Shown here: positions 1 through 64,000 of the stretch, in pieces | Numbering within the stretch: the stretch's first letter is position 1 | How the letters are laid out: each line of letters begins with the position of its first letter | NCBI GenBank assembly: GCA_002633005.1 | Contig: NMRA01000328.1 | Location: 190,674 to 254,673 of the forward strand | DNA from: Phoronis australis | Taxonomy: Eukaryota; Animalia; Phoronida | Length of the DNA: 64,000 nt | Direction: 5' to 3' | The notes under the pieces: generated by a model | The model's database searches: none | Told to the model about the DNA's origin: nothing | The model's input: only the letters and a program-made list of their open reading frames with translations | Made by a program: the position numbers and the translations under genes

Positions 1-514
1 GCTTCTCCATTAGGTCATCAGTGACCATTAATTCTACTGTCTTGACACAATGGTGTAAGCACAATTATACAGCTACACCAGAGCATTTCATTTTGTGCAC
101 TCTCATAGCCTAATTGACATTGTTTAGAGGGTAATTCTTTTGTGTGCCAATCCCTTTGACAGTTAGGGTCTTGTGTTGCATAACCTTCTAAAAGAATGTT
201 GACCGTATTTTCAGCAGTTAACAGAAAATGGCACCAATCACAGTCAGGAGGACTGAGAGCCACCATTTAACTGCTTTCAAAATGCCCCAGTAATCACTGT
301 ATGTCATTCTGATTTTTAAATTAAAACAAGAAAATATGATGTTTAATCAACAATGCAAAATGTTTAACAATAGCAACGGCTGGCAGAACGCTGAAGTGTG
401 CCTACCATGTGCACAGCATAAACCGCATATACTAAATGGAGCAAAATTGCTCGTATATTTGAAATAGCCTGTATTAGGGGATGCACAGCAATTCATCAGT
501 GGTCTCCTCAGCAG

Positions 515-1890
515 GAACACACTTGTGGCAAGACCAAAAAACTGGCACTCGGGGGGCACAGTGGTAGTTAGATATGTCCAAATGTCATCATCTGTTGTCA
601 CGCTCATAGAAATACACTTGCCACATTTCACAAAGATCCAGCAGGGAAAAACAGAAAACGCAAAAAAACCAAAGCTGCCACTAGGGGATGCCACAGTAGT
701 CACATGGTCCAAAAATCATCAAAAATGCTCTTCCCACTAGGAACACATTAACCAATTTTCAAAACAATTGTTAGAGTGGTTTGTCCAATAGAGATGGACG
801 ACAAAACCTGAGACTAAAACATAATAAAAAACTGCCAATGGGAAGCGTACACTATGTCAAATCCATCTGAAAATGAAAAGGTGTCATTGCCTCATTAAAT
901 TTCATAAAAATCCATCAAGGAACTCCAAAAATACAGAGGAAAACATAAAAAATAAAATTGCCAGTAAAGGCACAGCAGGATCCGTCTGAACATCATCATC
1001 ACCATTTTTCATCTCCATATTAAATTTAATAAAGAACCTGCACATGGTTTATGAGATACATCCCCGGATGCAAAGAAAACAAAACTGCCACTAGAAGTCC
1101 AAAAATCATTGTCAGCCGTCCTCTTCCCAGTAAGAACATATTTTTAAATTTTCATAATCATCCTATTTAGAGTGGTTTGGTCGATGCCAAAAACAGACTC
1201 AAAAATAATAAAAGTGGCCACTAAGTGGCATGCACTGCGTCAACTCCATCTGAAAACAGAAAGATATCATCACCTCCTTTAAAACAGAAATCAATTTTGC
1301 CAAATTTCATAAAAATCTGTCCACGAATTCCAAAGATATAGAAGAAATTGGGAAAAAATGCTACTAGGGGGCACAGAGGCGATTGGATCCTGTCCGAAAG
1401 TGATCGTCATCAGTTGTCATCTTCATATTAATACACTTGCCAAAGTTAACAAAGATGCTGCAGATGGTTTAGGAGATACAGCCATGGATGTAAAGAACAT
1501 AACTGCCATTAGGAAGAGCCACTGTAGTTGGAGCTGTCTGAAAATCATTGTCGGCCGTCCTCTTTCCAGTAGAAACATACGGTATATGCCAATTTTCATA
1601 ATAATTGGCCTATAGAGGGGTGGGTGGCAAAAACAGACTAAAAAATGCTAGAAAATGGCCACTAGGTAGTACAAAATACGTCAAATTCATTTGAAAATGT
1701 GAATGTGGCATCATCTTCCCAATAGATACCTATTTGCCAAATTTCATGATAATCCGTTAAAAATACACGAACATAGAGAGGCAAACGTAAAAAATAAAAT
1801 TGCCACTAGGGGGCACATTGGTAGTTAGATATGTCCTAAAATTTGCTCGTGCTGTCCCATCCATGAGAACACATCAGGAAAATTTTATGA
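515..1890 (+). mobile_element. Helentron/HINE-like repeat with internal degenerate modules (copy 1); boundaries approximate
   Basis: Recurrent aaattgccactagggggcac, ccaaatttcat(g)aaaatcc and ggtttaggagatacagc modules shared with 36575-37700 and 62170-62870. Confidence 0.6.
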
Positions 1891-4792
1891 ACATAATAGC
1901 AAGGGAGGGAGGGATGGAGGGAGAGGGAGAGAGAAAGAGAGAGAGAGCTTCCTTGTACTGACACAGTTTGCTGGCTATGACAATTAGATGACATAACCCA
2001 AACACCAAAATGGCATTCTAGAAATGTTCACAAGAGACAATCTGAACATGGCAGACAAAATGGCTCTGACTGGGGGTCTTGGTGGGCGCTGGAGCATGAA
2101 AGGGCTTTTTAAAGACTTCCTTTTCAACCGATAAAGGCAGTGATCAAAGGACTAGTGAGAATTTGAGAACAGCAATCATTTGTTTACATTTAATATTCAG
2201 TGGTGACAGATAACAACACAAATATTTTCAATTGGATGAGTCGAGTGAGGAGGTCTAGTTCACTGTTCTTACCAAATATTATATACCAGCATTTTGGTTT
2301 ACAACCCAAGAAAACTGGTGTAAACAGAAACTAACTTTGTGGTTCAACTTGAGAGTTGGAAGTTAATGCGAAAATTGGTATATCTTATGTTTATTGAGAG
2401 ACTCATTAAATCTAATTTAGAGTTTCCCTGCAGCTGCAATTTTTGAGGACATAACAATCTAATATGCAATCCTTAAGAAAATTGGGTGTTGGTTAGCGTT
2501 GGTATTTTACTGGTATTTGAAAATATATTACAAATGTTTGGATAAAGTGTTCCTCTGTCTATAACAACTTTTACACAAAAGCTGCATTGTGGTCATGTGA
2601 AACCTGTGTTGAGTAGCATTGAACTACAATTTGAAACTTGCTGTTCCTAAACCATGATTCTGGTTTAATCGCAGCTTACTTGGTTCTGTGTGTTTTCATT
2701 ACCCCTATCTAAGTGTATAAAGACAGTAAACTATGCCCCAGATGAATACTTTCTTCTTTAGACCTGTTCCGCAAGTTAAATTCCAAAACTTATTTCAAGT
2801 CATTTGGAAAATAGATGACAACTACAATAAAAGCACCTTCTCGCACTCACTACTTGCACAACTTTATTTGCAAGAATTACAACCAGTTCACTAGTCCAAA
2901 CATAAGTACTGAGAAAAGCAGAAGTCACTTCAGTCTAGACAAAATCACACTGTCCATGTTTCAAGTACAATTCTACAAGTTGCAACAAAACCAAAGTTTG
3001 CCACATGTTCAGTGCTGTGGTGGTAAAATTATAGGTAAGTAAGTGCCGAAAGCCCACCGTATCACCTTGAGCACTGAACGTAAATTACGGTGCGTAGGCG
3101 CAATGTTCAAATACCAAAAGGTGGTTGACTGCGCCTACGTGCACCTATGCCCCACTACAGCACTGCACATGTTTGCTGGAAACAGAAACATTGTTCAGTT
3201 ACACCTTTTGCACGCATTTCTACAGGAGTGGTGCATTTTTATCCCCAGAACTCTAGCAAAGCCCAATGTCACAACATCAAATGCCTGAGACTCCATCCAA
3301 TCCCTCACTTGCCAAAGGCTCAGACCTATTGTTAGAGGTGGTGAGGCTTGATTAAGCCTGATCTTATCTGGTCATAAACAGTGGTAAACAACTCAGGCCT
3401 AATTTACAAAAGCTTCAGACTAAAAGTTCGAAAAAATAACCTATAGTACAAGATGTTTTTCCAGGCAGCAAAAAATTAACAGAGTTGAGTCTTTGGTTTG
3501 CAAAAATCCCAAACAATCAACAGAAGCCAAAAACACAACTTGAATAGCACCCAAAAGACTTTAGATTTCAAAGTACTGATTACATTTCCACTTCCTTACT
3601 TTAAAGATCTCCACATACAATAGACAGGTTCAATAGGCCTTGCAAACATTTTGTATTTTCAGAAGGCTTTGGGGGTAACGGATGTTAACGACAGAAACTC
3701 TTGTCATGAAAGACTCATCTGATTAAAGCGATTTTTTATCTCTGTAGAAAAATATGACAAAGATAAGATTCATTCTGCTTATTTTTAGCATTTGACATTG
3801 GAGAGGCTGCAGTGTAACATCTTTGTATGAACCAGACTTGATGTATTGTTCCAAAGTTACAAATATTTTCACACCTGAAAACACCCACTTTCACACTCTC
3901 TACAGTTTCACCAACTATGAATGGAATGTGATGGCACCATGGTGCAGCTATTACTTCACACCCTTGGTCAATAACCCTGGCTTAGTTTTAAAAACAACTT
4001 ATGACCCTAGCTGCCTGTCTCAGAACAAAGGGGTGACAATTACACTTACACAAAAGAATGTGTTAAATCACTGGTAGCATTCAAGGTTCTATGGTCCCAT
4101 TAAGTCATTAGTAGAGCTACTGCTGGTGTCACCTTCAATGACATGACGTCATCATACTTGGACCAATGTGTAATGCAGTTTGCAACATCCTACTATGACA
4201 TCCCATGAGGTCACCTTCAATGACTTCAAGTTATCATTCACAAAGTCAGCATCCATGGACCAATGTGTTACACTGCAAGTAACGCCTACTGTCAAACGGG
4301 CTAGGGTCCCATTACTGGGGTCACCTTCCATGACTAGAAGTTATCGTTTACAAAGCAAACACTTACAAAAAATCGCTGAAATATTAGTTAGTCAATGCTT
4401 TGTGCCAAACGGTCATATAGGATGGCATGGTGATTACAAATACGGTAATACATGCGTGACATATGTCCTCAATAATATCATAACAGGTCACGGCCCACCA
4501 GTACAGGTTGCATTCTTCAAGGTTAGTGTATTCTGATGACATCACAAAGTTGATTTTGTCGCTTTATTGCACCTGTTTAGGTCCAGTATTAAAAAAGTGA
4601 ATTTGGTACCTTCAGATATACCTTGAATCCAGATCTTAGATAGGCTGAGCCACTGTAACAGCTAGCTTATGGCTGGCAATTCTGAGATCATTTGGGATGG
4701 GGTGCAATTTTGATTGGATTGATTTGATATCACAAAGCAATGTATTCGATAAAAGCAAAACATCCCATGGTTAAACACCCACATTTTCAGAG

Positions 4793-4863
4793 TTTGACTT
4801 ATAAATTTGACTTACAAATTTGACTTATAAATTTGTCTTATAAATTTGACATATAAATTTGTC
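4793..4863. repeat. 13-bp tandem repeat (~5.5 copies)
   Basis: TTTGACTTATAAA units read directly. Confidence 0.9.
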
Positions 4864-7064
4864 CAACTTTGCAAATTGGACTTGGCATAAAACATATTTA
4901 AAAGCAATGTAATTAGATGTCCATATCAGCGCCATACCAAAAATAAATGGTGCCTTAGTAAAACATTTTATTTCTTCAAAAAGATTCAACGGATGATGAA
5001 GCTGTTACTCTGATACCTGTGGTGGATTTTGTGTTTTATGTGTCTACCTGGAATACTTGAGTCAAAAACATTCAAAAGCATTCACAAACAATGCCAAATA
5101 ACTAAAGAAGGAAACACTATTCAGAGGCAAAAACTAGAAGTATGTTTTAAAGTTAATTTACAGGTCCATTTAACATGTTAGTTTAAAATATGAATTTCAT
5201 CAATTTCTATTTTTTTTGTAATTTTTATTAAACTCAAACATCTCAAAATATGTAAATATGTCTCTGTTCATTTAGCAGATTTTTCAGAAAGCTTTATTAA
5301 ACAAATTTTGTAGTGTTTGGTAGATTTGTTAAGAATTTGCCCTCCCAGATCAATTCAAAACAACACAATGGCATCTAGAATGTTAATTTCATGTAAAACA
5401 CAACAGATATGCGTAAATAAAATACACTAAAACCAGATGTTATTACTTGCAAATTGCAATCTTTGTTGAAGAAAATTGGCAGCATAAGGAAAAATGGGGG
5501 ATATAGAAGCATTCAAGTGGAATTATGAAAATAAAATGGCCGCTATGCTTCTGCCATCAATGATTGGACCGCGATGAAACACAAAAAGGCATTAAAGATT
5601 CAGATGTTGCGTAAACCTCATGCCTGAATTAGACGAGAAATGCGACCTGTTGTGTGCGAAACACACAAAATTATTCACAAATGAGATGGACAGAGTGGCA
5701 TACTTGATGCAATTTATTGCCCCAACTTATAAGAGTCCTGAGCAGGCTGCCTGGAACCATAAGTTTGTCATTTTGAACTTGGAAGGGGTAACTACTCTGC
5801 ATAGTGGCTAAGAATTTTGCAAACATTTATAAATCATGGGTGTTCTTCACACACGATGGGCCTTTTGAAATTGATACACCATAAATGTCTCAGCAGACCT
5901 GTATGAGTAAACACAGCTTAACAAAGGGTTTATGGTCCAGGCTAAGGTGATAATTGTTTTATTACCTCCTATGGGTTTTGAAAAGCCAAGCCCAGACCAT
6001 CCTAAATGGCCAGCACACTTACTTGGGATGGTCGAAATTCTTGAGCAAACAGCAAGCCTTTCTTCAGTGAATGACAAGCGATTTCACGCCCCTACACTTT
6101 TAAAGCTGATAGTGTCAAAACGACAAGAGTTACCAAATGAATTAAGACATTTGTTATCAGTTTTTGACTATGTTGCTAGAGTCCAATCAAATATTAGTGC
6201 AACCAGTTTTATTTCTCTCAGATTGCAGTCACAGCCATTTTGCTGACTCAGCCAAGGCGTAGAATGAACACACGTATCCACGTACACACAATGAAGACCA
6301 AGCACTTTGATTACCAGGGAACAAGTGGGTGTTTAAGATAAAATTGGGCAAGTGTTTGTGTGGTCAAAGAAGGCCATAGCTCATGCATAATCCATGATAG
6401 ATTGTTGATGACAGCCACAAGAACATGGCCAATTTTAGGTTGTTGTGTTTAGGCAGACTGAATTTGGCAACATACAGTAATGCAACAGAAAAACGACTTT
6501 AGCAATTAAAGCTACAAATTTTCTTGCATAAACCTGACCTTTTAACATGCTGTATGAAAAATTGTTTAAAGCTGCACATCACCCTGTTTAGGTGGCTAAA
6601 AAGTAAATTAGTAAATTTTTCAGTTACACCTTTTGTACACACTTCTATATGAATCTGTGAATTTTTACCCCAGAGCCTCTAAAAAGTATCAAGTCACATT
6701 CAAATCCTTATAGACTCCAATCCCTCACATGTCCAAGGCTGATCTATGGTTAGTGTGGCAAGTCTTGATGATGTGCAGTCTTATCTGGTCATAAACTGTG
6801 TTTTACAACTCAGGCCTCATTTACAAAAGCTAAAATTCATAATGTCTTCCAGCAAGAAACATGACATGGGAATAGCGTTTACAGACTGCTAAACCAAGAC
6901 TAGGCTAGGAGAGGTGCTTTGCCCTACACGGTGTCACATGACATCAAAGCATTGTTCTGGTAACAGCACGGTACACCCCAGCCAAGCAGGAAGTTAAACC
7001 TTTTTATAAAGAAATGCTCCATTTACACCGTAACTGAGCTTGTAAATTTCAACTGCCCCTTAAC

Positions 7065-7515
7065 CAAGGTACCTAAACTACATGGTTAACGGACTAATAA
7101 ACACGGCCCACAGACGCATGAACACGACTCACGGACCTGCAAACACTGTCCACTGACTCACAAACGTGGGAACGGACTTACAAAACATGATCCACGCACC
7201 CAAATACATGGGACACGGACTCATAATCCCAAGGAAACACGGTTAACAGACCGCCAAACACAGTTTACGGACAAAATGGAGATGTCAGCTGACCCAGGAA
7301 GCCGATGAGTCCGTGATCTGTGTTTGGCGGTCCGTTAACCGTGTTTCCTCGTGAATATGAGTCCGTGTCCCGTGTATTTGGGTGCATGGACCGTGTTTTG
7401 TGAGTCCGTTCCCATGTTTGTGAGTCAGTGGACGGTGTTTGCAGGTCCGTGAGTCGTCTTCATGCGTCCGTGCCCGTGTTTATGAGTCCGTTGACCGTGT
7501 AGTTTAGGTACCTTG
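7065..7515. mobile_element. Foldback-type MITE with ~208-bp inverted arms
   Basis: CAAGGTACCTAAACTAC...GTAGTTTAGGTACCTTG. Arms ~7065-7272 and ~7309-7515 are built of cacggac/aaacacgg subrepeats. TTAA at 7060-7063 and 7516-7519. Confidence 0.85.
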
Positions 7516-9495
7516 TTAAAGGTTAGAAAATAGTGGGCCAGTACATATTTCTACCAGATTAGCGTTATTTGTTTGGAAACACAAAGGGTTGGGTCATGGG
7601 CTATCTGCAGATGATCAGGGTGAGTGGGGTGATGGTGTAATTTGTAAACACAAGTTTTAAGTCATGAAATTAACACATCAATTGGATCTTTGATTTTTTT
7701 AAAATTGGTGAACTATTCAGACTCAATTCGTAATAATTTTAAATGGCATTGGAAAGACCTCAACTTGCCTACTGCTGATTATCATGTTTCCATTTCATTA
7801 GTTTTGGGGTCTCCACATACAGGTTCAATAGGCGGTGCAAACCTCTCAGGATTTTCAGAAGGCTTTGTAACTGTAGAAAATGTTGCCATGAGGCCTTATA
7901 CTCTCATAAAATTGGTCTCATACAGGCCTTATCACAACAATATTCTATTTCTGTCACCAACAAGAACATAGAAACCATCAGTGACACAAGCGCTTCAGAG
8001 GTTATTGGGGGCTAAGCAACTCTAAAATTGCACACATTACCTTTGACTTCATTACCTGTGACTTCATTACCTGTGACTTGAGTTGGTAAGGGAAATGGAA
8101 TCTTATCACGGTAAGACATATTATGATTTTATGAGAGTAAAATACACAATTCAATTTTCATTTATAGCTACCTAAACAGGGCCAAAGGCAGTTTTAATTA
8201 TTTTCATTTTCTTAATCTAAGATAAACGCTCCTCTATCCTCCCCTGTCCCCTTCCTTGTCGCAACTAGTTCCAATTTAGAGAACTGAAAGAATACTTTCT
8301 TTCAAACCTATTTATGAATTCCATTTTATATTCTCATTTCAACAACAAAACATTCAAGGAATATTTGCAGGACTACTGTTAAAGCACCCTTGTAGGGGAA
8401 ACTCATAAATAAATGACCCCCTGTGTAGTTAATATACCAGCAAATAATAATCAAGGAATGTAAGACTAAATAGTTTTATTTAAGAATTATCCCAAGCTGT
8501 TACAACTAATCAGGAATAAATTACTTGTTGCAATTGTATGTGTACCATTTTATAAATAAATGATTGCCAGAGACTTGTTAGTTGGGTCACACTTTCCAAA
8601 CATAGTACATGAGAAAACCAAATTATCTCCCTTGCTCAGAATCCTCATCATATTTCTCAATGGAAAAACATCATCACAAAACAGAAGAACTGAAATGCAA
8701 ACGAAACAATCCCAAATGTAAACAGGTTACTGCACAAAAGCTAAATATCTACGATATGCCAGGGTGCTAGCGAAAATGCTAGCTTTTTGTGAATGTGGCA
8801 TGAATCCAATTTTAGAATGAAAGGTTTCATTTGCTTTAACTTCATGTGTCATACACTTGAAAAAATGTTGTGCTACTCAGGGAGCATGTAAAAAGTACCA
8901 AGCTGACACATTGCATCCATCAATGCATAGTTGCCAATACTTTCTAAAAGGAAAAAACAGGACACATGACTCAACAATGACCACCATGATGAAAATGTAA
9001 GAATTCTCCATGTAACTCTCAGAAATGGAATGCTGACAGCCTTTTTCCCACTTTTTGGTTGGGGATCTGGGAAATGGGGGAAACATGCAGCACAACAATG
9101 TATGTAAATACAGACGCTTGTGTCAAAAACTGGGACAATTGGTTGTTGTTGTAGGATGTGGGACGAAGTTCAAAAAGCAGAAACGTTGGAAAGGATTCTT
9201 CGAATTTAAGAAACAACGCACATTATCTGACTGAAAGGTTTATCAGTGTTGCATGCGTCGCCACCTTTTGGTGATCAGATGAACTATCATAGCTTTAAGT
9301 GATTTATGGACATTCAGTCTTGATGGTCCAAGTGCAACTTTCGGAGGTCGCCTTGCTAGAATTACCATCTAAGGTAGTCCTGGCTCAGGTTCTGAGAATC
9401 TGAAGATCTTGTCAGCTAATGTCCATGTGAACCAGTGGCTATAAAAGATCCAGCATCATGTTTGAGAGAGGCCGCCCAGAGTCTGCATTAGACTA

Positions 9496-10521
9496 GCGTA
9501 TTCGTTCTAGAATGTGCTCATGCCCCAATAAGCGCCCCCCACGAGTTTCCACACTTCGCTGAAACAAGCACCCAGTCCATGAAAGTGTGCCTGCAAAAAA
9601 TGTCTTACCTACAGTAGCGTCTTCAATTTATCAACAAGATCGGCAGTCGTGAAAAAAATCATTGTGCATGGAATTTCTAGACCACCAGCCTTGCTGCTAT
9701 GTCGGTATTTAGCCATGACTATACACTTCAAATTTCCGCCGTGCTTCAAAAACAACCTAACAGTTTTGTTGATCTTGCGAGGAACTTGTCCCACTGTGGT
9801 GTGGCTTTTCAGAACAGACACAGGGATTGAATCTTTCACGTAGTTTCCAATTCTCCCTGAACAGGATTCCAAATTTCTTTGTACATGTGAAAACCGTGAA
9901 TTGAACTGGTACACATTCAGCTGACGGCTGTCTCACGACTAAAAAACTTTTGTGTTAAAAGCACATGGCCAGGAAGCACGCGCTGCATATACATTCCAGT
10001 CAAAACAAACTTCACATGACAACACGATTGTGTTTTCCGAGGGGTCTGTCCAGAGATTTTTCTCATATTGTGGGGTACAATCTTGCCCAAAATTCGGATC
10101 TAACCTGCTCTTAATCCGGACTCCACAGGAGCTTAAAAATCTTAGAGGCGCTATTGAAAAACTTAAGTGAGGACTTAAGGTTATTTGTTGAGTCGAAATT
10201 GTATTTTCATTCAAGTTGTCATATCGATAATTGCAATGCATTGACATATCAGCGAGTTCTCACCCTGGGATTTCAGCACAATTTTTGGTAAAATGATAGC
10301 AATTTAACAATGAAGTTTGATAGCAATGCACCACAGTTTTGTAGAAAGTCTGTCATAGGTTAGAGATAAACCACAGAATGTAAATTTGATGAATCCCAGC
10401 TTACGATCTCACCCCTTTCGGAGATTGGATTTCAACCGTCGTAGGTTATAATAACCACCCCCAGCCCTGAAAAGAATTTTTCTAAGCGCTGATTTCTAGG
10501 TGCTGATTAGGCCAAACACGG
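9496..10521 (-). mobile_element. Second, diverged and shorter copy of the HIRAN-carrying TIR element, opposite orientation
   Basis: Shares blocks with 38733-40264 (aataagcgccc, TCCAGAGATTTTTCTC, LKTLL terminus). ORF 9609-9914 contains VGQVPRKI...FLKHGGNLKC...GGLEIPC. Confidence 0.72.
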
Positions 10522-11429
10522 CCACTTGAAATTAAATCTACCTTTCCGTGTGTTAGTTACACTAGTTACGCATTTTACACACTCAAGTTAGCTAATTCTT
10601 ATCTTTTTCTTTAAAATGTTCTGCAGTACAGTTCGTCATGCTTGTCCTGTGTTTGCTGTGCTCAGACAATTACTTTCGACCAAGATGGTCTTAAATTGTC
10701 TACCAACCCACTCGGGCTGACTCTCGCAAAGTCACGCTCAGTTTTTGTCACCGATTCCTATATTGTACTACCATGTCCTCAGACTCTGTGTGAGTATTTT
10801 CATGATTCCTGTACTGTGTATCAATTATTTTACCTTGTATTTAAAGTACGAAAATCATATATTTATATTTTTAGCTCTGTATCAGGTTTTTCTAAACGCA
10901 TCAAAATCAGAAGATACCAACAAGATGGATTCATACAAAAATACAGAACAAGACTGCGAACAAAAATGAAAACCTGGCATGTTACACAAATTATTCTACT
11001 TCAAACCACAGTGATTATAGGTGGCTACAAATCTGATTCATACACAACTAAGAAGACTGCATTAAAGGTGACAACAGGAAATTGACCAAAACAACCAGAG
11101 TGCACAGCACCTCTGGGCTAGAATCTATTGTACTGATACAAATTCCCTTTGGAACAGTTGCAAGCCTGTAATTTGTTGTGAGACAGTACACCCACTCATG
11201 TCTGGGCTATGAAACGTACAATCCCAGCACCAAGTGATAACACATCCAATCAAGCTTGACGGACAAAAGGTGCCACCTATAGGAGTCAAGTGACAATGGA
11301 GGTAAGCCAGTTGTTACTGTCCAAAACTCCTTCTACAAAATGAGAAAGAATCTTGGAGATAAAGAAATGGGAAGACAAAAGATACAATGAACTTCGATGA
11401 AAGTCAAGATATGTCGTTTAAGTCTAAAC

Positions 11430-11566
11430 CAACTCTATATGCATAGCCTCCTCTATGAGGAGCCTGAGGGTGGCATTATCCATGTCCGAAATCTGAATAC
11501 CAGAGTAATCTGTAGTGTGACTAGTTGTTAATGCTCCCCATAAAGGAGGCTATGCATATAGGGTTG
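11430..11566. mobile_element. Short MITE with 34-bp imperfect TIRs
   Basis: CAACTCTATATGCATAGCCTCCTCTATGAGGAGC / GCTCCCCATAAAGGAGGCTATGCATATAGGGTTG. Confidence 0.7.
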
Positions 11567-13293
11567 AATCATGCTGAGCAGAATCTGAATAGAAACATTG
11601 GTTGATTTAAGCTCCATCTGTTTTAATTTCTGGTCTCTCCCCTCAAAATGCATTTTGATGTGTACCTGTGCAGTCTGTGATCCACCTGTGTCACCTGACT
11701 GGAATATTGTGAACTTTTGTCTTGAGAATGATTCAGAGACAATAAGTTGAAACGTCGAATAGTCTGTAGTTGTTCACATATGCGCTGATTTTAAAGTTTG
11801 TATGCATATTTTGGCCAAAAACAAATGTAGTTGATTTCACTATGAAATTTGTATGCAAAAGGTTTGTCTAGTTAGCAAAAGGACAAGCAAAACTTCCGAT
11901 GAGAAAGAGCTATGGGCTACTAACTTCTAAAATGCCTGAACTTACAAATACACACAGAACCAACTTGGCAATATATTCCCTGTCACAGTGGAAGTTTAGG
12001 TTTGAGTGTGGCCATCTTTAAGGAAAAACAAATTGCTGCTCAATTTCAAAAACAGTCTTCGTTGTGCAATTGTAATATGTTTATGACAGTGTTAAAGAAT
12101 TAATACAACTTCTGTCAGGCACACATTCAGGATCCAGAGAGCTGTGCTCAAATTTGAGGACATTTTTGCAACAATTTCTACAAAGACGAGCACAAAGTTC
12201 ATACCAGCCTGCAAATAGCACCCCATAGCAGCAGCGTAAACTGTCCAAAATCATCAGCCTGACGGTTTCCATCACTGACAGAAACACACTAGTAAAAAAT
12301 TTTGTATTCTTCAAACTGTTTAGGAGACAGATATACGTAGCCAGAAGCAGACACAGATGCCAGAAACGGACACTGAAATACTGATAGTACCTGACTAGGG
12401 GGCAGAAAATGATGAGGCAGGGCCAATCTTTTTATAGAAACACATCTGCCAACTTTCATAAGTTCTGTCAAGGTACTAGTAGTTACAGAGGTTGACGCCA
12501 AAAGGTAAAATTGCTGCAAGAGGGCTTAGCAGTAGTAAGAACCAACCAAAAGTGAATGTAAGCCTAGCTCGCGTTAATAGGGACAGGTCTACCAAATTTT
12601 ATGATACTTTAAATAATTTGGAAGATATCGAGACAGCGAAGTTCAAAAAACAATTCTGCCAATGGGGGGGGGGGGGGGGGGNTGAAATATATCTGTCAAA
12701 TTTCACAACGATGCTTCATTGACCTTGGTAAATTATTGAGTTGAGAAACGCATAAGAATCTAAACCCACCACTACATGCACAGTGGTATTTTTAATCGTT
12801 CTGAAAAATCTACATCAGCAGTGGTCTTGTCAATATGAACATATTCCTCAAATTTTATGGTGATCCTACAAACTGGCAGATTGAGAGGATGCAAAAAACG
12901 AACATCAAATTAAAGTAAAATTGCCACCAGGTAGTCACCATTTTAATAATTAACTTCAAAATCAGCAGAGCTTGGAAAAATAGCCCATGGCTTGTGAGAC
13001 ATTATCAAATTAATTTTTACATATAAAAAGAAAAAATGCAGAATTTAAAAAAGCGAGGCTGACTGAGTTTTAGACATATAGGCATTAACTTAGAAATTGT
13101 TTGAAAAATCCTTGGCATTCAGTAATTGTAATCAAAAGGTTGGAGTTGTTACCAATGAATAGTTAATACACCTCTTGAACAGAAGTAAGGAATACTATGA
13201 AAGCCGAAATCAAAATATTACATCTTAGCTATGATTCACTATATGGAAATCGGTACAGCATTTTGAACAAGAGCAATGCACCCGTTGTGTGCA

Positions 13294-13347
13294 TTGCATA
13301 CAGCCTGCATACAGACTGCATACAGACTGCATACAGCCTGCATACAG
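13294..13347. repeat. 10-bp tandem repeat
   Basis: TGCATACAG(A/C)C about 5 times. Confidence 0.85.
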
Positions 13348-15771
13348 AGATGATCATCATTTTAGACATTCCCACTTAATGGAGCAATGTTACTTTACTT
13401 AATAATAATAGTAAATTAGTAGTTCTTTAGACGTTACAAAACAAATAAACAACATCGCCAGTCATTTTTAAAGGATTACTTCGCTGCAAATAATCAAAAC
13501 TTAACCAAGAGTAGTTTTATGACATCTATGAAAAACAATTGCGGCTATATACTAAAATTTTTGTACTTGTCATCTTTATGAGAATTATTCGAATGTCCCA
13601 CCAGATCCTATTCATAACATAGAGCAAGAGTCCTGAAAAGATTACAAACTTAATTTTATGTTATATGACATAACAGGATGGATCTTTCTGTGTAAACACT
13701 ATTATGAGATGTGAGTTCTAAAACCAACAAATGGAGCTTGTACAGTCTGGCTTTTGAGTCACCCGTGGGATCTGTTTTCATTTGGGCGACTTCTAGGGAA
13801 AGGCAAAAGGACCTGTTTAGCTCTATGTTTTTGGACCAACAAACTTCTATGCAATATCTGGTGGTGAGCTGTAATTTTTGATTATATCAAAGCATTCAGG
13901 CACTCAAGGGATTACATAAAATTTACTCATGAACTTTTCATCACTTCCACTCCAAGGAATGTTCACCCAATCTGCTCATAGTAGAAATGAATTTGAGCAT
14001 CAACATAGTTACACAACATCCAAATACTCCTGATGCAAGAAGCAGGGGTACATTTCTTTGTTACTGGATGTTGTACTTTAGTGACAAATTTTACAGCCAC
14101 TTGCACTCTAGTCATGAGGACAGCTTTCCAGTATCAACCAACCACCCCAAATCAAAATTTGATACCTCAAATATAAAGTGCCACACAGATTTCAAATGCA
14201 ATACGTGTGAGGTTCAACTTGACAAGTTTGGCACATTTACTAGGAATATGACCAAAGAACATGTTACTAGACATTCTTTACTTCTTTCATTGCAAGATAC
14301 ACAAACAAACAGTGCGTTTCTGAAATCCACTGGGTTTGTCTCAGTACACTCAACACACAGTATGCAATACTTTTGTTAGGTTGAAGTATCTGTGACAAAG
14401 ACATAGCTACAATTCCAACTGAGCCTAAAACAACCGTAACTGGAAGGTGATGGCACTCAACTTCCATATTCAAGTCTGTAAATTTCCAAAACAGGTCTTA
14501 CCAGGTATATTCCCATGAAAGCCCAGTTGGATTAACATACTTGAAACCCATTTAGGATTTGCTTCATGTATTTCAAGGATTAACAATTTATTCTAAACCT
14601 TTCAACCTTAAATTGGTCACTTGATATCTGAGGGGTCACCACAGACAAACTCTTTTATTTCTGACAATGCTTAAACACCACAGCTTTATATAACACAATT
14701 CAAAGGAACATTGCATACTAATGGCAAGTGACTTAAAATATATTATCTAATAGACATTTCATTTTCTTAAAAGAAATCTTAAAAGGGGTTTAAATCTGCA
14801 AGAATCTAGCAAGCAAGCCTACGATGATACCATCAGCTAGAACTACAAAAAGGTGCGGTGTAGGAAATGATAAAAGGAAAATATAAATTGCAACCAAAAA
14901 ACCGATTCTGAAGATATGCTCTAAGAGGCAAGAACTCAAATGAACACAAAGCATAAAAGAAAATTCCAAGGGCTCTGAATAAAATTTATACCAGTAGAAA
15001 ATTGTAAAAAAGAATGTACCTCAAAATTCAATCTAAATTTTGAAAATATCTGAAGATCATCAAATGACATTTATAACTTTATGATATTTCAAATTAAAAA
15101 AGTAAGGAGCCCTTCAACTCCCCTGTTCAAAACCCAGTGGGTTCTTAAATAGAGTTATACCAAGTGTGGTTTAGGTGATGAGACTGCTTTCTCGGGACAT
15201 TCCAATTTCATACAATAACGAGGGTCGAATGTTTTGATTTAATGTCGCGATGGTCACAAAATACCAAGTTGAGAAATAAGGCAAGTTAACACATCTTGTT
15301 TTCTATGCGGGTTAAAAAATTCCAGTAGGAAAAGAACTCATCTTGGTTATTTTTGTCTTCATAATTGCCTTTTGAAAATTTCAAGTTAACAGTAACAAGA
15401 AAAAGTGATCAAATGAGCAATATCATTCTAAATACAGTACGAGCCAATCAGATAAAATACAGTTTTCCGTTATGACAGCTAGTCTGTTAATGCCAACAAT
15501 CGATGACTGGTAACAACTACTGTGGTGGCAAAATTCTAATTACAGAATGACCAAGCCACCTTACTGACTTTTCTGTTAATTTCCCTTCGTTCTTAGTCAT
15601 CAGGGGAGACTACTCTGATGAAGCATTCGGCTTCCACCCAGGTGTTATGACAGGGCATTCAGGTCATTTTGTCTAAAAACCCTTGGCTGTGCTATAACTA
15701 CCATACTCAGTGCAAGTGCTTCTGATCAAAGCACTGGCTTCTGCCAATATACACAAATACCCAGTAGTTAA

Positions 15772-18345
15772 AGGAGAATGCCACCCAAAAAACAACCTGT
15801 TTTGTATCAATTTAGATCGAGTAGTTCCACTCGATAACACCAAGCTCAGTTGTTTTACCCGACACCTAACGGCAGACAGAGGTGTTGAAATTAACCAATG
15901 ACGTAATCGGTTCGAACGCAGTCTGTTCAGCCGTTCCCAACACGCTTACTGGTGTCAACTTATCGCTTGAATTCATCGTTTTACACCAATAAATCATCAA
16001 AATTCGATGTAAACCCCTTACAAATACACAGTTCTTGAACAAACGTGTTGTTTTATTTCACTGTAAAAGGTATTTGAACGTACCGTAGTCTACAGAGTTC
16101 GGTAGGACAATTTACCATGGTCGGTCGCGGGAGTTTGGGTCTGTTAGGTGATAAATTCGAATCATTCTTCAGTGAAATATAGACGGGGGCACATAGCTAT
16201 GTGCTGTACTTTTCGACTTCCGATTTTTCAGTTCTAAACACACAAAGCGCTTGATACTCCTCGCCAGTGGCTTGGAACCCAAACATAAACCAGCTTAAGT
16301 TGGAAACTAAACCTCCAGTCACGAAAAGACTATAATAGTGAGCCAAAGAAATAAAATGCACGTAATTATTTAGGTGAATTAGCCACGAAACTGAAAATCT
16401 ACTTACTTGTCGGCTGGCAACATCAAGTTTTCCTTCCACACAACTGTCAGTGCAAAGGTTGTACAGTAACAATGATTTGAATAACGTATTTATTTTGTAT
16501 ATCTAAATAAAGATTCCCCTAACCTGTGACAATAGCATATAAGATTGAGTTATTGTTTCACAACAGCTTTCCGTCAGCAAACACAAAATTAGCATGCGCT
16601 CACACGGTCTCAGTGCCTAGTCGATTACCTTTCACCCATCTAAAGCCGGTACGCAATGGATTATTCATTGCTGCAGTGGCGGATCTAGGATATCACAAGG
16701 GGGGGCCCAACATTTTGTCCGGCTGTAAGCATTTGCGCACACTGACCCACGATTGTAGATGCGCATAGCACCGAATGGGGGGAGGTCGCCCAGGAAATTT
16801 TTCTGTTTTTNNNNNNNNNNNNNNNNNNNNNNNNNNNNNNNNNNNNNNNNNNNNNNNNNNNNNNNNNNNNNNNNNNNNNNNNNNNNNNNNNNNNNNNNNN
16901 NNNNNNNNNNNNNNNNNNNNNNNNNNNNNNNNNNNNNNNNNNNNNNNNNNNNNNNNNNNNNNNNNNNNNNNNNNNNNNNNNNNNNNNNNNNNNNNNNNNN
17001 NNNNNNNNNNNNNNNNNNNNNNNNNNNNNNNNNNNNNNNNNNNNNNNNNNNNNNNNNNNNNNNNNNNNNNNNNNNNNNNNNNNNNNNNNNNNNNNNNNNN
17101 NNNNNNNNNNNNNNNNNNNNNNNNNNNNNNNNNNNNNNNNNNNNNNNNNNNNNNNNNNNNNNNNNNNNNNNNNNNNNNNNNNNNNNNNNNNNNNNNNNNN
17201 NNNNNNNNNNNNNNNNNNNNNNNNNNNNNNNNNNNNNNNNNNNNNNNNNNNNNNNNNNNNNNNNNNNNNNNNNNNNNNNNNNNNNNNNNNNNNNNTGCCA
17301 CACAGATTTCAAATGCAATACGTGTGAGGTTCAACTTGACAAGTTTGGCACATTTACTAGGAATATGACCAAAGAACATGTTACTAGACATTCTTTACTT
17401 CTTTCATTGCAAGATACACAAACAAACAGTGCGTTTCTGAAATCCACTGGGTTTGTCTCAGTACACTCAACACACAGTATGCAATACTTTTGTTAGGTTG
17501 AAGTATCTGTGACAAAGACATAGCTACAATTCCAACTGAGCCTAAAACAACCGTAACTGGAAGGTGATGGCACTCAACTTCCATATTCAAGTCCCCCTGG
17601 GCCCCCCCTAAATCGGCCTATGTGCTGGCTTCTCAAAACATTTCTACTCACGAATACTCCAAAGGCATTACAAATTGAATCTAATGAGACAGACTTTGTT
17701 TCAGTTTTATAGCATTGGTTAGGGTGAAAATAATTCATTTTGAAACATAACGCAGAATAATAAACGTCTACGTGGCAACTCGCCCGGTGCCAATCCCGAC
17801 TTAGTCGAGAGCTCATCCGACGAAGACTTAATTCACGGATCGGATCGTTAGGTTTCACAGGCTATCAGTTCGAACCAGAATACACTGGTCAAGAAATACT
17901 AGAGAGGCGCGGTGAACATGCACAGGCAACGGAACGTATGGATAGTTCTTTGGTAAGTTGGAATTCGTCAGAGAAATCATTGTGGACGAAATGCCGGCCA
18001 CAGACACGGAGATGTTTCACAGCCTCATACTTGCTATTAACAGCATACTTTTCATTCTTCACTACTGTGAGTCACTTCCTAAGCATTTCGGGCTCTCAAG
18101 GAAGTTGAAAAAACGATATACCCGTTTTCTTCGCAGCTTCATAGTTCGGACAAGTGGGAATGATGCACCGCAATATAGCACCATTCACTTTGCAGATGAA
18201 CCACTGACGTCGCTGCGTCGTTTCTTATCTTCCTCACAGGTTAACGTGACACCTCTCGGCAAGGTGAGGTCGACCGTATAAGAGGTGATGATATAGACCG
18301 ATTAAGACGGTAAAAAAGGCTAATTAAATTGTGTGGCATTCTCCT
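15772..18345. mobile_element. Kolobok-like DNA transposon (non-autonomous or decayed), spanning the assembly gap
   Basis: TTAA TSD at 15768-15771 and 18346-18349. Perfect 13-bp TIR AGGAGAATGCCAC/GTGGCATTCTCCT with AG termini. Internal ESSSDED...GYQFEPEY relic at ~17800-17950. Confidence 0.75.
16811..17295. other. Assembly gap (485 N)
   Basis: Run of N. ORFs spanning it are artefacts. Confidence 1.
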
Positions 18346-19485
18346 TTAATATACTTTTGACATGCAATGGGTGAGCTGGCCTTTACAGTCATACTCAACT
18401 GGGAATCTGAACAAATAAAAGCAAAATGAGCAATGTATTCTTTAGGTTATGAACAGAAAATTTCAGGTCATGACTTACTTAGGGTTCTACAGATTTTTTG
18501 CCTTGTACTTGAGAAATGCTAATGTACTTTAATGACATTGGTCCACAGTTACATGACATTTGAGACATGTAAATTAACAGCAGGAAAGGCAAAGGTTATC
18601 AACTTTTACCTAGACACACAAATTCTTAGAAACTGCTATCAACTACAGGTATCAAAACTAGGGTAAAGGCCATACTACTGGAATGATATGCTATTAGAAT
18701 TGCCATATATTTCTTATCTGCGTGGTGTAGTCACCCTGCTTGAAGTGTTCATCAATGACATGGGATCACTCACTGAGTGTGAAAAATACAGGCTAGCAGA
18801 TAACAAAATAAAAACTGCCATTAGTAGACATTCTTCAGCTATAATAGGACCAAAGCAGAGCACTGATACGCACCCATGTGTGTAGCTGCAAACAGTAGAT
18901 ATTACACAAGCAATGTAGAGCATTGTTACGCACCCACTACAGGGCGCAGTGCAAGTCAATTCGAAAACTGGCAAATGCAATCCACAAAAAGGAAGATTAC
19001 CATCAAGTGGCATTGCAAGACTTTGATCCATTCAATCATCCACGTCACTGAATCATGCTTTCGGCCTCTGTCAAGAGTTTAAGCAGACAGAGAGATGGAT
19101 AAACAAAAGTAAAAATAAACCAAAAATTGACACTAGACTGCACGAGTAGAAGGTGGCAATGTCAGAAATTGGGCAAGTGTTGTCCTCTCTGGATAATAAA
19201 TGTCAGCCATGTATTAGGAACACCGTCTTAAAACTTCAGGACGATCCTTCCTTTTTTATAAAAACCTATCTACCAGGTTTCAATGGAGTCAGTAGACATA
19301 AAAGCAAATGAAAAAATGCCACTTAGGCAGCACAAATGACCACATGTCCAAAAACAATCCTCATCCACTACCAGATTTATAGACCTGCCAAAGTTAACAA
19401 AGATCCTAGTGAGTTTTAAAGATACAGCTGTGTACACCAGATTCATATTGTGAGGAACGCCAGACTCAGACGCCATGATAGATGA

Positions 19486-19706
19486 CCTGTTTAGCGTACT
19501 ATAAAACAAAAATTAAATTGGGCCTTTCATTCTCAGAAAATTGGTCTCGTAATAATATTCCTTACTGTGATAGGATGCTATTTCCGTAACCAACTCAGTC
19601 TTGTTGGTAATGTAGAGACAATCCTAACACGATAAGGAATATTATAATACTGATTTCACGAGAGTAAAGGCCTAATTTGATTTCCGTTTTTGGTCAGCTA
19701 AACAGG
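19486..19706. mobile_element. Palindromic MITE (related copy at ~7890-8180)
   Basis: CCTGTTTAGC...GGCCTTT...AATATTCCTTA / TAAGGAATATT...AAAGGCC...GCTAAACAGG inverted arms. Confidence 0.7.
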
Positions 19707-21716
19707 ATAAACTACAGCTCTAAAAATAAAGACTACTACCAAAATTAGCTTGGTCTCCTAATGCCTCCACATTGCCATCATCCATACACAGTATAAGAAT
19801 CATGCGGGTGCCGTGCACACTGTTTTATGCAGTATGGGCACCATCTAATGAAAGTTTTCCTTAAAATGTTGTGCAAAGACTAGCAGGCATGTGGATTTTT
19901 TAGTTAATTTGATTCATTAAATTATTTTACAGAGATTAAAACATTTAAACGTCCGAAATGACGACCATGTGGAGTTACACCCTTTGGAGCAATGGCAATC
20001 TGGGGTAATGACAGTTTGGAGTTTAACGGTCCCTCAAATTTACAACCCTTTGGAGCAATTGGATCCTTTGGTGTAAAGGCCTAATCATGATATACACAAA
20101 TTTAAAGACCTTCAGATCGTACACATTTCGAACCAAAGACTACAGAGTAACATCCTTCGAAGAAGAGACTTAAACCCTAAAAATTTCACTAGTTTAAAAC
20201 CCCCGACAACAGTTTATTCTAAACCTTTGAACTTGGCCACATAAGCAGCACATCCAGGTTTTATCAGGGTTGAAAGGTTGAGCACAGGCAATCAAACTGG
20301 ATATCTTAATGCAGTCCATAGTGTGAAGGGGGTTGGTATTTCATTTGGAAAAGTAATGAATGATATGCAATAAGATGTTATCACACACTTGAGTGTAATT
20401 AGCTGAAATCAGGCACAAACAAACAAGGTGTGGAATTTGATAGCCAGGCATCTTCATTCACAAAGGCTTTGTAATAAAGATTATATTGGTAAAATAAGTA
20501 TGCATGTTTAATCAACCAAAAAAGAATAGTAATGGCTGAATCCCCTGAAACAGAAGATCTCTCCATCAAGTTTTACAGCTTTGCCTATGACTAAAGTCTT
20601 GCCAATTTACCACACAATGGAAGACAACTACAATCAGTTAACGCCTTTTTAATTTCTCATCAAGTTTTTTAAAATGAAGAGAAAATAACACATTCCCGAA
20701 TCAGGCTGCCATGACGGATAACTGTTCAGGATAAAATAAGATCACCATAACTCACCAAAGGGGAAGGAAGTAGCTTACTAATGAAAACTAATAGGTACGT
20801 AGTCCTATAACTTCTTTGTGTCATTAAACACAAGCTACAAAAAGGATATAGAACTTGATACAAGGTCATGCATTCGCTTTAAGTTATTTAATGATAAATT
20901 CCTTCCTGCATGATAACATGCACCATGGACTTCACATTAAAAGCAACAGCAGTGAAAAAGTCAAATTCAAAGTAGTAGCTGTAAACCCACATTCCGTTGA
21001 AGAAACTAAATTTTCCAAGACCTGGAATCACAGTTAACTATGTAGCCAATGCTCTAAACAGAGTTCAAGGTCGACCGAGGGCTTTTCATGCGTGATGTCA
21101 TCAGTGGAAAATGTTGATCAGTTGACAGTATAAAATTATATGCAATGGCGGATAGTAGTGCCTTTATAAGTTACAAAGACTTAGAGGGCCACCACAACGA
21201 GTAATGTGAAGACAGGTAGGGGGTGCAAGACGACACTCAGGCCATGGTTAAAACAGTTGGACCGCGCCTCATCGGCAAACTTTGAGGCTCATCTGGCACT
21301 GGCACCTTTGATGAGTGAAGCCGAGTCGGAGCCTACTCTGTCTGCAGACAGTGCGGTCTGGGTGATAATTAAAGCCTTTTTTATATACATAAGTGTTGAG
21401 CAATATGTATCTCGAAACTGTAAATCTAACCGAAGTTTTAACCCTGACTGTCAAAGCCCAGTCATGAATAGCGTACACCGATTTCATTTCTTTAAATGTC
21501 CAGTGCAATTGCTAGGAATGATCAAGACAGACCTAGTACAGGTGAAAATTTAAGTGAAAACCCAATCAAATTGATGAACTGAAGCGCAAGTTTTAAATAC
21601 CACCATTCTCTGCGAACACAAATGGAGATTCATCAGCCTGGGCTGCCAACAGTCAGTGAGGCACATATAGTTTTATGACATAATGAAGTGTGATAAAGGA
21701 TTACATAGGTGACCAA

Positions 21717-22170
21717 AGCCACATTTACATGCTGCAGCTGACATGGAACAGCTGTCTGGGTGCAAGTGTGTGTATAAATACGACTGACACGGAGCAAGTG
21801 ATACCGAGGCGGTCACTTTTTGACACCGGTTTGATAGGTAGAGTGAGTTGCACTCGATCAGTTGCTCCAGTTTCAATTACATGTCTAAATACAACTGGGA
21901 CAGGGCGAAAAAGGATCATCTTTCAATGCGCTTGCGCAATAGCATATATTCGGGTGATCAGCTGGCATTCCACGTGGTTTGGACATTCGCTAGTGTTAAT
22001 GCGAGCATGCGCAGACAGTCTTCATGTAAGTGACACATTCTGATCTAGTTTGCAATCTAATGTCGTGACATTTGACAGACATGGTGACAACTGACGGACA
22101 TGGTGACAATTGACGGACATGGTGACAAATGACAGACATGGTGACAACTGACTCTGGTGTAAAAGCGGCT
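21717..22170. mobile_element. PIF/Harbinger-like MITE with an internal 19-bp tandem array (22071-22152)
   Basis: 3-bp TSD CAA (21714-21716 and 22171-22173). Imperfect TIR AGCCACATTTACA / TGTAAAAGCGGCT. About 4 copies of TGACRGACATGGTGACAAY. Confidence 0.55.
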
Positions 22171-25100
22171 CAAGCAGCTTTAAAGCAGCAGGACTGAATT
22201 TAATGGACTATTTGTGTTTGCATTAAAAAACTCCAACCCTGGGAGGATCACCATCTGATGGTCAATTTTTACCTGGAGTGGGTTCCTTATGCATATCTAA
22301 TTATAGAAATGCTAACTGGATTTTATTTTTGGTAAATGATACTAGTTTCTACCTGGTCTGTTCCAAAATTATGAAAGCTTTGGACCATTGTGATTCTTCA
22401 AGTATTTTGGTTCAGTATCCGAATCCAGCCCTCTGTGCTGGCTGCGGTCGTCACCTCAACTATTTGCATGGTGTCTACATCCCATTTTCTACTATTGGAC
22501 ATTGACGTATGTGTGGATAGCATGCATTCCCACAAGAATACACTGATGGAAACTAACTGCAATTACATTCATTATTTCAGTCACACAAGTTGAGTTACTA
22601 AAACCAAATGGATTGAGCTGCTACCTATCATCAACAAGCAAAAGAGAACTGAAACCTAACGAATCTGTCTTGGCTCATTGTTATCATACTGATATTTGCA
22701 CCAGAATTCAGGTTTATCATTACTAAAGTTACTTAGTTTCATTATAGTCCACGAGGTGGTGTTGTGGCCACTGGGTACCCATATTGTGTTTTTACTTAAA
22801 CCCCAACAAAAAAGTCTAGTCAGTTCTCTTCGAATATTGTGTCTTCTCCTCATTAGCATTGGGTAAAAATTTTCCCTAAACCATTCTTAGGGGAACTTAA
22901 TTTCTGAAGCCAGACAATTTAATAATCGGTTATAAACAACCACATATCAATTTATCAATTTATTTTTAGTCAGAGTTTTATTACAAGGATATCATTGCTA
23001 ATGCGAAAGTTCCCATATCCCAAAACCATCTCTCTTCATTTGTGGAGGTAGAAAAACTCTAGTATGATTAACCTAGTTTTAGGAATGTAGGGCTGCCAAA
23101 ACACATCTGAGCCAAGTTAGACAAGAATGTTTAATCATGCATTACTGAGGTTTTTAATTTTTTGGTCTGCATCTCATTATACAAATAGCAAAATTTACTC
23201 GTATCAAGAATACAACAAATAGAAAACTAATTTTAATGTCAAGAAGTGAATACTATGTCAGTAATGTACAGCTATGCCAAGTGCCACACTGATCTGTGGG
23301 TAAATACCGAAGAACAAGAGAGGGCAGTGTAGTATGGGAAGTGGCTTGCTCTGATCCACTTCACTACTTAGATCAGTGTTCCTGAAAAACAGGCTTCCTG
23401 ATCACATCTGATCTTTTACAAATCTCTTGATAAAATACCAAGGTGCAGTGAATGGGCTGGGTTTCTGATGACAAGTGTTATAAGAAACAGCTACTATTCA
23501 CTAGCAAGTTTGAAAATGCACTGATGAGCAAGGAATAGGGGAGAAAAGTGACAATACGTAAAGGTGCAATAAGCAGCACCTTCTGTCATAAACCAACAAT
23601 TGATTCAGACTAAGGTCCCACCTTCTTCCTTGCTCAGTTGATAAGTGATTTTAAACTGACACTTGGTTATTGTTTTAGACCATGTTTATTACAGAGAATG
23701 TGATGTCAATGCTTTGGAAGTGCAAATATGCCTGTGAAAAAGTTCATTTTTGACACCAAAACCATGATTTATGCTGTGAGCACTACAGACAATGTCTGAC
23801 CAAACACAAGCAATTTTCATCATACATGGAAGTGTTACTCTCTGAAATTGAATGGTGGATGGCTTTCATTTTTGGGGTTTATTTTTCAGTCTCTGTAACA
23901 ATAGTCGCTTAAAGGAGTCCCCGATTTTGGGAACCAGTTCGGTGCACGTTATTCAGAGGAGAAAACTGGTTCTCAAAATGCAAATCTTCTGTGATTTAAC
24001 GTCTCTGCCAATGAAATTGATTATATGGCTCCATCTATTGCAAAACAAATACACACAACCAGAGCAGTATTTTTGTTAAGATAGCATAAGATAAAAATAA
24101 AATAGGATCTTTGAACGAATTATTAATCATGTGCTCAGCAACACAAATAGAAAAAGCAATTCTTGAAGGAAAAACAAGTTGGGAAACTATTTTAAGAACA
24201 CTCCCTGATTAATGCTTTCAATAGACATACCACAAAACACTCCACTAATAAAAGCATTAGGGATGCATAAAACGGCATAGTAAGAGCTCGCCATGTAGGT
24301 GACATTCACAGTTCCAAATTGGTTTTATATTTGCCAACCTCGTTTTTTCCAATTAAAATATTTTTGAAACCACAAACCAATCCCGTGACTGGAGCTACAG
24401 GTTTCAGTTTCTATGCTGTAAACACATACCAACATGCTTCAATAATCATTAGGTTAAAGATCAGACAAAACTAAGACCAATCCCACGGCAGGTTCCCACA
24501 CCTACAGCAAATATGCAAATGACCTTATAAATAATCAGCCTGAACATTGCACAGATAACCTATTTAACTCTGGCATAAGCTACGTGATCACTACTGAATT
24601 AAAGGCAAGATTTCAACCCAGGTGCACAGTATTTTTGGGGCAACATGCATTATGACATCAAATTTGACATCTTAAGAATTGTGATTGAATATCCAAGAGA
24701 AAATAAGACTAACGTCACATCTCCAAGCACCTAAGCCAATCGACTTACAGCATATTTTAGAAAACTACACTGGCGTTAAAAGTGAAGGTATCTTTCTCTT
24801 ACACACATTTGCAATATCCATAAGGGTCAACGTCTATGTTTCACCAAACGCCCAATCTCAAATTTTTTGAAATTTTACTTTTCAGAAATTGCTCAACAGC
24901 ATTCAGTTTAATGGCACCCCTTGATTTGTAATTTCTCGACACTAGAAACGCCCATGGCAATGAGTAAAACATGGTATTTTTATGATAACACTCCACCCAG
25001 AGTCATTGTTTTTGTTTATTTTTTGGGAGTATAACCATTCGATTTGATTTTTACTATGCAAGTTGGTATTTCTAATTACACAACATGAAAACATGATTAA

Positions 25101-28100
25101 TTCAAACACAAATATTCACCGCTGTGAATTTGATTTATCCATTTGAAGCTTGCAATTTTGGCTTGACCTAATTAGTTTCCTTATAATTACCATTGTACTT
25201 TTCAATTAATTACCTAATCTTCAATCAAATCATGTTAGCATCTTGTGTAAGAGATAAGTCACCCTCCACTGACACCATCCTTAATGTTGCTCAAATGTTT
25301 TGCACAAAAGTTACATGTACCTAAATTTGGATATATTAGGTGAAGCTTCCTATAAATTCAATATCATGCACATATGAAGAATGCAAAAGCAAAAACATTA
25401 ACAATTTTTTGTAAGGGACTGCAAAAACACACAATTCTTAGAAAATCAAGAGGTGAATGGAGCGCAGAAGGACTTTTTAAAATATTTGCTACTATGCCCT
25501 ATATTTTGTGAGGCTATTTTACAAGCAATTTTAAGCAGAAATCTATCAATAAACAAATAAAGATAAATTCTGAAGTTACTTTTGAGGGTTCTTGACATTT
25601 AAAAAGGGACAAAAAGCATGACAAACAATGTTAAGGAATGTCAAAAACTTCACCTACAGACTACCAAGGAATTCAAATGTGTACAAGTCCTCTATGAATT
25701 TACAATACAAAAAAAATCAAATTGAAGAATTTTTTACCCTTCGGCACTTTTTAAATTATTAAAGCAACATGTATCAAATGCCACTGATTTTTTTAAGCAA
25801 ATTCTACCAGACCTGGCTCACAACCATATGTTAGTGAACATCTATTACAATACAGACTGCCCAATAGTTTATTCGTGTGCAAAATTCCTAAAGTATGGCC
25901 TTATGACATCACAAGTGGTCTGTTGTGATAGGAAAGACTTTCTATAAGCCAAATGGTCCCGTAATTGACCTACTGCAAGTTCCGCCCCCTTACGAAACAT
26001 CGACAATCAAACAATAAGTTTTGTCAGGCAACGTGTTGTTTATGGGGTAAAATGGTGGCTTGAAAACGAAGGTGTGTCAAGAATGTTGCGTTCTGATTGG
26101 TCAGTTAAGCAGTCATTCAAAATCCTGGCGATAGATCAATTTTTCACCTATTAAGCACACAACATGGCCGCCAAGTGAAAATCTACTTTGTCAAATTTCT
26201 TCACAAAAGTGAAGATTAATAAGAAAATGCCAGTCTATTACTAGCTTGGTTGAACTATATAGATGTCATAAAACAACTTTTGGTAAGGTTTTCGTTGTCA
26301 ACAGCAATGCAATCGGCCTTAAAAGTTGGGAAAACAAGTTTTGGCAATTAATTCTTGGGAAATAAGTGAAGAATCACCGTAGTAGCTTTGCTATAAAACT
26401 TGCAGGTTTCCTTGGAACATGTTCCTTTAATGAAGCAAATACTATTTTAGACATGGTGTCTCGCAACTCGCAAAAAAAATTATGAAATTCCTCAGATCAA
26501 ATATTACGCTCCCAAGTTTGCACCAATAGTTTTTATGTTTCAACAAAAGAAGCCCAAATGCATGCCAATAACTCACGTATATTTCAAAGTAAATATCGTG
26601 TTACCTTCCAGGAAATCAAGCCATTATCACTTTTTATACCTAACAACTGTATATACAGTTCAAGTTTTAATCTGGGCCATAACATATCATGACATCCAAA
26701 ATTCAAATGTTGAGTCAGCATTTCTTGTTCTACCCACCTGAGTTCCAGACTCCTGTATCAAACAAATATTTTTAGACTACGGTATTCATTCTAACCATCT
26801 CATTGGCCAAACTTGAGACCAGTAACTTTAAAAAGACCTGGAATGCAATAAACAGACTAATTGAAAGTGATTCTCTGCTACTGAAACAGAATTCAACATG
26901 CTCACCATGTATTTTTAGGGTTTGTCCGTGTAAAGATTAATTTCTGTTGATATCAAACCATTTTCTTTTACTTTCAAATTTCAAAAAAAACATCTGTCAA
27001 CAGCTCGCCACTTCATCAATTTTTCTCTCCCATAGCAAAGCATGTCTCCTTATTTGGTATGGCAAGACATAGACATAGCACATTTTCCATACATTGACCT
27101 CAAGCGACTTCAAGCAACTGACATTGAGAGCATTTATCATAAGTGAGAGGGAAATTAGAAACTCTGTGGTAACCACAGTTTTTCCTTCGCGTGTATTTCA
27201 AAAATCATGAATTTTGTGATTTTTTTCTGAAAATTTCCTCACGGGAAAGTGAATAACTCTGTACTAGATGTTGCGAGATGGTACTTTCATCAGGAATTGT
27301 TTAAAAGATAATTTTGACGAGCTTTCGTGTTCCATGCCTCTATATAAGTCTTCTTTACATTAACTGTGCGGATTTCCTTGTACATATCATATGGAAGGGA
27401 TTTCACAAGAAATGATTTGCAAATGAACCTGGGTCGAGTTTCATTAATCGTCAAATCCTATCTAACCCAACTGGTGGCTGTGTGACTGACTTCAACTTGT
27501 ACTATACTCAGGCAAGAGGAGATTTCAACACTTTAGAAAAAGTTTCAAATGGCGGCATTAGAACTCTATCAAAAAAGAGACCCTCCTATTCAGCACATCA
27601 ATAAGTATACCTCAGATCGAAAGAAACACTCCAGGATAGCATCTAAAATGTCTTTATTGTTATGACTGATTGTATGACACACTTGTTAATCAAATACCTT
27701 CACACAGGTGAGAACTGGAAAATCACCTGCTTGGCTAGACAGTAGCATTTAGAAGGCTCTCTTAAATGAGACTCTTTTAAACATGGCTCTCTTAAATGAT
27801 GTTAGGGAGATAAGAAGAGGGTCAACAGCGCAACCTGGAGACTAATAAGAAGGTTAAAACATCATCAGTGATGGAGTAAAAGAGACATGCTCGATTTTGT
27901 TAACTTTTGAAGTATTTGCTATGACAGATTTTATAGAAATGCTGGCACACTAACGTCTAGTTATTGATGATTGATTGGTTGATTGATTGGCTTTCAGTGA
28001 ACATAAGCAACATCGTAAAATTGAGATCAAAGTCTTTAAAACTGCCAGGAACATAAAAGGATACTGATGCTGATGTCAGCAAATTGAAGCCATAACATGT

Positions 28101-31100
28101 GAACCCCTTGAAGTATCATCGCATACATCTGACACTAATTTTTGGTCAATTCCTTTATTTCTGAAAATTGTACCTTTTACGAAAAACACCAAAAAGCCCT
28201 GTAAATAATTTGCCTCTTTATGAAACCAGGCAAGCTAATTGTAGTTCTGTGGACAAGCAGCATTCATAAAAAAACAGTAGGCAACCAACATGTGCTGAAT
28301 TGTGATACCATATCCAAATTCTTAGACAAGTTATTTGATCCAAAACCTGGTTTTGGCAAATGCATGTGGCAACTAACTGCTGGGCTGTATTGCAAAATCT
28401 GTGAAACTTTTCAACACTATGGATATGCAGTTGGCGGGCCACAACAGGTTTGAGGCTCATGGTGCACACTAATTACTGAAGACAAGGTCAATATGCAACC
28501 TATATTTTAAAGTTTTTGTTCCATAGTTAATGGACCCCTGCCACTCTGTCCTTGAATAGGAAGATTTCTCATCCACAGGTCAAAGACATCAAGCACAGAT
28601 ATACAGACCCATTTATTTTTCCACTCCACCAAATGTATTATCTAATTTGTCAATAGATGCAATCTGCAAACATAGGTTGCACCAGTTTAAATAAAGGCAG
28701 ATGGACATATTACATAGGCAGAATTTGAAAACACTTTGGTAAAAGGTTGAGATCTGATTACACCATCTCAAAGGAACGTGCAAGATAAAACCCAGATCAA
28801 TTTTAGTACACAGTTCATGATGTTTAGCTCCTTTCAGCAAAAGAGTCAAGAGGTAAAGCATGATGTGAGATGCAATGTCCAATGCTATCAGCCTGACTGT
28901 AAACACTAAGGAGCAGACAAGAGTTGTTCTGTACTGGTAGGCAGACATCCAACATCTCCCACCTGGGGGTAACTAGCCAATCAGAGTTTATCACAATGAA
29001 CACTGCATTCCTGTACTCTGTTATCACAGATGTACCCAGATACTTAGTTGGAAGTGTTGGAATACTGGGATAGGTCAAGACAACACTCAAGAAATCTTAA
29101 TTTAAAAACCTACACAAAAAGAATGAGGATCCTACATAAATCAGGTAACTTTGCAGGTAACAGGATCATTACAAGAATCTTTAAGATGTACAGTGTGGTC
29201 AATTAATATCATTGGAAATTAAATAAAATATGCTTGCGTGTCCATTATGACTCAAGTTTATTGCTACTCTGATATTCACATCCAGAAATCTAACTCAGGC
29301 ATAGCTTGCAGTCTCCATTGACAACATCAAGCACCTGGCCAAGACAGTTCAGTGGGCGCATCGGAACCACGTCCCCTCCTGGGTAATAACCAAAAGCAAC
29401 ATAAAACTAATGAAAGTTTTGGAAATATCATACCGTCCTTTCAAATACTAAATCTGCTTACACACATCTAACATTGCCGCTGAGAATACAGGAACCCAAA
29501 TTAGGATTTTTAGTTTTATGTCACTGAATTGGTTAAAATCATAAAATAACTTATCAGCGACATATGACAGTAAAACTACCATCTAACACCTCTTGCGTTT
29601 CAATAATAAAGACAAGGCTACGCCCTTTCTATCTCAATTTCAAGGGGTAACATGTGAAATGGGCAAATACAACCCACGCACATACCACTTAGATGATGTT
29701 GAGAAGTAGTAAATCTCTCTCATCAATTGACAACATGCAATATCAGTACTGTATACTGTCTCAGAAGCGAGTGAAGAAACAGATGAAATGTCTTTAAGTG
29801 TTCTTCTTGTAAGCAAGATTCAAACAGGTAATAGGAAAAAATAAACAAACAAGCAAAAGCAAAATAACTGCATAAATAGATCGGAGGTTGGAAATGATAG
29901 AAAAGCACCATTCCAATTCAAAGGATTTGATTTCTTATACATCCGAGTATAAACGACCAGGTATAGTCCATATTTAAGTATTCTTTGAACAGAAATTTGC
30001 ATTGTTTAATGACGAGGCTTGGTCAGGTAAAATGAAAACTTCCAAATGTGTCTTCTCTATCGCACCACCTTCACAATTCTCCAAAAAATTACCAACAAAC
30101 CATGAAATGAAAAGCGAGAAACAAGAATTCTACACTCAACACTTGAACCCCTTGTAATAATTACAATCAATTATGACCCGCGGGCCGCCATCTCCATAGT
30201 AGCAATGATGATAATGGCAGAATTATAAACAAACAGACAAAGAAAAAAGTCAAATCACCCTAATACAGACAGCACTATAATACATTGTGAGTGGGTGTAC
30301 ATGCCTGCATACAAACAACAGAAAAATGATTACCACAAGAGGCAGGTACATTGTCCTTGGCTCATTAAGCCATTTGACCCTGATATAGGAGAATAAGGTG
30401 CAGACACAATTTAATGGCAACAATATAACCTACATAATACAGAAGACTGTTATTGATTCCAATCACACACAACCAGAGATTTACAGTGAGACTCACACAG
30501 CTAACACAAGATGGCGTCACACACCAAAACAACATTTTGTAAACAACTCAAAGACCAAAATCCAATGGATTAACCCTGAGGGAATTTTTTGCTGTTATAT
30601 ATGTACAATAATATAGTTTAGTATAGGAGGTTTCAGCATACCAAAGCAATGTAGCTGATACTTTGAGGACTGCATTCTAAAACTTTCCTGTAAGATTGGC
30701 GAGACATCACTGTGTATTACAAGTACATGACCATTTTCACTCACAAGCATTAGTATCTCCACCTACTGCAAGTTTATGAATCACAATACAAAGTTCAGAA
30801 TACTGAATTACAGAGCTACGTTGCTATGTAAGTACAAGTTCATTTGTCACAGCACCAACATGAGGCATCTCTTAGACTAACATTTGGGGTTTTAATGTCA
30901 CCCCGACCCCCAAGCGAGCCTAAGCCAGACTGAGACTGACCAGTCCAAATCGATTCACAAATTAATGCGACAACGATGAAGAAAACCTATTCACTAATTT
31001 CTCTCATAATGTATCGATTTTAAAAATTCAAAGACAGTTGCTATTTACTTTTCAAATTTAAAAACAGTCATGTTGGTCGTTTGCCTTACTTATTGGGGTA

Positions 31101-32311
31101 AACAGTGCACGCTTTGACGTCCACTTGCGTGCAAATCTTGTTAGTGTAAGATTTGCTAAGTAAGTCATTTACAGGGTTCCTGATTTCTATAATTTGCTAT
31201 GCATAGACAGGCAGTGCAACGTGGGAAAATAAGAAGACACTGGTTGTAAACAGCAGGAAAACAGGTGAGTGGGATCACGGTGTCACTTTACATGTATCCT
31301 GTGTGACAATATTGGAAGAAATCACGCGTATAGAGCAAGACACTGATTATACTGTGAAGATGAGTACCATAGCAAGACACAAGAACATGGGTGCTGTTAC
31401 AATACGGCTTATATGGTCAATAAAGACCGCTTTGAATATCACAAAAATATAGTATTGAATGAAGGCGGATGTAGTCGCAGTTCTCACATTCATTGGTTTT
31501 AATACGAATGCAGGCAACCGTGTATGTGCACTAGATCGTGCAAGAAAACCCATTCGTACTTTACTTAGCTTGTGGCTTGGCAACAATGTGTAAACACTAC
31601 TGTTTTTCACTTCATATCTAGAAATGTTTGTCAACTAATTATCATTGGAAAAACAAGAGAATAAAAACACAAATCTGAGTTTTAAAATGCATAAAAGTGA
31701 GTATGAACATTACATATACCCCATGGTCAAGTCCAGTCTCATCGAAAGACAAGCTATCATTTAGAACTTGAAACAAGAATTTTAATTCCAGACATAATTT
31801 ATTATTAATATGTATCAGTTAATAAAATTGCTTCACCTGTTCAAAGGTAAAGTTTATAATCCAGCTATCAGATTAAAGTGCAGATATCAGGTGAACAAGT
31901 AAATTTAGAACGGATGTATACATCAATATATCTATAAAAGTCTCACACCCCAAGATAGACCAAAGTTTGGACAAACTTTAGGGACTAAGGGGAGGAAAAT
32001 TGAAGAACCAATGTGGGAAACATGTCAAACATATCTGCATAAAAATGTCAAAATACAAAAACTACACTTAGGGATGAAGATAAAAATACTAATTCTTGAC
32101 AATTCTTGTACATATGTTGCAAATGATTTTTCACAACATTAATGCATTTGCAATACTTGGACATTTTGATGAACCACATTTTACGAATAACCGACATCAA
32201 AAACATCAACACAACCAAAACGAACAACCAGGGTTGGATAAGCAGATGCAACAATCTTGGAAAAAAGTAAAGCCACATGAATGAAGTGCAAGTGTTTCAG
32301 GAGAATACTTG

Positions 32312-32513
32312 CAAACACACTACCATAACCTACTGGCAGCAATGATTTGTCGCAAACATACTACCATAACCAATGGCAGCAATGATTGGTCACAAACATA
32401 CTACCATAACCTAATGGCAGCAATGATTGGTCACAAACATACTACCATAACCTAATGGCAGCAATGATTGGTCACAAACATACTACCATAACCTAATGGC
32501 AGCAATGATTGGT
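32312..32513. repeat. 41-bp minisatellite (~5 copies)
   Basis: CAAACATACTACCATAACCTAATGGCAGCAATGATTGGTCA units. Confidence 0.92.
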
Positions 32514-34616
32514 TGATTAGATTGAAATGTTGATGGTATAGAATGCCATTTCCATTCCATAAGGAAAGGTTTCTTGGAACAAATGCATCGCAAATTGTGT
32601 CCATAGATCACATCCCATGCAGTTAGTTTACAACTTTGTAATGTAAATACATACTTTTGTGGGATTTACACAAACTTACCAGTGGAGGAATATTAGACCA
32701 GTATTCTGTCCAAGAAGCAAACTTTCAATTTAGACCATTGACTGCTATAAAATTGATCTCAACTTGATGAGAAGTTGATTTCTGAGTTATGAAGGTAATG
32801 ACACTTTGTTTACTGTTCAAGACCGAATGCTTGGTGTTCAATATGAAATGCTGTGACAAGCCAACTTGTCAAGCCTGGTCTCAAAAATAATTAACTGCCA
32901 ATTCTTTCTAAGCCCCAAAATCACCTGTAATTTGATTAAGGAACAATTTGAGACTAATTTCATAACAGTAAATGGTAAACTCTAAGTGTAGCGGCTTACA
33001 AATTACAAAATCGTAACACACTCAAGTCCACCAGAGGTCATTACTGCATGAATGGTGTAGATGCACAAGTCAGAGAACAAGGGCTTGCAGTTATTAAGAT
33101 GACCATAATCAACTGATTCTTAAAAGCACTCCCAATGTTTGGTACGTACATAAAGAGCACACATTCATACATGTCAAGAAGGAAATAATACATGAAGGCA
33201 AGGTTTACGCATCATAACATAGATTAGAGTTATATGATGATGAGGTAACAAAGATTTGAGACAACCAAGCTTCCTCTGCTCCTCTGAAAGGAGTGTTAAC
33301 CATGTGACAATAATGTCATCAGAGCCCAATGTGTCACAAACATTTGCTTCTTAAACTTACCACAAGAGGGCATGATGACACAGTGTCATATGTTATGGGA
33401 TATGTGGGCAGACAAATTTATCTCTCGACACTTGTCTAGAAATAACTTTGAAGGTAGAAGGTAAAAGCATGACAAACATGTCATGTCAACCTCGAAAATG
33501 TTTACCTAACGTGACAAAGAGTAACTTGGACTTTATAACACTAGGAAGAACATGAGTGTTAACTTTCTAAACATAAGACTATAGATATCCGAACTCAGTG
33601 TTCATTCATAAGCACACTGAGCAGTGATTGAACAGCAAACAGTCCACCACGTGCAACACATCCTTTACTACTTTACATTAAAATGAGTAAATATTAAAGC
33701 TAACAGCTCCATTACATGCACAGTTTAGCTACTAAAGTCACTTTGCATACGCTTTACACTACAACATGGCCAAAATAACAATAGAAATATTGCCATGCAT
33801 AGTTTACATACTAAGAAGTGTGCAAACTGTTAACTTTTCAGCTATGCCTTGAGTGAGCTATAGTTGCCAAGTACTGGCTAAAGACGACGTGGAAATTGGC
33901 CACCATGGACAACCCATACAACACTTGAAGTACATTTTTCCAGCTATAAAATATTAAATTTTAATACTACTTAGACACCATCTGAAGACATAGATTTATG
34001 ATTCAGGACAATGTGTAAAGTACAAACGGCAGAAATGAGATGTAAATCAAGGAAACAGCCCTTAAAAATTACAAAATTCCACACAAAGCCTTCACTAAAC
34101 AAAAAACTTGAATACAGCTGGGAACCTCTGACCACAAATCATATTTATCAAAACTGCTGGTTTGCAATGGTATTAACTAGGACTAAAAATTAACCCTTCA
34201 AACCCTTTATCACAAAACGTCAATACATGCAATTGATATGTTTAGAGTGCGTAGGCAATATTAAAATTCCACAAGTTTGTTTCAATATCTCAGTCACAGG
34301 ACGTGCGATGTACAGTATGTTGTACATGAGATTTTTGTACTAAATCTTTTCTTATCCTAGGATTTGTCCCGTGAATTTTCCTAATGTCTGCTAGCGATCA
34401 CTGATTTAATGGAAGTGTGTTTGTCTTGGAGGTAGTCAACAAACAAAGATGGCATAATTAAGTTAGCTGAGGTATGTTAAGACTGGATCTCAACATTATC
34501 TATGAGATGATGGTATATCAAATTACAAGAAGATCTGCATATAGTGTTTGAGATTTGCTTGACAATTAGGTCAGACTGGACCATGTGAAAATGTAAATAT
34601 AAACCTAATCCTGAAA

Positions 34617-34728
34617 TAGAAGTGGTGAACAGTGGGGTGCCCTACACAACAACAGAAGTGGTGATAGTGGGGTGCCCTACACAACAATAGAAGTAGTGGA
34701 TAGTGAGGTGCTCTATAAAACAACAGAA
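34617..34728. repeat. ~35-bp minisatellite (~3 copies)
   Basis: AGAAGTGGTGATAGTGGGGTGCCCTACACAACAAC units. Confidence 0.85.
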
Positions 34729-36130
34729 CATTCTTATTAACTGTACTTAGGATAAACATTGCGCTCCATTATAGTTGATGTGACTTGAAAAATGCTTTCT
34801 GCTTTTTTATTTATTCCTCTTTCAGTGATCAAATTCATAATGGTTCCCAACTTGTTCCCTACTAAGATTAAGAGACGATGCCGGTTTTACCATAGTAAAT
34901 GACTCAAATCAGAAGTTTAGGGTTGAGTTGTTAAACACCTTTTAGTTTCCATTACTGCGCTACCTCAGCAAAAGCACACAGTAAATCTGCCTCGTCTTAA
35001 ACCATAAATAACCAGTCATAACAAGATAACTTCTGTTACATAAGAAAAGGTAAAACATGATAAAATTACAAGCGAAAACAATTTTATTATTTTGTATAAC
35101 ATCACAAAATAAGTCAGATGAAAATTTTATCAAATATGTTAACTCACTGAATAATAGATACTGTATACTATGTTGACTGGCTAAATTTTGATACGATAAA
35201 TTTTCTAAACAACAAATGAAGTTAAACAATTTGAAAATAAACATACTGCAATAATGCCCAAAATGTAAGATAATTATAAGTATAATGAATGTATGACATG
35301 CATAACTATCAATTAAAACAGTCACAGGAATTTGACAACAGGTTGCAGCACTAACATATCAATTAGGGACAACACACCAAGTGTGTGGCCATAATCTCAA
35401 CCTCTTTATTAACAAGATTGAGGTGACTGAGTGAGATGCATGACCTATCAGAGTTACATCATGGGTCTTCACACCTGATAAGGTGAAGTAGTTACAGGTA
35501 AATATTCCTAATATTTATCTGAAAACTAATAAGTGACGTAGAAAAAGGCTCAATAACACTGTTACAAAAATGCTGTTTGTATACGGTAGCAATTTTTGCC
35601 ATCACCATGACAATAAACAGCTTATATTCCAAAACATACATATAACTGTGAGGTAGCTACAGATCCCCAAAATAACAGAAACAATTATGACAACTGAATT
35701 CATCGCACATTTAAAAATTAGAGAACTGATCATTTAATGCTACAGAAGTGTTAGTAATAGCTACATTTTTTAAAGTTTTTCCAAACAAAAGTGTCATAAT
35801 TAAATTAGTACATTTATCAAAAAGACTTTTCTTAATGAGATGGACCACAAAATCTGACTACAGGCAAAGACACGATTTTAAAAATTCTACCTCTAAAATA
35901 AGTGCTGCTTGCTGAAAAAATCAAATTCTGCTTTCTCACTCCTAGATAACAAGATATATTAACAAGATATATTAATCATTGTAGGGTATATTTAGTCGTT
36001 CTAATAAATTGTTAATTCAAATTATTGAATAGTGACTAACTCTACGACACTTCACCTCTTTCCAGCCTCACAAACTCAGAGTCAAGTAGCAGGTCAAGTA
36101 GCAGGCCAATTGCGTCACAATTGCGAAACA

Positions 36131-36209
36131 TTACCTGGCAGCTGTCAAATAGCGATGGTGCCTCAGTTCATAAAGTATTTCATTCTCAGCTGGTTCATGA
36201 AGCCCGCCC
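36131..36209 (-). CDS. TPCN2: TPC2 last coding exon with TAA stop
   Basis: gtttag acceptor, phase 2. Encodes GGLHEPAENEILYELRHHRYLTAAR* (human [25 protein letters not shown]). Confidence 0.9.
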
Positions 36210-36574
36210 CTAAACAAAGGTAAATAATGAACTACACAAAGGTGTCGTGAACAGTTTGTCAACGTAAAAACTATTTTTAGGAAAAAATCCTAAGGTAATT
36301 ATCACACAAAGTCCTTTCACATTTCATCAATAAAATTTTGGGAAGGTCATTTTCAACCCATAAAAGAATATACTTTCGTTATCCTTGCCTTAAGCCATCA
36401 GTCATGTACAACAGAATCACACGAGTGACTTCTGCAAAAATTGACATTTTTAATTGCACACAAATGTACACAATGTTGCTCATGGGAAAGGAAACGAGAG
36501 CAACACGGAACGTTGAAATGCACCCACGAATGCACTGCAGATGGTGTGCTTCTAAGATTGTTTATTTGCATCAT

Positions 36575-37700
36575 AAAAGTGACCACTAGATGGCATAAAA
36601 ACGTCGAATCCATCCAAAAACAGGGACATGCCATGGCTTCTATAATAGAAGGCTATTTACCAAATTTCATGAATATCTGTCAAGGAACTTCAGAGAAACA
36701 AAAGAAAACAGAAAAAATGAAATTGCCACTAGGGGGCACAACTTTCATTGGATTCGCCTGAAAGTCGTCGTAGTCTGTTGTTAGCTTGACATAAATACAC
36801 TTACTAAATTTAATAAAGATCCTGCAGTGGGTTTAGGGGTTTAGCAGATACAGCTATGGGCACAAAACAAAACAAAACAAAACTACCACTAAGAGCTGCC
36901 ACAGTAGTCGAAGTTGTCATCATCAATTGTGCTCTTCACACTGAGAACATACACTCAAATTTTCAAAATCAACCATAGACTGGTTTGGTTGATAGAGGGG
37001 TGGACGCCAAAAACCAGACTCAGAAACAGCAAAAATGGCCACTAAGTGGCAAAAAATATCTTGATTCTATCCAAAAACGGGAGGATAGCTTCATCTCATC
37101 AAAAGATGCTTATATTCCAAATTATATGAAAATCCGTTGCGGGCCTTTGAAGATATAGAGGTATAAAAAACTAAGGGGGCACACCGGTAGTCACATTCGT
37201 CCAAAAGTCGTCGCCGTCCGTTGCCAAAATCATACAACCATGGGCGCAAAAAAACGGCCACTAGGAGGCATCACAGCAGTCGAAGTCATCAGAAAATCGT
37301 TATCAGCCATCCTCTTCATAGTAAGAACATACATGCCAATTTTCACAATCATCCTTAGAGCGGTTTGGTTGATAGAGGGTGGACTCCAAAACAGTAAAAA
37401 TGGCCACTAAGATGCGCAAAATACGTTGAGTGATGCCTACGTGCCAAGTTTCAAGAAAATCAGTAGAGGACCTTTGAAGATAGAGCAGTAAACGTAAAAA
37501 AATAACATTGCCACTAGGGGGCATACCAGTCGTCCGGTCCATCCGAAATTCGTCGTCATCCGTCGTCAGTGTTATAGGAACACATCTGCCAAATCTCATC
37601 AAGATCTTGTGAGGGGTTTAGGAGATACAGCTGCGGACACCAGAAGCCCGGACAAACAGAGATGATGACAACATGCATCCACATATTTATATGTGCATAA
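36575..37700 (+). mobile_element. Helentron/HINE-like repeat (copy 2); boundaries approximate
   Basis: Same modules. Ends ggagatacagctgcggac...cggac...atgcatccacatatttatatgtgcata, a degenerate 3' palindrome. Confidence 0.6.
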
Positions 37701-37921
37701 ATATCTGAAAGATGGTTTTCTCAGCCATAAACCATAAAAGAAGTGTACAAATTTCATGCGAATCGACCACACACTAAAAGTAATGATTCGAAAAGTGCCG
37801 AAAATCAAAAGGCTTGAAGATGACCAATAAAAAATGCCACATTATTGAAATCAAAAGAAGTCATGCGAACCAATTTGCATATTTGGTGCATAAATAAAAT
37901 GTGTAAAGATTTTTTATGGTA

Positions 37922-38122
37922 TGCTGGACAATAATCACAACTCCTAGAACCTAGGAGGCAACCCTTTGAAGGAGGTGTGATGCCTCTGTGGTATCCCTTT
38001 GAAGGAGTTGTGACGCTTCTGTGGCATCCCTCTGGAGGAGGTGTGATGCCTCTGTGGCATCCCTCTGAAGGAGATGTGATGCCTCTGAGGTTCTAAGAGT
38101 AATTTGAGATTATTGTCCAGCA
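37922..38122. mobile_element. MITE whose interior is a 33-bp minisatellite (~4 copies)
   Basis: Perfect 15-bp TIR TGCTGGACAATAATC/GATTATTGTCCAGCA plus inner ctcctagaacct/aggttctaagag. Unit CCCTYTGAAGGAGGTGTGATGCCTCTGTGGCAT. Confidence 0.75.
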
Positions 38123-38732
38123 GATTTAATTAGAGTACAATGAACTTTTGTGGATGGATCAACAACTACATTTTATTATTCTTTGACATGGGTAGCGATG
38201 AAAAATAAAGATATACAATTTTTATTTCAACTCAAAACATTAAATAAAGATATCTATGCCTCCAAAAAGAGGAACACGTTGTGTATTGGTGACTAGTGTG
38301 CGTAATATGCCAAAATGTACCTGTTTATAATATTTTATACTTTGGCCAGTAAGATGGCTATAATTCAAAATAAACTATATTTTCAATTTTCACACAAAAA
38401 TGAATCATGATCTTTGATGAAAAGCACAAAAAATACGAGGCCATGTGTCTTTGCATTCTCTCACAATTGCGAAAAAATTTAATTGGGATTACTGGAAAAA
38501 TCCAGTCTGGGATTATTTTTAGAGATGTGCGGCTTTGGGGATTTTTGTACCTGGACCAAAGATCATGATTCGTTTTGACATAATATAACACACAAATGAA
38601 CTTCAATTCAATTTGAATTCAGCTCCCTTATAAGTAACTTTCGAACACCACTCCTCAGAAGTAGCGGCTTGGATTTACGTAAAACTTTCAGTAATTAAAA
38701 TTTATGCTCTTTTTACCAAAACACTGCTACTA

Positions 38733-40264
38733 CTGTTTTCGCCCTAATAAGCGCCCACGGTGCTTAGAAAAATTCACTTCAGGAAGGGGGCGCTTATTGT
38801 AGCCCAAAAGTGGTTGAAACCCGGTCTCCGAAACAGGTGAAATCGTAAGCTAGAATTCATCAAATTTACGCTCTGTGACAAATCTATAACCGATGACAGA
38901 GTTTCTACCGCTACAAAATTGCAGTGCATTGCTATCAAACTTTGTTGTTAAATTACGAGCATTTTTCAGAAAATCCCAGAGCAAAAACTCGCTGACTGAT
39001 GGGTTGCTGCCTCGCGATCGCTGGCTATAGCTCAACTTGAATTCTTGAATAAAAATATAGTTTCGACTCAACAAATTACCTGAAGTCCTCCTTAAGTTTT
39101 CAAAATAGCGTCCCAAAGATTTTTAAGTTCCTGTCTAGTCGGGATTAACTGCATATTAAGTCGGAATCTGTGCTAGATTGTACTCTGCAACACGAGAAAA
39201 ATCTCTGGACGAACGCGTATGTTGTTGTCACGTGATGTTTGTTTTGAAGTTCGTCTGCATATTGTTTGAGTGAGCGAGTGCGTGTCATCAGAGTTCACTT
39301 GCCAGAGTAAACGCGATGTAACGATCTAGGTGTGCATTGTAACTAAGGAAATTAACACAAGCAGTAAAGCAGTAAAGCAGAACATGTTTTATTTAGCACT
39401 TCTTGATCTCATCTGCTAAAAAAAAATTTCGAGAATTGTCTCTGTAAGGCCGATGTCATAGAGTCGCCTGGTGACTGGATGCGTGACTAGATGCGTGACT
39501 GTTTAAGAGTTATTTTTCGGGAGATTCGGGTGGTGTAAGGGTTTGGAAGTGTTCACTATCAGTGGGTCATTTTGACTTTAAAAGCACCAATTATGACTAA
39601 ATTAATAATCCCCCTTAAAAATAACGCAAACGTTTTTTACGATACTAGAAACTTTCACAAATAAGGGCCAGTATATATTTCTTGCCAACGCTATGATACC
39701 CGTTTCATGAATAGATAGTTCCCGAAGACTAATCTTCGATGACACGTACTTGACTGAATGTAGCGTGCGCTTCCTGGCCACGTGCTTTTAACTGAACAAA
39801 GGTCAAGTTTTTATTAGTCTTTGAGACGAGGTTTTCACCTGTAGAAAGAAATTTGGATTCCTGTTGAGGGAGAAGATCTGTATGGGAAAGATACAATGCA
39901 ATGCCTTTGACAAGTACGCCGGGTCTGTTCTGGAAGGTCAGACCATAATAGGACACGACCCTCGCAAGATCAGCACAACTTGCATTCTTTTTGAAGCACG
40001 ACGGAAGTTTGAAGTGTACAGTCACGGCTAAATACCGATGTAGCGACGAGGCTCGTGGTCTACACATTCCGCGCACAATGATTGTTTCACGACTGTCAGA
40101 TCTTATAGATAAATTGAAGACGTTACTGTGGAATTTTGGAACTGTAGGTAAGGCATTTTTTGCATGTATACTGCGTTCAAGGACTGGGCGCTTATTTTAG
40201 CAAAGTCTGAAATCAAGTGGAGGGGCGCTTATAGGGGCAGGGGCGCTTATCAGAGCGAATGCGG
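38733..40264 (+). mobile_element. TA-flanked TIR element (Tc1/mariner/pogo-type ends) with a decayed HIRAN-like domain
   Basis: TA|CTGTTTTCGCCCTAATAAGCGCCC ... GGGCGCTTATCAGAGCGAATGCGG|TA. Internal FFLKHDGSLKCTVTAKYR..RGLHIP at ~39985-40130. Confidence 0.75.
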
Positions 40265-40721
40265 TATTGTATATATCTGACTTAATGCACATCCTTGCTT
40301 ATAAGGGAACTATTTATTATAAATTCAACAATAGATAAAATTGCATTTCATACAACATAGTACCTTTACAACACTTGACAGCAAATCAAAGCCAAATAGA
40401 TTGGTGCAGAGCTAGTCATTAAAGTTATGCATAAAGACTTACCTTGCCATTTGCAACTTAGACCTCAACAAACACATAAAACTTCTGTCTTCTCAATCAC
40501 AGCCTCTGACAAAACTTAACCAAGCGTAAAAAATGAAAGTACTCAGGACGGGAGTTTTGATCTCAACGCTGATTCATTCAATTACGAGTTGATCTAATGA
40601 AGGCTAAAACGGAATTTTAACTAAAAGATCCACACAGACAAACATGTGTGTGGTTTAACTCAGTGTTCATAAATTCATTATGCACTGAAAACATTAGAAG
40701 GAATGAAAGAATGGACCCTAC

Positions 40722-40810
40722 CTGAACATGTCATGCACCGACAGTGATTCATTGTACTCGTTGCCAGAGGGCGATCTGTCTCGCTTCTGATCCCAGCGCA
40801 TGATAAAATT
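40722..40810 (-). CDS. TPCN2: TPC2 penultimate coding exon
   Basis: ttgtag acceptor, gtaggg donor, 89 nt. Encodes NFIMRWDQKRDRSPSGNEYNESLSVHDMFR (human NFLHKWD...MTVELLFR). Confidence 0.92.
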
Positions 40811-41064
40811 CTACAAAGAGGAGACAGTAAATTCATCCTACTACCGCTGCTGCAGCTATTATTATTTTATAGTATCATTACCTAGCAGGTATGGAGAATG
40901 TAAAATTACGTTCAGATATTAACAGTGAAACAGTAAACCTTGGAATATTCTTCAAAATTTACGAAACAATTACAATTTGACAAATGCGTTTCTTTTTGGT
41001 TGCAAGAGATACACACAGTTTTCTCGGAAATAGCATTACACAATCTCTATTAGCAACAACATGT

Positions 41065-41190
41065 CATAATGCAGGCTAAGAAATGGATAGCTGGCATGAT
41101 GCAGGCTAAGAAGTGGATAGCTGGCATGATGCAGGCTAAGAAATGGATAGCTGGCATGATGCAGGCTAAGAAACGGATAGCTGGCATAAT
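41065..41190. repeat. 30-bp minisatellite (4 copies)
   Basis: GCAGGCTAAGAAATGGATAGCTGGCATGAT units. Confidence 0.92.
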
Positions 41191-42743
41191 TTTAGAAGCA
41201 GGTCAAAGCTGATACTGACCTTTTTGAGCATAGTTACCAGTAACACATGCAATGAACTAAGGAACGCATTTTGATGTGACGACAATGTCCAAGACATGTA
41301 GCTATGTGCATGGATGACAAGAGATTGCTCAAGATGCCAAGAGATTGTTTAAGATTCCAAATCTGCGTTGTGTGTGTATTTGTACAATAACTTTAGACAA
41401 GTTTACGTAAATTGACAGATAGCAATATTATTAAAAGCAGGAAGAGATAAACAAGAAGGGACAACTAGCTAAACCGACGTTTTTGGCCTCCTTCCCCAGA
41501 TTAATTTCAGGACTTACGTTTCGTTTAAAAGGAAACAGATGATTTAATCAGAGAGATTAAAGCTTTTTCTATAGAAAGATATCAAAAAACTCACTTTGCA
41601 ACCTTAAACAGTGGTGTAATTGTACTTTGAAAATATAGACTTCAGCGCACTCAATCGCAACTTCCCACATGCAGTCACGGTTATTTAAGCTTTTCCGTCG
41701 TTGTATAGATGGCGCAGTAGTCAAGTACTCCCTCATTTGCATATCAAATTTGCATGTGGGAGTTCTGAGACTCTCGTCAGTTGTTGGTCGAGCCCTTGAG
41801 TGAATATAGCAGTGACCTCCCGCTGAGAGCACGCGCTGATGAAGATATCACAGCGAACTCGATCGCTACGCAATCAGGAGGTGAAAACACTCTCATGACC
41901 GCACTTCTGAATTCCAACTAAGCAAGTCCTATTTCAAGGAGCGGACTTTGAATTGTATTCGTCCCCTGACAGTGGATTGCAGAGAAGATTAGAATGAGGT
42001 CAGCGGCTACCTATCGTGTTGACAAAAGTTTGAAGTGTCAGAACCATAGACAGAGCGCGCGGGTTGTCTATGATTCCTGTTCTTCTTCAGTTGACGAAAA
42101 CATTGCTATCGGCATAAAGAATGACCGTGGCAAATTCATTTTGAGGTAGATACCTGTATCCAAGAATAAATATTAATACTCTGTTATATCTCACCCTCAG
42201 CGTTTCATTTCTTTGATGTTGTTTGAGGTTGCGGTATCGTGAAACAACGCCGTCGGGTGAGAGAAGTTGCACCGAATAGTTGGAATTGCCTGCAGTTCTT
42301 TCCTTTAGAATGCCCGGACTCAACTGTGCCGTTTCTTTGGCAAGTCTCTTGCCTGCCGAAATTTTTCTGAGCATTGAAGACATCGGCCTTCTCCTGCGCC
42401 AAACAACCTTTTGTCTGCTACAGAAATGTTATGCCTAATTTTCTACCATTTTAGCACACTTTGTGGCTCTGCCATAATCGTATTTCTTAATTCCGCCACA
42501 GTATGCATACATGGAAGTTAGTTTTGCTAGGTGTTTTTCCAAGTTAAAGGCGAAGGCAACCTTTTTTCATGTCAGTTTTAGCAAAAATAAGGTTCGTTGA
42601 TTATCCCAAACATATTTTTTCACTTATTTACTGCTTTTCGTAATTTAATTAATTACTCGTCGTCTACTCAGGAAGTGACGTTTTGGGAGGCAAGAATTTC
42701 GCGCCAATTTCTTTTCATATATTCTGACTCTGAGAGCAGTCGA

Positions 42744-42864
42744 GTCGGTCATTGTTCTACCTCGGTTGTGATAAGTTCGGTCGTTGTTTGCTTTTGCTTA
42801 CGAGTCAGTCAACATGCCACACTGTTGCTGCGTTCTGGGGTGTACTCATTATCGTCTCACGCAC
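42744..42864 (+). repeat. Diverged inverted copy of the THAP start region (48183-48303)
   Basis: About 120 bp aligns by eye with the reverse complement of 48183-48303. ATG at 42814 encodes MPHCCCVLGCTHY versus MPPCCCVPGCTHY. Confidence 0.85.
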
Positions 42865-43117
42865 AGAGGAAAAACTGTCCCACTTGCCCGAGTGTCCCAC
42901 GACACACTCCCACAAGAGGGTGATCTGAGCACCCAAACTGCTTACATCCTGCCGTATGACTCCCTCGCCACACACCTGGCACCTTCCAAATAGCTCCAAT
43001 ACAAGTCCACAATAAACTTATCACACTTAGGCTCACCGATCTGTTCATTGGATGACGAACTGTCCTCCTCACTGGGTGTCGAACCTGTAATACCTGTAAT
43101 ACCTGTCACGGACAGGA

Positions 43118-46100
43118 TCATTGGGGATATGCTGATGCACTATTCCCCTCCCCAGACCATCCCCGTGACAGCAGAAGGCGCAGAACTCCAGGGCTGACGT
43201 TGCCTGTAAGCATTTGATTTGACAACACTCGGGCACGGCTCTTCTTGTGACTCTTCGCAGCATGGCCATAAATGATACCGGCTTCGAGCAGTCGGCTGCC
43301 ATCATTGAACTCCGCCAGTTGGGATGCAGTCTGCTCGAGGTTGTGTTTGCGGGCCAGCAGCTTAACGTCAGCCGAATATAAGTAGAGGGGTTGGTTGGTG
43401 GTGCATGAGCCAGCGAGGTAATCTGCACGCTCATTAATCAGGACACCGGCGTGGCCAGGTACGAAAGACCAGATCACCACATGATGAGGGTGGCGTGATC
43501 GGAAGACACCCCAGTTGGCTGGGAGGTTTCCAGATTGAACTTTCATCAACACTGCCATGGAATCGGTGGCAAAGATAATGGTGTGATTCTCCAGGTCTAA
43601 GAGTGACAGCTTGATTAGGGCACGTTGTATAGCCTCAAACTCCATCCGCGTACTGCTTGTGTATACCTGGTGGCAGCCACTACCTTCCGCAATGACGTTG
43701 TTAGCACAGCGTATTTGATAACCCCATCCCGCACGATTAGTTTCACCATCGAAGGATCCATCAGTTGCTACAATGATGGCATTAATACCGCCAAGATCAC
43801 GCCATTGCTGACGGCACAATGCTTGGGCTACTCCTGGAGGCCATTCCCGAGCTTCCCTGTTGAACGCAATAATGACATTCGGTTCCTCACCAAGTTCTTG
43901 TACTGGCAGCCAAGCAGCATCTTGCGCGATCATGTGTTCGCCGATGAGACCCATGGTTGCGTTAACAGCAGCGACAGTCCACGAGCACCTGCTAAGTCTT
44001 TGGTAGGAGGCATTGCGAAAAGGTCTAGGACGAAGTCCATAAGTTACTGTTGCAGGGACGGGGTTCACGCACCTGTCAAGTGCAGTCTTCACTTGACTGT
44101 GTAAAGGATGGAAGGGGCTTTGAACAGCCTTGGCTAAAGTAATACCTTGTAGAAGAGATTGTCTGTCTGCAATGCTGGGAACACCGACAAGGTAACGTAA
44201 TGCTGCGACTGACGTAGATCTCGTACATCCAGTGATGACGCGAAGACCAATGTTTTGGAGCCTCTCAAGTCTGTTGATTTGATTTTTACTGATGTTGATC
44301 ATGGGGAGAGCGTAGTCGAAGACCGAAGTGACCAGGGCTTTATAAAGCATGACGAGGTGCCTTTCCTCCGCCTTCCGACCAGCCGCAGCCCTAAGGGCAT
44401 TGATTCCTCTGTTAGCACGGCTGATCATACTGTTAACTTGAGTTGAGAAGTTGAGCCTGCGGTCGAGTTCTACACCCAAGTGACGCATGTGGTCGGATGT
44501 TGCGATCAACTTCCCATCGTAGGTAGGGCAAGGGAAATCATCAACACTGAGGCGATTGTCCAGAGTACAAAAGAGAGCTTCACATTTGTCTCCATTGCAG
44601 CTCATTCCGCTGGTAGCACAAAACTCGCAGATTTCCATCAATGTAGACTGTGCTTTGTGTAGAATCTCATGATGTGTTTGTCCTTGAGATGACAGCAGCA
44701 TGTCGTCTGCAAAGGTGCGAAGTCGGCAGTCAGCGCGGTTCAGTCTGGCGAGTGGGAGGGTGTAGATATTGAACAGCACTGGGGACAGAGGTGAACCTTG
44801 GGGTAAGCCTGTGTTGACAGATACCCATTCTGAACGCCATGTGCGATGTTTTAGCATGCATCGCCGGCTGTTGAGGGCACTCATCACCCATCTAACGCAT
44901 CGTACTGGAATACCAAGATGAAGCATGCCATCCGCAAGTTTTGGAAGTTGAACAGAATTGTACGCATCTTCCAGATCAAGGCCAACGAGGAGAGTGTTTT
45001 CTTTGTTTTCAAAACCTTGCCATATCTCATCTGCAACAGAAGCTGCATTGGCCCATGAATCTCTACCAGGTCGATAAGCACCCATTCCTGGGAGGAGCCA
45101 GGGTTCAATTAACCTGGTGATTCTTTGTGCCATGATCCTTTCAGGGATCTTTCCAATGACGTTCTGCATCACTATGATGCGATATCCCTTGAGTGCACGA
45201 TGGTCTTTTCCAGGTTTTGGTACAGGAATTAAGAAGGCATCTGTCCAGATGTGAGGGATGATACCAGTGGCCAGACTGACGTTGTAGGACTTCACAAGCT
45301 TGGCCAGCAGAGAGTCAGGCAAAGACTTGAGTGTCAGGACTCTCACGCCATCGGGGCCAGGGGCACCCTCTTTGCAAGTTTTGATAGCATCCGCAACCTG
45401 TGCTGTAGAGAATTGACTGTCCTGTTCAGCTGTGTTGCAAAGTCCATCTAGTTGTTGGATGAGGAGGTTTTTTTCAGATTCATCACTGTGGTCACTTTGC
45501 TGGATGAAACGCAGTAGAAAAGCCTCACCCTGTTCCCTGTCACTTCTGAGAATGGTGTTGCTTGCATTCAGTAGGATGGATCTGGGAGGAGCGCGTCTTT
45601 TGTCCATGTTACGATGGAAGTGCCAGAAATCTGTAGCTGTCAAGTTGGATCGGCTGCAAAGCTCATCCCATCGACGATTGGCAGCCTCGGATGCTGAGCG
45701 TTTGAACAGGGCAGTGGCCCTGTTTCTGGCTGTTCTGACGACCGTGAACTCTTCCGGTGTGCAGTTTTGGCGTGCACGATCAAAATCCCGCTCTTTGGAG
45801 CGCTTGTTGGCCCAGGCAGTGTCAACATCTTTATTCCACCAAGTAGGGGGGTTCTGCCTCCTGTAGTGGCATACGTGCTTATGTAAGCTTTTTGCGTGTC
45901 TGCACACTGATTTCCAGATTTCATCCCCTTCAGTATTATTGTAAGGCCGTTTATAAGTTGTTACAGGAGCCTTTAATTGGTGGTGTAGTTGAACTTCACA
46001 CAAGTAGTGATCGCTACCAGCTTGACAACTCCTACGCCACTCAGCACGGTCGCGAAGACTGTCGCTGCTCAGAGCAAGGTCAATGCACGAGTCCTTGTCA

Positions 46101-46912
46101 CCCGGTCTCTCAGCCATCCTTGTGGGTTCACCAGAGTTGAGAATATATAAATCTAGTTCTGGAAGGCATTCGGCGAGACCTTTACCATTTGGGTTCACAC
46201 CGTAGACATCCCAGTTGGGATGACGAGCATTAAAGTCACCAACAATGAGAATGTCGGGATAGATGTGAAGAAGATTGTGAAGAAAATTCCAATGGTCGCA
46301 GCTAGGGGAGGAGTTTCCCCGTATATACAGATTGACTAGTGTGAATGGGTCGTGGAAACCAGGATCAGTGACACTTATAATCTGTAGTTGCCTGTCAGTG
46401 GTAGTGAAACTGTGAGTATCCACAAGCTCTACCATGGTGTGGCTGTCTTTGTTGATTGCGTACGCCAGGCCATTGGTGATGCCCTCTTTAGGAAAAAAGA
46501 AGCCTTCGAGTTCAAAGTCTGTTAGGTCCTTGAGTTTGGTTTCTTGGAACAGGAGAATGTCGTAGCCCGCACAGATTTTATCCAGTATATGTTTGCTGCC
46601 ACGTATGCCACGTATATTACAGTAACCAATCCTGAGACGGTTGAGTTGAAGTCTTTCGTACTTGAGTTGTCGGGCACGTTTGCCAGCTCTTTTACCTCTG
46701 CGTTTCTTTCTAGGTCCGCGCTTTCTGGCGCCACGGCGGATGTTCTGTCCGGCTGCACTTTCCCAGTCGCGCCGTCCAGCATCCGTATGGACGTTTACTT
46801 CTGTAATAAATCTTGAAGCAGGCGATGGAGTAACGATAAGCCTGTCGAGGTTGTAACAACCTCTAAGCCCCCTACGCCCAAAGGGGCAGGCTAACCGCGG
46901 CGGGACAGTTCC
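43118..46912 (-). CDS. Retrotransposon pol-like frame: Arg/Lys-rich N-terminus, APE endonuclease, reverse transcriptase, RNase H (1264 codons stop to stop; first ATG at 46435)
   Basis: APE motifs: RIGYCNIRG, DILLFQET, NLY, VGDFNARH, IDL, GSDH. RT motifs: LDLEDAYNSV, GLPQGSPLSP, FADD, LGVELD. RNase H motifs: ATDGS, RMEFEAI, ATDS, VPGHAG, NERADYLA. The frame upstream of 46435 was translated manually. Confidence 0.93.
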   Translation of the reverse strand, partial: GTVPPRLACPFGRRGLRGCYNLDRLIVTPSPASRFITEVNVHTDAGRRDWESAAGQNIRRGARKRGPRKKRRGKRAGKRARQLKYERLQLNRLRIGYCNIRGIRGSKHILDKICAGYDILLFQETKLKDLTDFELEGFFFPKEGITNGLAYAINKDSHTMVELVDTHSFTTTDRQLQIISVTDPGFHDPFTLVNLYIRGNSSPSCDHWNFLHNLLHIYPDILIVGDFNARHPNWDVYGVNPNGKGLAECLPELDLYILNSGEPTRMAERPGDKDSCIDLALSSDSLRDRAEWRRSCQAGSDHYLCEVQLHHQLKAPVTTYKRPYNNTEGDEIWKSVCRHAKSLHKHVCHYRRQNPPTWWNKDVDTAWANKRSKERDFDRARQNCTPEEFTVVRTARNRATALFKRSASEAANRRWDELCSRSNLTATDFWHFHRNMDKRRAPPRSILLNASNTILRSDREQGEAFLLRFIQQSDHSDESEKNLLIQQLDGLCNTAEQDSQFSTAQVADAIKTCKEGAPGPDGVRVLTLKSLPDSLLAKLVKSYNVSLATGIIPHIWTDAFLIPVPKPGKDHRALKGYRIIVMQNVIGKIPERIMAQRITRLIEPWLLPGMGAYRPGRDSWANAASVADEIWQGFENKENTLLVGLDLEDAYNSVQLPKLADGMLHLGIPVRCVRWVMSALNSRRCMLKHRTWRSEWVSVNTGLPQGSPLSPVLFNIYTLPLARLNRADCRLRTFADDMLLSSQGQTHHEILHKAQSTLMEICEFCATSGMSCNGDKCEALFCTLDNRLSVDDFPCPTYDGKLIATSDHMRHLGVELDRRLNFSTQVNSMISRANRGINALRAAAGRKAEERHLVMLYKALVTSVFDYALPMINISKNQINRLERLQNIGLRVITGCTRSTSVAALRYLVGVPSIADRQSLLQGITLAKAVQSPFHPLHSQVKTALDRCVNPVPATVTYGLRPRPFRNASYQRLSRCSWTVAAVNATMGLIGEHMIAQDAAWLPVQELGEEPNVIIAFNREAREWPPGVAQALCRQQWRDLGGINAIIVATDGSFDGETNRAGWGYQIRCANNVIAEGSGCHQVYTSSTRMEFEAIQRALIKLSLLDLENHTIIFATDSMAVLMKVQSGNLPANWGVFRSRHPHHVVIWSFVPGHAGVLINERADYLAGSCTTNQPLYLYSADVKLLARKHNLEQTASQLAEFNDGSRLLEAGIIYGHAAKSHKKSRARVLSNQMLTGNVSPGVLRLLLSRGWSGEGNSASAYPQ

Positions 46913-47462
46913 CTACTGGCCTGGGGCTGCCAGGCTTAAGGCGGGCGGCAACTGACCAATGAGGGTTAAAGAACCCCTCCCACCGTCATGCGTGGCCCCT
47001 GACGCCCACCCGACGCCGATGAGGTGAAGGCTTAGAATCGGTAAACTGCCACGCACCGGTATGTTCACTGACACAATGTGGCAGCCGGGAGTGACCTCTC
47101 CCGGACCCCTGACCAAGAAGACAATCCGTCGTCTCCTGCCCTTCTGAACGTTGAGTGCGTAGGACAAGTAAGGTATCCAACAGACACTTCGTCCACTCTG
47201 ATGGGGGGGTCAGCTCCACCTGCAGCTCTTTGCAGTTCTTCTGACCGTGAGTGCCAGAGATGTGGAGAGCATCTGAAAGGCACCAAGTCTGCTCAGCCAC
47301 AAAAAATAGTATTTTACAAGACAAGGTAGTAAGTCTTGAGCCCAACCAATGAAGGGTGCTATTTGCCCATAGCTGGGAGTTAGGTTGGTGAACGCCAGAG
47401 CATATCCATACACCGATGGGTCATGCACGTTGCACCTTTAAGAGCCTAACCTCTTCCGAGAT

Positions 47463-47700
47463 CCCTTGCAAAATTTAGCCTGGGGCCGCAGGGTGCCCAG
47501 TTACCATGGTGTACCACGAGGAGGTACTGCAAGAGTCTTGATTAGAGGTAGTTAAAGGCCACCAAGGCGGGTCTTACACATGCCTTCCTAATTCGTCTCA
47601 GAGGACTAGGTGGTCGTAGAAGCTGAAAGCTAGAAAGTGCAAGCACTAACTATACTAAGCTACACTAACTACACATCTAACCCTGTGTCGAAGACACCAC
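47463..47700 (-). ncRNA. HDV-like self-cleaving ribozyme at the element 5' end
   Basis: Minus-strand pairings: P1 GTGGTGT (47700-47694) with ACACCAT (47512-47506); P2 CTCTTGCAG (47535-47527) with TTGCAAGGG (47471-47463); P3 ACC/GGT around L3 TCCTCGT; P1.1 GG (47505-47504); P4 CTGGG/CCCAG; J4/2 GCTAAA with the catalytic-C position at 47478. J1/2 insertion of ~158 nt. Confidence 0.85.
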
Positions 47701-49985
47701 ACCACTGGGTGTCGAACTGGGACTGTATTCACTACCACTACTCAACATCGCTGCCGGGCTGCTTACAGGCTCTGGGCTAGAGACAACAGCACAGGGCGAA
47801 TCACTGCTAGTTCATGGAATTGCACGCAATGGGGTACGTTCGGAGGCACGGATGACAGTAGATGCAGTGCCTCCAGTCACTGTATATAGTGGCCACAGCT
47901 CGCGAGGCTTCTCGCTTCAAAAACGCACTTCTAGGGGTTGGCGACGGGGCACTGCTGGGAATCAACATTGGCGGTATGGTACTCTTCTTCAGGCGTTGTT
48001 TCGCAGGGACCTTCATCAATTCAGCGCAATCTGACGGCAGAAAATGTTTGCCACACACTTGGTAACCCTCCACTGCTTTGTACGTTGCGTGGACGGGTAG
48101 CGCTGCGTTCTTCCCATGAACGAGCTAGCCAAGTACGGCGAAGTGTGTCATCCTTCGAAAAGCGACGCAAGGTACCCAAAGCGTGTGTGAGAGGATAATG
48201 AGTACATCCCGGCACGCAGCAACAGGGTGGCATGTTAACTGACTTGTAAACAAAAGCAAACGACGACCGAACTTATCACAAACGAGGTAGAACAATGACT
48301 GACCGGCAGTAATCGTACTGTAATGTCGGCAGCTTCGCGGCTAAGTCTACAGCTAACTCCTGTTGAAATTCTCCATACTTCAAAATTCCTGTTTGCAAGT
48401 GCTTGGAATTGCCATTCAATGGTTTTCATAATAAGAGACTAGAAATCCGAGTTGTCACACACGCCCACTGGCCTGGTGCTGCCTTACATTTTCACTGGCC
48501 ACCTTGCTACAGTCGACTTGCGCAATAGACGAATTAGTGTCCACATTTGTGGTCACGTGCCGGGCTCAGACCCATGAGACAAGTTGCAGCAACAAATTCA
48601 GTGCGAATCCATAAACCCTTTTACACACACAATTAAATGCGCAAAAATGCTCCTGAATATCTTAAACCTTTAATTTAATGCTCAAGCTATACAACGAGTG
48701 CGTGTTGAAACACAACATTGACCTTGGACCAAAGATGGACTCCTTGCATCAGACCTTAGTAAGCCGGGGGAAGGCGAGTGCCACCCCCAAGAAATGCATG
48801 CCTCAGGTTCAAACCATGGCAACCGACAAAGGTGTGGGGCTGGGGAAAGACAAAAAAGAAAGTCTTCGAATACTGATCAGAAAGAAAATTCAAGAGAACA
48901 TTGACAACTCGGTATCAGTGTATGGTTTACCATTTGAGGGCCCTCTCCAGTACAATTGTTGTTAGGGTCTCCGTTTTTGCAGCTTAGGTCGTCTAAGCGC
49001 CCTTGAAAATGTGCACTTAATCATTCATACATGTATTTCGAAAATTCGAGAAAAGTTTTGCGAAGCGTATTAATTCAGTCCAAGTTTTTCAGTGGTCCAT
49101 AGGCGGTGCACTACGGGGGGCTGAGAGGGCTTTAGCTCCCACTTTTTTCAGTACTGCGCCCTTTATACACCTCCGGCATGACACTGCCAATACACTCACG
49201 AGGGAAAGTTGAGATTCCAATTTCATCAAAAACACAAAACATTCGTGCACAGCACAGAAGCTGTCTTGTAAGAAATGGCGATGCATCACTGAACTTAGTT
49301 GAAGCCTGAAGGCTGACTTGCAAAAATTCGATCTATCATCAGACCACCATATCGCAAAGAAGGAAACTAAACGATAACAGTGATATTCATGAATGTCGGG
49401 CAGCTCTAAATGCTTTATTGAATTGAAAACTAGACTTATGAAATTCAAAAATTTACAAACCGTAGACCGAAAAAGAAGTTCAAGCCATTGCCCATAAATT
49501 TGGAAAGATTGTCTTTGCACTTCCTTGATGCTTGTAGTTCCCAGTAGTACTGTGCAGTGAATTTAGGTTCTTCTAAACCGAATCGTTTTATTGCCATCCC
49601 CGTGCATACTGCAAAGGCTGGACACGTCATGACTCAGTGACGCACCCACGTTAAAAATAAGGTGTAGTCATGCAGTAGGCTGCCCGCGTAGAATCCGCGC
49701 ACACTTGACGGGAAAAGAACTTGAACTGCACTGAGGGGTTGAAGTGTGTGCAGTTTCGGGACACGCGTTCATTTTCCCCGGCCGCCCGGCAGAAGCTGGA
49801 CCAGTGGCCATGTTTCAACAAGGAATTTTGATACAGCTCTATAGGCCAAGGATTTCGGGATCATATCTTTCAAAAAAATCTTCAGGAAATGGCCGTATTA
49901 AAATGAACTTTTCCCGAAACTGGGTAAAAAAACGACCTTAGAGCCAAAACACGGGTATAGGTTCGAGTTAAGCCATACGTCTCAA

Positions 49986-50144
49986 ATGAATCATAGCGGA
50001 GCTGACCAGCGACTAGCATGAGTTCGTCGAATTGCGCATGAATCATAGCAGAGCTGATCAGCGACTACCATTAGTTCGTCGAATTGCACATGAATCATAG
50101 CAGACCTGACCAGCTACTACCATTAGTTCGTCGAATTGCACATG
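49986..50144. repeat. 52-bp minisatellite (3 copies)
   Basis: ATGAATCATAGCAGAGCTGACCAGCGACTACCATTAGTTCGTCGAATTGCAC units starting at 49986, 50038 and 50090. Confidence 0.9.
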
Positions 50145-50907
50145 CATGGATCAGACTTCCCGGCGACGCCACGACACCGGCCACCGTGGCGGGAGCAGCT
50201 AATTTCATAACTAACACCTGCTACTAAATCTGGATTTAAGCAAAATGACGAAGTCCACGCATACACACATGCAAGCGTATCCAAATACAAGTAAATGCAT
50301 TTTCATGTGAAACCATTCAATGTTCTTTGAACATTAACTTGTGTGAGTTCTTAATTTTCTTAGATCTGCCAAATCAGGTAGAACCAATGAGATATATAAC
50401 TCATTGGGTAGAACTGTGTTTCAAGTCATTCACTATAAGGCACCTGAGGGAAGCTCGCGCCGTATGACGTCGTATGACGTCATACGACATAGGAGATGCG
50501 AGCCTCATTTGCATATAATAGTGACATCTGTTGGTTCAAAAAAGAGGATCATGCCCGAGTACATGCCTGGGAAGAGACATCTTTTGGAAGGGTAAAACAA
50601 GTCATGTTCAAAGCATCCTAGTGCCATTAATATGCAGTCTTTGGGGACCAAAGTGGTGTCATTTTATAGATAAAGAGTTAAGCTTTCAAACACAATGCTT
50701 GGATTGCAGACGACTTTAACATTTACGTTTGAAATCACCTTTGAAAACATGTTAAAATGCGCTAAAACAGTTGTCCCTTCCTGGTTATCTCTTCCTGTTA
50801 AAAGTCATCAATGCTTCAGCTATTTTAGCGTTAGAAACAGGATGTGGGCCATCACATTTCTCAGAAACGGTGAGGCTGACACAAAATTTCTTGGAAACAA
50901 GTCATAC

Positions 50908-50989
50908 CTCAAGAATAAGGGCAGTAAAGAGGTTAAGAACTAGAATGACAGACAGCAGCCACCATACGATGAAGTAGATCATAGACCAT
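50908..50989 (-). CDS. TPCN2: TPC2 exon (IIS6)
   Basis: tttcag acceptor, gtatga donor, 82 nt. Encodes WSMIYFIVWWLLSVILVLNLFTALILE (human [27 protein letters not shown]). Confidence 0.96.
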
Positions 50990-51439
50990 CTGAAATGTAA
51001 ATAGAGTAAGACTGTTTTACACAAACGTTATCAGTAATGCAGAACTAGTCATTGACAGGCAGGTCAACGATCTTTTGTATAGCACTAGGAACTAAGTCTT
51101 AAAACAACATTGATTCAAATTCATAAAACTTAGCAACAATAATCATCACTGGCAATGTCATAGTGTTTATGTTTTTCAGTTTTGCTATTGATTTTAGAAT
51201 GTCTTAACTTACTGTTTCATTTTTTCACTGATGTTTGGCTTAGAATCATTTACATTATTATTTTATAATTCTGCAATTCCATTGCATAATTCATTTCATA
51301 ATTTCAGTGTATAATGTAATAATTTTTCATTTATTTCGTTCATGTCACGTACGTAGAATTTATTTCATATTTCTCTCTAGGCCCTATTGGAAATCAGTGT
51401 TCACACAATGAAGAGCCCACCCAGGCGTAAATACACTTC

Positions 51440-51548
51440 AATAATAATAATTATAATAATTATACTAATGATAACATTGATGATGGTGATAGTGACGGTG
51501 ATGGTGAAAGTGATGGTGCTGGTGATGATGATGATAATGATAATAATT
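51440..51548. repeat. (ATA)/(ATG)/(GTG) low-complexity microsatellite
   Basis: Read directly. It explains the spurious poly-I/M/V ORF at 51387-51611. Confidence 0.85.
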
Positions 51549-52858
51549 TACAAGACCGTTGTAAGTATAACACATACAAGCCCAATACAGCAAATGATTC
51601 ATTTTTCATAGTTCCCACTCATATTGTTTTCATTTCCATAAACTTTCCACCATATAACTTTCATTTTCCAAGACTTATTTTTCCCACTACAAGCAAAGCA
51701 CAATAAGATGTGTTAATTAAATCATTGTTGCCAAGCAAGCGTCTGGGTGCCTAAACTTGCAATGGGACTAGCCAAGTCAGGGTTGTTTTATTCTATGAAT
51801 ATCAACCTAATTATGACGTGTCCATGCATGGAAATGATTTCTATCATTTTCCAGGCTTTCTAATGAGAGACAGCCATGTTGTTGCTTTACACAAAGTAAT
51901 CATAAGCCCACATTCCATGCAAGAAACAAACCTTTCATTGTTACGTCCAGTTATAAAATTGACCTCAACTTGTTCGGCACGCAAACAAGAAGTGATTTGT
52001 TATCTTGTAAAGAACTGACAGTTCATTTTTCATGCCTTGATATCACCTTTAATTTGGCTATGGAACAATTTGAGACCACTTTGATGTTGGTAAGTCGTCT
52101 AAATCACAAGTTGGTTTCTGTCACCATTGGAAGACGTGTTAATAGTAGTTATGAGTAGATGTACGATCACAATGACGACATACAACAGAACAATCCCCTC
52201 ATATATGTAACTAATATACTGCTCACACCAAAGTGCTTGGAAATTTTAAAACTGTCTATAAGGTTATAACTCTCGGTCAGAACACAATCAAACACATTTT
52301 AAAAATTAACTGCAGCACAGATATAACCCTCTGCAAGGGTAGTTTAGTCAGAGGTTATAACCTTTATATTTGACAGTAGCGCCACCTACGGAGTTATAAC
52401 TGTTGCATGTAGTGTTAACTATTCCCGTTGGAAACAATGGCACACCAATGCACTAACTGGGGTGAATGGCAAAGCGATTGACAACTAGTGACAAAAACCA
52501 TGAATAGGGTTACAATAGTTTCAACTGTTTGAGTGAGCGGTAACCATTACATAACAGTTACAACTATAGAAATAGTGAAGACCAGATTTAGTTGGTCTGA
52601 ACACAGCTTCACATAGTAAATGTTGCAATAAACACGCATGAAATACCATGAAGATTTGAACAGCATTAAGCAAATGAGCTTCTCCTAACAAAGAGGTGAA
52701 CGCTTCATGAAAGACATCATGCCTTGTATTTAGTTTTCATCCTTAATCTAATGATGATTCAAAGTGGCACATGTAATTGTGGGTAAAGTCACTAGTATTG
52801 TACTAACAACAATATATTCACAAGTGAAGTCTTACAAACATTTCAATTACTAAACTTA

Positions 52859-53011
<153 letters not shown>

Positions 53012-54335
53012 TCAAACAGGGACTAATGAACCAATGTCAAATGTTCAGTCATAAAAACAGCAGACAGCCAAATGTTAACTTTAACCGTGAAAGTCCTGGG
53101 GGTTCTCTTCCACATACTGGGTAGGGATGCCACCATACAACTAAAAATCAAAGAATACATTGGCAAAACCAACAATGGGCGCCCAAGATAATGTCGCTTT
53201 CCCACAACTCCCGTTTTGAGGAGTTTGGCCAATAGACATGCATAAACCCTGTCATCGCACCTCCTGTAGAAATGCATAAACCCTGTCATCGCACCTCCTC
53301 TTAAAATAAGTGGATTAAACTTCGGAGCTGTGAAAGTCCCCTCTAGTGAGAAAGGAAGAGCAACCACTACAGGTTGTGACAGAAAACACATGTATTCAAC
53401 TGACAGGTGATTAAATGCACCACCTGGTGTTTTAACCAGAGAACTAGTAATAACTGCGACGTCATTTACCAAAGAGCAGTTAGCGGTAAAGTAACGGGAG
53501 TTATGATGGACTTTTGATAAGGGCTGTTCCAGTAAAATCTGTATGGGAGGGGGGGAAGGCACCTTTTTTTCGCACCCACCACCCATATTTTTCATTTATT
53601 TCTTCAGCCTACCACCCGTAATTTTTTATAAGTTTGAAATGCAACCACCCGTAATTTTTTTTTTTGTTCTTGTGGTTGACTGCACAGGCGCTTGAGTTTA
53701 TCTGTTCCTCCATCACCACTAACGTCATTCATTACTAAGAAAACATATGTTTCTTATATATGGTTAATAGCCATCGAGAAATTCGAGCACCTGTGGTTAA
53801 ATGGTGTTATGGGCATGCCGATGAGGAGATCGGAGGGAGTGAAAGTCGGAGCTTTTTGCAAGTTGCATTTTTGTNCAGGTTGTGACAGAAAACAGTGTGA
53901 ATTAAATGCACCACCTGGTGTTTTAACCAGAGAACTAGTAATAACTGCGATGTCATTTACCAAAGAGCAGTTAGCGGTAAAGTAACGGGAGTTATGATGG
54001 ACTTTTGATAAAGCAGGGAAGTGACACAAGAAATGAAATTACCAGTCAATATTTCTTTCATTTACCCACCCTAGACAATACCAGGATGTCAAAATACTCT
54101 TCCGAGAAGATATCTGAGGTTAAAGTAGCTACTGGAGACACTACCAAGGAGCAAAATACCTACCTGAGTTGACAGCATATCCCTACCAACCCCCTGTGGG
54201 ATAACCCTGTGAAAGTGCCTTAAATTTTTAACAGGGTCACATCTTAACATACACAACTGGTATTATACCAACACAATGTAACATAAAACGTGTAAGCCAT
54301 CTTGTATGTGATTCATCTCCAGCCTCAATACTAAC

Positions 54336-54415
54336 ACGTTGGTCTTGTTGCCAGGATACGTGATGACTCCTTCAAACAGTTCCATGCCCAATATTGCATA
54401 AGAATAGTAGAGCAC
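54336..54415 (-). CDS. TPCN2: TPC2 exon (IIS5)
   Basis: tttcag acceptor, gttagt donor, 80 nt, phase 0 to 2. Encodes VLYYSYAILGMELFEGVITYPGNKTN, including an N-glycosylation sequon NKT. Confidence 0.92.
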
Positions 54416-55195
54416 CTGAAACCAAATGTGCAATTCAATTCAGTTCAGATAATTTTAGGGCAAGACAATTTTGACTGGATTTTTGTTTTGTAAAAGGTCA
54501 GAGCCTTAGCGACAACAAGGGGACAGATTTCTGGAGGCAAGTTATTTATCTTTTGGAAGTGGTAACGTGGCAATTAAATGAGATTTTACTACCATCTTAC
54601 AGCCTAAAACTGAACATCATGAAACGGACTTTTTAAGCACTCTACAACAACAAACTTGTAATTAAAATTTTCTACCATCAAAAGAAACTGAGGGTACACT
54701 TGTGATTAACACAAAGCGGCCCAATTTCCACAGAACATTCACTGCATTTGCATATAAAGAGTGTCAAAGAGCCATCTGTTTGACAAGGTTGCCCAACATT
54801 TCCAACCTTATCAAACCGGATGGCTTTTTGACACTTTACTTGACTGTATGAATAATCTGTAAGGGGATGCAACTGTTTGAGACATATATGGGGTGGTTAA
54901 GTTTCCTGGTGTTGAATAACTGTTTTCTGCAGTAAGAGAAGAGGTGTTGATGGATTTTAGCAGTTTACGTTAACAAAGTAGTCCTGGCACTTCAATGTTT
55001 TCTCATTTCAACATGTAACTATGTCTATCACTTAACGATCCTGTCACTCCATTCAAAAGATTAATGCACACTCATCCATAAACTTACAAACAGTAAGAAG
55101 TGAGAGAATATGAGACAACAGAATGCAATTGAATAAACCATTAAAAACCTCTAAGGAAGCAAAATGATTTTTCTTACGTGCTGTTGTGAGCTTAC

Positions 55196-55267
55196 CACAA
55201 GAATGCCACCGAATGCCTTCAAGTTACGGATAAGATCCAGCAATGTGTTAGCCACCATGGACATGGT
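55196..55267 (-). CDS. TPCN2: TPC2 exon (IIS4-S5 linker); not in the ORF track
   Basis: ctgtag acceptor, gtaagc donor, 72 nt. Encodes TMSMVANTLLDLIRNLKAFGGILV (human [24 protein letters not shown]). Confidence 0.95.
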
Positions 55268-55667
55268 CTACAGAAGAAAAAGATTCCTAACTTACAACAG
55301 TCTGTTATAACCATAACTGAGATTTAATTACACAAACCTAGAAACTTGAATGGAATTGGAGAAATGATCTGGAGACAGCAGCTATTCCACACTATCACCA
55401 TTTGTTGAAATTCAATTATTCACTTAATAGTACATGTAATGCCGAACCACAATTTATTACAAACAACTTCAGTGCATGTTCAAAGCAAATTGCCTTATAC
55501 AAATCTTTGTTGTAATTAGCATAAAGTGAATTTGAGAAAAAGGAAGCATGTCTAACCTTGTGCAAACACGAAAGTGCCAGTGGCCACCAGAGGGGGTACA
55601 AATGTCCAATACAGATACTATAGCAATACAAGAGCGTCGGTGCCTAGGCATACAAAACAACAATCAC

Positions 55668-55773
55668 CTTTATTGCAGTAATGATTCTAAACATGCGAAC
55701 TAGTATGAGGATATTGATGATGCGTACAAGGTCCCACAATGATATCACTGTCTCAACGTTGTTCATGACAGAC
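55668..55773 (-). CDS. TPCN2: TPC2 exon (IIS4)
   Basis: ttttag acceptor, gtgatt donor, 106 nt, phase 2 to 0. Contains ISLWDLVRIINILILVRMFRIITAIK (human [26 protein letters not shown]). Confidence 0.93.
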
Positions 55774-56089
55774 CTAAAACAAAGAAACAACAAACTGAAT
55801 GTACTCAATTTGCAACCATAGTATGACATGTTTTGTATAGTAAAAAAGGAACTAGTCAAGTTAAAACAGTTTAAAGGTCCACTTACACCAATTTTATCAA
55901 GAATATTTTAAAAAAATTAACAAGAAGAGAAATCTGTGGGATTAAGGACCAAAAAATAGCATCTAATGACCTACAGCTGGAAGTAATAGTATTATTCACC
56001 AAACAAAAAAGAAACTTACAAACACCAGTTCTGCAGAGACTAAGACTATTGTTTAAGCAATCAAACTATTCATGTGCAAGTTAACTTAC

Positions 56090-56145
56090 GTATCATCACT
56101 ACCCATAAATGGAGATCCATAAATAAGGTAGAGACATTCAATTAT
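56090..56145 (-). CDS. TPCN2: TPC2 exon (end of IIS3)
   Basis: ttccag acceptor, gtaagt donor, 56 nt, phase 0 to 2. Encodes IIECLYLIYGSPFMGSDD. Confidence 0.85.
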
Positions 56146-57516
56146 CTGGAAGAGCCAGAGACACAAATCAATTGAATGCTGGGAACCAATATCAACATCG
56201 TATAACACAAAATGGATATTGGCGACATAAAATACATCCATAAGCCATAGGAGGTATACACTTTTGTCTGTGTTTGTATTCAAGCAGTTCAATATGTCAC
56301 TGATGTTGTTTTTTCAATGCATAGTGGGACATTAGTCAGCTCACAAACATCCGGTGAGATCCCACATGAATTGTGGGTAATTCGATTTACAATTTGAACT
56401 TGACGACAAGTGTCTCGATATCCTTTCATGCAAAAAACTTGCTAATACATAATTTATGCATTTTGAGGCTCAGTTTCAATCACGCATTTTTGTATGATGG
56501 TTGTTCAGTCATACTCGCACTGAACAGTATGTTGTAGCGGACCCATGCTTTCATTTCTGGTGCCCTCTAGTGACAAGTATTGTTGTCCATCAAAGACCAC
56601 AAATTGTCTTTGATGTCAGTGTAAGTTTATGGGTCAACAACCATCCCACAATGCATATGAAAAATGACAGCAGTGCCACAGATGAAATTCTCCAATTTAG
56701 CTATAAACAGATTTTGGTCACAAGTTTTCAAAACAAAGTCACAAATGAACCAAACACCAAACAAACAGGTTTTGAGTGTAATATCGGGCATTATTACAAA
56801 TAATATTGAGAAGCTGCATAAAAACATCACTTGTGTCTACGAGGGTAATATGCCTAAGCTCCTGTGCAACTGATGTACACTGAAACAAAATAGATGGCTG
56901 GGGATGGGCTTGTCATCTCAGTGCTTTCCAGGTGTTAACAAGACAAAACCTGTACAAGGAATGCTGGTACACCAGACTGCATTACTAGTTGGCTAGCAAG
57001 ATACACGAGCCCGAAGACAGGGAAGCCTGAGGTGTGTTCATAGAACTAGTTTCTTGCAAGAAAACCAAAAAACTCGAAAGACTGTTGCCATGTATTGCAA
57101 GCGAAGTACGTTATTACATTAACTTCCTTAGCTAGATTCTTGCGTCTATGAAACTCAGCCCTTGTCTCCATGCTCACAAATTTGAAGAGCATTCTTTTCA
57201 ACGGTTCTTTTGGCAAGAACAAAATTCTTTTTTCATGAGCTGTACTTGTGTTCTCATGCATCACAATTTATCACAAACAGGTTTTTTTTTCAGGAGCCAC
57301 CTTTTTTCATATAATGATGGCAGTGTTAAGCAAGAGCTAGGTACAGGCTATCAAAAGACTTTGTACACTACAAGATGGTCCAACTGGCTTGTCAGGAAAG
57401 AAGTGATTTCCTAAGAAAGGAATTTTGATGCACACAGGAAATATAGATTGTAAGAAAGATCTGCGTTCATGAGTGCAGAAAGCTGGTTATCCCATAACTC
57501 TTTCATAAATTCTTAC

Positions 57517-57702
57517 CACCAACAATATCGTGATAAGCCCGTCGAATACATTAGCAACGTCCCACATATAGAGTCTCCAGCCAAGCGCCCATATTTTTAG
57601 ACACATCTCGATTAGATAATACAAGATGAAGACGAGATTAGTGACACCTAGTGACAAGTCTTCCGCTTCCATGCGACCACCGATCTTACCATCCAGCTCC
57701 AC
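57517..57702 (-). CDS. TPCN2: TPC2 exon (IIS2-IIS3)
   Basis: caccag acceptor, gtaaga donor, 186 nt. Contains LVFILYYLIEMCLKIWALGWRLY...NVFDGLITILLV (human VFIVYYLLEMLLKVFALG...NVFDGLLTVVLL). Confidence 0.95.
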
Positions 57703-60433
57703 CTGGTGGGGAATACAAAAATATCAAGTAAAGGTAACAAGAACAAGAACCAGTAAAGGTAGCTGTACATACTAAATAATTATACAGCTTTGCGCCAATG
57801 TGAGTAAAAAATGGCCAAATTAAATCTGACAAAAATTAGTGTCATTAAAAACTACAATCTTCCTTGAGTAAACTAATTTATCGGTGTTGCAAAGAATGGT
57901 TTCCTACCATTATTTTTTGCTGAATCTTCTGTCAACAGTTCTTCTTCCGCAATATTGTGTACATGTCACAAAAAATTATTGGAATTGGTTTCATTTTGTT
58001 TTTTAGTTAATACCAGCAAACCTAATTTCAAAACAAAACTTAGCTGCTATGAAGCTGCCCTCATCTCCCGAGAGATGTTGCAAAAAATTAGGAAATGGCG
58101 CGTATGTGTGTCACAAGCATACTGTTTTCAAAACAACGACAGAACTTTTCGTTGCTACAAAAGGCTGAGAATTATGCATTGTGTTTATTCGATTGTTTTC
58201 ACTTACAAGGCTGCAAAGGGCAGGGTAAGTGTCTGTTGACTCCCAGATTTTGCATGCACTCCAGCCAGTCATTAACCTTACATGTTGATACAAGTTTCAC
58301 GGTGAGGTAACGAGCAGAACTACCCAGGCTGAGTAAAATTTTGGGGTCAAACGGAGCTCAACACGCAGCGGTACCTAGCTAGCTGTATTTGACAATAGTC
58401 TTCATACAGCTAGCTGGCTAGCTACAGTGAAGGTTATTCATTCAGACATCAGAACACCAAGATCTTTGAACACACTTATTAGATTGATCAGCACTATTTG
58501 TGTGGAATATTAAGTATTCCTGAAACCGTACGTTGACGTCATAATAATACGGTACTATTCACAAACTGTCAGACACGTACATGCCTATTAAACTTTTCAT
58601 TTGTGTGGCCTGTTGACACAAATTGTATAGTTCTTGCCTGTGAAAGTGCTGTGGATAATTGATAGAAACTCCTCGATGAATTCTTCTCTGTTAGTTTTTG
58701 GAATCCATTCATCGATAAATGGCTTTATAACCGGAACACTTGAGTCAAAGATTTGGAGATCGAAACCAGCAGTAATGGTACCATCAGTAATGATTGCTCA
58801 TAATCCAAGGCCTGGAGAGGATACCCACACACCTTAATTTGTGAATTAAGAGCACACTTTCACATTGTGTTTTAATGACAATGTCGTAAGACTTTCACCA
58901 TGTTACAAAAACCACCCGTTTAGCAAAATCCAGATGACAGTGTTTTTTAAATCAAGGCTGGATTCATAAGTAAGTGCTCTTTTGTCCAGCATCCCAACTT
59001 CTAGACCACTTATCTCCCGTGATTCAAAGAGTTACTAAAACCATTTGTCAACAGGCACAAGAGAACTAAAACCTAACGCATCTATTTTGGCCAACTATTG
59101 TATATCTTTGGGTAAAAATTGATCCTCATTTAACTTTTTACAAGGAATTCAATTTCAGAAGTCAAACCAATCTATTTTAGCCACCGTTTTATTGGTGTGA
59201 AACCATCATAGCTAATGCGGTAATTGCTTTACTCCAAACAACAGGTCCTCAAATCATATTCCCTGATAAATAGGCCTCTTGATGACAGTGGGAATTGTAT
59301 CAAACTCTTGACCAAGGTGCCATGAAATGCAGTCAGATTCCAATGAGCTGTGGCCATCAAACTATTTTTCCGAGGAAAGTGTCATAGAACGAGAATACCA
59401 CCATCAAGGACTTAAGCACAATGTGAATAAAAGTCACCAAATGTCCAATACAAACAACAACCAGACAAAATGGGGGGAAATTTGGAGGCAAGCTCAAAAG
59501 CAAAATATCAGCAGAGTCACAGTCTCAATAGTGTCAACAAACTCTGAGTTACAAATACAAAACTAAGAGCTAATCCAAAGTGTCCCAAGAAATTACCCAC
59601 CAGAGCTTCGCATACAAAAAACGACAACAAAGTTGTTAAACAGGTGACAAAAATGAATATTCTACTCTGCAGACAAGATGAGCAATTGTGACATAAACAT
59701 TTTGGGAAATTGCAAGTTTCAAAATGGAATCCTTTTATCTAACAGGTCACTTTGAGTCTTAACGTTTGTCAAAACATAAAATGTCCCTGAATTTTGTTTG
59801 AAAGAAATGTCTTGCGAATTCAGCTGAACAAAACACGTGTGCCACCTGCGTTGAAATCCGTCTTTTTCAGTATAATTTAAGGAAGGATCACAATACAAAA
59901 CATTAGTCACAATTTCAAAATTATAACTAAATACACTTTGTAGAGGCCATCCCTTCATAAGCAGTCTAGAAGACAACCAATGTGGCATTACTGCAGTATC
60001 AAGTGAGTTATTTTACAGCATGCAGACGAAATACAACACCAGTTGAAATATGACACTAGAAAACTGAGCAAATAGCTGCATGTGACTACATGAATGTTTA
60101 AGCGTGTGATTACATCAATGTGTATGCATGCAAGAGTATAAGTTACCACGTGATTGAGTGCAAGTTTGTTAAGCAACATGGAATGTGCTATTTGTAGTGA
60201 AACGCAATTGGTTGACTAACTTTATTCTCTGCCCAAAATACGAAATTGATTATCTGTAGGAAATAAAAAAATACATTAAATATAATTACGCTGAAAAACA
60301 AAAAGCAAAAATTAAGGATCAGCCAACTGATTTAGCAGAAAGTTATCAATAGAGTAGTTTGTAGATATTTGATTTGACTCCACACACTAACTGATATGCA
60401 GCACAAACAAATAAAAATGCTCATCATACTCAC

Positions 60434-60553
60434 AGATATGCATATCACATTGACAATGGCCACAGCACAGCCAAACAGTGTGAACCACTTATGTGACACG
60501 ATAGTCTGCAGTACGTTGAGACATGGTCGACGCGTCCACACCATCAAAGGTTT
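60434..60553 (-). CDS. TPCN2: TPC2 exon (IIS0-IIS1)
   Basis: ttccag acceptor, gtgagt donor, 120 nt. Encodes KPLMVWTRRPCLNVLQTIVSHKWFTLFGCAVAIVNVICIS. Confidence 0.9.
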
Positions 60554-61232
60554 CTGGAAATTTGAAGACATGTGAATGGAGTTTTATACATTTTACTCAA
60601 TGACTTTTCAAGTTAGCAAAAGGGCATTAGTACACCATTAAACAAAGCAAGACTAATAAAATGGAACGGGCAACCATTGTTTGTACAAAGAACAATATCA
60701 TAAAGAAAAATATAAACAAATACATATCATTCAAGCGCTGCCAGCAATACACAACCTTACCAGGAGGTAAGGTAATTCAAGCTTGAAATTCAATCAATAT
60801 GGCATGCTTGATCAAAAGCAGCTGAGTACAATTTTAAGGCATATCTTGTTTGCACATTAAGACATACGGCAGATTTAGAATCTTGCATCACTTTGAAAGC
60901 AGCCTGCCACACACTGCACTGTTTAAAGGAATATTGAGTGCGGTTTTAAGTAACATGACTACTACCTTGGGACATCCCATTTCACACGATTTGATTTAAT
61001 TTTAAGATGGTCTCAAAATCTAGTCGTGAAATATGACAAGTTAACATTTCCTGTTTTAGTAAGATAATCCAGGGGTGAAAATGAAGGCTATAGGTGTTAT
61101 TCGTCTTCATTTTATCTTACTTTGAAATTTTCCACATTTGACCTGTTGAAGCTACACTCAATATAACCTTAATAAAAAGTTTACAAAACCCAGAACACTC
61201 AAGCTGGGGGTGCTGGAGATAATGCTACCCAC

Positions 61233-61404
61233 GTCTCTGAGGTTATAGTTCTTCTCCAGGACACAGAACACATCCTGGAAGCTGACTGCATCCAAGTACT
61301 TGTTCTTATTGGCTGCCAAAGCTTTGTATATGGCAGTCTTCTCTTTCTTACGTAGGTTGGTCCTGTCCACAATACTCTTGACCAGGCCGGCGCGGATGGA
61401 CTCA
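61233..61404 (-). CDS. TPCN2: TPC2 exon (EF-hand-like cytosolic linker)
   Basis: ttgcag acceptor, gtgggt donor, 172 nt, phase 2 to 0. Encodes ESIRAGLVKSIVDRTNL...LDAVSFQDVFCVLEKNYNLRD, aligning with LSAEEFQKLFNELD. Confidence 0.85.
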
Positions 61405-62169
61405 CTGCAATCAAAAATAATGGCTACTGATGGCAACCAATGTCAGCGGGCTGTGACAAGAAAATTGTAGACATAACTCTAGTATTAATGTGGCAACCTG
61501 GGCTGTACACCAGCAATAGTTTGATTGAGGGTTAAATTAAAGAATAGCTGTCCAAAGGTACATTAACCTTATCACTGAAAGAGAAAATAACACCAGTAGC
61601 TACAATGCATGTAGTAAATATATCTGTTATATATATACAGCCACAATATGCACAAGTTAAATGGCTTCATGCAGAGTGTAATTGGCCGAAATGGGCAACA
61701 TTTTTCCTAACAACTCTGATTGAAAATAATTGACTTTTTAAATTCACTCGACTTATTCACAACTAAGTTGCATTGTAAAAGTAACTAACTCTTTGTTCCA
61801 TTTTGCCTAACTTGCTCATGTTGCATGACTCTTTGAGATTTTGGAGAAAATGACCTATTTCAAACCAACCCCATAATTAAATTTTTCTTACAAAAATTCA
61901 AGTTTACAACCTCATTTTTAGCCAAACTGCAAAAGTTCCAACTTACGAAGCAACTGTCATTGGTGAGCGAAAGTCAAGACTGAAAATAAAAACGTAGCTA
62001 TAAAGCTCAATCGTAATATCAAGTATATCAGTTACAATAGAAACAAAACAGAACTGTCCAACAGCATTTTCATTTTTTACCTGCCTGGAAACAAAAACAG
62101 GAGTAACACAAAGCGTTGAAATCCGCCCACGACAGCAACGCAAAACAGTGTGCTTCTAGGGGTGTTTTA

Positions 62170-62870
62170 TAGTGCCAGACACTAGGTGGCGCAGAATACG
62201 TCAAATTCATGCCAAAATGGATAGATGCTATCACCATCACAACAGAAACTGGTTTACCACATTTCAATAAAAATTGTCAAAGAACTCTGAAGATAAAGAT
62301 GCTAATATAAAAACTAAAATTGCCACTAGGGGATACACCTTTAGTCAGAACCATCCAAAATTCTTAGGTAGCTGTAGTCACATTTATAATACAAACCTAA
62401 TTCTTGCAAAATTTCACCTTTCAAAGGAGTAAGGAGTTACAGCTGAGGAGGCAAAAATGACAAAAATAGTCACCGGGAAGCGTCACAGTTGTCAAATCCA
62501 TCCACAAATCAACGTCTTCTTATCAGGAACAAAAAATGCACGCAAAAATAAAAATAGCCACTAGGTGATGCAAAAATACATCAAATCCATAAGAAAATGA
62601 ACGACTATCGTCATCTCCTTAATAGAAACCTATCTGCCAAGTTTCACGAAAATCCATCGACGAACTCCTAAAATATGAGGCAACCGTAAAAAAACTAAAA
62701 TTGCCACTAGGGGAACAGCGGAAGACGGATCGGTCTGAAAGTCGTAGTTGTCATCCTGCCAAATCTAATTACGATCCAGCAAGGGGTTTAGGAGATACAG
62801 CTGTGGACGCCAGACACCCAGACGGAGATGACAGTAATATGCACCCACATATTTGTATGTGGGTGCAAAA
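62170..62870 (+). mobile_element. Helentron/HINE-like repeat (copy 3) with intact 3' hairpin
   Basis: Same modules. Terminal 12-bp stem TGCACCCACATA-TTTG-TATGTGGGTGCA (62840-62867) followed by an A-run. Confidence 0.65.
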
Positions 62871-63715
62871 AAATAGTCAAAAACAGTCTACTTACCCCTA
62901 AAAATCAATCTCAAACTTTTGTTACAATGACAGGATTTTATATTTAATGCAAGTATCATCCCATACATGCGATTGGGTAAAATTTGATGGTTTCAATTCA
63001 ATTAGGGGTTATCTCTCAATTTCAATGAACGCTGGATACTGATACAATCAACACCAGGACATTCTAGACAACACTCTAGATTGACAGGCTCAATTAGCAA
63101 TTTTTGTGCTTTCCCAATTACAGAGTGCTAGGAAAAAAAAATTGTTTTTACCTTTTGGCACAATGTGGCTAAGAGATAATTACATACAGTAGATTTCAAA
63201 CATGCCACTTCGTTTTACACGGAGATCCTGGTTACAGGCATGTAGAAATACCTAGGACCAGCTTCTGGAGACTACGGCACAAGGATGTCTAACAGTCAGA
63301 GCTCTGGGTGGATGTACCTCCCAATGTACATCAGTCACAGAATTATTATTATTATTATTTCATCAGTGTGACCAAATAAACACCACCAAACTACGAAGCA
63401 TTTCAGAAAGAGGACACTTCTTTGTAAGCATGAAAAGAAACTAAAAATGTTTTCTATGACTGCCAACACCTAATCCATGAACTTGCACAAACCAATGGCA
63501 ACTGGTCCCATGGCAGCAACGACAACTGCTGACACCTGGCAATGCGGGAAGGTATTTCTACCTCACAATGGTTGGCATTAAGGAGCAGTTATGACACTAA
63601 GGAAACAGTAATGGTGAACACAGGACAAGTACCCTAAGTCATTGGTCTCATGTGCAATGTCGCCATTGGTTCATGACAATTCCCGTTAGGCTCGGTATTT
63701 GCCTTGTTCACTGAC

Positions 63716-63828
63716 CCTGAGGAAGTGGAAGAAGACATTTGTTGATATCGCAGTGTCTTCCTTCGAAGTACTTCAAAGGCAGCGCGTATACCCACGCGTC
63801 TGCGGAAAAGACTGGATTGAATCGAGTC
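63716..63828 (-). CDS. TPCN2: Two-pore channel 2 exon (end of IS6/linker); upstream exons lie outside the window
   Basis: tttcag acceptor and GG|gtcagt donor. Encodes DSIQSSLFRRRVGIRAAFEVL, matching human TPC2 [21 protein letters not shown] as recalled. Ends in phase 2, compatible with the next exon. Confidence 0.9.
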
Positions 63829-64000
63829 CTGAAACAAAATGCAAAATTAAACAACTTACACGTGGGTTAATGAATAACAAGACAAAGAAAAAGGAGAATA
63901 AAATATGGAAGAATGAATTAGTTTTGTTGTAAAGCAAAACAGCAGCATTGAAAAAGAAAATTCAAAAAAATGTTTGGAACTAAAATAAATTGTGAGCATT

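Follow-up and report, generated by a model that had tools for sequence, protein, structure and literature searches.

Type 6 IRESs are marked in subtypes 6a and 6b by three pseudoknots, a stem-loop SLIV with U-rich loop, a stem-loop SLV with CAGCC loop and the L1.1 motifs, whereas SLIII is a mark of 6b and the first codon is mostly GCU, according to the available sections of three reports (PMC12221177; 10.1101/2024.04.17.590008; PMC4132737). The described examples come from RNA viruses, and one of these reports, in the part available, calls their origin unknown (PMC12221177). The second closely related system is found in non-LTR retrotransposons, as HDV-like ribozymes are located at the 5' ends of R1, R2, R4, RTE, Ingi/L1Tc and LOA LINEs and have been proposed to be IRESs, a finding credited to Ruminski 2011 in the excerpts available of four papers (PMC6765202; PMC5786205; PMC3383444; PMC13725137). 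In the literature searched, with most subscription journals outside and results partly crowded by general transposon papers, we met with no description of a retrotransposon carrying a type 6 IRES, and in the main texts of two recent type 6 surveys the word stem "retrotranspos" is absent (0 occurrences). Such a possibility has been raised for the translation of uncapped, AUG-less LINE RNAs, as far as the available part of that paper goes (Luke 2013; PMC3894237), and some transcriptome entries in the type 6 surveys might be unrecognised retroelements.

The window, by which we mean the whole stretch of 64,000 nucleotides analysed here (Phoronis australis, contig NMRA01000328.1, positions 190,674 to 254,673 of the forward strand), carries on its minus strand a LINE with a predicted HDV-like ribozyme at the 5' end and a three-pseudoknot fold further downstream in the leader. 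Judged by sequence and anatomy, this fold likely loads ribosomes directly and would act as a type 6-like IRES starting at GCT 46819, a reading to which we assign a probability of roughly 0.78.

The element and its open frame

The full-length, single-ORF LINE with the domain order endonuclease–RT–RNase H is located at 43085-47702 on the minus strand. This span was assigned because a 15-bp direct repeat flanks the LINE as target-site duplication and RNA reads join 43069 to 47703; the empty-site joint, with 15 ambiguous letters, is supported by 248, 225 and 231 reads in three RNA runs. In these runs the leader has a depth of 0-5 (8 reads, no joints), which is too few for 5' ends, splicing or a spliced leader. 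The outer features of the element are as follows.

47703-47717, no strand: 5' copy of the 15-bp target-site duplication, whose last 3 nt may be microhomology with the element 5' end
43118-46819, minus strand: predicted 1233-aa protein with AP-type endonuclease, RT and RNase H behind a basic N-terminal stretch, in a frame open from 46912
43085-43117, minus strand: short 3' end with tandem 9-nt repeats, read from the sequence
43070-43084, no strand: 3' copy of the 15-bp target-site duplication, supported by the direct repeat and the empty-site reads

The LINE is part of a high-copy repeat, and in X4, one of three same-species contig sets (X1, X2, X4), the contig depth is 2369 near the 3' end and 56-133 in the leader, which fits a LINE family with many 5'-truncated copies. 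As expected for an APE-type non-LTR element, it has EN and RT domains as well as a target duplication and a 3' repeat tail, and its copies are 3'-biased. The single ORF and the lack of ORF1 resemble Ingi/Vingi-type APE LINEs of the I superfamily, and the RNase H of Ingi, as described in the accessible part of the literature, is also found in the window element, a likeness of gene content (for background on LINE clades, as far as these sources are available, see PMC4758252, PMC11203168 and PMC13708176). A PDB sequence search returned one irrelevant repeat match and nothing else, and no 2A-like motif was seen by eye in the N-terminal stretch of the protein.

The minus-strand frame 46912-43118 encodes AP-type endonuclease, reverse transcriptase and RNase H domains and is open for 1264 codons, and the first in-frame ATG is codon 160 at 46435. 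A preliminary description of this DNA had pointed to 159 ATG-free codons ahead of this ATG and to the motifs RIGYCNIRG (46633-46607) and LFQET (46552-46538) within them; frame, ATG position and motif coordinates were all verified. The Asn of the first motif and the Glu of the second would be active-site residues, as in the LINE-1 endonuclease.

A protein search yielded 20 matches, seven of them at 45-55% identity, and from an alignment of nine proteins 63 metagenome loci were retrieved, 19 of which, together with the window, were matched by a leader HMM. By protein identity (41-52%) four families can be distinguished, namely the window, L001 (with L038), L002 and L004-L047, the last of which consists mostly of decayed copies. 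No relatives of the protein or the leader core were found in viral contigs, genome contigs contained only one fragment, without leader, and the model R1 detected no further families among 65 sources.

Structure and conservation of the leader

Conservation in the leader exceeds that of the coding region: 46960-46860 is 72-82% identical to five homologs, compared with 46-59% for the coding stretch 46700-46610. The predicted features of the leader, all on the minus strand, are listed from the 5' end.

47463-47705, minus strand: predicted HDV-like ribozyme with long J1/2 (P1 5' strand 47705-47699 or 47700-47694; P3/L3 47525-47513; P1 3' strand 47512-47506; GG 47505-47504; putative catalytic C 47478; P2 47535-47527 with 47471-47463)
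47359-47377, minus strand: 19-nt leader motif kept in all four families
47085-47104, minus strand: hairpin 5' of the IRES-like fold (CCGGGAG/CTCCCGG), in 7 sequences 95.9% paired with 3 of 7 pairs changed on both sides
46988-47056, minus strand: domain 1 (P1.1 47056-47048/46996-46988; L1.1a 47047-47042; CC/GG minihelix and P1.2; internal loop; P1.3; apical loop with PKII 5' strand 47018-47014)
46898-46984, minus strand: domain 2 (PKIII 46984-46979/46945-46940; SLIV 46978-46961 with U-rich loop; P2.2 46957-46951/46909-46903; SLV 46934-46920 with CAGCC 46929-46925; PKII 3' strand 46902-46898)
46820-46896, minus strand: domain 3 (P3.1 46896-46887/46844-46835; anticodon-like stem 46886-46868 with 7-nt loop; SLIII 46863-46847; variable linker; PKI 46879-46875, GGGCG, with 46824-46820, CGCCU)
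46817-46819, minus strand: GCT (Ala), the codon predicted to be read first, which is residue 32 in the open frame and follows immediately on the PKI CCT, as expected from the type 6 mechanism

By reading the alignment of the homolog leaders, 47056-46820 (~237 nt) was modelled as three domains containing PKII, PKIII, the U-rich SLIV, SLV, SLIII and PKI. Scored on 11 leaders, 8 of which are one family of decayed copies, the model is paired in 92.3% of 788 cells, and 27 of 72 pairs are changed on both sides. None of 500 shuffles, which ignore relatedness among what are only four independent families, reaches these pairing and two-sided values, and slid partners give 35-47%. Unguided RNAalifold recovered P1.1, P1.2, P1.3, P2.2, SLV, P3.1, the anticodon-like stem and SLIII, with 22 of 60 pairs two-sided, and did not recover SLIV in our register. 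The SLIV hairpin covaries; its loops, given with the closing pair, are UCUUUA, UUUUUA, UGUAUA and AUUUU compared to UAUUUA in viral loci, i.e. they are U-rich, but in three families differ from AUUU. In PKII both strands change together from family to family (CGGCG/CGCCG, CGACG/CGUCG, CUCGGCG/CGCCGAG and UGCGGUG/CACCGCA, each in the best register per family), and a shift of L001 by one column in the MAFFT alignment lowers its two-sided count in the 11-row score. PKI and PKIII show no two-sided change among the retroelement families and are broken only in decayed copies, so that their support is conservation and position, not covariation. The CAGCC loop of SLV is invariant in 11 rows and its stem contains a two-sided change, and SLIII forms a hairpin of 5-7 bp in 9 of 9 rows checked, all three scored pairs being two-sided. 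Furthermore, the same-species majority differences at 46905 and 46961 each turn a mismatch of the model into a Watson-Crick pair, and both are found at 56.8 of 56.8 depth in X4 and in all of the few RNA reads covering these positions. As judged by sequence comparison, the leader structure is real and conserved.

The preliminary description had listed ten pairs of strings as stems or pseudoknot, all of which were located at about the places given there and which do not rise above chance in the single sequence: the fold z-scores are -1.25 (46776-47149) and -0.78 (46860-47462), perfect helices of 6-7 bp are no commoner in the leader than in shuffles, and when the leader was dinucleotide-shuffled 30 times, 63% of the shuffles contained one or more 11-bp helices (up to 2 G-U pairs allowed). 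In the alignment the CCGGGAG/CTCCCGG hairpin listed above is supported, GCCTGG/CCAGGC turned out to be SLV, GAGGTTG/CAACCTC to be SLIII and GAGGG/CCCTC, off by one in register, to be SLIV. CTGCCAC/GTGGCAG had to give way to a covarying alternative, P1.1, and CAAGAC/GTCTTG and GTGCC/GGCAC belong to a stretch in which the homologs are shorter than the window by ~155-180 nt. The GGTGGGCG/CGCCCGCC stem, with 0 two-sided changes across the aligned leaders, was rejected.

The 11-bp pseudoknot together with the CCGAT/ATCGG hairpin, placed by the same description at the start of the open frame, had to be abandoned, as it is 54.9% paired across 11 leaders and 352 of 500 shuffles are as high; the covariation that had been expected of homologous leaders does exist, but for the three-domain fold rather than for this pseudoknot. 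The 11-bp helix uses strands of P1.3 and of the anticodon stem and is therefore mutually exclusive with the three-domain fold. It might be an alternative fold, the P1.3 5' strand pairing with the anticodon stem, that switches the IRES off, which would be compatible with direct ribosome loading by the three-domain fold. The energies of -15.0 kcal/mol in the window, -10.2 in L002 and -4.8 in L001 are in line with such a switch, but we regard it as improbable, as the helix cannot be formed in six L004-family copies checked (-3.2 to +0.2), its covariation is below that of the shuffles and helices of this kind are so frequent in shuffled leaders.

For the ribozyme, an HDV descriptor detected one site in the 64 kb window and 0 matches in 30 shuffled windows. 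The marks of this class are present, i.e. a nested double pseudoknot of P1-P4 (P4 read from the sequence), L3 with the P1.1 GG and a C in J4/2, and the cut is predicted at 47705 or 47700, both within 3 nt of the 5' junction. The descriptor has no matches in the homolog loci. L002 retains the HDV core at 83% identity (66 nt), P3 carrying an A-U/G-C swap, and its P1 5' strand is apparently absent; no HDV match was found in L001 and the fourth family. With the core found in a single further family, the IRES-like fold is more constant across the leaders than the ribozyme.

Initiation and alternative explanations

The course of initiation that we propose would begin with the predicted cleavage by the HDV-like ribozyme near the 5' junction, leaving an uncapped RNA, in which 47056-46820 would fold into domains 1-3, as supported by the comparison of leaders. 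By analogy with the viral mechanism, SLIV and SLV would bind the 40S subunit's head and L1.1 the L1 stalk of the 60S subunit, PKI would mimic a tRNA-codon pair, and after translocation GCU would be read without initiator tRNA. Most likely an ancestor of the LINE clade acquired the fold from a dicistro-like virus, in a transfer of presumed direction.

The phase of PKI is consistent with this start. In 12 of 19 rows, representing all four families, its CCT and the pol frame are in phase, and the 7 off-frame rows (three distinct copies or alleles) have indels visible downstream. The codon after CCT is GCT, ACA, GCA and GAA in the four families. Upstream of PKI the phase is not kept, the loop-to-PKI distances of 55, 51, 49 and 48 nt being not multiples of three apart, and in two families the frame is interrupted by a stop 7-8 codons above CCT. 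Given the non-triplet spacing and these stops, the open part 46912-46820 of the window frame is probably non-coding, and the reading frame is conserved in the basic stretch that follows the predicted start. The predicted start is codon 32 rather than the beginning of the open frame (46912).

One alternative, to which we give little credence, is that active masters start at an ordinary AUG, either at 46873 or before the first endonuclease strand, that the window copy lost it and that the fold is a relic or has another role. An in-frame AUG at the position of 46873 is indeed present in L002, whose frame runs open as far as the end of its contig, and in two contigs of X4 with ~15 of 69.5 contig depth. 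The change at 46872 that would create it accounts for 20 of 69.5 depth in X4, 5.16 of which also alters 46873, for 0 of 26.8 in X2 and for 3.94 of 26.7 in X1, but there 46873 is altered as well and no AUG results. The majority has AGG at 46873 (~49.5 of 69.5 depth in X4 and all 26.8 in X2), two families have a stop between this position and the ORF, and between the element 5' end and the beginning of the open frame there are nine upstream AUGs. The first endonuclease strand is immediately preceded by a Met in L001, L002, L038, P0002, P0003, P0007, P0008 and P0061, and L027 and L041 have a Met within the extension, whereas P0062, P0041, the L004 family and the distant relatives have none just before this strand, and the copies L013/17, L020/21 and L035/36/46 have none before the endonuclease. 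Among 40 of 52 rows listed, there is no same-species change at 46632, and the idea that AGG 46633 is a decayed ATG was not supported by same-species and homolog comparison at 46632-46633. From the sequences, an AUG start is possible in some lineages, but it cannot serve the window copy, the same-species majority or the copies L013/17, L020/21 and L035/36/46. A family consensus with an upstream in-frame ATG, which the preliminary description had named as speaking against its reading, is not seen in the family majority, although the AUG at 46873 occurs in L002 and in a same-species minority.

It is likewise improbable that initiation is cap-independent but factor-using, with ribosomes recruited by the ribozyme or the fold and a start at a near-cognate codon, e.g. 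ACG 46786 or AUU 46807. HDV-like ribozymes of LINEs are reported to promote translation in the available parts of reviews, near-cognate in-frame codons are present and L1.1b is non-canonical, but ~640 nt separate the end of the ribozyme from the predicted start downstream, the conserved unit stops exactly at PKI with its phase fixed, and the fold is kept in one family without HDV match. The least probable explanation, a real fold that serves retrotransposition by protein binding, RNA stability or ribosome tethering for cis preference and not initiation, can refer to the R2 5' pseudoknot that binds the protein of its element (according to the accessible part of a review) and to the fact that covariation proves structure, not function, but it leaves the CAGCC loop, the U-rich SLIV, the viral order of parts, the PKI ending in an in-frame CCU and the missing AUG without explanation.

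Direct ribosome loading by a type 6-like IRES remains our preferred reading. The general idea of the preliminary description, a 5' ribozyme combined with a pseudoknotted, AUG-independent IRES of dicistrovirus type, is supported by the covariation, the match to 6b motifs and their order and the phase of PKI, but not in the pseudoknot it named. Somewhat less firmly, we consider it probable that an animal LINE clade captured a type 6 IRES and paired it with a 5' ribozyme, resulting in a cap-, AUG- and initiation-factor-free unit, in a factorless IRES outside RNA viruses and in a new structural subtype. If such a unit works and is fixed in animal genomes, factorless initiation would be used by cellular mobile DNA. 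It would provide a concrete answer to the translation of uncapped, AUG-less LINE RNAs and imply exchange between RNA viruses and retrotransposons. Furthermore, this reading predicts a single start codon, and ORFs of this kind would be mis-annotated by ~130 residues with loss of the endonuclease motifs.

Comparison with viral type 6 IRESs and LINE ribozymes

For a comparison across both groups, 20 viral loci were picked by the 6b motif pattern, and a single descriptor anchored on SLV was written once with viral and retroelement examples both in view. It fits 12 of these 20 loci in full and the window at the same coordinates as the model; on the homolog leaders given to it, the descriptor fits 3 of 10 (L001, L002, L004), the other 7 being decayed copies, and over the 64 loci of the retroelement search it matches only L001, L002, L004 and L005. 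There were no matches in 120 other CAGCC-bearing viral loci and in 5000 dinucleotide shuffles with SLV fixed, and domain 3 alone arises in 38 of 2000 shuffles. The 120 loci came from a first viral pattern, were found not to be IRESs by Rfam (20 checked), model R1 (80 checked) and the descriptor (all 120), and were reused as negatives. The 13-nt SLV of the retroelement is letter-identical to that of several viral loci, and the PKI pairs differ by compensating changes (viral GGGUA/UACCU, GGGUU/AACCU and GGGCA/UGCCU versus GGGCG/CGCCU in the retroelements). Model R1 scores viral loci significantly only at SLV and is too family-specific to detect viral IRESs. Rfam gave nothing relevant for the window, the leader and four homolog loci; RF00458, which has no match in the window, finds only 2 of the 20 viral 6b-pattern loci, so that the silence of Rfam on the window means little.

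LINE HDV-like ribozymes, as far as the available sections of the reports describe them, share the predicted cut at the 5' junction and an uncapped RNA that needs cap-independent initiation. There the role of IRES has been proposed for the ribozyme itself or for an undefined refolded leader, whereas the window element has a separate virus-type fold ~400 nt downstream that would fix the start. Type 6a IRESs (cricket paralysis virus; RF00458) resemble this fold in domains 1-2 with SLIV and SLV and in a non-AUG start after PKI, but they are without SLIII and their L1.1 motifs differ.

The closest likeness is to type 6b IGR IRESs such as those of IAPV and Taura syndrome virus, in the parts available of the descriptions by Chapagain 2025 (PMC12221177) and Abaeva 2024 (10.1101/2024.04.17.590008). 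It comprises the order of the parts with the three pseudoknots PKI-PKIII in viral arrangement, SLIV, the CAGCC-loop SLV and SLIII in domain 3, the GGG-type PKI loop with a 3' strand ending in CCU followed by GCU, and an L1.1a near the published UGGUUACC, followed by a CC/GG minihelix; in the retroelements L1.1a reads AGUUUACC, AGUCACC or AGUUACC instead. In contrast to the viral IRESs, the fold of the window is located in the 5' leader of a cellular LINE and not between two viral ORFs, is longer (~237 nt versus about 180-207 nt for 6b), and has a spacer before P2.2 and a GC-rich PKII. Its domain 1 contains an extra internal loop and helix, which recalls the interrupted P1.2 of type 6i. L1.1b is reduced to A-GG plus one base and lacks the 6b motif UAAGGCUU, and the fold is therefore not classed as canonical 6b; by its anatomy we consider it type 6b IRES-like, though not a canonical member of this group.

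The repeat that hosts the LINE and neighboring tandem repeats

The LINE, an endonuclease–RT–RNase H retrotransposon, is enclosed by a repeat of very high copy number with inverted arms of 121 nt, which is also abundant in RNA reads. A THAP-like reading frame begins in each arm; these frames are frameshifted and give a weak Pfam match. Two tandem repeats are also present in the window.

42744-42864 and 48183-48303: inverted arms, 121 nt each
41062-41181: tandem repeat, 30-nt units
49983-50147: tandem repeat, 52-nt units

Distant relatives and a possible origin of the probable IRES

The homologous proteins P0009, P0068, P0065 and P0091 are more distant relatives (about 32-36%). As all four carry an N-terminal Met in the called proteins and P0009 and P0068 share a first motif, the sequences hint at a sister lineage that would use an ordinary AUG, the IRES having been gained in one clade.

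5' ends and leader elements

The 5' end of the fourth family (L027:2500-2720 and kin), which consists mostly of decayed copies, differs from that of the other families and is apparently structured. HDV and Rfam searches of this region gave no match, and it is possibly another ribozyme or promoter module. At L001:1-60 (minus strand), a contig end upstream of the element, a weak tRNA-like match was seen (E 0.84).

A 19-nt leader motif (47377-47359) is common to all four families, and its spacing to the next conserved hairpin is ~155-180 nt longer in the window than in the homologs. For RTE elements, a 5'-UTR domain, to which this motif may correspond, is described in PMC5786205. The conserved hairpin at 47104-47085 is followed by a small second one (47086-47068), present by eye in all families, which may represent an upstream element similar to SLVI of IAPV.

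Follow-up and report, generated by a model that had tools for sequence, protein, structure and literature searches.

A LINE leader that joins a predicted HDV-like ribozyme to a domain built like a dicistrovirus intergenic IRES

The window analyzed here, a stretch of 64,000 nt, carries on its minus strand a full-length LINE whose leader contains two structured RNA modules: an HDV-like fold at the first base of the element and, 400 nt downstream in the same leader, a triple-pseudoknot domain built like the type 6b intergenic internal ribosome entry site (IRES) of dicistroviruses. HDV-like ribozymes occur at the 5′ ends of the non-LTR retrotransposons L1Tc/ingi, R2, R4, R1, RTE, and LOA/Baggins. 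An earlier, sequence-only reading of this DNA had correctly named R2, RTE, and L1Tc/Ingi as known cases, and, because six LINE clades in all are known to have HDV-like ribozymes, the ribozyme part is ordinary and this family is one more entry on a known list. The interval of that reading leaves out the more unusual part of the leader, namely the IRES-like domain at 47056-46820. Self-cleaved LINE RNAs are capless and many of their ORFs have no AUG, which is why the pairing of the two modules matters. On our analysis, the leader probably works as a two-part mechanism, in which self-cleavage by the HDV-like fold would be combined with initiation at a non-AUG codon by the downstream dicistrovirus-type IRES. 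The features are collected in Table 1.

Table 1. Features of the LINE, its leader, and its insertion site, listed 5′ to 3′ along the minus strand
Feature	Coordinates	Strand	Basis or remark
Upstream host: multi-copy transcribed repeat with a decayed THAP-like frame	47718..48303	-	inverted arm pairs with 42744-42864
Target duplication, 5′ copy, 15 bp	47703..47717	-	empty-site joints
Full-length single-ORF LINE (APE endonuclease, RT, RNase H)	43085..47705	-	ends from empty-site reads and other copies
P1 5′ strand, preferred register	47699..47705	-	predicted cut directly ahead of G47705
Second, identical P1 5′ register	47694..47700	-	site of the sequence-only reading; overlaps the 47685..47697 hairpin
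5-bp hairpin at the start of J1/2	47685..47697	-	a similar hairpin with changed letters heads L002
J1/2, about 160 nt, UAG-rich, poorly conserved	47539..47698	-	
Ribozyme core	47459..47538	-	descriptor, Rfam alignment, pair-by-pair comparison
P2 5′ strand	47538-47526	-	ribozyme core
P3/L3	47525-47513	-	P3 47525-47523/47515-47513; L3 47522-47516
P1 3′ strand	47512-47506	-	
P1.1, two C-G pairs	47505-47504	-	
P4	47500-47480	-	47500-47496/47484-47480
Predicted catalytic C in J4/2	C47478	-	
P2 3′ strand	47474-47459	-	
Triple-pseudoknot domain, layout of a type 6b dicistrovirus intergenic IRES	46820..47056	-	
PKII-like pairing	46898..47018	-	47018-47014 with 46902-46898
PKIII-like pairing	46940..46984	-	46984-46979 with 46945-46940; encloses SLIV-like hairpin 46979-46961
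SLV-like hairpin, CAGCC loop	46920..46934	-	
Domain-3-like part	46820..46892	-	P3.1 46892-46887/46844-46839; SLIII-like hairpin 46863-46847
PKI-like pairing	part of 46820..46892	-	46879-46875 with 46824-46820; ends in in-frame CCU
ORF from predicted first codon GCU, 1233 aa	43118..46819	-	
LINE 3′ tail, about three 9-nt repeats	43085..43109	-	
Target duplication, 3′ copy, 15 bp	43070..43084	-	empty-site joints

Structure and conservation of the IRES-like domain

According to a recent preprint (10.1101/2024.04.17.590008), IRESs of types 6a and 6b share three pseudoknots, the SLIV hairpin, and an SLV hairpin with a CAGCC loop, and type 6b is defined by SLIII together with L1.1 motifs of its own; PMC4132737 places a CCU at the end of PKI. 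For each type 6b position a counterpart can be placed in the window, and the order agrees: PKII, PKIII, PKI, SLIV, SLV, and SLIII. The CAGCC loop of SLV is invariant in nine of nine aligned leaders, SLIII forms a hairpin of 5-7 bp in the aligned leaders, and SLIV is present with the loop CUUU in the window and an AUUU-like loop only in a family from a second host. The core of the L1.1a motif, UGGUUACC, is partly kept, and L1.1b, UAAGGCUU, is reduced to AGG.

Relatives match the leader region 47115-46866 at 70-82% identity. RNAalifold, applied to nine leaders of which six come from one family, gave a structure with 75 pairs, 37 of them doubly changed, a result reached by none of 500 shuffles; when this structure, derived from these same rows, was slid as a control, only 34-45% was paired. 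A three-knot structure of 49 pairs, set by hand, is paired in 92.7% of the cells of the nine leaders, compared with 33-47% when slid, and 12 of its 49 pairs are doubly changed. Among the knots, PKII has one doubly changed pair in the nine leaders, and PKI and PKIII have none, being invariant or broken in single copies. Taken as a single sequence, the IRES-like domain folds no better than its shuffles (z -0.89).

Two smaller features were seen in the same part of the relatives. A motif of 19-21 nt located between the ribozyme and the IRES-like domain (47377-47356 in the window) is kept in distant relatives (L001:456-474, L002:667-685, and L025:5470-5490). At L004:896-980 and L005:5576-5660, the beginning of the IRES-like domain is duplicated over a short length in inverted orientation.

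Comparison with viral type 6 IRESs

A set of 64 viral loci fetched by a pattern scan, all of which contain the L1.1a and SLV motifs by construction, was used for comparison. Versions 1 and 2 of a topology descriptor matched L001, L002, and 20 or 19 viral loci, which look 6b-like by their motifs, and missed the window because four consecutive Watson-Crick pairs were demanded in PKIII. Version 3, relaxed after these two had missed the window and always requiring the CCU, recovers the window together with 6 of 61 LINE loci and 19 of 64 viral loci; on shuffles that keep the SLV hairpin, it matched 39 of 34,452. A covariance model built from the LINE leaders alone has its best match among the 64 viral loci in L092, a weak match (218 nt, 12.9 bits, rough E 0.003) that is also the only one of nearly full length, and the other matches below E 0.3 cover the SLV hairpin alone. 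L092 is a member of Rfam IRES_Cripavirus (46.1 bits) and is located behind an RdRP_1 gene. The LINE leaders themselves have no match to IRES_Cripavirus (RF00458), and of 20 viral loci that were picked by the spacing of their motifs, and are mostly 6b-like, none reached the gathering level of this Rfam family. Because there is no RF00458 match and several loop motifs differ, the domain is called built like a type 6b IRES, not a member of that group.

The likeness to the type 6b intergenic IRESs of the Dicistroviridae (e.g., IAPV and Taura syndrome virus) comprises the order of the three pseudoknots, SLV with its CAGCC loop, SLIV, SLIII in domain 3, a partial L1.1a motif, and a CCU that closes PKI and is followed by a first codon of the GCU/GCA type. 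In contrast to the viral IRESs, the LINE domain is about 240 nt long, G+C-richer, and has a longer P2.2, 4-5 nt linkers around SLV, a variable SLIV loop, and a diverged L1.1b, and it is chromosomal and placed ahead of a reverse transcriptase. The RTE/Ceph domain of Kojima 2018 was considered as the identity of this domain and rejected, as three short motifs had no occurrence in the supplement file searched (PMC5786205). No report of a dicistrovirus-type IRES in a retrotransposon appeared among the matches listed for a literature without most subscription papers. In Luke et al. 2013 (PMC3894237), dicistrovirus-type IRESs in non-LTR elements are put forward as a hypothesis, under which ORF definitions would need revisiting. 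Our analysis indicates that the leader domain is likely to be a factorless (factor-independent) IRES.

The ORF and its non-AUG start

The open frame behind the leader spans 46912-43118 on the minus strand (1264 codons). Its first Met is residue 160 and its first endonuclease (catalytic) motif lies at residue 98, with no in-frame ATG ahead of that motif. The loop of a hairpin pairs with five almost invariant nucleotides that lie 55 nt further downstream and end in CCU. In 10 of 17 matches (the window, L001, L002, L019, L020, L025, L030, L031, L038, and L045) this CCU shares the reading frame of the endonuclease; in the other seven, the frame shifts further on. One base of the 5-nt stretch is altered in L030, L031, and L045. 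A stop is located seven codons ahead of the CCU in L001 and in the family of the second host, in whose unbroken copies the CCU is in frame.

Endonuclease, RVT_1, and RNase H domains were found on this single minus-strand ORF, and by this architecture only (one ORF with APE, RT, and RNase H) the element is Ingi-like. Vingi elements are without RNase H (PMC13708176), and a 2A-like peptide near the N-terminus is described as a feature of trypanosome Ingi/L1Tc and of Ingi-1_AC. The 2A motif is absent from all eight proteins scanned, most of which are without their N-terminus. A pattern search of the LINE protein gave no C-terminal Cys/His finger, and four RT motifs had no occurrence in two of the three supplementary files of PMC3708506. 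The matches to the RT included no named reference element.

An apparently exchangeable 5′ head

In the second host, eight loci (about five distinct copies) and one partial locus share the IRES-like domain and have a different conserved 5′ head. This other head was located on close relatives of the LINE at L004:590-800 and in L025, L026, L029, and L038. It has no match to the HDV descriptor or to Rfam, and little covariation (3 of 48 pairs); it may resemble the heads of RTE/BovB elements. A FastTree phylogeny of 58 RT fragments of unequal length, midpoint-rooted and without a topology test, groups the window with the family of the second host (support 0.93) and puts L002, the relative with the shared HDV head, on an earlier branch. 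Since the window groups with a family bearing another head and the HDV-headed L002 branches earlier, the sequences suggest that the IRES-like domain is old in this LINE clade and that the head was exchanged. We lean, if only slightly, towards the broader proposal that the clade uses a true dicistrovirus-type, factor-independent IRES behind an exchangeable head, which is here the HDV-like ribozyme. If true, two virus-like RNA modules would make up a cassette that is uncapped, AUG-less, and free of initiation factors, and transfer of type 6 IRESs between RNA viruses and retrotransposons would be implied.

The same domain could instead be a binding or packaging signal for the protein of the element, behind an active ribozyme, with a near-cognate start reached by scanning or with the aid of the ribozyme. 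PMC6765202, where HDV-like heads are themselves proposed as IRES-like elements, is in keeping with such a signal, as are the missing Rfam IRES match and the lack of covariation in PKI and PKIII. However, the order of the three knots, SLIV, SLV, SLIII, and the in-frame CCU is that of the viral intergenic IRESs, and the domain is retained in relatives with a different 5′ head, so that a signal other than an IRES appears unlikely to us.

Element ends and cut site

Reads of the empty site, joining 43069 to 47703 with 15 ambiguous letters, were found in three of three raw RNA runs (225, 210, and 204 reads), and their joint skips 4633 in each run. Because these reads show the 15-bp duplication in all three runs, the insertion is fixed independently, and the earlier appeal to a target site duplication as an independent definition of the element end is borne out. 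The letters 47705-47703 are both the last 3 nt of the 5′ target duplication and the first 3 nt of the family, a microhomology. Among the matches listed, the unrelated flanks of other copies start behind 47704 (one contig) and 47705 (two mutually different contigs), three further contigs diverge behind 47688, and two simply end at 47702 and 47706.

Three other copies thus begin at 47704/47705, and this puts the most likely cut ahead of G47705, the base with which the family begins. The sequence-only reading had a cleavage site at G47700 that coincided with the element end to within 2 nt; at G47705 the coincidence is closer than it claimed, and the 5′ ends of other copies back G47705 and not G47700. 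Both registers of the P1 5′ strand give an identical 7-bp P1, and constrained folding prefers the G47705 register by only about 1 kcal/mol. Eickbush et al. 2013 (PMC3774820) report duplicated P1 strands with two usable cut sites for R2, as well as R2 ribozymes that are functional with a J1/2 of 216-498 nt. The R2 precedent, the near-equal energies, and the copy that begins at 47704, and so is without G47705, would fit a cut at G47700, with the five upstream bases as a carried-along duplicated P1 and both sites maybe used. A cut at G47700, however, would strip 47705-47701 from every new copy, whereas three copies keep 47704/47705 onward, and the local hairpin 47697-47685 covers four of the seven bases of that register; hence G47700 is a rather improbable site. 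The R2 ribozymes resemble the present one in their long J1/2 and in two P1 strands offering two cut sites (PMC3774820). R2 differs in being site-specific with a restriction-like endonuclease, whereas the copies of this LINE have unrelated flanks.

J1/2 had been described as long and TAG-rich, and the count of UAG is indeed 10, compared with 2.8 expected. Its fold is no more stable than those of shuffles (z -0.46), and a long unstructured J1/2 slows HDV-like ribozymes according to PMC4908430. In the nascent RNA of this copy, bases of the P1 strand have unpaired probabilities between 0.06 and 0.99. The target duplication and the head of the LINE share an exact 8-nt match (47716-47709 and 47692-47685), equaled by 96 of 40,000 random 15-mers; this match makes base pairing between flank and P1 strand possible in the present copy. 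With its P1 5′ strand open to pairing by the upstream target duplication, this copy may be cleaved more slowly than other copies; effects of flanking sequence on the ribozyme are known for L1Tc (PMC3185411). Target specificity of the insertion was also considered for the 8-nt match and rejected, since the flanks of other copies are unrelated. No pile of read starts was seen at 47700 or 47705 in the three raw RNA runs, whose depth of 0-4.6 per direction is too few reads to judge cleavage.

Fold and statistics of the HDV-like ribozyme

The five pairings P1, P1.1, P2, P3, and P4 can all be drawn in nested double-pseudoknot order on the sense (minus) strand of the LINE, as had been claimed from the sequence, with P1 opening on a G-U pair and P3, L3, P1.1, and P4 at the places then given. 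The presence of P2 likewise stands, but its drawing as a 9-bp helix does not: a better drawing has up to 13 bp and a 2-nt bulge and places the helix immediately on top of P3. The J4/2 sequence GGCUAA is taken by us, as in the earlier reading, to resemble that of antigenomic HDV. In the free minimum-energy fold, P2, P3, and a shifted P4 are formed and P1 is not.

An HDV descriptor, composed after the sequence had been seen, has one match in both strands of the 64-kb window, two in 348 shuffled windows, and none when the 951-nt leader was shuffled 16,337 times. When the 121-nt core was queried, the Rfam family drz-agam-1 (RF01787) aligned over 47463-47547; the 13 nt of the P3-L3-P3′ core are identical, and the GG of P1.1 and the CUAA of J4/2 are in register. 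The alignment scores 12.4 bits (E 3.3), compared with a gathering score of 37 bits, and the model differs in its short J1/2. A search of Rfam over 2 kb gave no ribozyme. The whole window contains no gathering-level Rfam match, and therefore standard annotation would miss the ribozyme, as the sequence-only reading expected.

With the ribozymes of L1Tc/ingi, R2, R4, R1, RTE, and LOA/Baggins, the present one shares the nested double pseudoknot, the G-U first pair, the C in J4/2, and a predicted cut at the first base of the element; with L1Tc it also shares the single ORF with APE, RT, and RNase H. The whole ribozyme of L1Tc is 77 nt, whereas here J1/2 alone is about 160 nt. The tandem P1 5′ strand, the absence of a 2A motif and, by pattern, of a C-terminal Cys/His finger, and the separate IRES-like domain downstream further set this element apart from the known ribozyme-bearing ones. 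The HDV-like fold is almost certainly real, and the ribozyme of the family is predicted, with high confidence, to be active.

Conservation of the ribozyme

The ribozyme core was found by blastn in L002, a 5′-truncated relative with 48% protein identity and the one sequenced relative that bears this ribozyme. Across the 23 pairs of P3, P1.1, P4, and P2, with a 2-nt gap in the alignment placed by hand, 15 are unchanged in L002, two have one-sided and four two-sided changes, and two are broken; 21 of 23 pairs are thus kept, and when the 13 changes were placed at random 200,000 times, 21 or more pairs survived in 36 cases. The compensatory changes fall in P2 and P3, C47478 is retained, and two changes in the P1 3′ strand of L002 remain compatible with the P1 5′ strand of the window. 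The P1 5′ strand itself is without covariation support because L002 is 5′-truncated. The strict HDV descriptor has no match in 61 related loci; two antisense matches of a relaxed version among them were rejected, as they lie inside ORFs. No gathering-level match was obtained by Rfam on 12 related loci.

A contig of depth 70.8 under the same species label has no difference over 47429-47576, and another copy has 10 differences, of which the nine among those listed are all outside the ribozyme core. A diverged copy is without the 2-nt P2 bulge, has one P3 pair changed to U-G, and has three changes in the P1 3′ strand, among the 7 of its 12 differences that are listed. A sister subfamily (47455-47556 and 47664-47688) has at least three changes in the P1 3′ strand, with 7 of 12 differences listed; past 47688 it no longer follows the window, and it may now be cut about 20 nt further in. 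Viral contigs contain no ribozyme-core pattern and no protein relative of the LINE, and two pattern matches in bacterial genomes, in G+C-rich coding DNA, were read as chance.

The fold could also be a relic, or switched off, in an element transcribed from an internal promoter. A J1/2 that is long and without significant structure, of the kind that slows ribozymes (PMC4908430), is compatible with this, and so are the pairing of this copy's flank with the P1 strand and the L1Tc head, which holds both promoter and ribozyme. Against a relic, the core is unchanged in the majority contig of the family while J1/2 varies, it covaries in L002 at 48% protein identity, and R2 ribozymes work with a J1/2 of 216-498 nt (PMC3774820), which leaves a relic very improbable. 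That the pairings arose by chance, as an Rfam score below threshold and a descriptor made after seeing the sequence might allow, is contradicted by the compensatory changes in L002 and by the shuffle counts and core conservation in other copies, and can practically be dismissed.

Proposed mechanism

The LINE would be transcribed by read-through from its host, and the HDV-like fold at its first base is predicted to cut it out of the read-through host transcripts. By analogy with HDV chemistry, cleavage would depend on Mg2+, proceed via C47478, and take place most likely just before G47705, and it would leave an uncapped LINE RNA with a 5′-OH. The triple pseudoknot would then likely translate this uncapped RNA as a dicistrovirus-type IRES. 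Judging from the likeness to type 6b, binding of the 40S subunit would fall to the SLIV and SLV hairpins, and the last pseudoknot would imitate a tRNA that is base-paired to CCU 46822-46820. Translation would then begin at GCU 46819, independently of initiation factors, and give a product of 1233 aa. Target-primed reverse transcription would reset the 5′ end of the family at the cut. The leader makes cap-free, AUG-free translation testable with a 240-nt RNA, and, as a compact cap-free, AUG-free expression cassette, it would be of interest for all-RNA retrotransposon tools.

Host repeat and other repeats in the window

The THAP match in the host repeat scores 17.7 bits, under the Pfam cut-off of 23.9, and the inverted arms of the repeat (within 42744-42864 and 47718-48303) are 121 nt long. 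Relatives of the host repeat are read both ways at a depth of 100-335 in three RNA runs.

Elsewhere in the window, 14179-14476 and 17296-17593 are an identical 298-nt duplicate, the second copy of which adjoins an N run, and this is probably an assembly artefact. A long inverted repeat at 7058-7522, with 164-nt arms that are 91% alike, is typical of a miniature transposon. One repeat is present twice, at 9489-10487 and 38762-40271, in diverged copies that are 74-92% alike and face opposite ways. A repeat family that is dispersed and has internal sub-repeats occupies 600-1870, 36580-37630, and 62170-62720, and four places match one 12-mer, which is presumably CTCF-like.
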